In this document: positions 1 to 64,000 of the stretch, in pieces
How the letters are laid out: each line of letters starts with the position of its first letter
How positions within the stretch are numbered: position 1 is the first letter of the stretch
Assembly: GCA_044892525.1 (NCBI GenBank)
Contig: CM097885.1
Span: 2,048,001 to 2,112,000 of the forward strand
Direction: 5' to 3'
Length of the DNA stretch: 64,000 nucleotides
Source of the DNA: Schmidtea polychroa
Taxonomy: Eukaryota
Notes under the pieces: model-generated
What the model was told of the DNA's origin: nothing
The model's database searches: none
The model's input: only the letters and a program-made list of their open reading frames with translations
Program-made: the position numbers and the translations under genes

Positions 1-655
1 TGGGAATTTCCAGAAATTGGGTAACTTTCGATATCATATCAGCCATCTTATGTAATAATTATAATAATATTAAATAATTATATAATAATCATTTCGCTCT
101 CATTACTAACATGCAAGAAACTCAATCTCATACAGAATCAAACCAAGTGATTATTATTATTTTTAGGCAACGGTGCACCTGTGTTGTTGGGAACAATTAT
201 GCTTGTATATAACATTTCCAAATTCAATCTGCTATAAATAGAACATTTATACTCTGCCCAATGAATGCTCACACATTTCATAGAAGTATAGAGTCAAAAT
301 CGAAATAGATCCAGTTCTATCCAAAGACACCATGATGAAAAATGAGCACACAATTTTGATTTAATTACATATTGGTGTATTTTCTATGCAACTAGCAGAA
401 ATGTCAATATATTTATTTATATTTAATTTGTCTAGATCAGGGCTTTTTTCTGGAAAAAAAGGTGCCGGAACGTATCTGTACTATCTTTTATATGCAAATA
501 AATGACGCTGAAATTAGCTAACAAATAAAATAATTATACAGGACACAAAATATACACTTATTAGTTATTAGTAACTTATTACCGATAAATTTTATTATGT
601 AGAAAAAATGTAAAGAAAAAAATAAAATCGTAAAGTTGTTTATAGCAAATTCCAT

Positions 656-741
<86 letters not shown>

Positions 742-750
742 TAATAACAG

Positions 751-1246
751 GTGAATGTTTCATGCAACCAAATGCCAAATCACTTAATCACCCAAATCCG
801 AGCGAATGATTCCGATTTAAGCCAAGCTACAGATAATCGGATCACTTATATCCTTCTTCCTTTTCCTTCAGTTAGCTATCCTCATCCTCAGTCAAGACTC
901 TCAATTTATCAAAATCTTTTCGATATCGACAGTCATGGAGGTCAACTCTTTCTTATCAACAAATTTCCAACTTGTTCGTATTCTTATGAAATTAAAGTCC
1001 ACATCAGGGCCGTTGATCATGGATCTCCTCAACTGTCATCACAAACCTATTTGATTGTCAAAGTAATCAGCGACATCACCGACAAGAAGCATCATACAAA
1101 CCCGATTTGGACTCCAGAAAAGAAGTCACACTGGACTGCAATTATTAGCCTAGTCGTGGCCACAGCAATTCTCATATCCTTTCTATTCGGAATACTATGC
1201 CTATTGAAAAGAAAATATTCTCTACAGGAATCCAATTATCGCAAGG
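751..1246 (+). CDS. Protocadherin/cadherin-like gene, exon encoding the last cadherin repeat, transmembrane helix and start of the cytoplasmic tail (5' part of gene not resolved)
   Basis: Cadherin motifs IRANDSD, LFDID, AVDHGSPQLS; hydrophobic TM segment WTAIISLVVATAILISFLFGILCLL followed by KRK; AG acceptor at 749-750 and GT donor at 1247 (phase 1). Confidence 0.85.
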
Positions 1247-2078
1247 GTCAGACGAAACCGGATTTCAGTTAGTTGAATTATATTTTAAATTTTAACCGAT
1301 GCCATACATTTTATCCCCAAAATGAGTAATAAAATACAGAAATATTGGATCATTATATCTATAATATGTACAATAACTGTTAATTTTAATCGATAACATG
1401 ATATTTCTAATTCAACACTATTTCAATGTTAATTTGCTCTATCGAATGATGAATAAGTTGTTCAATTTATCTAAGTATTTCTTTGTAAATTGATATATTA
1501 TTTTAGTTATTATTAACTTATTTTAAATATACAGTATTATTCAGGCTTTAGAGGGCCCGACTTACGTACTTTCGGAGATACGTATTTTCTCACCCAAACC
1601 CTGTAACTGTAACGAATATAAGAAATTTAGTTTGAAATTATTTTAAATATTATTATTATTATTATTAATATCAATTTTTCTTAGGATCTTTTTGCAGTAG
1701 CATATATACGCTATTAAAAATACTTAGTTAAATTTTTAAAATTTTAAATCTACTTTTTATGTTATTTTTGATTTATTTTAATTTTTAAATATATAATTTA
1801 TTTTCATTATGACAAAAGATTAAAATATAATTTTCTATAAGCCTAAAATGGCATTGCAAAGAAAATTAATTTTTGATTTTTTATCAAAATGAAAATAAAT
1901 GAAATATCATCAAAAGACAAAAATAGACCAAATGTCAATAAAAAAATAAAAGAATTTACTGATGGGAACATAACGTACCGAATTTACCAATTGTTATCCC
2001 GTAATCTTATAGCAATAAAGTTTAAACCACTTTTGTTTTTTTATAAAAGATGCAAAAGATGTAACTAATAACACTTAA

Positions 2079-2312
2079 CCACTTAATGTACACATTTATT
2101 TTGAATTTTGTGTAATAATATAATAAAAATAATATAATAAAGAAAGTAATTCAAAAAAAATTAAATAATTAAACAATTCAAACAACACGTTATAAACACG
2201 CTATACTTAAATATCATAAGTAAATAAAATGTTCGCCCGTCTATGTCACGGGCGCGTACAAAATTGCCAGTAAGATGCGCCCGTATATGTCACGGGCACG
2301 TACATTAAGTGG
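2079..2312. mobile_element. TTAA-flanked MITE (piggyBac-like)
   Basis: TIR CCACTTAATGTAC / GTACATTAAGTGG, TTAA on both sides, internal duplicated GC-rich motif cgcccgt-tatgtcacgggc. Confidence 0.7.
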
Positions 2313-3450
2313 TTAATAAAGTCAAGGCCGAAAATTTGTGTTGCACCGAAAATTAAATTATGATCTTTTATCATAATAAAAATAAATGAAATATAAAACA
2401 CATTAAAATCTTGGTTTACGTCGTTTCGAAGTTGCGCCCTTAATATTTCTATTGGCTCTTCTTAAATTGATATAAAGGGGATTTCGCACTTATTTCAGTA
2501 AGTCAAATTTTTATGTAAACTTTTTTTAAAAGAAGAGAAATTAGTGAATCAGATATGGAAGCAAGCTTTGATGGTAATGAGGAGGAAGATATTTATAAGT
2601 TATTAATAAATATTGTACACTGATACCAATTAATAAATACCTTATACAAATATATAGGAAAAATTATTTCAATTTGCGTCGTGTTTCACTGGTCCCAATT
2701 AATAACATAAGTCGAAGTATTGGTGTATAGTTGTTGCCCCTTTTACTTGTAACTTATGCTCCCTATGTTAATGTAACCTCTTATAGTTATCATAGGACAA
2801 TTATAAATCCCTGGGTCATAGATAATGCCCCTCCCCATCATTTTGTAAGATTTTGTACAGAAAACATTACAAAAAGTGGTCTATATGCTTGAAATTATCA
2901 CGTATACTGAAAAATAATTCAATTATAATGAAATTAGAATTCCTTTTTTCGGATTTCAATCCGAATCTCAATATCTTTGGGAGGCTGGTCAAATATTTGC
3001 TCATGAGTATCATATATGGAACAGATGAATAAATGACATTTGATCTTCATTCCTTCATAGTGTATCTCATGTTTACTTTTCAGGTCACGTGATTGAACGG
3101 CATGGCGCCTCGGATCCAGGAAAATTGACATCTGTTAGTCGTTGTGATTTATTTTCAATTTATTCGCCAGTTGTTGCATTTCTGAATGATGAATGGCAAA
3201 ATTTTCTTTTTTCTTTAGGATGACGAGGAACAGATAACGAACCCAGACTATCGGAATTTGGGAACTTATGTCGGATTTCCTCCCAATCACTATACTGTTG
3301 GATCTCTTAATCAGAAATTGAATAATAATTTGGGTTTGTCGGCACACTTTTTTAATTATTATAATTATTACAATTATTATTATAATTAAAATTTTAACTA
3401 TTATAATAATAATATTAATAAGAAAATAATAAAATTAAAATGAATAAAAA

Positions 3451-3657
<207 letters not shown>

Positions 3658-4463
3658 TTATTATTAATTTATTATTAATGTTCTCAGTTTATCGGAGATT
3701 TAATGCACTGTCAGAAATTTCTGTTAATCAGCAAACATTGATCTATAGTAGAAAATTAAATGAAGATAAATCTTACTGCTAAAATAATGATTAATAATAA
3801 ATGTTTATTAGAATTAGACAATAAAAAACATTTTTATCCGACATTCATCCAATTATAAATGAAAATATTTTTTATGGACAATACCTGATTTGTATACCAG
3901 ATTCTGAGGATAAGAGATGCTGATAAGGGATGAAGAATAAAGAGGTTACTATCTGAGGTCTCAAAAGTAATATAATAACATTTGTTTGCATTGCTATTTC
4001 AGTGACAATTTTACATTGTTTGCCAACCGCTGCAATTTCCTACATTTCTGAATCAGTCTCACTACCATTTTACTCCTCTCCCTCTTCTGATTGAAAGGTA
4101 AAGCAAATAATCCTATCAAAATATTTAATATTTCAATGACTGTCAATTAAGCTGAAAACAGTAAGTGACAATGAAATGGAGGGGCCCAAGAATGGAGAAT
4201 CCTGTCAAAATATTATTATTTGAAAAAAGATGAAAATGAAAGTTCTCATTACATAAAATAGATTTGACAATGAAAAACAAAATATCAAAACAAAAACACA
4301 CGACCCAAACTTATAATTAGCTCAAAGTCATCGTAGCGCTGGAATTTTGCCCCTTGCTGACAGATAATTACAGAACAAACAAGAATAGCAACAATAAGCA
4401 ACGCAACAATTTCATAATTAAATGGAAATATTTCCCATAATGTTTAGATAGATATTTCTCTGA

Positions 4464-4560
<97 letters not shown>

Positions 4561-4928
4561 GCTATCGTGAATTGTGTATTTATCAAGTCCATAAAATAAT
4601 AATCTTCCAAAAATTTATTTCAAATCAAACATTCTTTCCAATATTATCAAAACACACACACACACACAATATATATCTTTCAGTGTCAAATATTGGTATT
4701 TTCAGAAGGACAGATTTCACTCTTCATACATTTCATTCACATCAACATACTAAATTTATTATTTTAAATTTATAAACATTTAACATTTTACATTATACAT
4801 TTAAAATGTTAATTTGAAAATACTATTTTTAAAATAATTTATTTAATTAATTTTCAAATATATACTTATATTTATTATTATTATGACTAGAAGTATTACT
4901 GAGAAATAGTTAAACAGTTTTTATTCAG

Positions 4929-5236
4929 ATGTCAGCGGACGGATTGCCATGCAGCATTATCCTCAGAAGTACCCCTCTCAAATAGACAAGAACAACTTGT
5001 ACCAAACATTGACAATGCAGAGAAATGCCCCGTCAAAATTCTTTTCAGTTCAAAAGAACAACACACTCAGTTTAAGTTTGCTAGAGAAGAAGTCAAACGA
5101 TGCTGTTCCAACGAATGGAACTCAAACCTTTCATTCCTGCTCACAATCAACTCCAAGTCACGAAGAGCTGGACGACGCCAGCGAAACGATTGCCAATCCG
5201 ATGGTGTCGACTTACTGTTCCATAAGTTTCGTATGA
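4929..5236 (+). CDS. Probable terminal exon of the protocadherin-like gene (cytoplasmic tail ending -SISFV)
   Basis: ttattcAG acceptor at 4927-4928; phase matches the donor at 1247; Ser/Thr-rich tail ends in S-F-V, a class I PDZ-ligand-like motif; small intervening exons not excluded. Confidence 0.55.
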
Positions 5237-5748
5237 GACAAATTTGACTAGAGGTTCTCAACAGATATCTGTCAAAGAAAGGGCACAATTATGAATTGAA
5301 ATTATTGATAACATTTGTAAATAAATTTTCGTGTCGATTATTCTATGTTAGCCCACCGTTGCCCCATTAATCCAATGGAATCCTAATGGATATATGTGAG
5401 CTCTGATAACACTCTTGACGCCTGCTGCTCCAGAGCGGAAGCCACTTAGCAAACTCAATGAGTTATCGCGCTCGCTGATCAAGACTCATACTTGAATGCT
5501 GATATTTCCTTAGTTGGGGAGGGGACTCTACCAGGGTGAGCTTGTTAACCTTGTTAACCAACTATCACTGAATCAATATTGTAAAGGGAAATGGGATATT
5601 GAGCATCTCTATACCTACCCCACAGATCGGAAATAGATAATTTCCATCGAATGTCAAGCCAAGATATTATCCTAGGTCCCCAATTGATGTAGCTAGAAAA
5701 GAAATGGAGTCAGCAGCATTAATAAATAATGTCAATTTTCATATATAG

Positions 5749-5819
<71 letters not shown>

Positions 5820-5821
5820 CA

Positions 5822-5906
<85 letters not shown>

Positions 5907-6519
5907 GGCTTTTGTGTCATTTGATTGGTGCTTTCAATAATTGCGCTGGATTTATTGATTTCCTGGCACCATTAAATCAATAAGTCAAATTTTCAATCAA
6001 TTTTTATTTAGTTTTTCGTAATTTTAATTGACAATTCTTTTAGATTTTCCTCGATTTTTTAGTTTCTTAGAATCGACATTTTATTGATTTAATTATTGAT
6101 TAAATAGTCGATATAAAAATTGATTGATTTCTTTTAATAATTTATTGATTATTGCAAAATGAAGGAAACTAGATTTGAAATAGGCATAAAATAATTAAAT
6201 TTTGATTTTTTGGGCTGTGATAAAGGAGTGCAAAATTCAAATTTATTTTTTTATTAAAATTAATTAGAAAGATTAAATATCAATTAATGGAGAGGACGGA
6301 GGAAGGCGGAGGAAGGCGGAGGAAGGGCTAGCTAGCAAATAATATGTTAAAGGCAAATTTAATAATTTTAAATTGATGTGGAAGTCAAGAAGATGTAATT
6401 GCAAAAATATTAATTAATTAATTAATTAATTAAAATCATTGACAACAATAATTAATTCTTTTGGAAAGCAAAATCATCGAGCTTGACAGTTGCGATAGTA
6501 GAGTAATATGAAATTAAGA

Positions 6520-6930
6520 TAAACGTTACAAGCTTTGTGATACCCAGTGCAAATCCCAATAGTAGACTAGTTTCGAGCTTTTGGCTCTCATCAGTACTAT
6601 GCAGGAGACGCGAAGATTTCTTTTCATGCCAGGTAAGTATGCAATATTGCTGATTCAACTCTACTGCATACTTTACCTGCTACACTGGAAATCACGTCAC
6701 TTGCAAATTAGCTAAATCACAGAAAAAAAATATCAGCAAACTTGTAAACATGGCGTATGAAAATCATATTCGCCTCTGGAGACACCGTCATACACAGAAA
6801 CTGTTTACTATTCCATCCGTAAACCTTTAGCCTTTTTAACTTGTAATGGATTAAAATATTTTTTACGGATGTCTAACAATAAAATAAGATAAACATTATA
6901 AGCTTTGTGATACTTATTGTATACTTGCAA
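6520..6930 (-). repeat. Retrozyme/Penelope-pLTR-like repeat, ~370-nt monomer (one copy plus the start of a second)
   Basis: aagctttgtgata recurs about 370 nt apart (~6531 and ~6900); homologous to 8963-9134 (inverted) and 45911-46350. Confidence 0.7.
6559..6600 (-). ncRNA. Minimal type I hammerhead ribozyme
   Basis: Minus strand reads ATAGTA-CTGATGA-GAGC-CAAAA-GCTC-GAAA-C-TA-GTC-TACTAT: intact core, 6-bp stem I, 4-bp stem II, palindromic ACTAGT stem III, GUC cleavage triplet. Confidence 0.9.
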
Positions 6931-6940
6931 TATTGTATAC

Positions 6941-8962
6941 GGTGACCGGACAAAACAGAACAAGACAAAACAGAACATGACAAAACAGAACAAGACAAAA
7001 CAGAACATGACAAAACAGAACAAGACAAAACAGAACAGTGACAAAACAGAACAGTGACAAAACAGAACATTATTTTTATTTTAAATTATTATTGTACATA
7101 TTATTTTACATCTAATCTTGATGTTGTAAGCATTACTGGAGGTTGGCCATTCTGCGTAAATACCTCAATTTGTCTTCGTGAGCGTGGTATTCCTGCACAT
7201 CTATTGACACTTGAAGAGCAATGGCTTCGTACTTCTTTTTTATCACTTCTTGGCGACCTGTCTGGGCATTGGCTAGTATTAATCGCTGACAAGCCATATC
7301 TCGTCTTAGTCCATCTAATAAATTCCATATGCTTGGGTTACTACAATGAAATATTGAATTTAATGCGTTGTGAAAACCTTCACAACAATTTGTTGTCTTG
7401 GGAGATCGCTCAGCAGCAGCCTCGAAATGGTTCCATATTCTTATTGGAAAGAGTGGTGATCTTCCAGCAACTCCTTCGATGTAGGTTGAGCAGAAATATG
7501 CTAATATTTGATTGTAGGCATCCTCATCTGGAAATGTTGCAGCTAGTTCGTCAAAGACAGTTTTTAAATCTAAGATTGGAACAAAGGAGAGTGCAGCTAA
7601 CGACTTCAGTTTCAACTTTATGTCAATATCGGACTCATATAGTGCTTTCAATCCAACACTGTTGATCTTCCTAATTAAGCTTTGGCTGAGATGAAAGTAG
7701 CATCCTTTTATTTCTGCTTGTGGAAAAGCAGCTTGAGCAGCAGACATACATGCTTTTCAAAATCCAGTAGAATTTTTTGAGGTGTCATATTGGGCACCAA
7801 TTCCTTTAGTATTACAAACATCCTGTTGTATGTACTCATATTCTTTTTTTGTAAAAGAAAATATATACATGGAGGATATGAATTTCCAATCTTAGCATGC
7901 CATGTATACAGCTGATAGAACATGTTAGGTGCTTTATCAAATGTTCCGTCTCCATAAATGACATCCTTGTGTAGCTCTGAGACAATATCATTATTCCCGA
8001 TTGCCAATATTCTTTCTGGATCATCAGTTCCTGTATCATATAAAATGAGATCAAGAAATTTCTCTGGTATAATAAAATCAGTTGTAGCTGGATTCGGCAA
8101 AGAAAAGGTTTCCTTATGTCTACCAAGATTTCTTGTGAGTGAGGATTGCTTTGGTAAATGTTCCAAAACATCGCTATTTACTAATGCTAAGGCATTTCCC
8201 AGAATATTTCTTGGAGTTGCACCAATTGCTTTTATGTCCTTTTTAATCTTAGCCTTTAAAATATTTGCCTGTGCTTTTTGAGGATTTGATTGATGGCAGT
8301 GTTGAGGGACCTCTCCAACGATGTTTTCTCCTTGTGTTTTCAACAATGCTCGGCATTTCGTGGAAAAGTAGATTCTGCATCTCCAGGTGACGACTCCGCC
8401 TTGGTTTTCCCTATACTTTGTATATTCATAGCCTTGGTACAATAGACATTTATTTTCTTTATTTGTGATTGAATATTCCATGATTTTATTATTTATTTTA
8501 AAGCTTTAATTTAACTGAAAAACAAATCTATAATGATAATATTATAATGCAATAGAGATACTTATAGGATCAATTCCTTTCTGACAAGGTAGAAAAAAGT
8601 ATAAAAGTCAGTTAAATTTTATAGAAAAAATCGCACTAGGAAAGAATAAAGAATTTATAGAAATTATTTAAAGTTAAATATTTCAAAAAGTGTTTTTATA
8701 AAAATTGGGGAATACTGTAATTGTAAATTCGATTGTAATTCAAATCGCTGCAAATGTAAAATGGCCAACCTCCAGTTGTACAATAATAATTTAAAATAAA
8801 AATAATGTAATATAATATATAACTTTTTTCCACATGTTCTGTTTTGTCACTGTTCTGTTTTGTCATTGTTCTGTTTTGTCTTGTTCTGTTTTGTCATGTT
8901 CTGTTTTGTCTTGTTTTGTTTTGTCATGTTCTGTTTTGTCATGTTCTGTTTGTCATGGAACC
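6941..8962 (-). mobile_element. Mutator-like (MULE) DNA transposon
   Basis: Perfect 9-bp TSD ATTGTATAC (6932-6940 and 8963-8971); GG...CC termini; inverted subterminal arrays of GACAAAACAGAACA units; encodes a MULE transposase. Confidence 0.93.
7133..8481 (-). pseudogene. MULE transposase with FLYWCH-like N-terminus, one frameshift near 7750
   Basis: YQGYEY..WRC..C..HCH, YGDGTF, LLDFE, GCYFHLSQ, TTNCCEGFHN; ORFs 7708-8481 and 7133-7747 join if one A is restored in DFEK-ACMSAA. Confidence 0.9.
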
Positions 8963-9007
8963 ATTGTATACTTACCTGGCGCCAAGAGAAATCTTCGCGT
9001 CTCCTGC

Positions 9008-9049
9008 ATAGTACTGATGAGAGCCAAAAGCTCGAAACTAGTCTACTAT
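9008..9049 (+). ncRNA. Minimal type I hammerhead ribozyme
   Basis: ATAGTA(9008)-CTGATGA(9014-9020)-GAGC-CAAAA-GCTC-GAAA(9034-9037)-C-TA-GTC-TACTAT; predicted cleavage after C9043. Confidence 0.9.
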
Positions 9050-9521
9050 TGGGATTTGCACTAGGTATCACAAAGCTTGTAACGTTTATCTTATTTTATT
9101 GTTAGACATCCGTAAAAAAAATATTTTAATCCATAATATGAAATTGTATTTATTTGTTCAAAGATTTGGGAGGAGGAGGGAAGGGGAGAGGAGGAGAGGG
9201 GGCTGTACAGAAAATTTGTGTTAAATAAGTATAAAATATTATTTTCAGTTCGTATGCTATCATGTATTTTTGAAATTTATTAATTTATTTTTATTTGATT
9301 ATATTAATTTTGTCTCTGAAATATTAATAATTTGGTTCTAAAAAGTCATAAAATTTAAATTCACATACAATCAAGCTTTAATAATATTTGACAATAATAA
9401 TAATAATATTAATAATTCAATAAATTTCATATTAATATTTGTAAGATTAGATCAAAACAATATATAAAGTACAAGATATTTCAGCACTGCCTTTTTCAAA
9501 TGTATATTTGATGAATAATAT

Positions 9522-10271
9522 TGTTGGGTTTTTAATTGAACGTCGATTCTCTCTCTGACTCCTCGTGTTCTTATTCAGCCAAATAACTCAAACCCAACAC
9601 AGAATACTTTTTATTAATCTTTATCACAATTAAAATTTGTAACTATTTGCACCTTCCTCTCTCGATACTTTTCACTCGATAAGGTAGAAAAACCCTAAGG
9701 ATAATCACCTTTTCTGGTTCGAGTCTCAATATATTTCTCCTTCAAATTATTGATCGCCGGATTATGCTTCTTTGTTTTCTTTTACTCTCTTCGAGCAAAT
9801 GGCTGCTTGTTCACTGCTGAGCTCTCTTTTTATATTTTCATAAGAGACATATTATCTAGGAAATTGAGCTAAATTATCCTAAATCAATATTTTTGGGTTT
9901 CAAATTTGTTTACCCTTGATTAGAGATTAAAATATTCCTCTTTTTATCTCACTTCTCGGGTCTCACTGCGAATCGGGTTTCCCATGGGCTCGTGCTTCCC
10001 ATGGGCTCGGGTTTTCCATTACCGATTAATTAATTTTATTTAATTTGTTTTTTTCGCATTAACTTTACCTGTGAATACCTTATTAAATTTTTATTAAAAT
10101 TTCTGAATTCGTCTATCAATTTGGCGTTGAACTATACCCGATACCCCTGATCAATATTGATTTTTTATTTTTAGTAAATTTTAATCAATTTTGAACTTTT
10201 ATTGATTTTAACATTATTTTTTATGCTTTTCTTTTATATATAAATTTTTGGTTTTTGCGCTAACCCCAACA
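9522..10271 (-). mobile_element. Solo LTR (Gypsy-like)
   Basis: TGTTGGG...CCCAACA termini, 4-bp TSD ATAT (9518-9521 and 10272-10275); TATAAAA and AATAAA on the minus strand. Confidence 0.75.
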
Positions 10272-10339
10272 ATATTACGAATATTAATATAAAATTTATT
10301 GAATCAAAAAAAAAGATATATGATGAAACCGAGAGATAA

Positions 10340-10467
<128 letters not shown>

Positions 10468-10489
10468 GTAATAAAAATAATAATAATAA

Positions 10490-11155
10490 TTGAATAAGTC
10501 CAAGAAATGGTATAACAATTTTATTGGCATCCAAAGGGCCACGTGGATCAGTTTTGAATAATAACCGTTTGTCCATTTCAATATCATGAGGTAATGCCAT
10601 CATTGACCGAAATTGAATGAAATCAAGACCTAATGGTCGCATCTCAGCCGATTGGGTATAGAGCTTATTAATATCCGCAATAGAACGACATATTATGTCA
10701 CAAGGCATTGCATATCCAATTTTAGATTTAAATCGAGCTGCTTCCACTTGTGCACGACATACTTGAGATCGACAATCAGGGATCATACCAATCATAACAC
10801 CTCCAGTACTTTCAGTAATGTTAAACAATCTTGTGGCTGAACTCTTCTCAATCATTTTATCTGGAACTTTTCTCTTTGCATATCTATCGATTTCATTAAG
10901 CCAATTTTTAACATTGTTAAACGAATCTTGATCGGTAACATCAAACACAACAATAATTCCATGAGCTCCTCTGTAATAAGACGAGGTTATAGTTCTAAAT
11001 CTTTCTTGACCTGCTGTATCCCATATTTGCAATTTCATAGTTTCACCATTTCCAGTATAAGAATCATCTGCAGGTCTGAATAATAAACAAGATTTTCCCA
11101 CACCAGAATCTCCAATTAATAGAAACTTGACTAAATAGTCACACTCTGGATTCAT
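10490..11155 (-). pseudogene. Intronless chimeric ORF: Rab1 N-terminal half (switch I deleted) fused to a proteasome subunit alpha-6 fragment, running into (TTA)n
   Basis: [25 protein letters not shown]...[27 protein letters not shown]...EIDRYA matches Rab1; [35 protein letters not shown] matches PSMA6; junction near 10877. Confidence 0.88.
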
Positions 11156-11590
11156 TTAATTATTGCCAACGTCCGGTTTCAAATAAAAGCTTATTATAAT
11201 TACAATTATAATTACCAAGAATTCCAGCACAATTCCAGAAATTTCACCAATTTAAACCATTCCAATAATCTCCTCAGATAAACAAAAATTCACAAAAATC
11301 CAATATAGTTTCTACAAATAATTTCATAAAATTTACAAAACACACAGAAAATCCAACCTACTTCTCGCGCCTGTGTGCGCACACCAACCATATTCGAACA
11401 AAACCAGACCGCGCACACAGACGCGAACCAAAAGAAGCATCCAACAAACTGCCAGTCAGAGGTGAGTGACATTCCCCCTCTGACTGGTCGAAACAAATAA
11501 TAATAAAGTATAAAGTGATGATTTCTTGGTAGCAGCATTTATTATTTAAAACAATAAAATGATAATTTAAGCCTTTTGCTACAAATAATG

Positions 11591-11672
11591 TATTTAATGA
11601 AAAAATTTTCGACTATAAGATAGTCCTTGGAGATTGGCAAGGACTATCTTATAGTCGAAAATTCTTTCATTA

Positions 11673-11676
<4 letters not shown>
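11591..11676. repeat. Near-perfect hairpin, 39-bp arms and 8-nt loop
   Basis: 11591-11629 is the reverse complement of 11638-11676 with one mismatch. Confidence 0.9.
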
Positions 11677-11716
<40 letters not shown>

Positions 11717-12030
11717 TAATAATATAACGTCATGATTCCATGTATTTATTTAATGAAATATTGTATAATTTTCAAACAAATTTTCAGCGTTTAATAAAAT
11801 ATTTTAAAAAACTATTTATTAAAATTTCGATATTTAAAATATATTTATTTAAAAATGATTTACTAATAAAAAGATTGTTTAATTTTAATTAAAATTTCAA
11901 TTAAAAAATTCATTTAAAAAACTTCAATTTAGTAATTATTTTAAAAGTTATTTTAATCGTCCATTATTTATCATTTAAAATAAATCATCATAAATCGTTG
12001 AAATATTTAATTCTCAGCTTAAAAGACCTC

Positions 12031-12114
<84 letters not shown>

Positions 12115-12341
12115 TAAAATAATTATACATTGTGTTAATAAATACATTTCAAACCATGTGCATGACTAACAAAGACATGTGCAACATAAGTGGATGATTA
12201 ACAAGGACATGACTGATATACACTATATTTCATATACAAAAAACCACCCATGGAAAATCACCACACGTGTGAAGAGTTTGCAAATTGAAAACTAGGTGAT
12301 AACCAATAACAAGACTCAAATTGAATTAGCATAATCTACAT

Positions 12342-12629
12342 CAGGGATGCACAACCCGCACAAATCATTGTCCAGAAAAATATGGTAAAATTAAGGGCAT
12401 GGCTTTTTAAGTTGTTTTTACAGTTTGGAAGTACAGTTTGGATGTGAGTAAACATTCTCAATTAATAAGCTGAGATCAAACCTCACTGATAGCAACATCA
12501 ACTCTATTTTGAAGATTGCAACAACTGAATTACAACCAAACATTTCATTAGATTTGCATTAGAATTAGACAACTACCGCTGTGCATTATATTGTCTTGGG
12601 CCCTGGCCAAAAAAGGTTGTGCACCCCTG
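12342..12629 (+). mobile_element. hAT-derived MITE
   Basis: TIR CAGGGATGCACAACC / GGTTGTGCACCCCTG; 8-bp TSD atctacat/atctaaat; remnant of a hAT C-terminus (KLRSNLTD..LKIATT..PNI). Confidence 0.75.
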
Positions 12630-13629
12630 ATCTAAATCAAATACCTCCTGTAAATCTGGTAATGATGTTAAAAAATATCTTGAACGACAAAGAGAAATAA
12701 AATGTGCTCGGTTCAGTTTAAAAATGAATACAGGAAAAAGAAGCCGTTTTTCAAAGATTTTAGAAGATTTTTACAATGCACTGGAAAAAGGAGATGAAAT
12801 TGACCGTGCCTCATAACAGAAATAGTGTGATATCGAGGAATCATTCAAGAATCAGCGCTGACTGTCATCATCTTACCTACGATGCAAGTTTCAGTAGACC
12901 GTTTATTTTCAGCGTTAAAAAGTTTTCTTTAATTTTTAATGAATATTGTTAGGAGATACCTATTATATTTGTGTGTGTTATATTTATTTTGTGTATTATA
13001 TATTTGTTGATGAGTGCGTGTGTCTGTTAGGAAAATTTGATGAACCCGAAAGAGTCTCCGTTAAAAATTGTGGCGGGACAATCGGGGTGCGTGTGTATCT
13101 GCGTGCTTATGAAACCCTTATGAAATTAATAATAAATCAACGATAACAGATGCAAAAATATCAAATTTTATTAAATAAAATTAATTAAGAGACCTTGTTT
13201 TTTCTTTTTCTTTGAATAGCAACACTTATTCTGTTTATTATTTGGGTATAGTTGACGATTGAATATCCTGTTTATTATTTGGATATAGTAGACGATGGAA
13301 TATTCTGGTTATTATTTGGAATATTGTAGACGATGGAATATTCTGGTTATTTGAATTAGAAATATACAAGTTATTCAAAAAATTTTTAATTCAAGTTATT
13401 GATTTTTTTTTTGGTAATCCATTTTCTATAGCGATAATTTACTATGGTAAATTATCGCTATATAGTTTATTTTTTAAAAAAAAGGGTAAAAAAACCTTCT
13501 CCACATGCAACGTGCAGAATTGTTATTTACATTCGGACCATACAACTAACAAACCAAAAAAATAAGGAATTACAATACATTACAAATATATTTACTTTTT
13601 TATTTATATTATAAATGTTATACCTAGAC

Positions 13630-14077
13630 CAGGGGTGGGGAACATATTTATTTCCATAGGCCACATTGAAATTTGTCGCCTCCAAATGGGGCCGCAGTCA
13701 AAAAGTATTTTAAAATTAATTAATTTTATTTTAAATCTTTTGTTTATAATCAGTCTCCAGATTTGAAAAATGCATCTGTACAAATTGTTCTTGAAACTTT
13801 TTATTATTTCTGAATCGAAAAATTGATTCGAATAAGTCATCATTTCACAATTGAGTGCTCAATAATCTTAATTTTTCGTCTATATACGTTTTGTATTTAT
13901 GAGTGTGAATGGTTGAATTTTATATTTATAAAGTACGATATATACAGTTCAGTAGTTACAAGTATTTTTATTTGTAAATCATCAAAATTCATGGTTTTAT
14001 ATGAATTAAGATTTATTTCGATAAGGCTCCGAAGGTCGCACATTAGGCTCCGGGAGGCCGCAGCTTCCCCACCCCTG
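13630..14077. mobile_element. hAT-type MITE
   Basis: TIR CAGGGGTGGGGAA / TTCCCCACCCCTG; TSD acctagac/acctagat. Confidence 0.8.
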
Positions 14078-15964
14078 ACCTAGATCATTATCAATAAATC
14101 AATATAAATAATTTAGGTAGGTATAGGAAATAAAAATCATAGTCGGGGTCTAAGCCAATTTTATTTATTTTTTTTAATTATTATAAGAACTTTTTTCAAT
14201 TTTCACCACTGATTTCTTTTCCATTGACATTGTATTTATTACAAAGCTTGACTATGAATCAGTAAATATATCGATGTTTTTGATATTCACTATTTCAAAT
14301 GCAGGTTTTTTTTAGATTTTATCATTGAATTAAATAAAATCTATACTTTATTTTGATTTTTTCTTATTATATTGTGATGAATGCATTGTTAAAAAATTAA
14401 ATTAAATCAATTATTTTGGTGACATCAAAATATGGAATAGAAAATAAAATTGTTTTAATAATATCTATATATTTAAAAATAAATTTTTCAAGTTACGTGT
14501 TTTTCTTATTCAGTTTATTTCTTATTTCCCATTTGATATCATGGCATCGAATCAGCAGCATGTGCGCATTCTGAGTCGCAAAGGTGGAGAACAAACGATT
14601 CGAACAAAAACATATTTGTGTATTTATTTAATTATTTGTTTGAATATTAATTTAAGCGTTTCCTTGAATATTTGTTTGAATAAGTTATCAGTTGGATAAA
14701 ATATTATAATGGAATAATTCATTCACTTAGAGATTCCATAATCCTTTAAAGATTTCTTACAAGTGGAAGCCATATTAAGCAATCCTGAAATAATACGAAT
14801 CCTCAATGTCTTGAAAGAACTTGGTGCTGGGAAACTATTTGCCCATCTCAGAAAGGGAATAATATCAACGAATTTATAGAAAGATTAAAAACTGTCGGTT
14901 TCACAATATTTGCGGGCTCAGCATTGGAAAGTGGCGCTACACGGAGAAATATTGTCCTATTGTGCTCATCATTTATTTCCCATTTTACTCGATATTTTAT
15001 AATAAAACAGTTTTAGGATGATGAAAATATGAATTAAAATTTTTTATTAAATTTTATTATTAATTTTTTATTAATTAAAATTTTTATTAACTTTTTAATA
15101 AATTTTTTTTTTTTTATTTTTTAATTATTTTTGTTTTGTAAGTTGAAATATGTTCTGTTCAATTTTTTATCCATTGAAATTTATCGGGTCGTTTGAGCTT
15201 CGATGCAAGTACTCGAGGTTGGGTACCCTTGAATGGTGTCAGGCAATGATGTTGTAATTTATTGAGAATTCAATGCCAATTGTTCTCAGTGTTTCTGTAT
15301 TGAGTTCATTACTAAATAAAACTAGAACTTCATTAGGAATTCTGGATGAGGGAGGAAAAGGTGGGGAGGTGGAGGGGGGTAAATGAACCACAGACCAGAA
15401 CCAATCTCATACAAATGAAAATTCAGCAAATTAACAAGAACATTTTGTAAGCTGTCAAAATAAATCACGATCACCTATTGAGACAAGAATTTCAATTACT
15501 GAAAATTAAGTGAGAATATTAAAAATTTATAAGATTGTGACAAATAGAGCGAATATCCCAATTAGTGCCGAGCTAGAAATAGACAAGTAGACCACATCAA
15601 CATATCAACGGTTCTAGTTAATTACTTTCCCCTCGGTCTATGGCACTTAGCAATCTACAATATTGCCCAGTCATGTTTCTGCCAGTTTTCCCAACATTAA
15701 CTGCCGCTTAATTCGGCTTTCGGATTTCTCTCCCCTCTGTCGGAATTGATACAGAGTTTTCATTTCTTTGCTAGATCGGCCGTTGATTGACAGACGATAA
15801 TGAGACAATTGTTAGGAGGGGGTAAGGTAAGCATTTTGTCTCTAGATCAAGTTTTTATCAGTCAGATACGGCCAGCTAATTATTTGCTTTTACTTTAAAT
15901 ATATCTATAAATTATTCGCACTTTAACCACAATAATTTATAATTAATAGATATCATAATTGTAT

Positions 15965-16419
<455 letters not shown>

Positions 16420-16420
<1 letters not shown>

Positions 16421-17585
16421 GAAAATTATATTAACTAATTATATTAAAATATAACATTGTTATATATTGCGACCGTTTAGCAGTCTTCTTCAGGCTAAGA
16501 ATCGTATTAATATCAACTAAATAAGAATAAGAATATTCAAACAAATTAATAAATAATAATCGTAATCAAATTGTATCAAACTAAAAAATATTTTAATAAA
16601 ATTTTGAAAGGTATTTTACTAATCATATAAAAATTATTTTAATTTAAAAAACGCACAAAATTGTTAACATTCTCATACAAAATACTTTTTTTAAATTAAT
16701 ATCAAAAATAAATTTAAATTTAAAAATTTAAAAATTAAAAATTGTTTTTATACAAAAAATTTTAACAAACAACAACATCATCTCAAATATTAAATATACA
16801 AGTTAAATTATTTAAATACATTCAAAATCGCTGTAGACTGGGCACTTTGAATATTAATTATATATATATATAATTAATGATCCGATTAGCAACGTATAAA
16901 TGGTGTATAAATGCTTCTGTTTTAAAATTATCGAACAAATATGATAGCCATATGAAGCAATTAAATAATTTAATGAGATTATATGGTATTTATAAATTTG
17001 ATGTTAAGGATACTATGTTAAATATGATCAAATTTATTTTATCGAAGAAGAGGAATGGGCGTTGTAATTCGGTCCTAATCAATGTATTATATGATTGTAT
17101 TATTGATATGTGTGTGTGTGTATGGGGGGGGGGTGTAATAGGGATATTGATAATAACTATGTGAAAATTTGTTGAATGTTTGCACTACTGATTATGTTAA
17201 TAAAAATAAAAAACAGGATATTAAGTAAGATTTTGAATGTATTTAAATAATTTAACTTGTATATTTAATATTTGATATCATGTTGTTGTTTGTCAAAATC
17301 TTTTCTATAAAAATAATTTGAAATAATTTGTAATTTTTAAATTTATTTTTTATATATTAACAATTTTGTCCGTTTATAAAATTAAAAATATTCTTTTTAA
17401 AATTTTATTAAATATCTTTTTGATAAAATTTGATTACGATTATTAATTGTTAATTTGCTTAAATATTATTATTTTCATTTAGTTGTGATTAATATGATTC
17501 TTGGCGTGAAGAAGGCTGTTAGCGCGGTTGCAATATATAACAGTGTTATATTTTAATATACTTAGTTGCCTATTTTCTATTATAG
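16420..17585. repeat. Diverged ~400-bp inverted repeat pair between two (TAT)n tracts
   Basis: ~16420-16829 is reverse-complementary to ~17229-17585 (for example aatatacaagttaaattatttaaatacattcaaaatc vs gattttgaatgtatttaaataatttaacttgtatatt). Confidence 0.8.
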
Positions 17586-17606
17586 AAACTTTGCTTTCGT
17601 TCTTTG

Positions 17607-17762
<156 letters not shown>

Positions 17763-18324
17763 TTTAATCAATGCTGCCACCAATTAATCATCACTTTATA
17801 CTTATTGCCATTATTATTATCATCATTTTTATTATTATAATTTTATTCTTTTTAAATTTAAAAAAATATTGTATGAAATTGTATTCTTTACAAATTTTGA
17901 TTGAATAATTTTCGTTTTACTCTGAAATAAATTAATTTAATTTATTTATCTCTTGTTCAAAAGTCTGAATGAGGAATCCAAAAAAGTTAATTAATAAGGA
18001 AATCAGAGGGAAATGAAATTGGGTTGGATTTAAAGTGAGTTTGTAAGGTGGTAAAGTTGAGTTTTATTTTATAGAAATAATGGAAACCTTTCTAGAAATT
18101 ACTGGGACACAGCCAGGGTTTTGTCAGTTAGAGGGGAGTGTTTCAGGGTTCGAGCTTTTCCCTTAGTTCTTTTCCGAGATCCTTGCGCATGACTAGGACT
18201 ACATTAATTATTTGTAAAATAATTATTAAAAAATAATTAAAAACCACAGTGACCTTCAACTGACCTTAAATGACCTTGAAATGACATCAATAGGCTTAAA
18301 ATAGCCTTATAAATCATTAAAATC

Positions 18325-18395
<71 letters not shown>

Positions 18396-19896
18396 TAAAA
18401 ATAAAAGATAATCATAAATTTATAATATGTGCTTGTTATGGGATAAATAATTGGGGGGGGGGGGGGGGGATATTTCATTATTTCACTAGGCTCAGATTAT
18501 GAGGAAATAAAAATTATCAATTAAATTGATTAGATATTAAATATCCAATTAGAATCGATTAAACATTATTTGTTTTAATTATCGATTTTTTAAATTAAAA
18601 TAAAATTGTAATTTAATTAACATATATTTGTGAAAATTATTTCGAAAAAATTTCCCTTTTCAATTTTTAGAGATTTCCACAAAATTTTCATTGGAGAAAA
18701 ATTTGATATGACAGATCCTTTGATAGACAATTTGTTGTAATTAACATTCAAGGTTTTGATTAGGCATTCTCCATAGTTATCCCCCCTCTCTGTTGACGAG
18801 TTTGGAAATTTGATGAGAGTCTCGTTTCGCTTTCGTCTGTCTCAACTGCAGTTTCATTTGCTATCCAAATAGAATTGTTGGGACTTAGAACTTGAATTTC
18901 AGAAGAAAATTAATAAATTCCTCATGTAGACTCCATGAGATAATTTCGGTGGGAGGAGGGATTATTGCAATATCTTCATTTGTTTGTGGGAAACAAATTA
19001 TTTTTCATCCATTGCAATTCCATGAGCTGTTTATTGGTTAGTGAAAATAATTTCAATTTTTATTAATTTGTTTTAATCATTAATTTTCAAGTGCTATTTT
19101 TAACTTGAATATATTTCCCCCTAAGTAATACATTGCCGATGCTACGTTGGTGTTATTTCATTCAAAACAAGTCACCGGTGGAACGTATTTGATTGGGTTA
19201 TTAGACGTATTGTTAGAAAATTTAACGTATATTCATCAAAAACATTTATTTTTAATTACAATTATAATTAATAACGTATTATAAACATAACTTTTTGTGA
19301 ACCATTTTTGAAAATGTATTTCTACCAAATATTCATAATTATATCCAATGGATTTATTACATCATATCCAAATGCCAATGTTTCCTGCTGAGAATTTATG
19401 AAATGTTACCCTAAATATAGATAACCTAAAGATAGATTAATGAGAAATCATTAAAACTGATTTTTTGGTAAATCAATAATATCAATTTGTAGAAGAGATA
19501 ACTGCTAATCGAATGAGCAATAAATCTTTGTAAATCACCGAGAGGTTTTCTGTGAAATTAACAAAGACAAATATTTTAATTGGGGATCAAATAAATTTCT
19601 TAGTTGGTGGGGGTACTAAGGGGTAAAATGTTTGTGTTTTAATATATGGGGTAATTATTCTGTTCGATATACCTTCCCCATTGGGTGGGGGATTTTGAAT
19701 TACGGGCTTGGAACGTACTATTATAATATTAATTCACTTTTGCATATATTACTGGTATGTAATTATATATAAGTGGGGGGAAGGGGTGTTCAGGACCAGA
19801 AGGTTCTATTTGACTCCATTCTTCGGCCATTTGAGAACGGGAGAAAGCTTTAATGAAATTCAAAAATAAATATAATTATTATCTTTATTATCATAA

Positions 19897-37070
<17,174 letters not shown>

Positions 37071-37680
37071 AGTGAACCGTTTATTTTGACACTAGTGCAA
37101 ATCGCAAGCCGTTTAATTGTTTCACTAGTTGCAGTTAATATAATTGATGTAATAAAACAAATGCTAGATTTATAATTACCGATGAAAACAAAACGGACAA
37201 GTAATATCTATGTGAGACAGACGCGTCAAACGCAAGGCATTCAAGCAGAATTGATAGGCAGCATGAAGCAAGAATGAGAAATTTTCTCCAGTCGCATTGC
37301 GATTCTTTGGCAGTCTTTAAAATGGAACTTCGACACGTTTGGAAATTCTGGATATTAGTTATCTCTAACAAAATCTTTTAAGGAAAGATAGATAAAAAAT
37401 AATTTTTAGTTGAAAAATTTAATTTTTATGTAAAATTCTCCCATTATTTGAAAGCCAATCGAAAATTTGAACTAGAGTTTCCAAAAATCCAGGGGCTCAG
37501 CTATTTTGTTAACGGCCTTGAAAGCATTACCAAAGCATTACCTCATCCCTGCTTTCTATACCAGATCCATCGTAACATTCTATAGCCATTTCCACTTGAA
37601 TTATCGAGAATCACTTTCCTCTATTTTCAAAGTCATTTGCTCTTTCCATCTACTTACTTATGTACAATTCCTATTCTTAA

Positions 37681-37855
37681 CTCTTTCGTTGCTATGTCGG
37701 TAAATATACGTTTTGAAATTTTGTAATTTGCAACTGTTGTGTGCTACTGTCACAAATCTAGCCCAATAGCTACTCTTATATCGGTTCAATTTACAGATTT
37801 ACTATCGTCGCATAGAGATAGTGCTCGCTCGTTCTTTAACTTCATAGCGAAAGGG
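37681..37855. mobile_element. Small TTAA-flanked MITE
   Basis: ttaa-ctctttcg(tt)gctatg ... catagcgaaaggg-ttaa. Confidence 0.5.
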
Positions 37856-37992
37856 TTAATGAACAGTTTATATCAGTCCTTCCTAGTGTTATCAGGATTA
37901 AATTAATATTTAATTCATATATTATAGTTTAAAAGTTTTTATTGTGGACTGTAGTGCAGTGCTTTATGATATTATTTTTTTTGGAATTGCAC

Positions 37993-38176
37993 CGTATTTT
38001 AGCGAATATAGTGCGCTCCCCTGGATAGTGCGCACCTAAATTTCGCGCTCGATTTGGAAAAAAAGTTTGAAAAATACCGTACTTTAGCGAATTTTGACCT
38101 GTCTTATATAATGCGCATCGGTATTTTAGAAAAAAATACACAAAAAAAAGTGCGCACTATAATCGCTAAAATACGG
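37993..38176. mobile_element. pogo/Tigger-like MITE
   Basis: TIR CCGTATTTTAGCGA-TATAGTGCGC / GCGCACTATA-TCGCTAAAATACGG followed by TA. Confidence 0.75.
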
Positions 38177-40190
38177 TAATTAAAATAATAATGTATGATT
38201 ACATTTATCATTATGTACAGTATAAATAAAAAAAATAAAAAAACTATATAGTGATAATTTACTATAGCGAATTATCACTATAGAAAGATTTAAAACACAA
38301 ATAACAAAATCGACAAAAAAATTAATATAAAAAGAAGCAGAAAGCTAAACAAAATTTCAAAAGAAAATTAAAGGAAAATAAGAACTATTTTGTCTATTTT
38401 ATTTGTTTGAAATTTTTTCTATTTTGTGTATATGAACTATTGTAAATTATTTTTAATTGATCTTAATCAAGTTATCTAATCTTTTCATTGTCATTTATTT
38501 TTTATATCACATATCAAATACACAAGCACCCCAGTTGTCCTGAGACAAATTTTACTGGTGACTCTGCTGAGTTCTTCAAATTTCTTTATACAGCATATAT
38601 AACATGTATATACATTGACGATAACATAATAACTGTATATATATAATTATAACACGTATATACATAAGAGCCCATAACATGGACAATTTAAAATTAACAT
38701 CATTTTAAATTGTTTCAATAATACTTATATTTTTTGGAATATAGATTTTTGGACTATTTCTTATTTTATAATAAGAAGAAATATTATGAACCATTTAATT
38801 AGTATAGATTATTATTATCATTATTATAATAATTATTACCGGTGGCAGCTCGCAAGGCTGCAGTAATCCCACCAAAATGAAAACACTTAAATTATTATAG
38901 CTATTGCATTACTATACAATTATTTTACAAAAACATAATTTTTCATTTTGTAGTTTATTTATTTTTATTACTTCATTTTGCGCAATGATATAATCTTATA
39001 AAATCTGTGTAAAAATACATTATTATGTTACTCTTGCTTTATTAAAGACTTAAAAACCATTGATAATGAAAACTGTATAATAATAACTTTTCATGATGTA
39101 TATCAAAATGTCATGTCTTGTTACTCATTTCTTAAACAAACAACAAAAATCATTTGAATATTCACACTTGGTTTGAATGCGCATTCAGTTCATATGTTTA
39201 TCATCGCTGTCGATTTTTGCTGTATGACGTTTGTTGTTTCATAATTGCGCTGTCACACTCTTACAGTGTTCATTGAGTGTACCCCATCCATTTCACCATC
39301 ACCTTATAAACAGTCAAAATTCAGAATCATAACCATAACCATTCTTTCACAGAATCATAACCATAAAGGCAATGAATGATAACAGTGATTAAACTAAAAA
39401 TGATAACGATAAATGTGATGAGGAACAATTATCGAAGGCTAATAATAATGGGGATTTGAAGGACAGTGATAGCTAAAACTTCAAAACACCCTTCAGCGTA
39501 CGTTGAACTTATTGCAAAGTATTTCATATGACGAATGGCTGGATATGAATATAAATGGTGACAACTCTATCGCTTGTGTTTTAGCCAGAAAATCCACAAT
39601 GAAATTAAAAATAAAACTCCTCTCACTAGTATTTCTGGAGCTATCATCATTTTGTGCTTTCGTGCAACCTTGGAGTGTCAAAGACCTGATAAAGAAACTG
39701 TTTCTAGGACTTAGGTGTGACTCTTATGTGACCCGAATAATAGGTATTTGGTTATTGAATCTGATATACCTTTCGAGATTTTCCGAACGAGAGTGTGATT
39801 CGTCTGATATGTGGTGGAACACCTTTGCGACTTGCTCCACAGTTATATTTCAGATCATTATTGTTTGCCCACCTCTTTGGCACTACCTCAAAATGGATGA
39901 AATGTCTATATTTATCACAATGATCTATAAAACTGAACAATATTTTTTATTAAATAAAGCCTTATTGGTGCTAGATGACAGAGGACGGATCATCGAAAAC
40001 TATATATATATATATATACGGTGTCCGTAGAGATTTCGACCGGTAGCGAGCCAGGACATCCTGACAAAATGACCACAAAATCACCACCTCTTTATTTTTA
40101 TTAACTATTACTCAGATCTAATCTTGAGGAGGTCTACTCTTGATTTTATATAAATCTTTCTACCTTCTTTTGTTTTAATCAATTAGCACC

Positions 40191-40824
40191 ATGACTACTC
40201 CAGTGAAGCCTTGCTACTCCTGCGAAGAAAAAAATTGTCAGTGTCAAGCAGAAGGAAGAGATCCGGCTTCTCCAGGAAAAGATAGATCGATTGGAGAGGA
40301 CATGGTTCGACCCTCCCCAGATGAATAAAAAAAGCTGTACCGCTTTGAACACTGTAGAGACAGCCTCGTTGCAAGAATAGCCACGAGCGCTCCATTCCAT
40401 CTTCAAAAACAAGGAGTTGGCATCCTGAATTATCGAGTTTAAGAATCTTAGCAATAATATGATCATCTCGGTCCATCATCTCGAACCTAAATCTCTCGCC
40501 CCTCCCGCTTGCCTTGGCTGCTCAACACCAACACCTTTGGTTCTAGTCCCGGTCCCCTCAATATCATCAGGAACCCAGCAGCCGGCACCGATTATTGACC
40601 TGCGCACACCTGTTCTGGAAAAGTCTCGGCGGAAGATCCTTACCTAGGCCGATCGAAATAATAGAAAATGTGCTCGTCAGCTGGCCGAAGCGGCTCACTC
40701 TGAGTATCCTTTTGGCCCACCCACTCCTACGAAAGAGATGGCCGAGGAAGTCCCATCCCTCGAATTTTCCAATGAATTCGATCTGTACACTCTATTAGCC
40801 GAAATCGAAAATGACGGGTGGTGA
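40191..40824 (+). pseudogene. Frameshifted homolog of the 44558-45307 ORF
   Basis: Manual translation PVKPCYSCEEK..EKIDRLERTWFDPPQM..EHCRDSL..EFDLYTLLAE aligns with RPCFSCSDK..KIDELEGTWFSPTQM..EHCRDAL..FFDLEDLLAD. Confidence 0.75.
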
Positions 40825-41520
40825 CAGTCTAGGTCCTTTTCTCAGGAGATTCCATCATTTCATCTTTGTGAATATTTGTTTTTGTTTTAGTGTCATGCTT
40901 CTTCATGTATGATTATATCATTATTATGAATATTGGCATTAAAATTTTATTGTGTTGTTATTTCCTACTAGAATCAGATTTCTATCGGAGTATTGTCAAT
41001 GTAATAGTATTAGCCACCCAAAGGTAGTAAGGGATAAATTCAACGTAAGTCCTTCGATCGGCCGTCTAGACCCCGTCAGAAATATTATGGGGAAATAGTG
41101 TTAAGATAGGCGCTCACCTGACTTGTAATTTTTAACCGACGTTCAGAAGTACCATCAGCTTCAAAACTATTAGAAAATCTTTAGTAATTGTCCATAAATG
41201 AATTAGCATTTTGTTTTGATTAAGAAGACCGAAACTCAGTTTTGTTATTATATCGTCACTATTCAACTATTTTCCTTTTACGTAAGTCCTTCATTCGGCA
41301 GTCCAGAACCCTCATAGAAAGCCCAATAAGGAGTAGTTTTAGTAAAAGAGTTTATCTGCTCATTGACTCTCAATTATTATGTACTTTACCAAAATGCTTA
41401 TTGCCATGGGTACATAGATGCGATATGAAACAATCATGAAAAAGTGTTTGTAGAGATATTTCTCCGTGTAGACAGTGTATCTCGTGTATTCGCCTTCATT
41501 TTTCTTTCACAGAACGCCAA

Positions 41521-42333
<813 letters not shown>

Positions 42334-44557
42334 TTGTATCAATCATTCGGTAAGGATTTTTGATTGCTTATTTTGAATTTTTAAGTAATGCGTATAGTTT
42401 AATAATATTTTTAATTTAAAAAAAAATGGTTTTTTTCTTTTCGTTTGATTTTAGAATGCTTTACTTAAATTAATAATTTGCTTGATAATAAATGATTTGC
42501 TCGTTAAGAATTATTGATCTTTTATGAATTAATTTTTATGAATTATTGGAGACTATTCAATTTTGCGAGAAACGTGGCGTTGAGATACTCTATGTCATGG
42601 TGTGAGGTGCCTTCGGGAGCTCCACCGGTGGACATAGGGTATTTCAATCACGCAGCTAGATTGGGCCGAAATGTGAGGGCTTCTTCACGGGTCCAATTGC
42701 TGAAGGTGCGACTAAAATCTATAGGTAAATGGTGGCAGAAAATTGATAGTCATGTAGTGATTGAAAACAAAGATATGTAATAAAGGAATCGGAGGATTTT
42801 GATGTGTTCGCGCAGTGATTGAGGGTGTCACACTATCGTCTTCGAATATCGTTTTTTGGCTAAGCAAAAATTCTCTCTATCATCAATGTAAGTTGTGCGT
42901 CAAGAATTGTTCAAACCATAGTGAGGCTATCTGTGACATATCTTCGATGTTCAGACTTTTCACTCAGAATCTGTTCCGACCAATTGTTAGCCTAAGACCT
43001 TTTGAACTGTTATTCCGTTCATCTAAAAGTTCTCTTACAGACATAGTTGCAAGGGAGTTCAAGGTAGATTGCTTCAGACAAGTATTAGGATTTCTCGAAA
43101 TGACTGCTTGTAAATAAATGGTAGAACCATGTAAAATGATTTAATCCAAAAAGTTATTCAGAATTGCATAAAACGAGTTTGTTCCAAATAAAAGTTTAAA
43201 TTACATAAATGATTTGCTATAATAAATTTTTAGAATTATATATAAAAGAATTTACATACAATTAATTACCATAATTACATAAACTATTAGCATCAAATAA
43301 TTTAACAATGAAAAATGCAACCAATTCGAGCCAAGAAAAATATATTTCTTCAAGTTAGCCGATGATCTTGTTAATTAAATATAAAATTCCAGTATTTCAT
43401 GGGGTTGGCAATCCAGCAGGGATAGGAAAAATCCTCCAGCACTTAGAGAGTAGATTGATAAACTAGGTTTGAGGAATTAAAGACGAAAAATCCACCCTTG
43501 GAGCAAGCTATATCCAACATTTGCAATACAGATGATAAAAATTTTTCCAATAATCCGGTGAGAATTGGTAAATCATCACCATATGCAGGAGAATTGTGAG
43601 TGATTACGCGATAGATAAAATTCTGAGAAAATGCCATCATGCAAACATTTAACACCTACATTTGTAGCATAATTAAGTGTGTGAAAACGCCCCTTGCATG
43701 CGTCACCAGTTGCAGACATACCTACACACCGAGAAACTCCAGACCGAACATACCAGGTGGAGTTTCTATTAACTAATTAAACTACCGATAAGTATCGGAT
43801 TTCACCGCTCCAGATTAATAGTCAACCACCGGGCTGACAGTTCCTTATCTACCTAGCAGGAATGGTCGGCTTCTAGCTCACATTGATACCGTGCTCGGTT
43901 ATCATAAAGACAATATTTTTTAATGATAAACCCCGATCATAATTATGATTATTCTCTCTTTATTATCTTAGCATGAATGGCATAGAAATTATTTCATTTT
44001 GACATAATTATCATTAACACCAACATCGAATATGATTAAATAAATATTATTTAAACCAGGTAAAATACACATGTGAGTAAACAGAGGGAATGAATAAATA
44101 ATTAAAAAATTAAATGACCTTCCGTTTATCCTGTAGGAACTAATCAACAGACATTATGGACCCCCTTTTCCGTAAATAGTCAACCGACCCCAGTATATGA
44201 TACATGCATCAAAATCACTCGTTCGGGGGGAGAAGTCAACAATTCAACTCGATTCTCAATAAACGTGAAATAATGACTTCAAGCGGATTAAATAAATAAT
44301 CATTTTCATCGACCTAGAATTTCTCTCACTAATGGTAATATCTTCCTTTCCTTGCGCGAAATCTGGTTTGATCGATTTATCTTCTTATGACTAAAGATTC
44401 AAAAGATATGAGGATCCATCGTGCAGTGGAACTTGTCTTGACTAGTAAACCCATATTTTTGTCTATGATCAGTAAGGTATGACGGTGGTCGGATGGTGAC
44501 ACTCCCGCTGATTTAATTATTTTCATTTTTTCATTTTCTTTTTCACAGTCGCTCAAA

Positions 44558-45307
44558 ATGTTGCCAAATTCCAAGCCCGTTCTTCGACCTTGTTTTTCTT
44601 GCTCCGACAAGAATTCGATTATCAAAGAGCTCCAGGCCCAAATCGGAAAGCACAAAAGAAAGATAGATGAGTTAGAGGGGACATGGTTTAGTCCCACCCA
44701 GATGAAGGAGGTTCAGAAGAAGCTGCACCGAAGCGAGCACTGTAGAGACGCGTTGATTTCCGAGAGTCGGGCGCAGAGGAGCCTGATAAAAGAGCAGTCG
44801 GAGGCGCTGCACAAATTATACGTCCAGGCAGCAACTACAAGGAAAATCGCGAAGATCCCAATTAATGAAGCCAGCAATCTTTTCCCAGCGCATCATGATA
44901 TCTCTGGCGGATCTTCTTCTCCAGTCGGAAAGTCCTGCCATGGGTGCGTAGAGACCGAGCTCTCACCTAAAGAACCAGAAATCATCTTTACCGGAACCAG
45001 TAAAGTGCTACCTGCGATAGCGTCCACCTCCGTAGCACCCCCGATCAATCCAACGGCATCGAAGCCAAAGCGTCGGCAATTATCGAGAGCCGAACGCAAA
45101 AAGAAACAGCGGGAACGCGTAACCGCCAAACAGAACCAGCAATCGTCGGATCATCCCATCAAAGTCATCAACCCTCCTGCAGCAATCGATTTAGCATCAG
45201 TGATCCCAGGGCGAATCATCTCCGCCGCTGGTGTTACCTGGGAGGAAAATGCCTCTGAATTTTTCGATTTGGAAGATCTATTGGCAGACTCAGAGTGGGA
45301 GAAATGA
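44558..45307 (+). CDS. Hypothetical 249-aa protein (CxxC, coiled coil, basic NLS-like stretch, acidic-aromatic C-terminus), probably encoded by a mobile element
   Basis: Intact GC-elevated ORF; putative 5'-UTR intron (GT ~44477 to ttttcacAG 44549); degraded paralog at 40191. Confidence 0.65.
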   Translation: MLPNSKPVLRPCFSCSDKNSIIKELQAQIGKHKRKIDELEGTWFSPTQMKEVQKKLHRSEHCRDALISESRAQRSLIKEQSEALHKLYVQAATTRKIAKIPINEASNLFPAHHDISGGSSSPVGKSCHGCVETELSPKEPEIIFTGTSKVLPAIASTSVAPPINPTASKPKRRQLSRAERKKKQRERVTAKQNQQSSDHPIKVINPPAAIDLASVIPGRIISAAGVTWEENASEFFDLEDLLADSEWEK

Positions 45308-45910
45308 GAACTTCTCCGTAAAAAGTCTTCGTTCTCTGAATTGATCCGAACATTGTCTGATAACATTTTTACCTTTGTCTCTATTCCTGTTGTCGTGAAT
45401 TTTATTGTATAGGTGTTAGATATATTTGTGTGATAATCTTAATAATAAACCATTTTTGTCTGCATACGTTTTTTTTTCCTTTTGTGTTCATCTTAAGACA
45501 GTTGAGTTGAAATTGGTAAATGGTATTGAGAGTCATAAAATTATGAGGAGCATTAGTCAGTTGGTAAACTCAGCTAGAATTATTGCGATGGGGCGACGGA
45601 ATGAGTAGACGTAAGTCCTTCTATCGGCAGTCAGGGTTGGGAAGTCGAGGCCTCAGTAAGGAGTAGTCCGAAGGAGCTGGCTCACCTGCTTACTGGCGTC
45701 TCGCCGGCATAGCACAGTTCCAACGTGAAGCAATTCACGGGTGCTATGCTGGAGTGTAGGTTATGTACGGGTCCCGCTCGGCGATGACCAAATGAATGAC
45801 GGGCGAAATCGAGGTGGGCATTCATCCTCTAGACTAAAGCTGCACTAGAAAAGGGTCATCCGAGTAGTGTACTCGCAACATTATCATCATTATATTATCA
45901 TAAAACAGCG

Positions 45911-46350
45911 CAAGCTTTGTGATAACCATTGTAAGTCTCAATGTTAGACTAGTTTTGAGCTTTTGGATCTCATTAGTACTATACAGGAGACGCGCAGATT
46001 TCTCTTCGCGTCAGGTAAGTATACAACAGTGTTGAATCAACTTCATTGCATACTTACTCTGGTACACTAAATATCACATTGTTTGTTTTTTTTGGGTTGT
46101 CCCCGAAAATCTGAAAACTTGCAAAGAAGGCGTATGAAAAATCATAATCACCTCTGCAAACAAATAAAAAATTAGACGAAACATAAAAATTGTTTGCAAG
46201 TGCATCAAATAACCTTTAACCTTTAATTTACAAAGTTAAGGTGTACAATTATTTTGTCTTATACTTTCATTAATAGCGCAAGTTTTGTGATATTCAGTAC
46301 AAGTCCCAATAGTAGACCATTTTCGAACTTTTAATCTTCATCAGTACTAT
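45911..46350 (-). repeat. Two tandem, degenerate copies of the hammerhead-containing ~370-nt repeat
   Basis: Homologous to 6530-6780; period ~368; cores mutated (CTAATGA/CAAAA in the first copy; CTGATGA with weakened stem II in the second). Confidence 0.8.
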
Positions 46351-48499
46351 AAAACGTATTCATTAATAATTTAGAATTAGGAATATTAATGTCTAAATTT
46401 TTATTAACAATTATAAAATGGCACATTTATGGTTGTGCAAATTGATCGGTTTAATTGAACTCGATCATAAACTAAAATATTTCCTGATCAGTGAATATTT
46501 GTTTAATTTTCTAAACGTTTATCAGGGACAATATGGTGGGCCAAATAGTTGCAATGTAAATATTGAGCTATTCTTTTATTTAGGTTCAAATTTTTACTTA
46601 CCACCATTTTACTGTCTTTGAATTCAGTAAATTTTAAGTTTTAATTTTTTCTCTATTTATACGCCTCATTTTCATATTTAGATATTTATCATAATTTTAG
46701 ATTTGAAAACAATTTAATATTGTATTTTCTTTATCAAAAATTAATAATTTCCGCATTCCTTGCATTTTAAAAAGCGTTTCTTTTTGTCATGTTTATTCTT
46801 GCATTTAATATTATGCAAAATATTAAAATTTAAATCATTTTTTTGCTAATATACTTTGAAATTATTTTAGATTTTAAATAATTAGTAAATTTAGAAACAT
46901 TTGTTTATCTACACCAAAAAATATAAAATGTTGTAATTGTAAACGTAGCAGGAAGTGATTATCATTTATGAAAGTTGTCAAACGTTGAAATATTTTGATA
47001 AATTCATAAAATGAAATATTAAATGGAATATTTAATTGATTTATTTTGACATTAATAATTATTCATCATATTAATCAATAATTTTGTTAATTTTAGATAA
47101 AACGATAAGGCCTAATGAAATAATATGCAGAATTAGCGAATGTTTTATGATGAAAGATTGTAATTCTCCTTGCATTGGGTATTATTTCAATGGAAAAGAT
47201 CAATTTTGTCGAGGAACAGCAAAACATTGTGAAAAGAAAAGGATCGACTTAAGGATATCAGAAGTGATAGTGAGATGCCCAATGGAAAATTGTCAGTTGA
47301 GAGAATAAATTGAAAGAGCATACAACAAGCAGCCAATCAGAAGCCATTTAATGCAAATGTATGTGAAATGACTGAAGTTGTGAAGGACGAAATGAAAGCC
47401 ACCTTAATGAGAATAATGCTTACCATCGCAAATTGTTGATTGACCATATCAATAATTTCTGCAATTAGATAGAATAAGTGGGTAATGCAAATATGAAATT
47501 GAGAAAGGAATTATCGAATTGAAAGGAGAAATAACTCAATTCAAACAATAATTCTATAATATTTAATTGATTGATTAAATTATTGATTGATATTTGTGAT
47601 TGTATGAGAATTGTTCTAACGTAAATATGGAATGGAAAGAGATTGCAACAAGGGAGAAATGGAGGAATTGAATGAGGTCAATCAGACAATTGATAATTAT
47701 AAGCAGCGGCTGGCACAAGAGAATGAAAAAGCGATCAAATATTTGAATTAAAAATCAAACATTTTAATAGATCAACTTTGCATTCTCTTGTTGCATACGC
47801 CGTTTGCACTTCGGTTTCAATTCATCAATTCGCATTTGGTATTTTGTTTCAATCATTTCAATTTGTTGTCTGATTTGCTTTGCGTTTAAGCATCAAATCA
47901 ACAATCAAACTTGATTGATAGATTCAATATTTGTCTCCATCTCGGTTCTGGATGAGCGATTCTCATTCTATAATGCTACAATATCCTCAACTAACTCCTC
48001 TATTTCCCCTCTGTTGCCCATCACTTTCATTTCCATATCGCACATTTTCTCATTTACTCACAATATCAATTAAATATTTCAATCATTTAATTGGGCATAA
48101 TCAGCTTTTTGTTTGAATTGTCTCATTTCACATTTCAATTCGGTAATTTCGTTACGCAATTTCATATTTTCATTTCTCAATGATTGCATCTCATTGCATA
48201 AATTACTGATCTGATCAATCAATAATTTGCTATGGCAATCATTGTTATCATTGAGATGGACTTTCATTTCGTCCTTTACCACTTCATTCATTTCGCATCC
48301 AATAGCATTGAATGGGCATCTGATTGGCTGCTTAATTATAAATTATAACCAATCGGGTGCAATTGATGTGTTTGGCAATGAATAAATGTGTTTGTTTGCA
48401 ATTGATGTGAAGATTTCCATGCTAAATTGCAATGATATTTGATACGCTCCAGCCTGGAAATGAAAACAATTATTTCAGTAAATCAATATATTTTTTAGT

Positions 48500-50290
48500 T
48501 CTGTGTTTTGATTTATTTTTTTGTTTTGGGTTTTGCTTCCCCTGGGTGTTATACTGTTATCGTTCATGCTATTTACATTTCCTTGCGCTTGGGAATTCAA
48601 CTCATTTTCTAATCCGTTCCTTTGTTGTAATTATGTCGGATGTATCATTTGTTCTCCCAATCTCTTGAGTCTCCTTGATTAATATTTTATATTATCCATA
48701 AAATCCGTTATTGCCATTGCCGTTGTTTTGGTTGCTTCTACTATTGTTGTATGTTAGGTTCCGCGTTGCTTTCTCTGACATATTTCTGAGTTTCCTCTTG
48801 CTAGCTGTATTTTGCAGTCGAATAGATTCAACAGGCTATTAGCAGCTTTGCGGGAATCTTTATTCCAGAGGCTTTTTAGCTTCATGATTATTTGTTTTTT
48901 GGGTTGATTTGAATTCTTTCCACAGAATTTACATTTGCTTGTTCTTATTTCGCATACTTTTGGATGACTCTTTGTGATTATTGAAATCAGGCATAGTTCA
49001 CATTTTATTTTTTGAATTTGCTATTTCTTAGTCCTTTCCATTCATATTACTCTCTCAGACATTTCATTTAATATTTCGCGATTCGTTGCATAGTTTGGTT
49101 GGGTATTCTCGAGGGTGATTTTATTAGTTTCGCCACAGTCTGGACATATTGTTGAATTTTCTTTTTAGCTGGGTTACAAATTCTGCATCCACATTCGATG
49201 TCTTGTCTCGATTATTAGCTTGTTAGACTTGATATAATTGAGTCGCTTTTCGTGTTTTCGTAATTTCGTTTGCTATTTTCTCATGAGTGTGTAAACTTTT
49301 GACCGGTCCTCTAATTTCTGTTGGATTCGGTTGGTTGCCATTTGAATTTAGTTAGAAATTTTTATGTTTACTGCTCTGACTTAAGATATAAATATTTTCA
49401 TTATTAGTGATTCTATCACTTCCATTGCAATCATCGTTGTAGGTCGGTGGTATTGGTATTGTTTTAGTAGTGCTTTCATTTTGCTTCCTATGACTTTGTG
49501 AGTTGCGCAGGTGAGACAATCTGTTATCCGCTTTTTAAGTCATCTACATCTTTCGACCAATAAAATTTTTGTTTAATTTCTTGTTTCTGCTTTCTTGGCT
49601 GATATGTGTCCACCAAACTTTCCATCATGATATTGTATTAAAATATTTTTACACCAATTTCGGATAGGCACATTAAGCTCATATATCAGGGGTGCCCACT
49701 AATTTTTCTAGGAGAGCTACATTCACATCCAAAATGTGTATGCGATCTACTTTTTTAATACTTACATAATATTTAAACTAAATAAACAAAATTAAATTAA
49801 ACTAAATTAAACTAAATAACATTTTGAAAATGGTGAAATCAAAATTAAAAAATGTTATTTAGTATTACCATAGAAATGGAACACAGAACATGAAAATTGG
49901 CAAAAAATTTAAGCATAAAACAGAAATTTTATATAAATTCTAAATTTATATAAAAAATATTTTTTTTATGAAGATCTACTAAAAAATCCTTCGCGATCTA
50001 CCGGTAGATCGCGATCGACCTTATGGGCACCCCTGTCATATATCAATCCATTACCAATAGGTGTCCTTTCTTGATCCTAGATCTGGCGATTTTTCTCCGT
50101 ATTATCTTGGTCAAAAATTGAAAATAGTTCGTTGTTCCATTTCTAATTCTAGCATCATTTTACACTTCTAATGTATTTTATCAGGTTTATATTTTTACCT
50201 TTTACTAGTGTTGCGTTTTCGCTATAGGTAAATAACGAGGGTTCTTCTTGATTTTGGCCGAACATAAATGTTAATTTGATTTTAAGTAAT
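48500..50290 (-). mobile_element. Degraded Gypsy-like internal fragments (gag-like Cys motifs, integrase zinc-binding region)
   Basis: Minus-strand translation gives HDGKFGGHIS and CLTCAT (HHCC-like) plus CKFCGK; many stops. Confidence 0.55.
49687..50035. mobile_element. hAT MITE
   Basis: TIR CAGGGGTGCCCA / TGGGCACCCCTG; perfect TSD TCATATAT. Confidence 0.88.
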
Positions 50291-52341
50291 TGTCAGTAAG
50301 TGAATAATTCAAATTTTAAGTTTTTAATTTTTTCACAATTTTTACGTCTATTTTCATATATAGATTTCTATTATTATTTTAGATTTGGAAACAATTTAAT
50401 ACTGTATTTGCCTTTTCAAATATTACTAATTTCCGGATTTATTGCATTTTTAAAAAACGTTTCTTTTTGTCAAGTTTATTCGTGCATTTAATATTATGCA
50501 AAATATTAAAATTTATATAATTTTAATGCAAATATACTTGGAAATTGTTTTAGATTTTGAATAATTATAAATTTAGAAACATTTGTTTATCTACACCAAA
50601 AAATATAAAATGTTGTAATTGTAAACGTAGCAGGAAATAATTATCATTTATGAAAGTTGTCAAAAGTTGAAATATTTTGATAATTGCAAAATGTAAAATG
50701 GAATATTTAATTGATTTATTTTTATATTGATAATTATTTATCATTTAATTAATAATTTTGTTAATTTTAGATAAAACGATAAGGAAATAAATTTGAATTT
50801 GATAATTTCCAGAATGTGCAAAATGATTGTGAAGATCATGCGATCAACTTAGGTATTTGAGAAGTTGGATTAATCAAGTGTTAATGAGAATAGCCATAAA
50901 GCAGCCCATTCAATGCAATTGGATTTGAAATGAAGTAGTGAAGGACAAAATGAAAGCCATCTGAATGAGAATAATTCTTTCCATCGCAAATTGTTGATTG
51001 ACCATATCAATAATTTCTGCAATTAGATAGAATCAGTGGGTAATGCAAATATGAAATTGAGAAAGGAATTATCGAATTGAAAGGAGAAATAACTCAATTC
51101 AAACAATAATTTGATAATATTTAATTGATTGATTAAATTATTGATTGATATTTGTGATTGTATGAGAATTTGTTCTAACGTAAATATGGAATGGAAAGGG
51201 ATTGCAACAAGGGAGAAATGGAGGAATTGAATGAGGTCAATCCAACAATTGATAATTATAAGCAGCGGCTGGCACAAGAGAATGAAAAAGCGATCAAATA
51301 TTTGAATAAAAAATCAAACATTTTAATAGATCAACTTTGCATTCTCTTGTTGCATACGCCGTTTGCACTTCGGTTTCAATTCATCAATTCGCATTTGGTA
51401 TTTTGTTTCAATCATTTCAATTTGTTGTCTGATTTGCCTTGCGTTTAAGCATCAAATCAACAATCAAACTTGATTGATAGATTCAATATTTGTCTCCATC
51501 TCGGTTCTGGATGAGCGATTCTCATTCTATAATGCTACAATATCCTCAACTAACTCCTCTATTTCCCCTCTGTTGCCCATCACTTTCATTTCCACATCGC
51601 ACATTTTCTCATTTACTCACAATATCAATTAAATATTTCAATCATTTAATTGGGCATAATCAGCTTTTTGTTTGAATTGTCTCATTTCACATTTCAATTC
51701 GGTAATTTCCTTACCCAATTTCACATTCTCATCTCTCATTGCTTGCATCTCATTGCATAAATTACTGATCTGATAAAATCAGCAATTTGCTATGGCAATC
51801 ATTGTTATCATTGAGATGGACTTTCATTTCGTCATTGGTCACTTCATTGCACAGCCAATCGCATTGAATGGCATCTGATTGGCTGCTTATTGATAAATTA
51901 TCACCAATCGCATTGAATGGCATCTGATTGGCTGCTTATTGATAAATTATCACCAATCGGGTACAATTGATGTGCTTGGCAATGAATAAATGGCCTGGCA
52001 GTGCATTTGATGTGGAGATTTCCATGCTAAATTGCAATGATATTTGATACGCTCCAGCCTGGAAATTAAAACAATTATTTCAGTAAATCAATATAATTCT
52101 TTTAGTCCTGTTGTTCGGTGTTTTGATTTATTTTGCTATTTTGATGAGGCAAGTGCAAGGGTTATTCACCTTCCATGAATATGCTGGGGTGCATAACATT
52201 TATTTTCATTACCATTTTAGAATTTGCCTATTCACCTCGAAGTAATTTTTACCGTGAAATTAGATAATGAAAATTGCAAATTCACAGTGAAATTAATTCA
52301 AAATATCTCCTCAGCCAATAATGAAACGCCTTCATTAATAT

Positions 52342-52704
52342 CAGTGGCGTAACTAGTGGACGCAGCACCCTGCGTTGCGGGGGCCCAAATTTATTACTAA
52401 AAAATATTTACAATCATTTTCTGAAACTTCACCCGCAGTTATATTTGCCTACAAACATGAAACTATCATTGAATAGCGGCTGCCGTGAATAACTATCTAT
52501 TAAACTTTAACCGAAATTTTTTTTGCCAATATGAAGGAAAGGAGGAAAGATTTTAATATTTAAGGTCCATTAAGTTTTAGTTTCATTTTTGTATTATTTT
52601 TATGATATATGAAATAAATATCTAACTTGTTTTTGTTAAAAAAAAATTATTGTGGAATTATTTTACATTGCGCGGGGGGCCCAAATTTTGAAGTTCCGCC
52701 ACTG
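52342..52704. mobile_element. hAT MITE
   Basis: TIR CAGTGGCGTAAC / GTTCCGCCACTG; perfect TSD ATTAATAT. Confidence 0.85.
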
Positions 52705-52780
52705 ATTAATATCTACAAGGCTAATTGCAATTAAGTTCTATATTAATTTGGAATTATTAATTCTACTTATTAGAGCAGGG

Positions 52781-55284
52781 CAGTGATGGCGAACCTTTTT
52801 TTCTTGTGGGTCAAAATTAATTTAAAAAAAATTCAATTTGGAGTCGCAGGTCAAACTAGCTACATATGTATCTTTAAAATTTAAACAATTATTATATTTA
52901 CTTTTTTGATTACACTTTTATTTAAAAAAAGTTATACAAACAATTCAGTAAACAAATAAAATATAATTTAAATAAATAATATAAGAAAATTAATGTGAAA
53001 TTTGCTGCTGCTTTTCAGATGATAATTTTTGTATATCTGGTTTATAAGTTGTTGACCTTAATCTCACACATGCAGCAGTCATTTCTTTACCGAGTCGATT
53101 TCTTTCCGAGGGCTTTATATAATTCAATGAAGAAAATAGTTGCTCACAGTAATAAGACGAAAAGCTAAAGTTTTCATGCAAATAAATGTATTTACCATAG
53201 AATTCCACGCTTGGAGTATAATATTTTCTATATTTTCTTCTGCTGATTCATTAAAAGAAATTTGGGAATTATTTAATTCTATTTTTGCAGTTAAATCTTC
53301 AAATTTATTTCTCCATAAAAAACTATTTTGAAATTCTACCAATTCTATTTCTAAATTATTAATATTCAACCAACCTCTAATTCCAAATTTTTGAATTCAA
53401 TATTATGAGGATACATGATAAATTGTAAACTAGTTTCCTGTTGCTTAAATTGAATAAATCTGTTTTCAAAGGATTCTCTGATTTCTTCAATAATTAATAC
53501 ATAGTTATTGATTTTATTCTCGTCAACCTCAATATTTTTCCCAAAATGCGTTGAACTTTTAAAGTGTTCAAGTAAACGTGGAAAATATTTAAAAGTTTTC
53601 ATATTCAAATCTTTTATAAAAATGTCCAATTTTAACACAAACGATTTAATATTTTCATACATATTTAAAGCAATTTGTCCACGTCCTTGAAGTTTCTTAT
53701 TAAGCTCGTTAAAGTGCTGTGTTATATCACAAAAAAACATTAGATCATTTAACCATTGTAAATTTGTTAGCTCAGGATAATTTACATCCTTTTCGTGTAA
53801 AAATAGTTTTAATTACTCAAGGAGACTAACAAAATGATTTAAAACTAGACCGCGGCTGAGCCATCGAACGTTATTATACATTAAATGTCCTGAATACTGG
53901 GAATCAATTTCGGATAATAATTCAGCGATTTCACGCCTATTCAGATCTCGTGCAGATATAAAATTGACAATATTTGTCACTGTTGCCATAACTTTCGAAA
54001 ATGATTGTAATCCTTTTTTAACACACAGTACCCCCTGATGAATAATACAATGAAATTCAACTAATGGACGTCCAATGTATTGTTTGAGCTGTGTAATAAA
54101 TCCAAAGTTTTTTCCAACCATGCTAGGAGCACTATCTGTAGTTACGGAAACAATCTTCTTTATATCAATATTCATTTTTTCAATTTCTTCTTTAAATCCA
54201 TGCATAATATCCACACCTGTTGTTTTTCCTGTTAAATTTACTAATTTTAATAATTCTTCTCTCATAATATTCGCAGATTTGTATTTAGCAATTATTGCAA
54301 CCTGTGCCTGACCAGTTATGTCGGTACTTTCATCCAACGAAACCGAAAACATTTCAGTATTTTTTAAGTCTGCAATTAATTACATAGAAGTATTTCCGTC
54401 CATAGTTAAAATTCTGTCTTTTACTGTGTTCCGACTAATTGACAATTATTTTATTCGTTTTATAATTAGATCTTTTTCTTTAAAATCGGAAAACAACAAA
54501 TTGCTGCAATCTAAAAGAGCTTCTTTAAAAACTCTCCTTCTGATAATGGTTTCCCATATTTTGCAATTGAGTGTGCCTGCTGAAAACTAGCTGACGTAAT
54601 ATGTTTTTTGGGCACAACAAACGATTTCAACGTATAAGTTTCAGCTTGATATTTTTTTATTCTTTTTTCTCTTCCTCTGTTAATGAAACTAGATTTTTGC
54701 GAATAGTTTCAAAATGTCTTAGTTGTGACGTTCTCTTTGCACAGAATGCAAAGCGTTTTCTTATTTTTTTCAATTACTCCAAATTTGAAAAACCATTCTT
54801 CATGATACATTCTTACCGTACTTGCTTCATTCGCCTTACGTTTTTTGCTCATTGACATCCTGAACTAATAATAAAAAATCTAAAAAAATTGCTAATAATA
54901 AAAAAATCTAAAAAATTGGCTTGTAAAAAATTTATATTGTTAAAATGACTTACCAATTATTAAAACTATAACTTGCTAAATAATATTTAATTATAATACC
55001 AATAGATTCTAGTAATAAGTAGATATTTAAAACTTATATTATTTATTTTTGTTCGGTGGTGACATCTAGATTTTAGTAATTTATTATTATTATACATAGT
55101 TTTTGAGATTCTATTTTTTAAAAGAAAAAAATGTTTTTTTTGTAAACCAATTATAATAAATATAAAGGATTTCTTAGTGTTTTGAAAAAAATTCAAATCT
55201 AACATTTAAAACTTTCTCTTGGGTATTTAAAAATAATTTCGTGGGTCACTTCTTGACCCACGGGTCATGGGTTCGCCTTCACTG
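52781..55284 (-). mobile_element. hAT (Charlie/SPIN, GTF2IRD2-like) transposon with a disrupted transposase
   Basis: TIR CAGTGATGGCGAACC / GGTTCGCCTTCACTG; TSD gagcaggg/gaataggg; SLDESTD, VTTDSAPSMVG, HCIIHQ, VRWLSRG, LNKKLQG, YYCEQLFSSL. Confidence 0.9.
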
Positions 55285-55433
55285 GAATAGGGAATAATGT
55301 TTTATATTTTGTTATTAGAACTTGATTTAATTTTGATATTCATGAATTTTTTGCACTGCTTTTTACAATTGATTTTGATAATATTTTACAAAAAATAAAT
55401 TTGATTTTTATTGATATTATTGGTTAATATAGT

Positions 55434-57463
55434 CATAGGCGTAGCCACGCCCGGGCAATTATAGGCAGTACCCGGGTTTAATTTCTTTCTGACCGGGTTG
55501 CACAGGCTTTTGAAAAATAAAAAGTCTTTATTTTCAGTCCATTGAAAAACAAATGAATCATTGTGTTCGCGGGCTTGTCAGTAATAGGTACATATTTTGT
55601 AAAATTGCGACCAAGACTGTATTACGCATAGCCGTCTCCCCTAAAACAACAATGTTGCGATCTTGTAGCAGCAAAGTGTGCTGCTAGGCTGAAAGTTAAT
55701 AAACCAATCACAGCACACCTATCAATTAAACAGCAAACAAGTCACAAAAAGCAGACGATTTTGCAGACGACTATTTCGACATAAAATTAGTAACTGTGAC
55801 GTAATGTTTGACCTATTTATTAATAAACAAATAATATGATTGTCGAATCATAGACGAATAAAACATCTTGAATAAACTGGTAATGAATAAAACATTCAGG
55901 CATACGCAACGTAGTAATGCACATTAATTTTGTAAAATTTGAATATTATGCTGATAAGTAAATAAGCAAATAACTTTAATTTTAATAGGATAAATAAAAA
56001 AATCTACAATAATTTTTAAAAAAAATAAAAATATTGTAACCATGGCCACTCAAGACCGAAGAAAGAAACGAAAAAGCGATGAGTTAGCAATAGCGTCATA
56101 GGGGGTGCATAAATTGTCAGCGCTCGGCTTTAGCATCAATCCAAAAAATAAAGACACCATCGACACGCCGGACAGGGCAGTCTTACGCTGCGAAACATCG
56201 AATGACACAACTTCTGTTTCTACATCAAATTCGAATTGATCAGTGAGTAAATCGTTATGCCGATATTCCAGTGAAAAACTCGGGAAATGAAGTAAATGAA
56301 CAGAATAAACAATCTCAAAATCTCCTAAAATTTCCAGATCAAATTTTCAAGGGGAAACTGTATGTCCTCGTTCAACCAACCTCACTTATATACACGTGGA
56401 GATATTTTGGAATAACTAAATCGTTTTCAAAGTTGTTTTTTTTCGGAATTTCCGTGGGTGGAATATTCTGTTAAGCAGGATGCTTCATATTGCTTTTGCT
56501 GTCGTTACTGGAGCAAAGAAAGTTCACTGTTTGCCGAACCTACTGGATTTTCTGACTGGCAGCACACAACAGGTCAAAAGTTTGGATTAACTCTTCACAA
56601 TTCCTCTGCTGAACATTTGCGATGCATGATGGAATGGGGTCAATTTAGAATCCGAGAGAAAGAAGGAAAACAAGTTGTTAATTTGATCGATATGGCTGCC
56701 GTTACACTGCGCGAGAAAAACAGGTACTACATAAAAACGTTAGCAGAGGTAATATTATTTTGTGCTAAACAAGAAATCACTTTACGTGGTCACGATGAGA
56801 GTGATGAGTCGGAAAACAAAGGAAACTTTTTGGAATTAATCGACGTCATCAGCCGTCACGATGACAAGTTTGCAGCTCGATTGCGTTCATTGCCCGACAA
56901 TGCCATTTATTTATCGCCATCAATCCAGAACGATAACGCCCTTTGTATAACCACTTGCATTTCGATATAACATCAAAAGCCGTCGAAGAAACGGGTATGT
57001 TCTCACTTTTGGTAGACGATACATAAGATATTAGTAAGGCTGAACAAACGTTCATAGTGTTACGATTTTTTGATAAGTCTACAAATAGCATTAACGAATG
57101 TTTTCTTGGCTTTTTCAGCCAAGTGGTCTTGATGCTCAGTCTCTCGTAAACTGCATTACTGAGGCGCTGAACCAACATGATGTTAACATTAACAATTGCA
57201 TAGCTCAGGCATACGACGGTGCGTCAGTGATGAGTGGAGATATTAGTGGAGTTCAGAGGAAAATTCAATATTTGGTTCCGCATGCGGTCTATGTTCTTTG
57301 CTACGCACATAGAGTCAACATTGTTTGTGTTAGTAAATGTTTGTAAAAATGAACCGATCGCTCGTGATTTTTTTGATCTTGTGCAGTTGTTTTTATCTAA
57401 ATTATGAATATTTTTGTGTTGGGCAGCTGCCCAGACTGCATTATGACCCTGGTTACGCCACTG
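55434..57463 (+). mobile_element. hAT (ZMYM1/TTF-type) transposon, internally deleted and degenerate
   Basis: Termini CATAGGCGTAGCCA / TGGTTACGCCACTG; TSD aatatagt/aatgtagt; YCFCC, LRGHDES..NKGNFLEL, YLSPSIQND, QAYDGASVMSG, CYAHRVN. Confidence 0.85.
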
Positions 57464-58504
57464 AATGTAGTGCCTGTTGAACCTCACTGATATTTATACA
57501 GTTACCATTTAATATTCTTTTTTTTATTTGTTTAAGAGTAATAATTTTATATTTAACTGAATGCGAGTGTAATTTGTTTTAATAATGGCGATTTTAAAAT
57601 ATACAAAAAACATGCCTCCTATACTCAGACTAGAAGCAACAAACAAAATGCCATCTTATTCCGATTTAGAAGTAACAAACAAAATAATTTCTAACTACAA
57701 AAAGCAATTCAATCCACAACGACAAGCTGAATATCAACGAATACGTCAATACAATTTCCAATAACGATGCCAACTTTATGATGGAAGATGTTAAATGCAA
57801 TAAAATTGGGAACAATGTTGAATTTACAATTTACTTATTTTTCCAATTATTAGCTTGCTGCGCGGGTAGCCCCGGCACGACAGTTAATTTTAATTTGAAA
57901 TAATATTATTATAAGAACTTTTTTATTCCAATTTCACCACTGACTTTTTTTTCATTGTATGTATTAAAAAGAACTTGGAGTATATAAATCATTAAATATA
58001 TCGATGTTTTTGATATTCACGAATTTTCTGCACTGCCTTCACTTGAAAAGGGCAATACATTGATATATTTACTGATTTATAGCCTTCAAAGTCTTTAATA
58101 AATAAAATAATATTGATTTTAAAATTATCCAACAATATATTTAAAATTATCTAAAAATATATTTAAAATCATCTAAAAATCTGTTTAAAATAAGTATAAA
58201 AAAACAAAAGATATTGTTTATGATAATTTAGAAAACTAAAACTTAAATAATTACAAAATAATATAATTTGAACTAATTGATTTACTCATATCAGATAAAT
58301 TCTTGTCGTGCTAAAGCCTTTTCCAAATATTTTCTCATATGAGAAAACCACTCAATAAATAATAATAATAATAATTCTAATGTAAATTTAATTAATTCCT
58401 TAGTAGTAGGATTGGAGCTCCCCAGACCAGGAGCTCCCCGCGCCACATATACCCCCTCCCCCCCCCCGGGAAAAAAATTTTTTTTTTTAATTTTTTGTTT
58501 TAAT

Positions 58505-59530
58505 TAATTGGCCTGGCGGGCTCACACTTTTTTTCATCCCAAAAATTAATGTTCTCGTTAACAGATTTTATTGACCGATACCTCATCTTAAAGCACAGTC
58601 CAAGACCTTTCGAATGAGCTATAGGTATCATATATATCTTTAATAGTTTTAATGTTATTAACAATTGATGACCACCATCTTTTCAACGTTAAATTATTAT
58701 TATTTTCCAAAATATTATTAATTGGCCTGGCGGGCTCACACTTTTTATCATCCCAAAAATTAATGTTCCTACCAACGGATTTTATTGGACGATACCTCAT
58801 CTTAAAGCTCAGTCCAAGACCTTTCGATTGATCCATAGAAGGTATCATCATCATTAATATTGACAAAGTTATTAACAATTGATGACCACCATCTTTTCAA
58901 CGTTAAATTATTATTATTATTCAAAATATTATTAATTGGCCGGGCGGGGACATACTTTTTCTCATCCCAAAAATTAATGTTCCCATTATCCGAATTTATT
59001 AATCGATAGCTTATTTTGAAGCGTAGTCTAAGACCTTTCAATTGAGCCATAGAAGGTATCATCATCATTAACATCGGCAAAGTTATTAAAGTTTTACCGA
59101 GACCATTTTTCAAGGTCATTTATTATTTTCAAGGTCATTTAATTTTTTTTTCAAGGTCAAGGTCAAATTTTTAATAAAAGGTCAAGGTCATTTATTATTT
59201 TCAAGGTCATTTTTTTTTTTTTTTTTTTATAATTATGTGGCCGGGAGGGCCCCTACTTTTTTTCATCCCAAAAATTAATGTTCCCGCCAACAGATTTTAT
59301 TAATCAAACACTTATTTTAAAGCCCAATGCAAGACCTTTCGAATGAGCTAATGAAGGTATCATCATCATTATTATTGACAAAGTTATTAACATTTTACCA
59401 AAAATCATTTTCAAGGTCATATAATTATTAATTGGCCTGGCGGGCCCCTACTCTTTTTCATCCCAAAAATTAATGTTCCCATTATCCGACCTTTCGAATG
59501 AGCCATAGAAGGTATCATCATCATTAATAT
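58505..59530. repeat. 214-bp tandem repeat in the Maverick terminal region (about 5 full or partial copies)
   Basis: taattggcc..catcccaaaaattaatgttc at 58505, 58719 and 58933, with partial copies near 59236 and 59429. Confidence 0.9.
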
Positions 59531-59800
59531 TAACAAAGAGAATGACTCACCCAATGACTCACCCAACGATGTCTAATATTTTTAGAACGATGACTCATCA
59601 AGGTCAAGGTCAAATTTTTAATAAAAGGTCAAGGTCATTTATTATTTCCAAGGTCATTTATTTTTTCAAGGTCATTTATTTTTTCAAGGTCATTTAATTT
59701 TCAAGGTCATTTATTATTTTCAAGGTCATTTATTTTTTCAAGGTCATTTATTTTTTCAAGGTCATTTACTTTTCAAGGTCATTTAATTTTCAAGGTCATT
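59110..59800 (+). promoter_or_regulatory. Array of about 19 YCAAGGTCA motifs plus three TGACTCA motifs
   Basis: Counted by eye; clusters at 59110-59210, 59411 and 59598-59798; TGACTCA near 59543, 59555 and 59591. Regulatory role is inferred. Confidence 0.6.
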
Positions 59801-59841
59801 TATTAAAATAATTATTATTTTCTAAGTTTTTAGTTTCTAAG

Positions 59842-59913
<72 letters not shown>

Positions 59914-60037
59914 CTATCCGACAAAATATTCTGTCCCCCTATGGGTATTGCTAGCAAGGGTACTGTTTACAAAATTACTGGTAAAAATATTCAAGACAAA
60001 ACTTTCTAAATTCTAAATATTATTCTTTAAATATACA

Positions 60038-60396
60038 CTAAAATTTATTAACACATTCACATTCATCATCTCCACAGTTCATAACATTTTCAACAACATG
60101 ATCTATACAATCCCTATATACACACGGTTCAGTATCCATAAATTCCTCCATAGGTTCATCAATTTCTTGAATGCTTTCCTCATCATTTTGAGTGTTTTCT
60201 TCATCTGTTTCATCAAATTCCGAATCTTCACTCTCTGCTACCCAGTCTATATTTAATGCGTTTGTAACAGATAATATATCCGCCATTTTCACACCAGATA
60301 TTTCTGCTAATTTTTCCAATAAAAAGTTTATTATAAATTCTAAATATTAAATAATTCGATAATTAACTAATCATATTAACCTTTTTCTGTAGTCAT
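60038..60396 (-). CDS. Maverick hypothetical acidic protein, two exons (60396-60381 and 60339-60038)
   Basis: ATG ACT ACA GAA AAA G, then a 41-nt GT..AG intron (60380-60340), then in-frame EFIINFLLEKLAEISG...; acidic tract and Cys-rich C-terminus. Confidence 0.6.
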
Positions 60397-60492
60397 TATT
60401 AGTATTTTAAAACTATAGTATATATTTGTTTATAGAAAATATAGAATATAAGCGAAAACAAATATGACTAAATACATTTATTAAATACAACA

Positions 60493-60912
60493 TTAAAATA
60501 ACTGTGAAAGTCTAGCAGACATAATTTTCCAAATTGGAGAATACACATCATTATTATCAACTTTATATCCTTGGATTGTAATTGTTATATACCAATTTTC
60601 GTTTTCTTTGAAACTGATTTCATCAAAGGAATCATAAAATTTTGCATATCGGTTGTTGAAAAATGCATTTTGATTGCATGATAGATTCGTATTCAACCTT
60701 TTGAAAACATCATCTATGGTTTTAATATCTAACATTGAAAGCGTGCCGGTTAAGAATTGAAATTGGGTAGGAATTAGCTTGATCGGTGACACCAATTTCA
60801 TATTGATTTCTTCTTTTAAAAAATACATTTTGTAGTTGTGGAACATTTGAACAGGTTGTACAAGTTCTGGAACTACTTTTGGTTTTTCAGTGCTTGAAAT
60901 TTTCTTGGTCAT
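60493..60912 (-). CDS. Maverick hypothetical protein, 139 aa
   Basis: Intact ATG-initiated ORF in the compact gene block; no family recognised. Confidence 0.65.
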   Translation of the reverse strand: MTKKISSTEKPKVVPELVQPVQMFHNYKMYFLKEEINMKLVSPIKLIPTQFQFLTGTLSMLDIKTIDDVFKRLNTNLSCNQNAFFNNRYAKFYDSFDEISFKENENWYITITIQGYKVDNNDVYSPIWKIMSARLSQLF

Positions 60913-61020
60913 TGTGAATTATGATTAAAATGAAATGGTATAGGGTTTTTATACCTATGACTATTGTTTATCATCCAATCAGATTGCAGTATGTTTTTGT
61001 TTTAATTGAATGATAAATAA

Positions 61021-61485
61021 TTAATTAAGTGATAATAAAAAATCTAAAAATTCTTTTCCTTCAATTATTGATTTAATTTCAGATATGATATTATCAACTA
61101 TACTTTTGTAATCAATATTTTTTATTCCAAGAATTACTATCTTACCGCTAGCGAATATATTTACACACATAGGGTTATATTTTATATATCTCAAAGCTGG
61201 AAATAATTCTGGTTCATAAAAGCATGGTATTAATTTAGCTAATTTATTTAAATTACAAGAAAAACCTATATCGGAAGTTACGGTTATCGATTGTATTTCT
61301 AAATCATAAACATTATATTCACTAGCTTTGATTATTTCCTTACACCCCATAATTCTACATTTACCAGTTTTGAAATATATTATTGGATATTTATTACTTC
61401 TATTGATAAGTTGTTGTGGTTTCCCTATTGGAAATACCATTTTTGATACATCAGTTTTTGCCCTGTAATTTATATTTGAAAGCAT
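61021..61485 (-). CDS. TATA-binding-protein-like protein encoded by the Maverick
   Basis: Two TBP-like repeats: IIYFKTGKCRIMG and FYEPELFPALRY..VNIFASGKIVILG (compare TBP YEPELFPGLIY..LIFVSGKVVLTG). Confidence 0.85.
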   Translation of the reverse strand: MLSNINYRAKTDVSKMVFPIGKPQQLINRSNKYPIIYFKTGKCRIMGCKEIIKASEYNVYDLEIQSITVTSDIGFSCNLNKLAKLIPCFYEPELFPALRYIKYNPMCVNIFASGKIVILGIKNIDYKSIVDNIISEIKSIIEGKEFLDFLLSLN

Positions 61486-61589
61486 TTTAATGAAATAATT
61501 TTAAAAACTTTGATATATATAGGTATTTAAAAACAGAGTTCATTTAAATTATCAATATAAACAATAATTATATAGTTTAAATTTAAAAA

Positions 61590-62228
61590 ATGGAATTACG
61601 AAATGATGCAGTATACCAAATCGTTGGTCCAAGTGGTAGCGGGAAAACTTTATTTGTTTGTAAATTACTAAAATCAAATTTGTTTAAAACAAAATTCAAC
61701 AATATTTATTGGCATAGGGGCGCCGACGAAGAACACGGATTGACGCAATCAAGTTTCTGTCAGTTGAAAAACATGAAAATAGTAAAGGGCTTTGATAAAA
61801 ACTGGTCAAGTCGTTTGAAGAAAGATGATGTCATCATTATCGATGATTTGTATCAAGAAGTCAATAAAGAAAAGGACTTTAATAATTTATTCACAAAAAT
61901 CAGCAGACATGTTGGTGTAACAGTTATTTTCATAACACAAAATCTATTTCATCAAGGTGGTGCACATCGAACACGTAATTTAAATGTACAATATTTAGTT
62001 ATTTTCAAGAATCCTAGAGATGCAACTGTCATTGATTTTCTTGGACGACAAGCATACCCTAATAACCGTAATTTTCTTATCAGTGCATTTCAAGATGCCA
62101 CGAAAATACCGCATGGGTATATATTTCTCGATTTCACACAACAATGCCCTGATGATATACGGGTAAAAACAGATATTTTCAACCCAAAAGGTGCCATGGT
62201 ATATAAACAAAGTTCAAAACAAAGTTGA
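61590..62228 (+). CDS. A32/FtsK-like DNA packaging ATPase
   Basis: Walker A GPSGSGKT, Walker B VIIIDD, SRH, ITQNLF, RNLNVQYLVIFKNPRD, PHGYIFLD. Confidence 0.93.
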   Translation: MELRNDAVYQIVGPSGSGKTLFVCKLLKSNLFKTKFNNIYWHRGADEEHGLTQSSFCQLKNMKIVKGFDKNWSSRLKKDDVIIIDDLYQEVNKEKDFNNLFTKISRHVGVTVIFITQNLFHQGGAHRTRNLNVQYLVIFKNPRDATVIDFLGRQAYPNNRNFLISAFQDATKIPHGYIFLDFTQQCPDDIRVKTDIFNPKGAMVYKQSSKQS

Positions 62229-62241
62229 AAACATATAAATC

Positions 62242-62736
62242 ATGTTTTCAAAAACAAGGATATCGGGTAAAAAACAACCAAAAGTTCCACCAACAACTAG
62301 TTATACTCCATCTAAAGATCTTATTACAGAAAATTTTCCTGCAATGAATCTTATTTCGAAAAATCCTAAACCTAAACCTAAAAGTAAAACCACTAAGAAA
62401 GTAAAAGTTGTTAAAAATCATCGGAGTTTCCCGTTTTTCAATACATTGTTAAAGGCACCAAGTATGAAAAGAAACAGTATTTTGCAATCATTTCCAAATT
62501 ATGTTGTCGATGATTTACTCGATATTATACTTAAAGTAGTCAAAGGCAAGATTAAAATCAGTAAATCTAAAAAGCAATTATTGAGTAAACATAGGAAACC
62601 TTTGCTATCATTAGTAAATAATAAAAATCGTCAACAAATGAGAAAAATTATATATAAACAACAAGGGGGATTTATCGGTGCATTGATACCTTTAGCAATA
62701 TCATTATTAGGTGGAATAATAGGAAGTCGATCATAA
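62242..62736 (+). CDS. Basic Maverick virion-type protein with a C-terminal GG/F site and amphipathic helix
   Basis: Lys-rich; ends QQGGFIGALIPLAISLLGGIIGSRS. Confidence 0.7.
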   Translation: MFSKTRISGKKQPKVPPTTSYTPSKDLITENFPAMNLISKNPKPKPKSKTTKKVKVVKNHRSFPFFNTLLKAPSMKRNSILQSFPNYVVDDLLDIILKVVKGKIKISKSKKQLLSKHRKPLLSLVNNKNRQQMRKIIYKQQGGFIGALIPLAISLLGGIIGSRS

Positions 62737-62797
62737 ACAATGGGTGCTAATCCTTCATTACCAGACATTAAATTTAATATTAAATCTTCTTGTTGTA

Positions 62798-63853
62798 ATG
62801 GAGAAGATTTGGACGAACCCGGAAGACGAAGCCGGTTTTGGTGGAGTGGCAAAATTAAGGAAAAGAGTTCCGAATTCGAAAAAGGAAACACAGAAGTGGT
62901 TATCAGACCAGCTTGCGTACAGTTTGAACAAACCAATGCGGAAACGATTCCCAACAAGAACATATAAAACATATGGAATAAATGATTTATGGCAAATGGA
63001 TTTGATGGAGATGATACCCTATTCGAAAATTAACAATGGGTATAAATATATTTTAACATGTATTGATGTATTCAGTCGGTTTGCCCGAGCAATACCCGTC
63101 AAGGCAAAATCTGCAGATGAAATGTCCAAAGCTGTTAATCATTTATTTAAAGATGGACATCCTAAAAACTTGCAAACTGATTTAGGTATTAATATTATTA
63201 TTTTTATTATTATTATTATTATTTTAGGTAAAGAATTCTACAACAGTAAAGTCAAGCAAATCCTCAATAAATTGAAAATAAACCATTACTCAGTACATTC
63301 TCAATACAAAGCTGCTCATGTTGAAAGATTTAACCGAACTTTGAGAGATAGATTAAAGAAATTATTCGTGCATCAAGGTAATAAAAAATGGGTATTGGTT
63401 TTACCAAAAATAATAACCAGTTATAATCACTCATCACATCAAGGACTGAATGGATTAAGGCCGATTGATATCACGTCAAAAACAATCTATTCTAAAAAAC
63501 CTGAAAAAATTACAAAACCGAAATATAAAGTAGGTGACCATGTTAGAATTAGTAAAATTAGTGCATCACCATTTATTAAAAATTTTGATACGAATTGGAG
63601 TGATGAAGTCTTTGTAATTTCAAAAATAAATACTAAACAGAATCCTGTAATGTATGTCATCAAAGACAATGATAACAATATTGTACAAGGAAAATTTTAT
63701 GAACAAGAATTACAAGTTATTCCTCCCCCAAAAGTATTTAGAATTCAGAAGATATTGAAAACTAAAAATAAAGGCAAGGATAAACAATACTATGTCAAAT
63801 GGCATGGTTATCAAAACCCATCATGGATATCAGAAAAGGATCTAGTAAAGTGA
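62798..63853 (+). CDS. Polinton retroviral-like integrase with C-terminal chromodomain; probable 42-nt intron at 63186-63227
   Basis: WQMDL, CIDVFSRF, LQTD-G-KEF, VERFNRTL, YN..H, KVGDHVRI, FYEQELQ, YYVKWHGY..SWI; first ATG at 62798. Confidence 0.95.
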   Translation: MEKIWTNPEDEAGFGGVAKLRKRVPNSKKETQKWLSDQLAYSLNKPMRKRFPTRTYKTYGINDLWQMDLMEMIPYSKINNGYKYILTCIDVFSRFARAIPVKAKSADEMSKAVNHLFKDGHPKNLQTDLGINIIIFIIIIIILGKEFYNSKVKQILNKLKINHYSVHSQYKAAHVERFNRTLRDRLKKLFVHQGNKKWVLVLPKIITSYNHSSHQGLNGLRPIDITSKTIYSKKPEKITKPKYKVGDHVRISKISASPFIKNFDTNWSDEVFVISKINTKQNPVMYVIKDNDNNIVQGKFYEQELQVIPPPKVFRIQKILKTKNKGKDKQYYVKWHGYQNPSWISEKDLVK

Positions 63854-64000
63854 ATTTTTATACTATTTTACCAAGCAATAGTTGCCCGCTTATTCATCCA
63901 GATAATCAAGCCAGTAAATTCATGGTCAATCTCCAGAATCCGATTTCTTTAAATGGTGACTGGGAAGTTGCACTGCAAGATTTTACATTCGTGTACAATA
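63823..64000 (+). CDS. Polinton minor capsid (penton-like) protein, 5' end, truncated by the window
   Basis: Manual translation MDIRKGSSKVNFYTILPSNS..PDNQASKF..L..PISLNGDWEVAL, the N-terminal pattern typical of the gene after the integrase in Polintons. Confidence 0.75.
   Translation, partial: MDIRKGSSKVNFYTILPSNSCPLIHPDNQASKFMVNLQNPISLNGDWEVALQDFTFVYN

Follow-up and report, generated by a model that had tools for sequence, protein, structure and literature searches.

The 64,000-nt stretch of DNA analysed here (the window) holds protocadherin-like and DCLK-like genes, with animal kinase matches at 39-62% identity, and between exons of the DCLK-like gene lies an Rfam match to mir-753 (25600-25660, minus strand; 65 bits, gathering score 62). 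The host is an animal, and the mir-753 match together with the AT content hints at a planarian. Near its left end, a repeat of ~370 nt occurs in two oppositely oriented copies, A and B, together with a DNA transposon. Read from the left, the locus consists of a 12-bp outer target-site duplication, TAATATGAAATT (6504-6515, plus strand); copy A (6516-6913, minus strand), made up of one 370-nt unit and ~29 nt of terminal redundancy; a head-to-head junction filler (6914-6926) formed by an 11-nt duplicate of the copy B start; the 5' piece of copy B (6927-6940, plus strand), which closes with the left 9-bp inner duplication; a FLYWCH-MULE DNA transposon (6941-8962, minus strand); the remainder of copy B (8963-9134, plus strand), which opens with the right 9-bp duplication and terminates in a 41-nt 'tail' (9094-9134, plus strand) present at this end only; and the right 12-bp outer duplication (9134-9145, plus strand). 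The period in copy A is 370 nt, with 6511-6543 recurring at 6881-6913, and this copy spans 1.1 units and carries one hammerhead only. The unit is devoid of coding capacity: stops interrupt all six frames, and the frame opened by the ATG within the hammerhead core is 21 codons long in copy A and 15 codons long in copy B.

The 12-mer TAATATGAAATT, a word ending in ATT, stands directly outside both ends of the insertion. In a chance control, 12 of 20,000 random AT-rich 30-nt pairs shared a 12-mer, and the same word is present once more on the opposite strand (9423-9434), so that AT-rich chance is not nil as a source of the outer duplication. Copies A and B end 50 and 91 nt beyond their predicted cut sites, respectively, which leaves a 41-nt extension on B alone (40-41 nt allowing for 1-nt overlaps). 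Since the MULE landed 14 nt into copy B, which starts near 6927, A (minus strand) and B (plus strand) are joined at their 5' ends via the 13-nt filler and point outward. An earlier note on this DNA had proposed a fold-back junction near 6920; a joint does exist at 6914-6931, but it is the 5'-to-5' joint of two copies lying in one insertion within the 12-bp duplication. Judging from this layout, copies A and B appear to be one mirror-image insertion bounded by the outer duplication and later split by the MULE. The arrangement had also been called tandem and inverted. Inverted applies to the A/B pair, but the tandem component amounts to 1.1 units in A and ~1.2 in a third copy, C, with no intact head-to-tail hammerhead pair in the window. 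The intact motifs of A and B lie on opposite strands, so one transcript of the locus cannot hold both, and neither an intramolecular dimer nor a cut-to-cut monomer can derive from it.

The transposon makes up three quarters of the interval 6520-9134, which had been taken as repeat throughout. It has ~200-bp terminal inverted repeats and internal 15-bp tandem repeats, the inverted ends holding ~8 copies of the 15-bp unit. The 9-mer ATTGTATAC borders it on both sides (6932-6940 and 8963-8971), and duplications of 9 bp are typical of MULE elements. As this duplication lies inside copy B, the MULE insertion came second. Long inverted ends, the 9-bp duplication and the FLYWCH and MULE domains are all shared with other FLYWCH-MULE elements, whereas the element found here is a passenger in the locus and differs in having its transposase spread over two overlapping frames (7708-8472 and 7133-7756), between which the two domains are split. 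A public 449-aa FLYWCH-MULE relative is 97% identical to the second of these frames and uninterrupted, which indicates that the MULE family may be recent.

Each of copies A and B carries a canonical type I hammerhead (6554-6606, minus strand, and 9002-9054, plus strand). The segments 6559-6600 (minus strand) and 9008-9049 (plus strand) are letter-identical, as had been claimed, and fall within a 76-nt identical stretch; they are also the only two places retrieved when both strands of the window were scanned for the core plus stem II. Both motifs possess the conserved core CUGANGA / GAAA / UH and helices I, II and III, helix I measuring 6 bp and being extended by a distal stem, helix II measuring 4 bp and helix III 1-2 bp within the palindrome ACUAGU. 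In copy A, an ATG at 6591 falls within the core. The hammerheads are predicted to cut themselves after C6565 (copy A) and C9043 (copy B), the latter in agreement with the position given before. On the other hand, the label 'minimal' has to be dropped: passages of Cervera and De la Pena (2014, PMC4209133) define the min-HHR of Penelope-like elements (PLEs) by its long helix II and short helix I, by an additional base before helix II and by an absent or vestigial helix III, and under these definitions a 6-bp helix I and a 4-bp helix II with no extra base are canonical. A search with hammerhead models, suggested as a check, did find both motifs with Rfam HH9 at ~24 bits (E 0.006-0.008), but this score is below the gathering score of 52, and a standard gathering scan therefore reports no hammerhead.

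Folded alone, the hammerhead is no better than shuffles (z -0.83), and its lowest-energy fold differs from the active one. The 147-nt block encompassing two upstream hairpins, P1 and P2, and the hammerhead was more stable than 200 of 200 shuffles in both A (z -4.7) and C (z -4.0), while the whole unit scored z -3.0 as a linear and z -3.3 as a circular molecule, with 0 of 60 shuffles as good for the circle. Closure of helix III in the monomer would cost ~5.7 kcal/mol, and pairing of the palindrome with a second copy is calculated at -4.8, modelled energies that would be compatible with cleavage as a dimer. Hammerhead dimer cleavage is reportedly the subject of a 2017 paper by Lunse et al.

The further copies announced at 45.9-46.35 kb correspond to copy C (45911-46350, minus strand), an older copy of ~1.2 units that is 75% alike to A. 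Its period of 368 nt (45911 / 46279), together with the 370 nt of A, confirms the monomer length of ~370 nt, but both its hammerhead cores (45936-45988 and 46304-46350) are damaged. Motif C1 has two core changes plus stem mismatches, and C2 has mismatches in stems II and III; the set of core letters and helices present in A and B is thus incomplete in C1 and doubtful in C2. At its 5' end (46350), copy C stops at the upstream boundary of hammerhead stem I and not at the cut site. No clear target duplication was found for this copy, and an nhmmer search of the window returned no copies beyond A, B and C. A GC-rich non-coding stretch (45540-45890) with no Rfam match adjoins copy C and ends in ATTATC-like repeats, and a 274-aa frame upstream of that stretch (44483-45307) has no Pfam match.

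We compared positions 6360-7000 with four of 24 listed public runs, namely three contig sets of organism A and one RNA run of a second species. Matching contigs numbered 5318, 2941 and 441 in the three organism A sets. In X3, the hammerhead reached a summed depth of 1.1-1.2 million, compared with 23 for the flank and 26-72 for single long records; the corresponding X1 values were 0.27-0.37 million for the hammerhead and 7.7 for the flank. This hammerhead-to-flank ratio of order 10^4 suggests a family of order 10^4 copies in the genome, although summed contig depth is not copy number; the four motifs in 64 kb agree in direction with high abundance, and the ribozyme family is likely to be very abundant in the host animal. 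Towards the 5' part, summed depth dropped five- to eightfold (to 0.15-0.25 million in X3), a pattern that 5' truncation or divergence would give. Among the loose ends listed (24 of 689), contigs of organism A ended against unrelated flanks at 6515/6519, which is the end of copy A (41+27 contigs in X3, 36+24 in X1; agreement ~0.5), and none of the ends listed fell at the cut site. These positions suggest that copies in the public runs end 46-50 nt beyond the cut site. Single contigs matching 6514-6878 also displayed internal deletions, strand switches and head-to-tail joints at shorter periods (140, 295 and 319 nt), which suggests that the family includes units of varying length and further inverted junctions.

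Among the variants listed for X3, changes at core positions 6563, 6583, 6592 and 6596 accounted for <1% of depth. The second-species data derive from one raw poly(A) RNA run, in which 72 of 11,974,664 reads matched, in both directions. There, the stem I pair was changed at both positions (6596 in 37/45 reads and 6563 in 44/50), and a minority of reads carried changes in a distal stem pair (6606 in 12/37 and 6554 in 15/45), all of these being per-position frequencies. Hairpin P2 (6607-6630, minus strand), with 10 bp and a GNRA loop, covaries as well. A loose end after 6611 in the second species (27 reads, agreement 0.75) reads as P2 in the form GGCGCUCAGA-GCAA-UUUGAGCGUC, and the majority form in organism A is GGCGCGAAGA-GAAA-UCUUCGCGUC; the two differ by two double-sided changes and one single-sided change, and the GNRA loop is retained. 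Absence of covariation in the stems had been named, together with absence of cleavage, as what would refute the proposed family; compensatory pairs were found instead in stem I and in this upstream GNRA hairpin. Taken alone, the four window motifs gave no signal above control, their pair counts being matched by 129 of 500 shuffles.

The region upstream of the core contains a candidate 75-nt GT-AG intron (6597-6671, minus strand), whose 3' end would fall within stem I of the hammerhead, 5 nt short of the ATG. Its donor-like word GUAUGC (6671-6666) pairs with a branch-point-like word (6639-6631) in the 16-bp stem of hairpin P1 (6631-6678, minus strand), and both words have a predicted unpaired probability <0.1 in A and C. 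The 3' arm of P1, ACUUACCUG, is both branch-point-like and U1-5'-end-like, and the same double resemblance holds for UACUUACCUG in the arm opposite GUAUGC, the likeness to the U1 5' end being limited to ~11-13 letters. A U1-derived SINE was considered and rejected, as U1 gave no Rfam match at E up to 10. In the second species ACUUACCUGG is retained, and the letter before ACUUAC is changed. An antisense 5' splice site on the plus strand, CAG/GTAAGT, a strong donor, is an equally literal reading of the branch-like word.

The candidate has a counterpart in the Penelope element of D. virilis, which has a 75-bp 5'-UTR intron (in passages of Craig et al. 2021) whose end maps to helix I of the hammerhead (in passages of PMC4209133). 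Our candidate is of the same length, and its 3' end likewise falls within helix I, on the 5' strand and shortly ahead of the ATG; it differs in being recognised from motifs and length, and in that its donor and branch words pair with one another, forming a 16-bp stem that precedes the covarying GNRA hairpin. No description of a donor/branch-pairing hairpin of this type was found in the literature listings. We consider it rather unlikely, yet worth stating, that this intron operates as a self-locking splice switch, in which the donor would be paired to the branch-like word, the conserved GNRA hairpin would stand between branch point and acceptor, and the AG would be held in stem I. Unspliced RNA would then be active ribozyme and copy template, whereas spliced RNA would lose four of six stem I pairs; in an autonomous parent, this spliced form would serve as an mRNA that is safe from cutting and begins at the core ATG. 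Against an intron, the 5' end of copy C retains the last four intron letters and the acceptor AG doubles as a stem I pair, and the changed letter before ACUUAC in the second species and the strong plus-strand donor in the branch-like word count against it as well; furthermore, ~40 second-species RNA reads cross the acceptor unspliced, and no 75-nt splice joint is among the joints listed (15 of 43). If true, the lock would offer a specific reason why Penelope-like elements retain introns, which is so far unexplained, and both this retention and the purpose of the hammerhead would become testable questions.

With regard to origin, the locus very probably arose by one head-to-head insertion of a ~370-nt hammerhead repeat that encodes no protein; the insertion has a 12-bp duplication, was later split by the MULE and was likely made by a PLE enzyme acting in trans. 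Passages of Craig et al. (2021) describe an inverted truncated copy adjoining PLEs, a one-sided tail of 30-40 bp and mostly 5'-truncated insertions; in rotifer examples, the duplications measure 8-10 bp and the tail 31 bp (passages of Arkhipova et al. 2013, PMC3846280). For the lizard PLE PAc, passages of Frangieh et al. (2024, PMC11167929) report that both strands are nicked at ATT, that two internal cDNA starts define the tail, that the ORF starts within the hammerhead and that transposition proceeds in vitro without cleavage. Endonuclease-positive PLE insertions thus share with our locus the head-to-head inverted copy, the one-sided tail, the target duplication, an AT-rich target with ATT at its end, copy ends that lie downstream of the hammerhead and an ATG in its core. 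The locus differs from them in lacking a reverse transcriptase-endonuclease ORF and in its canonical, not minimal, hammerhead; its duplication is 12 bp compared with the 8-10 bp of rotifer PLEs, and its 41-nt tail lies at the top of the published range (30-40). Duplication and tail are documented at this one insertion only. The search for a linked Penelope reverse transcriptase came out negative within the window, where none of 107 frames of at least 72 aa contained an RT or GIY-YIG domain. A weak search for relatives of the 41-aa frame running through the hammerhead ATG returned one candidate and none that scored, and the only match of a metagenome pattern scan (L001) was discarded as chance, as it lies within a polyketide-synthase-like ORF that bears no resemblance to the window.

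The following sequence of events would account for these features. Longer-than-unit family RNA, either an uncut tandem transcript or a circle, would associate with the reverse transcriptase/GIY-YIG endonuclease of a PLE at another locus, and this enzyme would nick both strands of the AT-rich target 12 nt apart. At each nick, one cDNA would start from an internal RNA position downstream of the hammerhead (+50 for one, +91 for the other); both would stop early, their truncated ends would be joined leaving a short filler, and repair would produce the target duplication, the MULE landing 14 nt into copy B at some later time. The hammerhead, presumably under structural selection, would cleave unspliced RNA, preferably in dimeric form, and the cut would not set the copy ends. 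That copies end 46-91 nt past the cut site, and not at it, points to PLE-type internal initiation over copying from the cut end. Together, structure, abundance, cross-species compensatory pairs and the absence of RT from all 107 frames support a non-autonomous, hammerhead-bearing, PLE-related repeat family. The non-autonomous self-cleaving family proposed in the earlier note is therefore supported in part, self-cleavage being a prediction; that proposal had overlooked both the MULE and the outer duplication.

Metazoan non-LTR retrozymes are among the nearest known systems. According to passages of Cervera and de la Pena (2020, PMC7229834) and of the preprint by Li et al. (2026, 10.64898/2026.07.22.740005), these have in common with our repeat a protein-free, low-GC unit of 150-450 bp with one canonical type I hammerhead each, a target duplication >4 bp, a high copy number and a predicted stable fold. 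By contrast, the window copies comprise 1.1-1.2 units and not arrays, and none has the two consecutive intact motifs by which the 2026 preprint defines 'active' elements. Head-to-head insertions with a tail are not described in the passages of either source, and the word 'inverted' has 0 occurrences in PMC7229834. In its passages on vertebrates, the preprint identifies retrozymes as non-autonomous PLE derivatives, its testing being confined to vertebrates. The repeat is a new family of non-LTR retrozyme or non-autonomous PLE repeat within a known class, which the supplements of the 2014 and 2020 Cervera papers may list, and the locus is a clear invertebrate case in which a unit of retrozyme size is linked to the insertion chemistry of PLEs.

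A circular-RNA cycle, in which tandem transcripts would self-cleave to 370-nt monomers that become circles and are copied repeatedly by a PLE or LINE enzyme, could coexist with insertion by PLE chemistry, from which it differs in making cleavage and circles obligatory. We regard it as a serious prospect that falls just short of an even chance. The canonical hammerhead with its near-invariant core letters (changes at <1% of depth among the organism A variants listed), the extension of A and C beyond one unit and the stability of the circular unit over shuffles (z -3.3, 0/60) all favour it, as do the coral, mussel and axolotl repeats of similar size that yield circles according to passages of PMC7229834. 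It is weakened by the window, which has no intact head-to-tail pair, and by the 72 poly(A) reads of the single raw RNA run, from another species, which show no read-end pile-up, although they are a thin sample from which to judge cleavage. Likewise, PAc transposition in vitro needs no cleavage (passages of PMC11167929), and of nine frog retrozyme dimers one was cleaved in vitro and eight were not (passages of 10.64898/2026.07.22.740005). Circles may nevertheless form elsewhere in the family.

Should the copies merely represent 3' stubs, or solo pLTRs, truncated from an autonomous PLE, with no short unit of their own, most contigs spanning the hammerhead end and the fall in depth towards the 5' part would agree with the 5' truncation of most PLE insertions (passages of Craig et al. 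2021), and copy B is such a stub. However, in A and C the sequence behind hammerhead and tail leads directly into another hammerhead at a constant spacing of 368-370 nt, and stops occur in all six frames where an autonomous element would carry its ORF, which leaves this origin distinctly improbable. Spread of a satellite at the DNA level, with the inverted pair as a chance rearrangement linked to the MULE insertion, can draw on the MULE lying 14 nt from the junction and on the chance short repeats that AT-rich DNA yields; we give it hardly any credence, as the MULE's own 9-bp duplication within copy B places the MULE second, the 12-bp outer duplication bounds both copies exactly and contig ends cluster at fixed positions against unrelated flanks. 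PLE-type insertion of a short non-autonomous unit thus remains the preferred explanation of the locus.

The window contains further features of possible mobile or chimeric origin. A 283-aa frame (10304-11155, minus strand) joins a Ras/Rab-like part to a proteasome-subunit part, and a second frame with a similar proteasome-subunit stretch lies at 29448-30023 (plus strand). Broken hAT-like transposase frames were found at 53366-54379 (minus strand), for which the hAT-like family label is our assumption, and at 56416-56970 (plus strand), which has a DUF4371 match. Finally, a Polinton/Maverick-like cluster occupies 60493-63853, comprising a TBP-like frame (61021-61500), an A32-like ATPase (61587-62228) and an integrase with a chromodomain (62723-63853).

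Follow-up and report, generated by a model that had tools for sequence, protein, structure and literature searches.

Spliced host mRNA pieces in the long terminal repeats of a Schmidtea polychroa BEL/Pao retrotransposon family share one reading frame with ubiquitin-Gag

We analyzed a 64,000-nucleotide stretch of the Schmidtea polychroa genome (contig CM097885.1, positions 2,048,001 to 2,112,000; hereafter the window) together with related copies in the genome. The region at 10491-11495 on the minus strand, which encodes a fusion of parts of Rab1 and PSMA6, is a 1005-bp solo long terminal repeat (LTR) of a BEL/Pao retrotransposon and no stand-alone cassette. We consider it probable that the interior of these LTRs, a mosaic of spliced host mRNA in frame with ubiquitin-Gag, is a translated leader tolerant of varied sequence, with a predicted cut at the Gly-Gly end of ubiquitin. 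A first-pass annotation, made from the sequence alone, had described a Rab1-PSMA6 cassette captured by a mobile element. It missed that the cassette is an LTR, that its cargo is interchangeable and that its frame continues into ubiquitin-Gag.

The window copy is a solo LTR

A search with this region gave 45 matches from the best 40 of 2459 candidates. Twenty aligned copies begin sharply at TG (11495 in the window), most end at CA (10491 in the window), and many are flanked by 5-6 bp target duplications. Among copies of the window LTR, one has a primer-binding site (PBS) after it, and in two a polypurine tract and the end of a BEL/Pao integrase come before the LTR; elsewhere the LTR flanks PBS and gag. 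The identification as a solo LTR rests on these sharp shared ends, the target duplications, the PBS, the polypurine tract and the BEL/Pao domains of relatives. Unique 5-6 bp duplications flank many solo copies and two paired elements; those of the window copy are ambiguous because it sits in a microsatellite. Its left target-site copy (ATTATT on the minus strand, 11496-11501) is weak for this reason, and its right one (10485-10490) is the beginning of a flanking ATT array (10342-10490). The window copy would be the remainder after recombination between two LTRs, with everything downstream lost. We rejected a SINE-like element with an ATT tail and a Helitron/Helentron, because the copies end at CA and have unrelated flanks and target duplications.

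The LTR opens with a conserved 5' part that holds an 11-bp-stem hairpin (11452-11487; arms 11487-11477 and 11462-11452) and an inverted motif pair forming a long stem (11365-11426; arms 11426-11411 and 11380-11365, one mismatch), both located as in the first-pass annotation. The hairpin has a shorter loop or no stem in some copies. The first 146 nt of the window LTR have a fold z-score of -4.4, and 0 of 200 shuffles were equally stable. The core motif of the inverted pair lies upstream of 27 of 30 PBS loci and is the most widely kept LTR motif; the pair is a candidate promoter or RNA signal. The LTR hairpins matched no known RNA family at gathering level, and four weak matches all fell on a neighboring palindrome. 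This palindrome (11591-11676, 39-bp arms, 97% complementary) lies in a repeat just outside the LTR, and two other copies of the window LTR (L010, L014) adjoin the same palindrome-bearing repeat.

Downstream of the conserved part, all on the minus strand, follow a captured Rab1 5' UTR (11156-11212, by BLASTn against the parent locus), a spliced Rab1 coding piece (10875-11155), a spliced PSMA6 coding piece (10538-10873) and an LTR 3' end of about 47 nt (10491-10537) with AATAAA at 10525-10520 and the terminal CA. Elsewhere, the window contains a 34-bp tandem array (32106-32735), tandem repeats containing TCAAGGTCA (59107-59804) and, at 61024-63850, ORFs that by eye resemble Polinton-type genes (packaging-ATPase-like and integrase-like).

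A recently active BEL/Pao family

The first 21 bases of the LTR have 839 exact copies in the genome, and a 22-mer across the LTR end and PBS has 298 (control 0 for each). Family members encode domains in BEL/Pao order, namely DUF1759 (Gag), RVT_1, Peptidase_A17 (the Pao RNase H region), rve and DUF5641. Every pol region inspected is split over several frames. A candidate aspartic protease motif was seen by eye between Gag and the reverse transcriptase, for which Pfam gave no call. In 8 of 10 LTR pairs compared, the two LTRs hold matching cargo, 95.8-99.9% identical, which indicates that cargo spreads by ordinary LTR replication and that the family moved recently. In the other two pairs, the LTRs diverge beyond the first 110-170 bp.

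The PBS matches the 3' end of a host tRNA-Met gene, which we take to be of the initiator type. Genes for this primer tRNA form a large tandem array with a 454-bp period (L171-L173, G000:C1 near 79.33 Mb), and a pattern search gave 1228 matches genome-wide. About 40 bases past the PBS, most elements have a conserved splice-donor-like motif. In retroviruses, a splice donor can suppress the poly(A) site of the 5' LTR, and by analogy the motif could act in this way here. Four sequencing runs listed no joint of a candidate donor after the PBS to an acceptor before ubiquitin, which is uninformative on its use.

A sister BEL/Pao family (L142, L143, L153, L170 and others) has a very different Gag. It shares the primer site and PSMA6 cargo, and has a separately diverged ubiquitin ending in Gly-Gly. 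We also observed pol-less elements of about 4.4-5.3 kb (L011/L021, L057, L071, L116, L128) in which an additional ubiquitin, closer to canonical, precedes the conserved one. An ATT/AAT/AT microsatellite adjoins 33 of the 75 LTR starts (L043-L132) that lack a polypurine tract, compared with 6.7% of window positions; target preference and retention bias are both possible causes.

The cargo derives from spliced host mRNAs

We located both parent genes, Rab1 at locus L133 and PSMA6 at locus L139, and both have introns; the top matches of PSMA6 agree with a flatworm host. The earlier description of an intronless fusion holds: all six introns tested are absent from the LTR copies. Their spliced junctions occur in 20, 21, 8, 31, 11 and 27 of 116 LTRs, and their exon-intron borders in 0 of the 116. 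Such exon-exon junctions within the LTRs of a multi-copy BEL/Pao element bear out the earlier proposal that a mobile element captured spliced mRNA. A decayed partial PSMA6 duplicate with stops was also found (L140, G000:C3 near 79.62 Mb).

The window copy keeps the Rab1 5' UTR and start codon (11212-10875). Its Rab1 coding piece begins at the host ATG and covers host residues 1 to ~110 (Pfam Ras, E 1e-30). The PSMA6 piece covers host residues ~53-158, and its best PDB matches are proteasome alpha type-6 (human chain residues 54-139). A stop-free minus-strand frame runs from the ATG at 11155 for 221 codons to the LTR end, confirming the in-frame fusion. The first-pass annotation had also described a short third segment. 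It holds no third host gene, a candidate that we rejected because the segment aligns to the PSMA6 parent: PSMA6 runs on to 10538 with an 18-nt insertion and is followed by the LTR end. When the fusion served as a protein query, Rab-type proteins made up all of the best 120 among 7985 scored matches, a listing that is uninformative on fused forms elsewhere.

The annotated loss of the Rab1 switch I region proved to be a 51-nt in-frame deletion near 11050, common to 22 of 37 aligned LTRs. It arose after capture, since other LTR copies keep the segment. Exon skipping was rejected as its source because the breakpoints fall within exons 3 and 4 and because the segment is intact in those other copies. 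The Rab1 cargo thus lacks switch I and everything past residue ~110, and the fusion joins two truncated folds. A functional Rab1 or PSMA6 retrogene, which would have a complete domain under purifying selection, was rejected on the truncation of both pieces.

Captures are in the sense orientation: 0 of 112 antisense ORFs have a Pfam match. Of 27 sense ORFs in frames other than that of Gag, 2 have one. The sole switch point inspected, the Rab1/PSMA6 junction, has a short A-rich similarity, seen without a chance control. We infer template switching as the capture route.

We also weighed a one-off processed pseudogene and a chimera of the assembly, and the window copy does adjoin a microsatellite. 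The genome-wide copy count suggested in the first-pass annotation refutes this reading together with the LTR structure, and we give it almost no weight. We counted 76 exact matches, spread over four chromosomes, to a 31-mer across the Rab1/PSMA6 junction (control 0); the copies have unrelated flanks and target-site duplications. A contig of an independent DNA run also spans the junction, extending 39 letters to one side and 30 to the other. The proposed RNA check yielded a hint only: in run X14, which we guess to be RNA and whose Rab1 contig is intron-free, two 59-nt pieces cover the junction with fewer than 31 letters on one side. Other contigs of this run fall on gag, the PBS and both ends of the LTR. 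Run X9, from a second organism, has no cover across the junction and is uninformative either way.

The cargo is interchangeable

The LTRs share a layout of a conserved 5' part, differing host pieces and a loosely conserved 45-base 3' end. We scanned 93 ORFs from LTR regions, some of which may fall outside the LTR itself. Pfam matches comprise Ras, proteasome, dual-specificity phosphatase, CCT, LIM, adaptin N (COPG-like by eye), DEAD, JAB, cofilin, WD40, RING, zf-Nse, ClpP, myotubularin, SelR and ubiquitin; 39 of the 93 have no Pfam match. EAP30 was seen in a further set of 14 ORFs. Cargo sits inside both LTRs of elements and in solo LTRs, and ubiquitin is an internal capture. Where pieces of different genes meet, the native frame is held across the junctions Rab1-PSMA6, Rab1-CCT, PSMA6-ClpP, PSMA6-MsrB, LIM-Rab1-PSMA6, cofilin-WD40 and EAP30-PSMA6.

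Host fragments carried by sister LTRs in place of those in the window copy include a DUSP-type phosphatase, CCT, COPG-like, LIM, ClpP, MsrB, EAP30 and more. The window holds a second LTR of a sister subfamily at ~29121-30020 on the plus strand, which has the same inverted motif and in which PSMA6 (Pfam proteasome, E 1e-24) follows a different N-terminal piece. In two elements (L126 and L032), a DEAD-box helicase-like fragment lies between the LTR and ubiquitin, in the linker or leader, which implies capture just outside the LTR too.

One reading frame leads into ubiquitin-Gag

At 8 of the 10 LTR/PBS junctions inspected first, the cargo frame stays open across the LTR end, the PBS and a linker rich in AT until it reaches ubiquitin, and the window ORF exits its LTR in the same frame as Gag. 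We sampled 30 PBS loci, the first of the 298 by position, with four tandem duplicates and a sister family included. The Gag frame is the longest upstream open frame at all 30, and spans at least 100 codons at 24 of 30, compared with 0 of 60 for the other frames. A ubiquitin motif is present at 26 loci; 18 read through into ubiquitin and 12 do not. A callable LTR end was available for 51 of 116 LTR starts, a set in which 16 rows were chosen by likeness to the window copy and a few ends may be miscalled. Among these, the Gag frame is longest in 50 and spans at least 100 codons in 43, compared with 0 of 102 for the other frames; the copies are related and include tandem duplicates, and all these frame counts are of non-independent events.

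The ubiquitin ends in Gly-Gly directly before Gag, and this dipeptide is kept in 22 of 22 and 14 of 15 matches in the two families (duplicates included). The tails before Gag are non-canonical, with Arg74 replaced in both families and Arg72 in one. One pol-bearing copy has only the C-terminal half of ubiquitin in frame. An internal Met of Gag lies about 43 residues past ubiquitin.

Selection on cargo, ubiquitin and Gag

Changes in the cargo that are shared by at least two copies include 1 stop among 130, and single-copy changes 13 among 238, with ~5.6% expected. The depletion of shared stops gives a binomial p of ~0.005, calculated on copies that are not independent. All five shared indels are in frame, compared with 7 of 15 single-copy indels. 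The cargo pairwise dN/dS is 0.63-0.74; for eight unselected Rab1 copies the value is 1.48, and for Rab1 cargo against the host gene, which itself evolved under constraint, it is 0.26. The cargo tolerates amino-acid change and avoids stops and frameshifts, and the values of 0.26 and 1.48 leave weak constraint ambiguous.

These patterns bear on the idea that the cargo is untranslated U3 filler whose agreement in frame was inherited from one or two founding captures. The copies are related, PSMA6 is common to many, and a piece of host coding sequence starts out as an open frame. Against this, the native frame is held at no fewer than seven different junctions between genes, stops and frameshifts are under-represented among shared changes, and the AT-rich linkers between PBS and ubiquitin, although of different lengths, remain open. 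We regard filler as very improbable.

A role of the cargo in its own right, as decoy or dominant-negative fragments, as a shield from piRNA silencing or as a source of small RNAs against the parent genes, also appears improbable, if less so. It could account for the recurrence of PSMA6 in many subfamilies and the sister family, for the several cargoes that touch proteostasis or trafficking and for the Rab1-host dN/dS of 0.26, and captured fragments are described as working via small RNAs in other systems in the sections considered here of PMC9674220 and PMC13317346. However, the fragments are truncated and further deleted, as in the loss of switch I in the window copy, their pairwise dN/dS is far above that of Gag, recurrence can reflect one old capture, and roles at the RNA level need no Gag frame.

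The ubiquitin adjoining Gag is as constrained as Gag: dN/dS is 0.17 and 0.35 for ubiquitin and 0.17 and 0.30 for Gag in the two families, whose Gags are very different. By this measure, the additional ubiquitin that pol-less copies carry upstream, with its canonical tail, is relaxed (dN/dS 0.72), and has lost Gly-Gly in 2 of 6 cases. The ubiquitins of the two families are saturated at silent sites (pS 0.86).

The leader could be translated while ubiquitin stays on Gag as a fixed domain, serving to aid folding or as a tag for trafficking or turnover; the element's own protease would then take off the leader, or it would stay in place. This is unlikely in our judgment, though it is the alternative that we take most seriously. 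The non-canonical tails before Gag, the purifying selection on the whole ubiquitin domain, the protease-like motif and the relaxation of the extra canonical-tailed ubiquitin all speak for it. The position of Gly-Gly exactly at the Gag border in two families with silent-site saturation speaks against it, as does the pol-bearing copy that keeps only half of ubiquitin in frame. Moreover, deubiquitinases read the whole fold, and constraint on the domain therefore fits cleavage too.

A proposed capture and expression cycle

For the preferred reading, a cleaved leader, we propose the following steps. Transcription would start in the conserved first 100-250 bp of the LTR, placing the cargo in an unusually long R region that ends near AATAAA. 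While copying this long R, the reverse transcriptase may switch onto co-packaged host mRNAs and back, and the switched product would be copied into both LTRs. Translation would begin inside the LTR, in the window copy at the ATG of Rab1 itself; if so, only in-frame, stop-free captures would still yield Gag and spread. A host deubiquitinase would then free Gag with a fixed N-terminus whatever lies before it, and this presumed step would make the cargo swappable. Several observations count against this reading: non-canonical ubiquitin tails may slow deubiquitinases, the element has a candidate protease motif of its own, Gag has the internal Met, 12 of the 30 sampled PBS loci lack read-through, Pfam matches occur in 2 of the 27 sense ORFs in other frames, and two of the ten LTR pairs diverge.

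More tentatively, the LTR may be a standing gene-capture slot, a possibility that we put somewhat short of even. The heads of host mRNAs would start Gag, the domesticated ubiquitin would free it, and in-frame chimeras would be built, expressed and spread in hundreds of copies, as in an exon-shuffling engine with a frame filter.

Comparison with known systems

We compared the family with previously described systems, as presented in the sections of the cited papers considered here. BEL/Pao elements, including the planarian Flow families (PMC3118150), have the same domain set and order, TG...CA LTRs, 5-6 bp duplications, a tRNA primer site and a polypurine tract. The present family is set apart, by description, by an LTR interior of exchangeable host mRNA, a Gag frame that begins in the LTR and ubiquitin before Gag; the word ubiquitin is absent from the main text of that paper. 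LTR-mediated retroposition (Tan et al. 2016, PMC5131818) likewise yields partial spliced mRNAs, multi-gene chimeras, sense orientation and further copying rounds, and one case there involves a Pao element. However, in the cases that the considered sections describe, the retrocopy replaces part of the internal ORFs and copies are rare, whereas here capture takes place in the LTR throughout the family and is linked to the Gag frame. Maize Bs1 (PMC13317346, PMC5131818) is also an LTR element with pieces of three host genes in one translated chimeric frame, but it is a single fixed mosaic flanked by an LTR element, and the same sections describe neither a swappable LTR interior nor a ubiquitin border.

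Insertions in cytopathogenic pestiviruses (PMC8310069) resemble the LTR family in placing captured host mRNA and N-terminally shortened ubiquitin before a viral protein. There, according to the sections considered, host ubiquitin hydrolases cut the product to an authentic N-terminus, and cleavage was shown. Pestiviruses are RNA viruses in which such recombinants are sporadic and the tail is canonical, whereas here the arrangement is a standing feature of retrotransposon families and cleavage is only predicted. The giant Burro/GYPSM1 elements (PMC6431247) are also planarian LTR elements with host-like domains, one of them ubiquitin/SUMO-like. In the account considered, they differ in belonging to the gypsy superfamily, with fixed domains inside a giant internal polyprotein and no LTR cargo. 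Our literature search, the scope of which lay outside Repbase reports, the 2018 planarian genome paper and supplements, found no description of the LTR-cargo system, nor do the considered sections of PMC9674220, PMC8532177 and PMC11410931 describe it.

Implications

If the proposed reading is true, an LTR element can tolerate, and even use, constant capture of host genes, with a cleavable ubiquitin uncoupling Gag from the leader. The LTR cargo would then be a natural record of the mRNAs that enter retrotransposon particles, and the LTR chimeras a testable source of new chimeric proteins. In this animal, gene annotation, read mapping and analyses by RNAi or of piRNAs can be misled by Rab1, PSMA6 and other housekeeping fragments, which exist as hundreds of LTR copies.

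Follow-up and report, generated by a model that had tools for sequence, protein, structure and literature searches.

An array of NR5-type receptor sites in the terminal region of a Maverick element: a candidate host-driven enhancer grown as a minisatellite

Why should a virus-like element carry in its terminal region a dense array of sites that look like targets of a host nuclear receptor? The question is raised by the last part of a 64-kb stretch of DNA (the window, by which we mean the whole stretch analysed), where the first-pass annotation had noticed the array and proposed either a host nuclear-receptor and stress-responsive enhancer or iterons for an element-encoded protein. From our analysis we propose to read the array as a homotypic cluster of NR5 (FTZ-F1/HR39) sites which may serve as the element's host-driven enhancer, and we give this reading an even chance of being right.

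The placement of the array in a Maverick terminal region is borne out by the AGTAGT motif at 58402 and by the A32-type ATPase, the rve integrase with a chromodomain and the TBP encoded further inward. The element, as far as the window reaches, is composed as follows.

58402 to 58407, + strand: left terminus, the AGTAGT end motif of Maverick/Polinton
58402 to 59965, + strand: non-coding, internally repetitive terminal region of about 1.56 kb
60038 to 61485, - strand: three ORFs reading toward the terminus
60038 to 60286, - strand: acidic ORF, 82 aa
60493 to 60912, - strand: ORF of 139 aa, with relatives in 7 of 57 related loci
61021 to 61485, - strand: TBP-like ORF, 154 aa (PF00352, E 1.4e-15)
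61590 to 64000, + strand: core Maverick genes
61590 to 62228, + strand: A32-type ATPase (PF04665, E 3.5e-07)
62242 to 62736, + strand: basic ORF, 164 aa
62798 to 63853, + strand: integrase with chromodomain (PF00665, E 4.8e-08)
up to 64000, + strand: start only of an ORF that we take to be minor-capsid-like, cut by the window end

Maverick/Polinton elements end in (AGT)2 or (AG)3, and the former stands at 58402; no other end motif is as common among vertebrate Mavericks (PMC8097293). The predicted genes point the same way, as a retroviral-type integrase is found together with an A32-type ATPase, and the latter has 522 relatives at E<=0.001. A protein-primed polymerase B and capsid genes, which also belong to a Maverick/Polinton, would fall beyond the window end. 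The stretch from 58402 to 59965 is probably a terminal inverted repeat, of which only this end falls within the window. It gave no match to Rfam at E<=0.1, and we rejected two other readings of it: a structured RNA, which is without an Rfam match, and a coding region, whose stop-to-stop frames are short and repeat-derived.

Several features of the element deserve mention in their own right. Directly behind the terminus lie two GGAGCTCC palindromes followed by a C-run (58414-58438), and the palindromes are candidate recognition sites of the integrase or of a terminal protein. TATAAA(C/T) words occur at 61556, 62202, 62234 and 62653, upstream of the ATPase, the basic and the integrase-region ORFs, and none was found directly before the start of TBP; one may conceive of an early step driven by the host and a later one driven by the element's TBP. 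The integrase gene contains at 63186-63227 (+ strand) a 42-bp in-frame AT-rich insertion that begins with GT, ends with AG and is bordered on each side by a short direct repeat; it is missing from 13 of 13 related integrases and is probably a recently gained intron; the genes of vertebrate Mavericks are reported as intron-free (PMC8097293).

The array itself and the repeats in which it is embedded are arranged in this order.

58509 to 59542, + strand: 214-bp unit in five diverged copies that are 73-86% alike, the fifth shortened
58683 to 58905, + strand: non-consensus cores TCAACGTTA at 58683 and 58897, from the unit alignment
59110 to 59209, + strand: first cluster, with six TCAAGGTCA, one AAAAGGTCA and two DR0 elements
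59411 to 59419, + strand: single TCAAGGTCA, in 214-bp unit 4
59543 to 59597, no strand: three TGACTCA, the first two forming a 12-bp tandem duplication, the third abutting the DR0 at 59598
59598 to 59798, + strand: second cluster, with twelve YCAAGGTCA, one AAAAGGTCA and two DR0 elements
59844 to 59904, no strand: (ATT)n microsatellite, beyond the array and before the point where contigs diverge

YCAAGGTCA occurs 20 times in the 64-kb window, and 19 of these matches share one orientation, all falling on the + strand within 59110-59798, just as the first-pass annotation had counted them; shuffled 64-kb windows hold 0.52 on average and 2 at most. When only 58402-59965 is considered, the 19 sites stand against a shuffle mean of 0.025 and a maximum of 1 in 1000 shuffles. 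This excess demonstrates duplication of copies only, and not selection. The sites form two clusters, of six and twelve, with a single site at 59411, and all of them are situated 709-1397 bp inward of the AGTAGT end. Eighteen read TCAAGGTCA and one, at 59648, reads CCAAGGTCA; as this sole change (T to C in the first base) keeps the NR5 consensus, all 19 fit YCAAGGTCA, which speaks for an NR5 enhancer. Judged by its letters, the array thus matches the NR5 response element, YCAAGGTCA with the 5' extension, at 19 of 19 sites.

Two components of the array were absent from the first-pass annotation, namely four DR0 direct repeats AGGTCAAGGTCA, at 59154, 59179, 59601 and 59626, and two extra half-sites AAAAGGTCA. 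Nor had it noted that the array is nested, as a minisatellite, within the 214-bp tandem unit. The three TGACTCA that it did list, and that we take to be AP-1-like sites, are all present (59543, 59555 and 59591) and three are reached in 0 of 1000 shuffles, but two of them make up one 12-bp duplication, and two are reached in 1 of 1000 shuffles. The AP-1 or stress part of the proposal, with two independent 7-mers, may be treated as a lead only.

A small second cluster lies outside the Maverick at 18250-18290 (- strand), with three same-direction TGACCTT, one of them a full TCAAGGTCA in the same TTTCAAGGTCATTTA context, and is a candidate for a host enhancer or for a fragment of another repeat. 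Elsewhere the window contains an intronless chimeric ORF joining a Ras/Rab fragment to a proteasome-subunit fragment (10304-11155, - strand), a second proteasome fragment (29451-30023, + strand), exons of a doublecortin-like kinase gene (20139-37091, - strand), for which the kinase domain was matched and the label comes from the translations, and a 34-bp minisatellite at 32106-32735.

What kind of protein could read such an array? The spacing of the sites is informative here. It had been described as mostly 17-20 bp, and 11 of the 18 intervals are indeed of this length, the others being 6, 6, 22, 25, 25, 187 and 210 bp; within the clusters it varies between 6 and 25 bp, which we count for the NR5 enhancer. 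NR5 receptors bind as monomers, and free spacing therefore suits such a receptor and does not suit iterons. Iterons and packaging repeats have a fixed, phased spacing beside the origin, and protein-primed origins lie at the very end. Sites for a protein of the element itself, be they iterons for its replication or a signal by which the A32-type ATPase would package it, appear to us very unlikely on this account, since the spacing is neither fixed nor helically phased (6, 17-19, 22, 25 bp) and 0.7-1.4 kb separate the array from the terminus, which leaves the iteron alternative of the first-pass annotation weak. Besides TBP, no sequence-specific DNA-binding domain was found in the 8 element ORFs scanned within the window, and an invariant 21-mer of the 214-bp unit, to which we return below, would be a better candidate for such a site. 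It should be said in favour of this explanation that the repeats all lie on one strand and close to the end of a virus-like, linear genome, that the element does encode an A32-type ATPase, and that the left-end packaging region of adenovirus doubles as an enhancer (10.1101/2025.07.20.665756).

For the receptor, evidence comes from Schistosoma, whose FTZ-F1 bound 11 of 37 EMSA probes (PMC8673669 S4 Table). Counted by eye in the same table, 7 of 7 probes with YCAAGGTCA were bound, one of them a DR0, and 0 of 4 AAGGTCA probes lacking the preceding C; one bound probe has nearly the flanks of our array unit, and the probe set is without TCAACGTTA (PMC8673669). FTZ-F1 orthologues are described as activators in that paper (PMC8673669). 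Schmidtea has one NR5A, one NR5B, two COUP-TF, one TR2/TR4 and two NR4A receptors (PMC11637366), while ERR is missing and GCNF is not listed (PMC11637366; PMC8363021, as far as its accessible text goes). The two NR5 receptors and the lack of ERR count for the NR5 enhancer. If the host is a triclad, ERR and GCNF (NR3B/NR6A) would drop out as binders, and we set them aside; the candidates then narrow to NR5A and NR5B. A caution against the NR5 enhancer is that in planarians the presence of a motif alone did not track regulation (PMC10558129). Established for the NR5 enhancer are the sequence of the array, the history of its expansion and what a related receptor prefers in vitro; that the host receptor binds, in which direction it acts and on which gene is what we infer.

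The same receptors might also act in the opposite direction. A precedent for a repressive or titratable receptor switch is the SV40 late promoter, and one could imagine that COUP-TF or TR2/4, sitting on DR0 elements and half-sites, silences the element until copy number or cell state relieves it. The four DR0 elements would fit this, as would the two COUP-TF and one TR2/TR4 of Schmidtea (PMC11637366) and the strong host repression of planarian Polintons, which are under PIWI control, in animals where transposons are derepressed tissue by tissue (PMC8532177); this control of Polintons and transposons we count for the NR5 enhancer as well. We nevertheless hold it to be improbable, since 15 of the 19 sites either stand alone as extended half-sites or form the downstream half in a DR0, which is the form bound by NR5, and since the FTZ-F1 orthologues are, as mentioned, described as activators (PMC8673669).

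A further question for the NR5 enhancer is how the array came into being. The 214-bp units start at 58509, 58723, 58937, 59238 and 59433, and at one and the same position units 3 and 4 have TCAAGGTCA and units 1 and 2 have TCAACGTTA, which counts against the enhancer. The array is a minisatellite of about 18 bp expanded at this one position of the 214-bp unit. The block 59598-59656 duplicates 59151-59209 with 1 difference in 59 bp, 59701-59772 duplicates 59629-59700 with 2 differences in 72 bp, and the spacers between cores vary chiefly in the length of their T-runs; on the evidence of the copies themselves, amplification went by slippage and by these two block duplications of a T-run-flanked TCAAGGTCA. 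It follows that the 19 copies represent few independent events, and invariance of the core would be expected even without selection because they reduce to few ancestors. The main argument of the first-pass annotation, that many copies combine an invariant core with variable spacers, is thereby largely accounted for by recent slippage and block duplication; the core is invariant across the 19 array copies, but not at the homologous position of the outer units.

Besides, the longest invariant run of the 214-bp unit is not the receptor motif. It is a 21-bp block, TCATCCCAAAAATTAATGTTC, present in all five units (58534, 58748, 58962, 59263 and 59458), and its p of 0.0002 in a column shuffle counts against the NR5 enhancer. 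A GC-rich box precedes this block and a conserved AAGACCTTTC follows it, and its constraint exceeds that of the receptor motif.

It would be logical to ask, then, whether the array is a neutral minisatellite. In this case a TCAAGGTCA that arose by chance between T-runs, in a terminal repeat prone to recombination, was expanded by slippage, and a receptor may bind to it without selection and without consequence for the element. We regard this as possible, at clearly less than an even chance. The recent block duplications and the non-consensus cores of the outer 214-bp units argue for it, and so does the abundance of tandem repeats in the 64-kb window, which is rich in AT-rich ones (88 rows), a point counted against the enhancer. 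Unrelated tandem repeats also occur near the left ends of three related loci, L144 (14 bp), L123 (11 and 64 bp) and L136 (34 bp). Neutrality is less easily reconciled with the choice of what was amplified, since the piece of the 214-bp unit in question agrees with the receptor site in 9 of 9 positions, those of the 5' extension required in EMSA among them (PMC8673669), and AP-1-like sites were duplicated right beside the array.

Other copies of the family allow this to be followed further. We compared the region with contigs from 4 of 24 public runs (X1, X7, X12 and X16), leaving out 58300-58505 as a repeat, so that the terminus is not covered; the family is highly repeated, and 47,032 contigs of run X1 match the 2.1 kb compared. 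Among the rows listed (40 of 201), the array span has 14 substitutions, with 0 in 165 core bases, a result with a nominal p of 0.02 that counts weakly for the NR5 enhancer, as the 14 substitutions stem from few contigs. Indels in the span number 10 among the 12 of 44 listed, and 8 of them fall in spacers; one removes one AGGTCA of a DR0 while a whole site remains, and one sits in a core. Many contig joints skip or reorder repeat units (among the joints listed, 15 of 63), a point for the neutral minisatellite, and degenerate cores at joints in some X1 contigs, again among the joints listed, count against the enhancer; together with the outer units they show that cores decay in the longer run. 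The DR0 block is covered also in X16, which bears a second species label, and this counts for the enhancer; against it, one X16 contig departs from the array at 59647 and continues with the beginning of a 214-bp unit. Cover in X16 is nearly nil at 59649-59790, which taken by itself carries no weight.

The contigs further suggest where the terminal region stops. Loose ends pile up at 59964/59965 in 4 of 4 runs, with 185 contigs in X1 (among the loose ends listed, 24 of 813), and the contigs diverge at 59965, which is 167 bp beyond the array. Six of the 8 overhang rows listed at 59962-59965 have an ATG about 12 letters on, and after this ATG the only differences between the rows of X7 and X16 fall at two third codon positions; on the opposite side of the account, the largest overhang row listed (X1, 122 contigs) is without an ATG and in one row codon 3 is a stop. 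A search for motifs of the overhang found no telling context in the window or in the 57 related loci. We infer that 59965 is the inner edge of the inverted repeat and that a gene starts beyond it at the other end of the element, which would place the larger cluster 167-367 bp upstream of that gene. Alternatively, and against the enhancer, 59905-59965 may be a 60-bp piece common to another, more abundant repeat, with the edge at 59965 as its end; in X16 the depth at 59862-60003 is about 100 times that of the remaining terminal region, which suggests that this stretch is shared with another abundant repeat. The ratio of depth inside to outside the 59965 edge, to be read with the reservation that contig depth is not equal to copy number, is 1.7 in X1 and X7, which fits a region present at two ends, and 0.8-1.0 in X12, which does not fit.

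The way in which an NR5 enhancer would work can be outlined from this. A host NR5 receptor would bind each site as a monomer, so that spacing is free. Since the region probably recurs at the opposite end, the larger cluster would stand about 170-370 bp upstream of a gene that reads inward from there, and it would act at a distance on the left-end genes, TBP among them. The number of site copies would tune transcription of the element in receptor-expressing cells. The expansion as such would be mutational, and selection would act in keeping the cores of active copies intact. Indirect support for a host nuclear-receptor enhancer may be seen in the Schistosoma FTZ-F1 EMSAs taken together with the position of the larger cluster before the ATG-bearing divergence.

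Relatives of the element give a mixed picture. Two of the 57 metagenome loci that share gene order with it, L127 and L135, have at their far end a polymerase-like ORF which is read inward, and this counts for the NR5 enhancer. This ORF has 1148-1235 aa, carries K-x3-N-S/A-x-YGK (1 of 3 motifs searched) and holds an endonuclease VII domain; it gave no PolB Pfam hit, and no capsid Pfam hit was obtained in the relatives, where the capsid labels of ORFs are our presumption. YCAAGGTCA is found 6 times, scattered over the 195 kb of the 57 loci, which stop short of a recognisable terminus, and this is counted against the enhancer; nor do these loci, which reach no terminus, show a cluster of AGGTCA or a blastn match to the terminal region. 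TGASTCA occurs there 18 times in 195 kb, which is about chance.

The relatives offer a few observations beyond the array. The endonuclease VII domain lies inside the polymerase-like ORF (L127:10212-13916(-), L135:9125-12568(-)), a ubiquitin-conjugating enzyme and a dual-specificity phosphatase appear as cargo (L127:225-722(-), L123:178-702(+)), and the position and orientation of TBP differ from one relative to another. Unrelated tandem repeats stand upstream of accessory genes (L144:1-373, L123:1337-1464 and 2773-2816, L136:802-896), and some tandem repeats of the relatives hold TGACGTCA or CCAAT words.

Wider searches brought little that resembles the array. In viral contigs no relatives were found with the ATPase alone, with the polymerase-like ORF or with the 21-mer, and a search with the alignment gave 2 weak matches there that do not look like Mavericks. 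At least 122 viral stretches have a triple-CAAGGTCA pattern, and among the matches listed tblastn connected none of them with any of the 8 element proteins; two such stretches considered as similar arrays, L091 and L097, look like coding repeats instead and were rejected. In prokaryote genomes the array pattern gave 3 single matches.

Host-factor sites in the control regions of viruses and transposons are well known, and several described systems share features with the present one. The response element of Schistosoma mansoni SmFTZ-F1 is the same 9-mer, and its site at meg-8.3 is itself located in repeated sequence (PMC8673669); there, single sites lie before host genes and were studied by EMSA and ChIP, whereas here 19 tandem copies lie in a virus-like element and are known from sequence only. 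Mouse SINE B1 with its Nr5a2 motifs likewise places an NR5 site on a transposable element, with one site per short non-autonomous retroelement that serves host genes (10.1101/2022.05.17.492379), in contrast to the tandem-expanded cluster in a DNA element which we propose to serve the element's own genes. Homotypic and AP-1 sites, with variation of repeat number that possibly tunes activity, are also found in the adenovirus ITR/packaging region and in the polyomavirus NCCR (10.1101/2025.07.20.665756); these belong to exogenous vertebrate viruses with reporter data, and a dense NR5 array goes unmentioned in the accessible text of that source (10.1101/2025.07.20.665756).

Vertebrate Mavericks resemble our element in the (AGT)2 end, the long terminal region and the integrase and ATPase genes (PMC8097293). 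Their terminal regions measure 46-1447 bp, against about 1.56 kb here if the edge proposed above is right, and the accessible text on them mentions neither internal repeats comparable to the 214-bp and 18-bp ones nor receptor motifs (PMC8097293). Unlike the Mavericks used for comparison in that text (PMC8097293), the present element carries TBP. In the literature searched, with limited coverage of subscription journals and Repbase, we found no receptor-motif arrays in Maverick/Polinton ends.

We may even suggest, with considerable doubt, that Mavericks evolve tunable switches by way of NR5-site minisatellites: the receptor, joined by AP-1 after wounding or stress, would turn on early genes including TBP, which would in turn act on the packaging and capsid genes with their TATAAAC boxes, and such switches would have arisen convergently in unrelated families. 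Particles of animal Mavericks have not been observed (PMC8097293), and if this suggestion is true, it would name the host cell type and the trigger for making those never-observed virions. If the array is neutral, it would be a clear case of repeat expansion faking a "conserved motif cluster", and would still scatter receptor sites in large number over the genome of the host. To the question of how and where animal Mavericks are switched on, the array gives concrete access in a tractable animal, with one host factor that can be named, an element defined to 200 bp and variants in copy number that occur naturally.

What the first reader, a model, noticed from the sequence alone, without database searches (positions are those of the whole stretch)
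61021..61485. Maverick/Polinton encodes its own divergent TBP-like protein
Seen: an intact, intronless 154-aa ORF inside the Maverick, head-to-head with the packaging ATPase across ~105 bp of TATA-rich DNA. The second repeat keeps YEPELFP and IFxSGK; the first repeat is shortened but keeps FKTGK. Known: in TBP the YEPE stirrup contacts TFIIB and these Phe residues intercalate into TATA DNA; TBP is not among the core Maverick genes (pPolB, integrase, ATPase, protease, capsids), although large DNA viruses carry TBP-like factors. Inference: the element may redirect host Pol II initiation to its own (late) promoters or act as a TFIIB decoy.
Basis: partly seen in the sequence, partly recalled or inferred. 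Interest (0 to 1): 0.9.

Follow-up and report, generated by a model that had tools for sequence, protein, structure and literature searches.

The report
Maverick-encoded minimal TATA-binding protein
A virus-like transposon present in thousands of near-identical copies in this genome carries its own stripped-down TATA-binding protein, and related elements keep it too, along with a shared TATA-like promoter word, so these elements may bring their own switch for the host's RNA polymerase II.

Summary
Window 61021-61485 (-) is an intact 154-aa ORF lying head-to-head with an A32-type packaging ATPase across 104 bp of 88.5% A+T DNA. It sits inside a complete 16.5-kb Maverick/Polinton with 1.6-kb inverted ends and a 6-bp target duplication.

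The protein is a true TBP homologue (Pfam 1.4e-15). Its AF2 model (pLDDT 94.8) superposes on the whole TBP core (Z 12.5, 141 residues). The architecture is unusual: repeat 2 is complete, while repeat 1 keeps its strands and has lost both helices.

It is not a one-off. All 150 scored genomic copies are intact. Diverged subfamilies in this genome and about 50%-identical metagenomic Polintons also carry it, usually beside the ATPase, and dN/dS is mostly 0.1-0.45.

New here: a TATAAACAA word lies 32-47 nt before the ATPase start in 12 of 12 lineages and before other right-arm genes. It is essentially absent before the TBP-like gene itself (1 of 35), which often has a canonical TATA box instead.

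Best reading (about 0.5): an element-encoded promoter-recognition factor for host Pol II, comparable to herpesviral late-gene TBP mimics. DNA binding, TFIIB contact and expression are untested. The only prior print mention found is a figure-legend label in the adintovirus paper.

The parts
58402..60042 (.). Left terminal inverted repeat of the Maverick. The element runs from window 58402 beyond the window to L032:948, which is contig C1:2106402-2122948, 16,547 bp. It is flanked by the 6-bp duplication TTCCTT.
   Evidence: blastn of the left end against the right end: 89% over 1419 bp, and 65 of 66 at the very tips. No ATAAAC word occurs in the TIR.
60038..60319 (-). 93-aa acidic ORF (TTG start as listed). 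Function unknown. Part of the left arm.
   Evidence: No Pfam match better than E 0.15 and no PHROG match. 80% identical in subfamily copy L103.
60493..60912 (-). 139-aa ORF that travels with the TBP-like gene. Probable OB-fold single-stranded-DNA-binding protein.
   Evidence: tblastn hits beside the TBP-like gene in 17 of 61 metagenomic loci. AF2 pLDDT 88.9. VIA-align: ASFV CP312R Z 7.5, DUF2815 Z 7.0, phage Enc34 SSB Z 6.8, T7 gp2.5 Z 6.4. These Z values are middling, so the assignment is tentative.
61021..61485 (-). TBP-like gene, 154 aa. Residues 1-48 are a helix-less half repeat (four strands). Residues 60-153 are a complete TBP repeat.
61486..61589 (.). 104-bp divergent promoter region, 88.5% A+T. 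TATATATA at 61514-61521 lies 30-37 nt before the TBP-like ATG on the minus strand. TATAAACAA at 61556-61564 lies 33 nt before the ATPase ATG.
   Evidence: The ATATAAACAA core is invariant in the alignment of 5 subfamily copies while its flanks diverge.
61590..62228 (+). Packaging ATPase, 212 aa, Walker A motif GPSGSGKT.
   Evidence: Pfam Pox_A32 E=3.5e-7, 30.4 bits against a cut-off of 22.8. 5033 first-look candidates in the genome; all 150 scored are intact.
62202..62210 (+). TATAAACAA 39 nt before the ATG of the 164-aa ORF. It lies inside the end of the ATPase coding sequence.
   Evidence: A homologous word precedes this gene in 7 of 10 non-redundant lineages.
62242..62736 (+). 164-aa basic ORF of unknown function, conserved in relatives.
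62798..63853 (+). Integrase with an rve core and a C-terminal chromodomain.
   Evidence: Pfam rve E=5.6e-8, 33.4 bits against a cut-off of 32.6. The Chromo match is 20.3 bits, below its cut-off of 25.1.
63799..64000 (+). Start of a 327-aa ORF that runs off the window into L031. Conserved in relatives. It precedes a 122-aa ORF and a 407-aa ORF (putative capsid module, fold not tested), followed by the 1365-aa polymerase ORF.

Best explanation
The ORF encodes a minimal TBP homologue that is a standing component of one Polinton/Maverick lineage. Shown: it has the TBP saddle. Repeat 2 is complete and keeps the stirrup residues E91-P92-E93-L94 and the Phe pair F95/F111. Repeat 1 keeps only its strands (with F38) and has lost helices H1 and H2. 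The gene is conserved under purifying selection. The element's ATPase and other right-arm genes are preceded at a fixed distance by a conserved TATAAACAA word, which the TBP-like gene's own upstream region lacks. Inferred: host TBP transcribes the TBP-like gene from an ordinary TATA box. The product then binds the TATAAACAA class of element promoters. Its altered, family-invariant DNA-facing residues read the non-canonical 3' half of that word. It recruits host TFIIB and Pol II through the retained C-terminal stirrup. Loss of the repeat-1 helices would remove the surfaces that (from recalled knowledge) host regulators such as TFIIA, NC2, Mot1 and TAF1 use. That would make the factor independent of TFIID-type control. 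In effect this is an element-specific core-promoter switch, like the late-gene TBP mimics of beta- and gamma-herpesviruses.
For: Fold and homology. Pfam TBP gives 1.4e-15. PDB phmmer gives 35 TBP sequences, the best being archaeal 2z8u at 9e-17. The AF2 model has pLDDT 94.8. All 44 Foldseek matches at E<=0.001 are TBP chains. VIA-align gives Z 12.5, rmsd 2.6 A, 141 residues, model 1-141 on TBP 6-177; 38 TBP entries score Z 10.2-12.5 and the next fold scores 6.1. hhalign against 22 canonical TBPs gives probability 99.8%.

Conservation. All 150 scored copies lack stops, 53 are identical and 97 are 99% identical, out of 4146 first-look candidates. 97 short (about 150 aa) relatives were found. 1289 representatives match at E<=1e-3. 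Family-invariant residues include E91, P92, E93, F95, F111, F38, N6, R44, M46, C107 and N109.

Synteny. The gene lies with ATPase, integrase, MCP-like and PolB genes in metagenomic Polinton contigs; 13 of 61 loci hold the ATPase, and most contigs are only 1-3 kb. It is head-to-head with the ATPase in 4 of 4 diverged subfamily copies of this genome.

Selection. 24 of 25 pairs with a defined ratio have dN/dS below 0.5, mostly 0.1-0.45.

Promoter word. ATAAAC occurs at -70..-15 in ATPase 12/12, orf164 7/10, MCP-like 5/6, the 327-aa ORF 5/8, integrase 3/5, orf122 2/5, orf139 5/18 and the TBP-like gene 1/35. Background is 3.3% per window, and the antisense word is near zero. The consensus from 39 instances is T-ATAAAC-A-A. 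This element has 9 ATAAACAA against 3.1 expected (9 of 1000 simulations reach 9), and all 9 are co-oriented with the local genes. The TBP-like gene's own upstream has TATAWAW in 18 of 35 against a 7.6% background.
Against: No experiment or RNA evidence exists. No run is on record as RNA, and the contigs laid cover genes, spacers and TIR alike. Binding to DNA, TFIIB or Pol II was not tested, and the complex predictor was unavailable.

TATAAACAA contains TATAAA in 26 of 39 instances, so host TBP alone could serve these promoters.

Several instances lie inside upstream coding sequence: the ATPase C-terminus, the orf122 C-terminus and the integrase chromodomain. Protein constraint could preserve the word there. 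Only the ATPase case (12/12) is clearly non-coding.

The word sits only 32-47 nt before the ATG. That implies very short leaders if initiation is about 30 nt downstream.

One of the four intercalating Phe positions is not Phe (by-eye alignment puts invariant P23 there).

Between the two closest subfamilies of this genome the gene shows 4 synonymous against 10 non-synonymous changes (ratio 0.6, too few to test). One metagenomic pair gives 1.14 (2 against 9).

All loci were found through the TBP-like gene, so I could not ask whether Polintons without it lack the word.
Confidence: 0.5

Rival explanations
1. Decoy or repressor. The protein occupies TATA boxes or titrates TFIIB without supporting initiation. 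It would dampen host transcription or keep the element's own late genes silent until a signal arrives.
For: The TFIIB-contacting stirrup is retained while half of the convex surface is gone. A protein that binds DNA and TFIIB but cannot take further partners could act negatively. Thousands of intact copies coexist with a viable host, which would fit self-restraint.
Against: A fixed-distance word specific to the element's own genes is what a positive promoter element looks like. A pure decoy needs no conserved, altered DNA-facing residues such as N6, R44, M46, C107 and N109. No data on expression or effect exist.
Confidence: 0.12
2. A DNA-bending accessory for replication or packaging rather than transcription. 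The TBP saddle would bend A+T-rich DNA to help protein-primed initiation or genome packaging.
For: Its most constant neighbour is an OB-fold SSB-like gene (17 of 61 loci; fold). It often abuts the packaging ATPase. Its position in the element is not fixed; it lies after the MCP-like gene in L055, L066 and L067. RepDE-type replication initiators share the fold remotely (Z 6.1).
Against: Sequence similarity is to bona fide TBPs, with the E-P-E-L-F stirrup invariant. A mere bending protein would have no reason to keep that. The terminal repeats, where protein-primed replication starts, hold no ATAAAC word. The word tracks gene starts and gene orientation.
Confidence: 0.13
3. Host TBP serves all the element's TATA-type promoters. 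The TBP-like protein has another nuclear role, for example at Pol III or Pol I type promoters or as a chromatin or silencing antagonist. The promoter word is then an ordinary strong TATA box.
For: 26 of 39 instances read TATAAAC, which contains the canonical TATAAA. The host has several TBP paralogues of its own.
Against: 13 of 39 instances lack the leading T (GATAAAC or CATAAAC). The conserved part extends 3' into C-A-A (36/39 and 30/39), which a canonical TATA box does not require. The TBP-like gene's own promoter uses a different, canonical box.
Confidence: 0.15
4. A captured host gene fragment riding along without function.
For: TBP is a host gene family, and the protein looks truncated.
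Against: It is only 25% identical to a host TBP paralogue, and the best matches are archaeal TBPs. It is conserved at about 50% identity across Polinton lineages with dN/dS mostly 0.1-0.45. There are 19 invariant residues in 38 sequences. All 150 scored copies are intact.
Confidence: 0.02

Closest known systems
Cellular and archaeal TATA-binding protein (Pfam PF00352)
   Same: Homologous sequence and fold. It has the saddle, the YEPELFP stirrup and the IFxSGK strand. The model aligns over the whole TBP core at Z 12.5.
   Different: Only 154 aa. Repeat 1 has no helix H1 or H2. Many DNA-facing positions differ and are fixed within the family; the mapping to yeast TBP residues is by eye and from memory. 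It is encoded by a mobile element. It is 22-32% identical to solved TBPs and 25% identical to a host paralogue.
Late-gene TBP mimics of beta- and gamma-herpesviruses (KSHV ORF24, EBV BcRF1, HHV-6 U58 family)
   Same: In concept, a nuclear DNA virus that relies on host Pol II brings a TBP-fold factor for a non-canonical TATA-type word on its own late promoters. The function of that family is taken from the abstracts listed (PMC12529657, PMC13345323) and from memory.
   Different: No membership. BFVD matches to U58 and BcRF1 are weak (E 3.4e-3 and 1.8e-2, 11-12% identity) and those proteins are 577-1005 aa. The herpes proteins contact Pol II directly. Here the TFIIB-type stirrup is kept, which points to a more TBP-like route.
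TBP-like proteins of giant viruses (Nucleocytoviricota: Heterosigma akashiwo virus, mimivirids, marseilleviruses, asfarvirus B263R, iridoviruses)
   Same: Virus-encoded TBP-fold proteins. They are the best BFVD hits (E 2e-7 to 1e-3).
   Different: Those are two-repeat proteins of 186-550 aa that work with a virus-encoded RNA polymerase. They are 8-22% identical here, further than cellular TBPs. This element encodes no RNA polymerase.
[quoted passage not shown] 2021, PMC8502044, Fig. 5 legend)
   Same: A TBP-like gene drawn in a Polinton-related virus genome map.
   Different: Only a legend entry. The text of section 3.4 (read in full) and the one supplementary file held as text say nothing more. 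The figure itself is not held, so I cannot tell which virus carries it or whether it is the short form. No architecture, conservation or promoter analysis is given.
Poxviral TBP/TFIIB-like factor VITF-3 and early factor VETF
   Same: Atypical viral TBP-like promoter recognition modules (abstract listing, PMC12917281). The VETF large subunit appears at E 1.5e-2.
   Different: They serve the poxviral polymerase in the cytoplasm. There is no detectable sequence relationship here.

Membership tests
TBP (PF00352) | Sequence match to the TBP repeat profile above Pfam's gathering score | tested here: met
   57.3 bits against a cut-off of 22.9, E=1.4e-15. Only one stretch matches (residues 62-135, repeat 2).
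TBP (PF00352) | Two complete tandem repeats, each S1-H1-S2-S3-S4-S5-H2 | tested here: not met
   The model has no helix in residues 1-59. hhalign shows a 17-column deletion at H2 of repeat 1 and leaves the first 25 residues unaligned. VIA aligns 141 residues across a 172-residue TBP span.
TBP (PF00352) | Continuous saddle-shaped beta sheet contributed by both halves | tested here: met
   In the predicted model only. Strands are 2-10, 25-28, 35-38, 42-48, 60-72, 88-90, 97-100, 107-111 and 115-121. Residues 1-141 superpose on whole TBP cores at rmsd 2.3-2.9 A.
TBP (PF00352) | Two pairs of intercalating phenylalanines (yeast F99, F116, F190, F207; numbering recalled) | tested here: inconclusive
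   F38, F95 and F111 are invariant in 38 sequences and align with three of the four (for repeat 2). The fourth position has no Phe; by-eye alignment places invariant P23 there.
TBP (PF00352) | C-terminal stirrup residues that contact TFIIB (yeast E186, E188, L189; recalled) | tested here: met
   E91, P92 and E93 are invariant and L94 is at least 90% conserved. Actual TFIIB binding was not tested (unavailable).
TBP (PF00352) | Binds and bends TATA DNA and nucleates a pre-initiation complex | not testable with these tools
   Only correlative evidence: a conserved TATAAACAA word before element genes.
Maverick/Polinton | Long terminal inverted repeats and a 6-bp target-site duplication | tested here: met
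   TIRs of about 1.6 kb, 89% identical, tips 65/66 identical, flanked by TTCCTT on both sides.
Maverick/Polinton | Retroviral-type (rve) integrase | tested here: met
   Pfam rve 33.4 bits against a cut-off of 32.6, plus a sub-threshold chromodomain.
Maverick/Polinton | [quoted passage not shown] | tested here: inconclusive
   No polymerase family in Pfam at E<=0.01 and no PDB sequence match. The 1365-aa ORF shows NNLYG, NSLYGK and GDTDS motifs by eye (motif names recalled). It is 46-54% identical to the large ORF of related contigs.
Maverick/Polinton | A32/FtsK-type packaging ATPase | tested here: met
   Pox_A32 30.4 bits against a cut-off of 22.8.
Maverick/Polinton | Double jelly-roll major capsid protein, minor capsid protein and adenain-like protease | not tested
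   The 407-aa and 327-aa ORFs are conserved in relatives but have no Pfam match and were not folded. No protease ORF of 90 aa or more lies between the 407-aa ORF and the polymerase in this copy.
Herpesviral late-gene TBP mimic (ORF24/UL87/BcRF1) | Detectable structural or sequence relationship closer than to cellular TBP | tested here: not met
   BFVD E 3.4e-3 and 1.8e-2, 11-12% identity, against cellular TBPs at E 5.6e-9.

The most novel reading that the evidence does not exclude
A lineage of Polintons runs a two-tier transcription programme of its own on host Pol II. A canonical TATA box drives a minimal TBP made of one and a half repeats. That TBP then reads a private core-promoter word, TATAAACAA, before the packaging, integrase and capsid-module genes. 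Because it has shed the repeat-1 helices, it is blind to the host's TBP regulators (TFIIA, NC2, Mot1, TAF1). It would be the smallest natural TBP known that still spans the saddle. It would also be the first promoter-recognition system described for Mavericks that does not depend on a giant virus.
Probability: 0.3. Interest if true: 0.8.

Novelty: new variant of a known kind. Interest (0 to 1): 0.62.

Why it matters
How Mavericks/Polintons express their genes is essentially unknown. For virophages and many polinton-like viruses, the promoter words described so far are those of a helper giant virus. That is what the papers listed are about, and I saw only their listings. An element-encoded TBP, together with a conserved promoter word at a fixed distance from gene starts, gives a concrete and testable handle on autonomous Maverick transcription in the nucleus. 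It would extend the 'viral TBP for late genes' strategy from herpesviruses and giant viruses down to 15-20 kb elements.

For transcription biochemistry, a natural TBP that keeps the whole DNA-binding sheet and the TFIIB stirrup but lacks both helices of one repeat amounts to a deletion experiment done by evolution. It bears on which TBP surfaces are dispensable.

For genome biology, the element is enormously successful here, with thousands of near-identical intact copies, so whatever controls its expression matters to this host.

Tried and rejected
RNA evidence. The look-up of sequencing runs listed no holder on record as RNA. I laid four runs guessed to be RNA. X1 covers all 30 bins, including spacers and TIR, in short fragments, so it may be DNA. 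Nothing can be said on expression, starts or strand.

Complex prediction. 

orf139 as a transcription partner. Rejected in favour of an SSB-like OB fold. The Atlas gave no usable hit.

IMG/VR. The TBP-like alignment found one locus, and it encodes an ordinary two-repeat 182-aa TBP in a 44.7-kb viral contig. The ATPase alignment found none. So I could not compare Polintons that lack the gene.

Within-genome dN/dS. The 30 loci were chosen for 100% protein identity, so their near-zero diversity in the gene is a selection artefact (1 variable column against 3-18 in neighbouring segments). I did not use it. The window against L103 gives too few changes.

Polymerase identity by Pfam and PDB sequence search: no match.

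Deep phylogeny against host, TRF and viral TBPs: not attempted. The shared repeat is about 80 residues, and the library proteins carry no organism names.

Earlier findings of this scan: three look-ups, nothing.

Literature. Searches found no paper that analyses a Polinton or Maverick TBP. 8 papers hold both 'TBP' and 'polinton' and 6 hold 'TBP' and 'mavericks'. Of these only the adintovirus paper and its preprint concern such a gene; I judged the rest by title and abstract start only. The one supplementary file of PMC8502044 held as text has no 'TBP' or 'TATA'. Subscription journals and Repbase entries are outside the library.

Script slips: missing import; time limit. Both were redone.
Full report
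**The observation**

One search lists an ATG-to-TAA ORF at 61021-61485 on the minus strand, 154 aa. The next ORF is on the plus strand, 61590-62228, 212 aa with Walker A motif GPSGSGKT. It matches Pox_A32 at 30.4 bits against a cut-off of 22.8.

**The surrounding element**

The window ends inside the element, so I fetched the next 20 kb of the contig. Window 58402-60042 is an inverted copy of L031:9467..L032:948. Identity is 89% over 1.4 kb, and the tips match at 65 of 66 positions. Both ends abut the same hexamer TTCCTT. The copy is therefore 16,547 bp with a 6-bp target duplication.

Between the ends lie:
- on the minus strand, a 93-aa acidic ORF, a 139-aa ORF and the TBP-like gene
- on the plus strand, the ATPase, a 164-aa ORF and an rve integrase with a weak chromodomain
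- then a 327-aa ORF, a 122-aa ORF and a 407-aa ORF
- then 2.7 kb without long ORFs
- then a 1365-aa ORF with family-B polymerase motifs visible by eye

Pfam and PDB sequence searches did not recognise the polymerase, and I did not fold the presumed capsid genes. Calling the element a Maverick/Polinton therefore rests on the ends, the duplication, the integrase, the ATPase and the gene order.

**What the protein is**

- Pfam TBP matches residues 62-135 at E=1.4e-15.
- phmmer against PDB returns 35 TBP sequences. The best are archaeal: M. jannaschii at 9e-17 and P. woesei at 6e-15. Yeast scores 7e-11 and human 5e-9.
- Using 37 relatives as the alignment, AF2 gives pLDDT 94.8 and pTM 0.83.
- All 44 Foldseek matches at E<=0.001 are TBP chains.
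- VIA-align gives Z 12.5, rmsd 2.6 A over 141 residues, model 1-141 on TBP 6-177. 38 TBP entries score Z 10.2-12.5, and the next fold scores 6.1.

So both halves of the saddle are there. The N-terminal half, however, consists of strands only (2-10, 25-28, 35-38, 42-48). The C-terminal half has the full S1-H1-S2-S3-S4-S5-H2 order, with helices at 79-85 and 127-153. Profile comparison with 22 canonical TBPs gives probability 99.8% and shows a 17-column gap exactly where helix H2 of repeat 1 belongs. The spacing between S1 and the next conserved block leaves no room for H1.

This is a TBP of one and a half repeats by mass that covers two half-saddles by sheet. It fails the 'two complete repeats' criterion, so I call it a TBP homologue of variant architecture, not a regular family member.

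**Residues**

In the 38-sequence alignment the invariant positions include E91, P92, E93, F95, F111, F38, N6, R44, M46, C107 and N109. N4, L94, S66 and T68 are at least 90% conserved.

Read against the repeat-2 alignments, and using my memory of yeast TBP:
- E-P-E-L is the TFIIB-contacting stirrup.
- F95, F111 and F38 correspond to three of the four intercalating Phe.
- C107 and N109 fall on the positions where altered-specificity TBP mutants map.
- R44, M46 and N6 replace small DNA-facing residues of repeat 1.

The repeat-1 mapping is by eye. The point that survives this caveat is that the putative DNA-facing side is strongly conserved within the family yet differs from canonical TBP.

**It is not a one-off**

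In the 781-Mb assembly the protein search found 4146 first-look candidates. All 150 scored are full length without stops; 53 are identical and 97 are 99% identical. The ATPase gives 5033 candidates, and all 150 scored are intact.

The Pfam search of the genome also revealed other TBP-like ORFs of 163-189 aa in many copies. I fetched four such loci. All are Mavericks with the same head-to-head pair, and their TBP-like proteins are 93.5%, 58%, 57% and 56% identical to this one. In the last two, the ATPase, integrase and MCP-like genes are 88-93% identical. So the left arm diverges faster or is exchanged between elements.

Outside this genome:
- 97 proteins of mostly 144-178 aa match at E<=1e-3. 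All come from metagenome or Logan assemblies, none from NCBI or UniRef.
- A full scan of 1.8 billion representatives gives 1289 hits, and canonical two-repeat TBPs appear only from about 1e-14 on.
- 61 metagenomic loci encode a relative.
- 13 of those loci also hold the ATPase, 17 hold the 139-aa ORF, and the two longest carry integrase, MCP-like gene and polymerase as well.
- Orientation and position vary. The gene is co-oriented with the ATPase in several loci, divergent in L078 and L045, and downstream of the MCP-like gene in L055, L066 and L067.

Nei-Gojobori ratios for pairs of complete ORFs with at least 60% identity are below 0.5 in 24 of 25 defined cases. The exception is 1.14, from 2 synonymous against 9 non-synonymous changes. 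The pairs are not independent. The window against its 93.5% relative gives 0.6 from 14 changes.

The protein is 25% identical to a host TBP paralogue, so it is not a recent capture.

**A promoter word**

I aligned the spacer of five subfamily copies. One block, ATATAAACAA, is invariant about 33 nt before the ATPase ATG, while its surroundings diverge.

In this copy ATAAACAA occurs 9 times between the inverted ends, against 3.1 expected. 9 of 1000 first-order Markov simulations reach 9. All seven plus-strand occurrences lie among plus-strand genes, and both minus-strand ones lie in the minus-strand arm. None lies in the terminal repeats.

Across all loci, after removing upstream regions at least 90% alike, ATAAAC occurs at -70..-15 as follows:

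| Gene | Lineages with the word |
|---|---|
| ATPase | 12 of 12 (positions -32 to -47) |
| orf164 | 7 of 10 |
| MCP-like | 5 of 6 |
| 327-aa ORF | 5 of 8 |
| integrase | 3 of 5 |
| orf122 | 2 of 5 |
| orf139 | 5 of 18 |
| TBP-like gene | 1 of 35 |

Background is 3.3% per window, and the antisense word occurs 0-4 times per gene. The 39 instances give T (26/39), ATAAAC, A (36/39), A (30/39). The word persists even in the most distant relatives, L084 and L085, whose ATPase is 33-37% identical.

The TBP-like gene's own upstream region instead has a canonical TATAWAW in 18 of 35 lineages, against 7.6% background. In this window that is TATATATA at 61514-61521.

Caveats:
- Several instances lie in the coding ends of upstream genes and could be kept by protein constraint.
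- The word contains TATAAA in two thirds of cases.
- The distance to the ATG implies very short leaders.

**Mechanism**

The best-supported reading is an element-encoded core-promoter factor. Steps shown are the fold, the conservation, the retained stirrup, the altered but invariant DNA face, the word and its distribution, and the contrast between the factor's own promoter and the others. Steps inferred are binding to the word, TFIIB recruitment, independence from host TBP regulators through loss of the repeat-1 helices, and an early-to-late order.

From memory, the N-terminal repeat of TBP sits on the 3' half of the TATA box. If that holds here, the remodelled half repeat would face the non-canonical A-C-A-A part. 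This is an inference only.

The rivals are a decoy or repressor, a replication or packaging bender, and an ordinary TATA box served by host TBP. The report gives their odds and the results that would refute each.

**The neighbour**

The 139-aa ORF is not a transcription partner by fold. Its model (pLDDT 88.9) resembles viral OB-fold SSBs: ASFV CP312R Z 7.5, DUF2815 Z 7.0, Enc34 SSB Z 6.8 and T7 gp2.5 Z 6.4. Foldseek gives E 0.028 at best. These are middling scores, so I treat it as a probable replication SSB.

**Comparison with what is known**

Virus-encoded TBP-fold proteins are known in giant viruses and herpesviruses. BFVD finds them, but further away than cellular TBPs: best E 2e-7 at 17% identity, with herpes U58 and BcRF1 at 3e-3 and 2e-2.

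[quoted passage not shown] 5 legend of Starrett et al. 2021. I read passages and section 3.4 of PMC8502044 and passages of its preprint, and I searched its supplement. The 2026 PLV-framework preprint lists VLTF2/3 but no TBP; I read passages only. Six full-text searches found no analysis of such a gene.

I rate the finding a new variant of a known kind: a virus-encoded TBP. What is new is the half-stripped architecture, its status as conserved Polinton equipment and the associated promoter word.

**Limits**

There is no expression evidence. The complex predictor was unavailable. There is no comparison with relatives that lack the gene, no labelled phylogeny and no access to model coordinates. 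The whole assembly could not be scanned by script, so copy numbers are first-look candidate counts, not curated counts.

Noticed in passing
whole assembly; this copy is window 58402 to L032:948: The element is extraordinarily abundant and young. There are 4146 first-look candidates for the TBP-like gene and 5033 for the ATPase, and every one of the 150 scored in each search is intact and at least 99% identical. At 16.5 kb per copy this could amount to several per cent of the 781-Mb genome. Candidate counts are not curated copy numbers.
   Followed up: partly
e.g. C3:97046683-97050554, C1:34132423-34137901, C2:147741516-147747310, C4:7828295-7830252: Several pairs of copies lie 1.5-5 kb apart in opposite orientation, with the two ATPase genes facing each other. 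These look like palindromic or truncated head-to-head insertions.
   Followed up: no
window 60493-60912 (-): The 139-aa ORF has no family match but a confident model resembling viral OB-fold single-stranded-DNA-binding proteins (ASFV CP312R, Enc34, T7 gp2.5). It accompanies the TBP-like gene in 17 of 61 metagenomic loci, upstream or downstream and on either strand.
   Followed up: partly
window 62740-62967 (+), overlapping the integrase start: A short frame opens with a peptide starting MG, ending in two adjacent cysteines and resembling an acylation signal. It is conserved in relatives (visible in the upstream regions). It is out of frame by +1 with the integrase ORF both here and in L037/L040. 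The ATAAACA word runs straight into its ATG. It could be a small overlapping gene, or an integrase N-terminus reached by a frameshift or a tiny intron.
   Followed up: no
L031:2443-5142: Between the 407-aa ORF and the polymerase this copy has no ORF of 90 aa or more, only low-complexity runs and short ORFs. No protease gene was recognised in this copy.
   Followed up: no
L031:5143-9240: The polymerase ORF starts with a tandem peptide repeat of about 8-9 aa, asparagine- and lysine-rich, repeated about 12 times. It has a sub-threshold Endonuclease VII-like zinc segment at residues 629-664 (Pfam E 4.5e-4, 20.5 bits against a cut-off of 23.6).
   Followed up: no
window 58402-60042 and L032:1-948: The terminal repeats contain internal tandem repeats of roughly 215 bp. 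These give rise to the spurious 96-105-aa ORFs listed at 58500-59119.
   Followed up: partly
C3:38.2-39.1 Mb and C1:23.8-24.2 Mb (L112, L113): At least 12 copies of an intronless 301-310-aa TFIIB-like ORF (zinc ribbon plus cyclin repeats, 38-44 bits to PF00382) lie in clusters, partly at about 7.9-kb spacing. No Maverick genes lie within 10 kb of the two inspected. The canonical TFIIB (C3:131479596) is split by tiny introns.
   Followed up: partly
C1:244962231, C1:41962680, C1:42000218, C2:182637078, C2:132285308, C1:195751380: The host itself has several two-repeat TBP-family loci, some in single open frames of 166-215 aa. This is an expanded set of TBP paralogues beside the Maverick-borne ones.
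   Followed up: no
L033:9797-10345 (IMG/VR contig of 44.7 kb): A 182-aa canonical two-repeat TBP gene in a mid-size viral contig that also encodes a 2069-aa ORF. It is unrelated in architecture to the short form.
   Followed up: no

Follow-up and report, generated by a model that had tools for sequence, protein, structure and literature searches.

A probable lineage-restricted intron in the integrase gene of a Polinton/Maverick element from Schmidtea polychroa

Introduction

Is the 42-nucleotide, ATT-rich insert that interrupts the integrase gene of a Polinton/Maverick element in Schmidtea polychroa an intron, a lesion, a tolerated addition to the protein, or an error of assembly? Intact vertebrate Mavericks are reported to be intronless (PMC8097293), protist surveys assume the same of Maverick/Polinton-like genes (PMC10120064, PMC8547959), and such genes are called in surveys with prokaryotic gene finders (PMC8097293, PMC10120064). 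Here, we examine the insert within a single stretch of 64,000 nucleotides (contig CM097885.1, positions 2,048,001 to 2,112,000), referred to below as the window. The original prediction, based on these letters, read the insert as a spliceosomal intron, perhaps gained by duplication of an AG|GT proto-splice site with microsatellite filler, whose retention might act as a splice-controlled off switch.

Results

An interrupted integrase gene in a Polinton/Maverick

The features of the locus are collected in Table 1. The window ends inside the element, whose right end and polymerase and capsid genes lie beyond it. The end motif AGTAGTAG at 58402 is one of three matches in the window, compared with 0.5 expected, and the other end of the element is beyond the window. 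Among the genes that accompany the integrase, the basic 164-amino acid reading frame has tblastn matches in 32 of the relatives' loci and the TBP-like gene is present in 6. The left terminal region (58503–59804) contains a tandem repeat of 214 nt together with 18-nt repeats rich in TCAAGGTCA, and words akin to these left-end repeats occur near 18250–18285.

Table 1. Coordinates in the window of the insert, the integrase gene and the features discussed with them
Feature	Position	Strand	Basis
Putative phase-1 GT-AG intron, ATT-microsatellite-like, 42 nt	63186..63227	+	Sequence and comparison with relatives
TTTAGGTA at the 5′ junction, AG|GT context	63181..63188	+	
TTTAGGTA at the 3′ junction (acceptor and exon start)	63223..63230	+	
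Integrase, 5′ portion (putative exon 1), encoding catalytic D68 and D128 and stopping within the Gly130 codon	62798..63185	+	Pfam rve, residues 62–134
Integrase, 3′ portion (putative exon 2), encoding catalytic E176 and a C-terminal chromo-like domain	63228..63853	+	Chromo E 5e-4, below curated cut-off
Probable left end of Polinton/Maverick, AGTAGT end motif	58402..58409	+	Motif as in PMC8097293
TBP-like gene of the same Polinton	61021..61485	-	PF00352, E 1e-15
Packaging ATPase, Pox_A32-like, unbroken ORF	61590..62228	+	Pox_A32 match above cut-off
Basic 164-aa ORF, no Pfam match	62242..62736	+	Conserved beside the integrase in relatives
Host doublecortin-like kinase gene, reference for the size of introns and the style of splice sites	19897..37091	-	DCX and Pkinase matches

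The integrase is of the retroviral DDE type (Pfam rve, E 5e-8; best fold match foamy-virus integrase, E 2e-15), and its catalytic residues D68, D128 and E176 are intact; over 148 sequences the two aspartates are invariant and the glutamate nearly so. Many related copies are seen in the contigs of four public runs. Of the 40 best-supported differences among these copies (185 were found), 25 are synonymous, where 26% would be expected (p ~2e-6), and 27 lie at third positions, with the differences pooled over runs and the excess spanning both sides of the insert rather than being assignable to single insert-bearing copies. This excess supports purifying selection among copies, which favours function without proving it for those copies that bear the insert. 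The single apparent stop among the differences is part of a three-base change in one codon. The amino acid differences at codons 92 and 113 match the ENA proteins P0135 and P0340, and thus the subfamily of these two proteins appears to be present in the runs.

Ends, frame and composition of the insert

The insert splits the codon for Gly130 after its first base, two residues past the second catalytic aspartate, D128. It runs from GTATTA to TTTTAG, with a U2-type GT donor and a pyrimidine-AG acceptor present, and its body consists of ATT units. The open reading frame at 62798–63853 crosses it without a stop, placing 14 additional residues between QTDLG and KEF, and the other two frames of the insert contain stops. 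The original description, of an in-frame, stop-free (ATT)n insert of 42 nt running from GT to TTTTAG with TTTAGGTA at both junctions, is accurate. Likewise, the claim that its removal restores the motif agrees with the homologues: the flanking residues fit the TDxGxEF motif that is unbroken in 119 of the 120 full-length homologues listed (of 2279 found), the remaining one being without the region, and none of those 120 has extra residues at the site.

The GT and AG ends have a joint background of about 0.002 and are therefore not a matter of chance. A length divisible by three is expected by chance about once in three, and the stop-free frame follows from the ATT composition, because pure (ATT)n is stop-free in every frame. 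The window contains one exact match to the insert and 12 near matches, the latter being plain microsatellites.

Relatives broken at the same codon

Looking for the insert in related copies, as the original prediction suggested, revealed a shared start in one relative and breaks at the same codon in three others. P0340 (ENA), whose identity across the first 129 residues is 91%, reads TDLG-INIIIFII, and its first nine residues after TDLG are those of the window read-through; its tail beyond the ninth shared residue, a possible mis-join, was left out. Because the start is common to P0340, the insert is not private to the window copy. Among shorter proteins, two further lineages, 74–75% identical to the window protein, are represented by P0138 (JGI) and P0341 (Logan), which are 93% identical to each other and both end TDLG-KIII-stop, and by P0139 (Logan), which ends TDLG-N-stop. 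One small lesion in an unbroken exon could give the N-stop tail, through a 2-base insertion, but no such lesion gives the KIII-stop tail. The C-terminal halves P0136 and P0137 sit on contigs as long as those of P0138 and P0139, respectively, and it is on this equality of size that the pairing of the halves rests. Across all four proteins the position of the break is kept and its content and frame vary. The breaks are known at the protein level and are compatible with GT donors and AG acceptors, which we infer.

Since the relatives of 74–75% identity reach a stop codon, the in-frame read-through of the window copy is incidental, and both this and the ATT composition led us to reject the notion that the frame is special. 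Also rejected as support for an intron were P0141, which ends TDL, is sister to the unbroken P0006 and likely reflects a nonsense change, and P0164 (52% identical), whose ending at TDLGK is explained by a simple lesion or the end of a contig.

Other rearrangements were seen at or near this site. In P0135 (91–92% identical), a deletion from the insert site joins the QTDLG codons to those of the last 14 integrase residues; it is either a real derivative or a mis-assembly and has no bearing on the intron. In contig L062 (~262–1009), an integrase gene (73% identical) is cut just after the codon of the same catalytic aspartate by an unrelated, GC-richer sequence that starts with TG and is possibly an LTR; this contig is labelled as a bacterial metagenome-assembled genome (MAG) and looks like eukaryotic contamination. 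Six Polinton-type integrase contigs (L060–L065) were found in prokaryotic genome bins (GTDB), a placement that is probably due to binning contamination.

Unbroken relatives and the history of gain

Of 339 related proteins, 286 reach the site and 271 of these are unbroken there, and no intron was found at the site in the 54 site-reaching loci among 65 JGI and GTDB DNA loci (best identity 73%), a set that excludes the contigs of P0138 and P0139. The IMG/VR protein search returned no relatives, none of 60 matches to the junction pattern in IMG/VR encodes an integrase, the phage collection gave no match, and the 50%-identity library gave distant relatives only. That relatives are mostly unbroken implies that the intron would have been gained, within a shallow clade, and that the ancestor would have been intronless.

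Of the 40 rows of the tree, 35 are unbroken full-length relatives and 5 are broken. The five broken rows form two groups inside one 7-row clade with support of 83/90, and the best tree also nests the unbroken P0004 and P0005 among them. A tree that keeps the five broken rows in one group is worse by 1.9 log units (p-AU 0.44), such that a single origin is not rejected. The intron may have been gained once, with a loss or a weak misplacement in the tree, or twice in parallel.

The junction repeat and the ATT content

The duplication proposed at the outset draws on the 8-nt repeat at the two junctions. However, four of the eight letters of TTTAGGTA are the AG|GT consensus, host intron ends paired in the integrase exon context give an 8-nt repeat in 4 of 49 cases, and one of seven host introns examined has a 7-nt repeat. 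Because the repeat is near expectation from the splice consensus and AT-richness, an origin by duplication is unsupported; birth of the insert by duplication or by break repair is possible. The finding that relatives are mostly unbroken is in line with gain at an AG|GT proto-splice site, and AG|GT is present at the site in 7 of the 43 unbroken loci that have the motif.

As for the microsatellite filler, the ATT content is better read as host-type slippage inside an intron. The AAT and TTT interruptions of the insert recur in host microsatellites (the 12 near matches), and two long host introns have large ATA/AAT arrays near a splice site. The ATT content would then be secondary, arising by slippage of the same kind as fills host introns. 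An ATT microsatellite at 59844–59904, in the non-coding left part of the Polinton, indicates that such arrays grow within the element.

Host introns and contig evidence

The seven frame-checked introns of the doublecortin-like kinase gene measure 1074, 50, 44, 47, 50, 2995 and 50 nt; five of them thus fall between 44 and 50 nt, and the insert has 42 nt compared with 44 for the shortest. Their donors are as weak as that of the insert, one of them being GC, and an exon-final AG precedes five of the seven. One 50-nt stretch of this gene, at 20161–20112 (minus strand), is probably a GC-AG intron, for which an alternative GT donor would give 41 nt.

The read-side data are contigs of 4 of 23 public runs, whose kind was guessed, placed by a tool that masked 63181–63233, so that the zero depth over these positions carries no information. 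No 42-nt skip occurs among the 15 joints listed of 62 in these masked contigs. In run X10, guessed to be RNA, a contig extends 38 letters beyond 63177, and the following two begin 20 letters ahead of 63234. Given overlaps of 30 letters, a spacer of 28 letters or more must separate 63177 from 63234, compared with 14 if the form were spliced or intronless, and we infer that this geometry suits a molecule with the insert rather than a spliced one. Were X10 DNA, this would further support the insert being general; were it RNA, its main transcript would be unspliced, which would weaken the intron reading or hint at retention.

A structural model of the read-through protein

An AlphaFold model of the 351-residue read-through, built from a deep alignment, has a mean pLDDT of 92.8, with residues 132–141 alone disordered: the RNase H core is folded confidently and the insert is looped out. 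(A first fold from 25 sequences reached a pLDDT of 61 and was uninformative.) The model is compatible with a read-through protein that folds with the insert in place, which is possible. The QTDLG before the insertion point aligns with SDQG of the foamy-virus integrase, and the insertion point adjoins what we take, by matching the numbering, to be the equivalent of Ala188 in that enzyme. In the foamy-virus integrase, Ala188 contacts target DNA (PMC4005685). Retention of the insert would likely spoil strand transfer, as would retention of almost any intron. The idea of an off switch made by 14 hydrophobic residues is unsupported: the broken relatives of 74–75% identity hit a stop instead.

Discussion

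Comparative evidence points to the insert probably being a real, lineage-restricted phase-1 spliceosomal intron. The shared start in P0340, the same-codon breaks, purifying selection and the similar size of host introns all agree with this central element of the original prediction, whereas the masked contig data contain no spliced form. Within a shallow clade of elements that otherwise lack introns, an AG|GT site would have received one, in a single event or in two parallel ones. Splicing by the host would take out the 42 bases and yield a normal integrase, and unspliced transcripts would be dead ends rather than a selected switch, the dead end taking the form of a stop in the relatives and, in the window copy, of a 14-residue loop beside the position that contacts target DNA.

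It is worth considering whether the intron, gained perhaps twice independently at one codon, is instead mostly retained, as the X10 contigs (RNA only by guess) might hint, with splicing serving as a gate through which host or tissue controls integration. This would be the Polinton counterpart of the third intron (IVS3) of the Drosophila P element, the model for the off-switch idea, in which retention of a transposase intron yields an inactive or repressor protein (PMC7776569). Regulation of IVS3 is proven, through silencer proteins and piRNA (PMC7776569); for the window insert it would be hypothetical, and we consider such a gate unlikely.

An alternative of low probability is that slippage or repair inactivated the gene by creating the insert, which then spread through a non-autonomous lineage dependent on intronless elements for its mobility, with GT and AG as by-products of a duplicated AGGT. 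The preponderance of unbroken proteins (271 of 286), the lack of an intron in all 54 DNA loci and of a spliced form in the contigs of the four runs, where the insert was masked, would fit such a lesion, as would the other lesions that the site has taken (the ending of P0141, the unrelated insertion in L062 and the deletion in P0135). On the other hand, copies show a synonymous excess on either side of the insert, the start of the insert is common across 9% protein divergence, and in lineages 25% divergent the same codon is broken with both halves still conserved.

More doubtful still is that the insert is never spliced but tolerated, the 351-residue protein working with its 14-residue loop. 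The open frame, the confident model with disorder confined to the loop, and the X10 contigs (RNA only by guess) are all in line with this. Yet relatives broken at this codon run to stops, the full-length homologues listed (120 of 2279 found) carry no extra residues there, and the loop would start right after QTDLG, beside the presumed Ala188 position. Finally, a microsatellite read mis-joined at TTTAGGTA has very little to recommend it: the sequence is of low complexity, the genome is rich in ATT arrays, and exactly the insert stretch was masked when the contigs were placed, leaving it without direct read support, but an independent ENA assembly (P0340) has the same insert start and other lineages are broken at the same codon.

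It is informative to view the probable intron in light of known systems. The element resembles animal Polintons/Mavericks (PMC8097293) and adintoviruses (PMC8502044) in its AGTAGT end, its rve integrase with a chromo-like C-terminus and its A32-type ATPase; unlike in intact vertebrate Mavericks (PMC8097293), its integrase gene is interrupted. Introns are known in the Gypsy-like DDE integrase genes of Ginger1, which carry one to four, mostly GT-AG (PMC2836005), although Ginger1 is a simple cut-and-paste element and the window gene lies in a virus-like element with a packaging ATPase. Spliceosomal-type introns also occur within the maverick-polinton-like elements of dinoflagellates (PMC11957031); those introners, however, are mobile, repeated protist families, whereas the window insert is a simple repeat with one exact copy in 64 kb. 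In being short and AT-rich, with a repeat common to the adjacent exon, the insert is like the new introns of Daphnia pulex, which often have repeats of 4–12 nt and among which parallel gain at one site is frequent (PMC4202315). The Daphnia gains are in host genes and polymorphic in populations, and 25 of 27 introns whose length is a multiple of three contain stops (PMC4202315); in contrast, the window insert is stop-free and its gain is older, with relatives 25% divergent. Our literature search, mostly of open-access papers, brought up no report of an intron in the integrase of an animal Polinton, and passages of other Polinton papers mention no spliceosomal introns in element genes.

Surveys that rely on prokaryotic gene finders would score insert-bearing copies as broken, an error that the database proteins P0138/P0136 and P0139/P0137, each split in two, seem to exemplify. 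An intron whose sister lineages, ~25% divergent, are intronless would represent a datable gain in a virus-like element and would show the reliance of such an element on host splicing; if retention were regulated, it would also constitute a new control point on integration.
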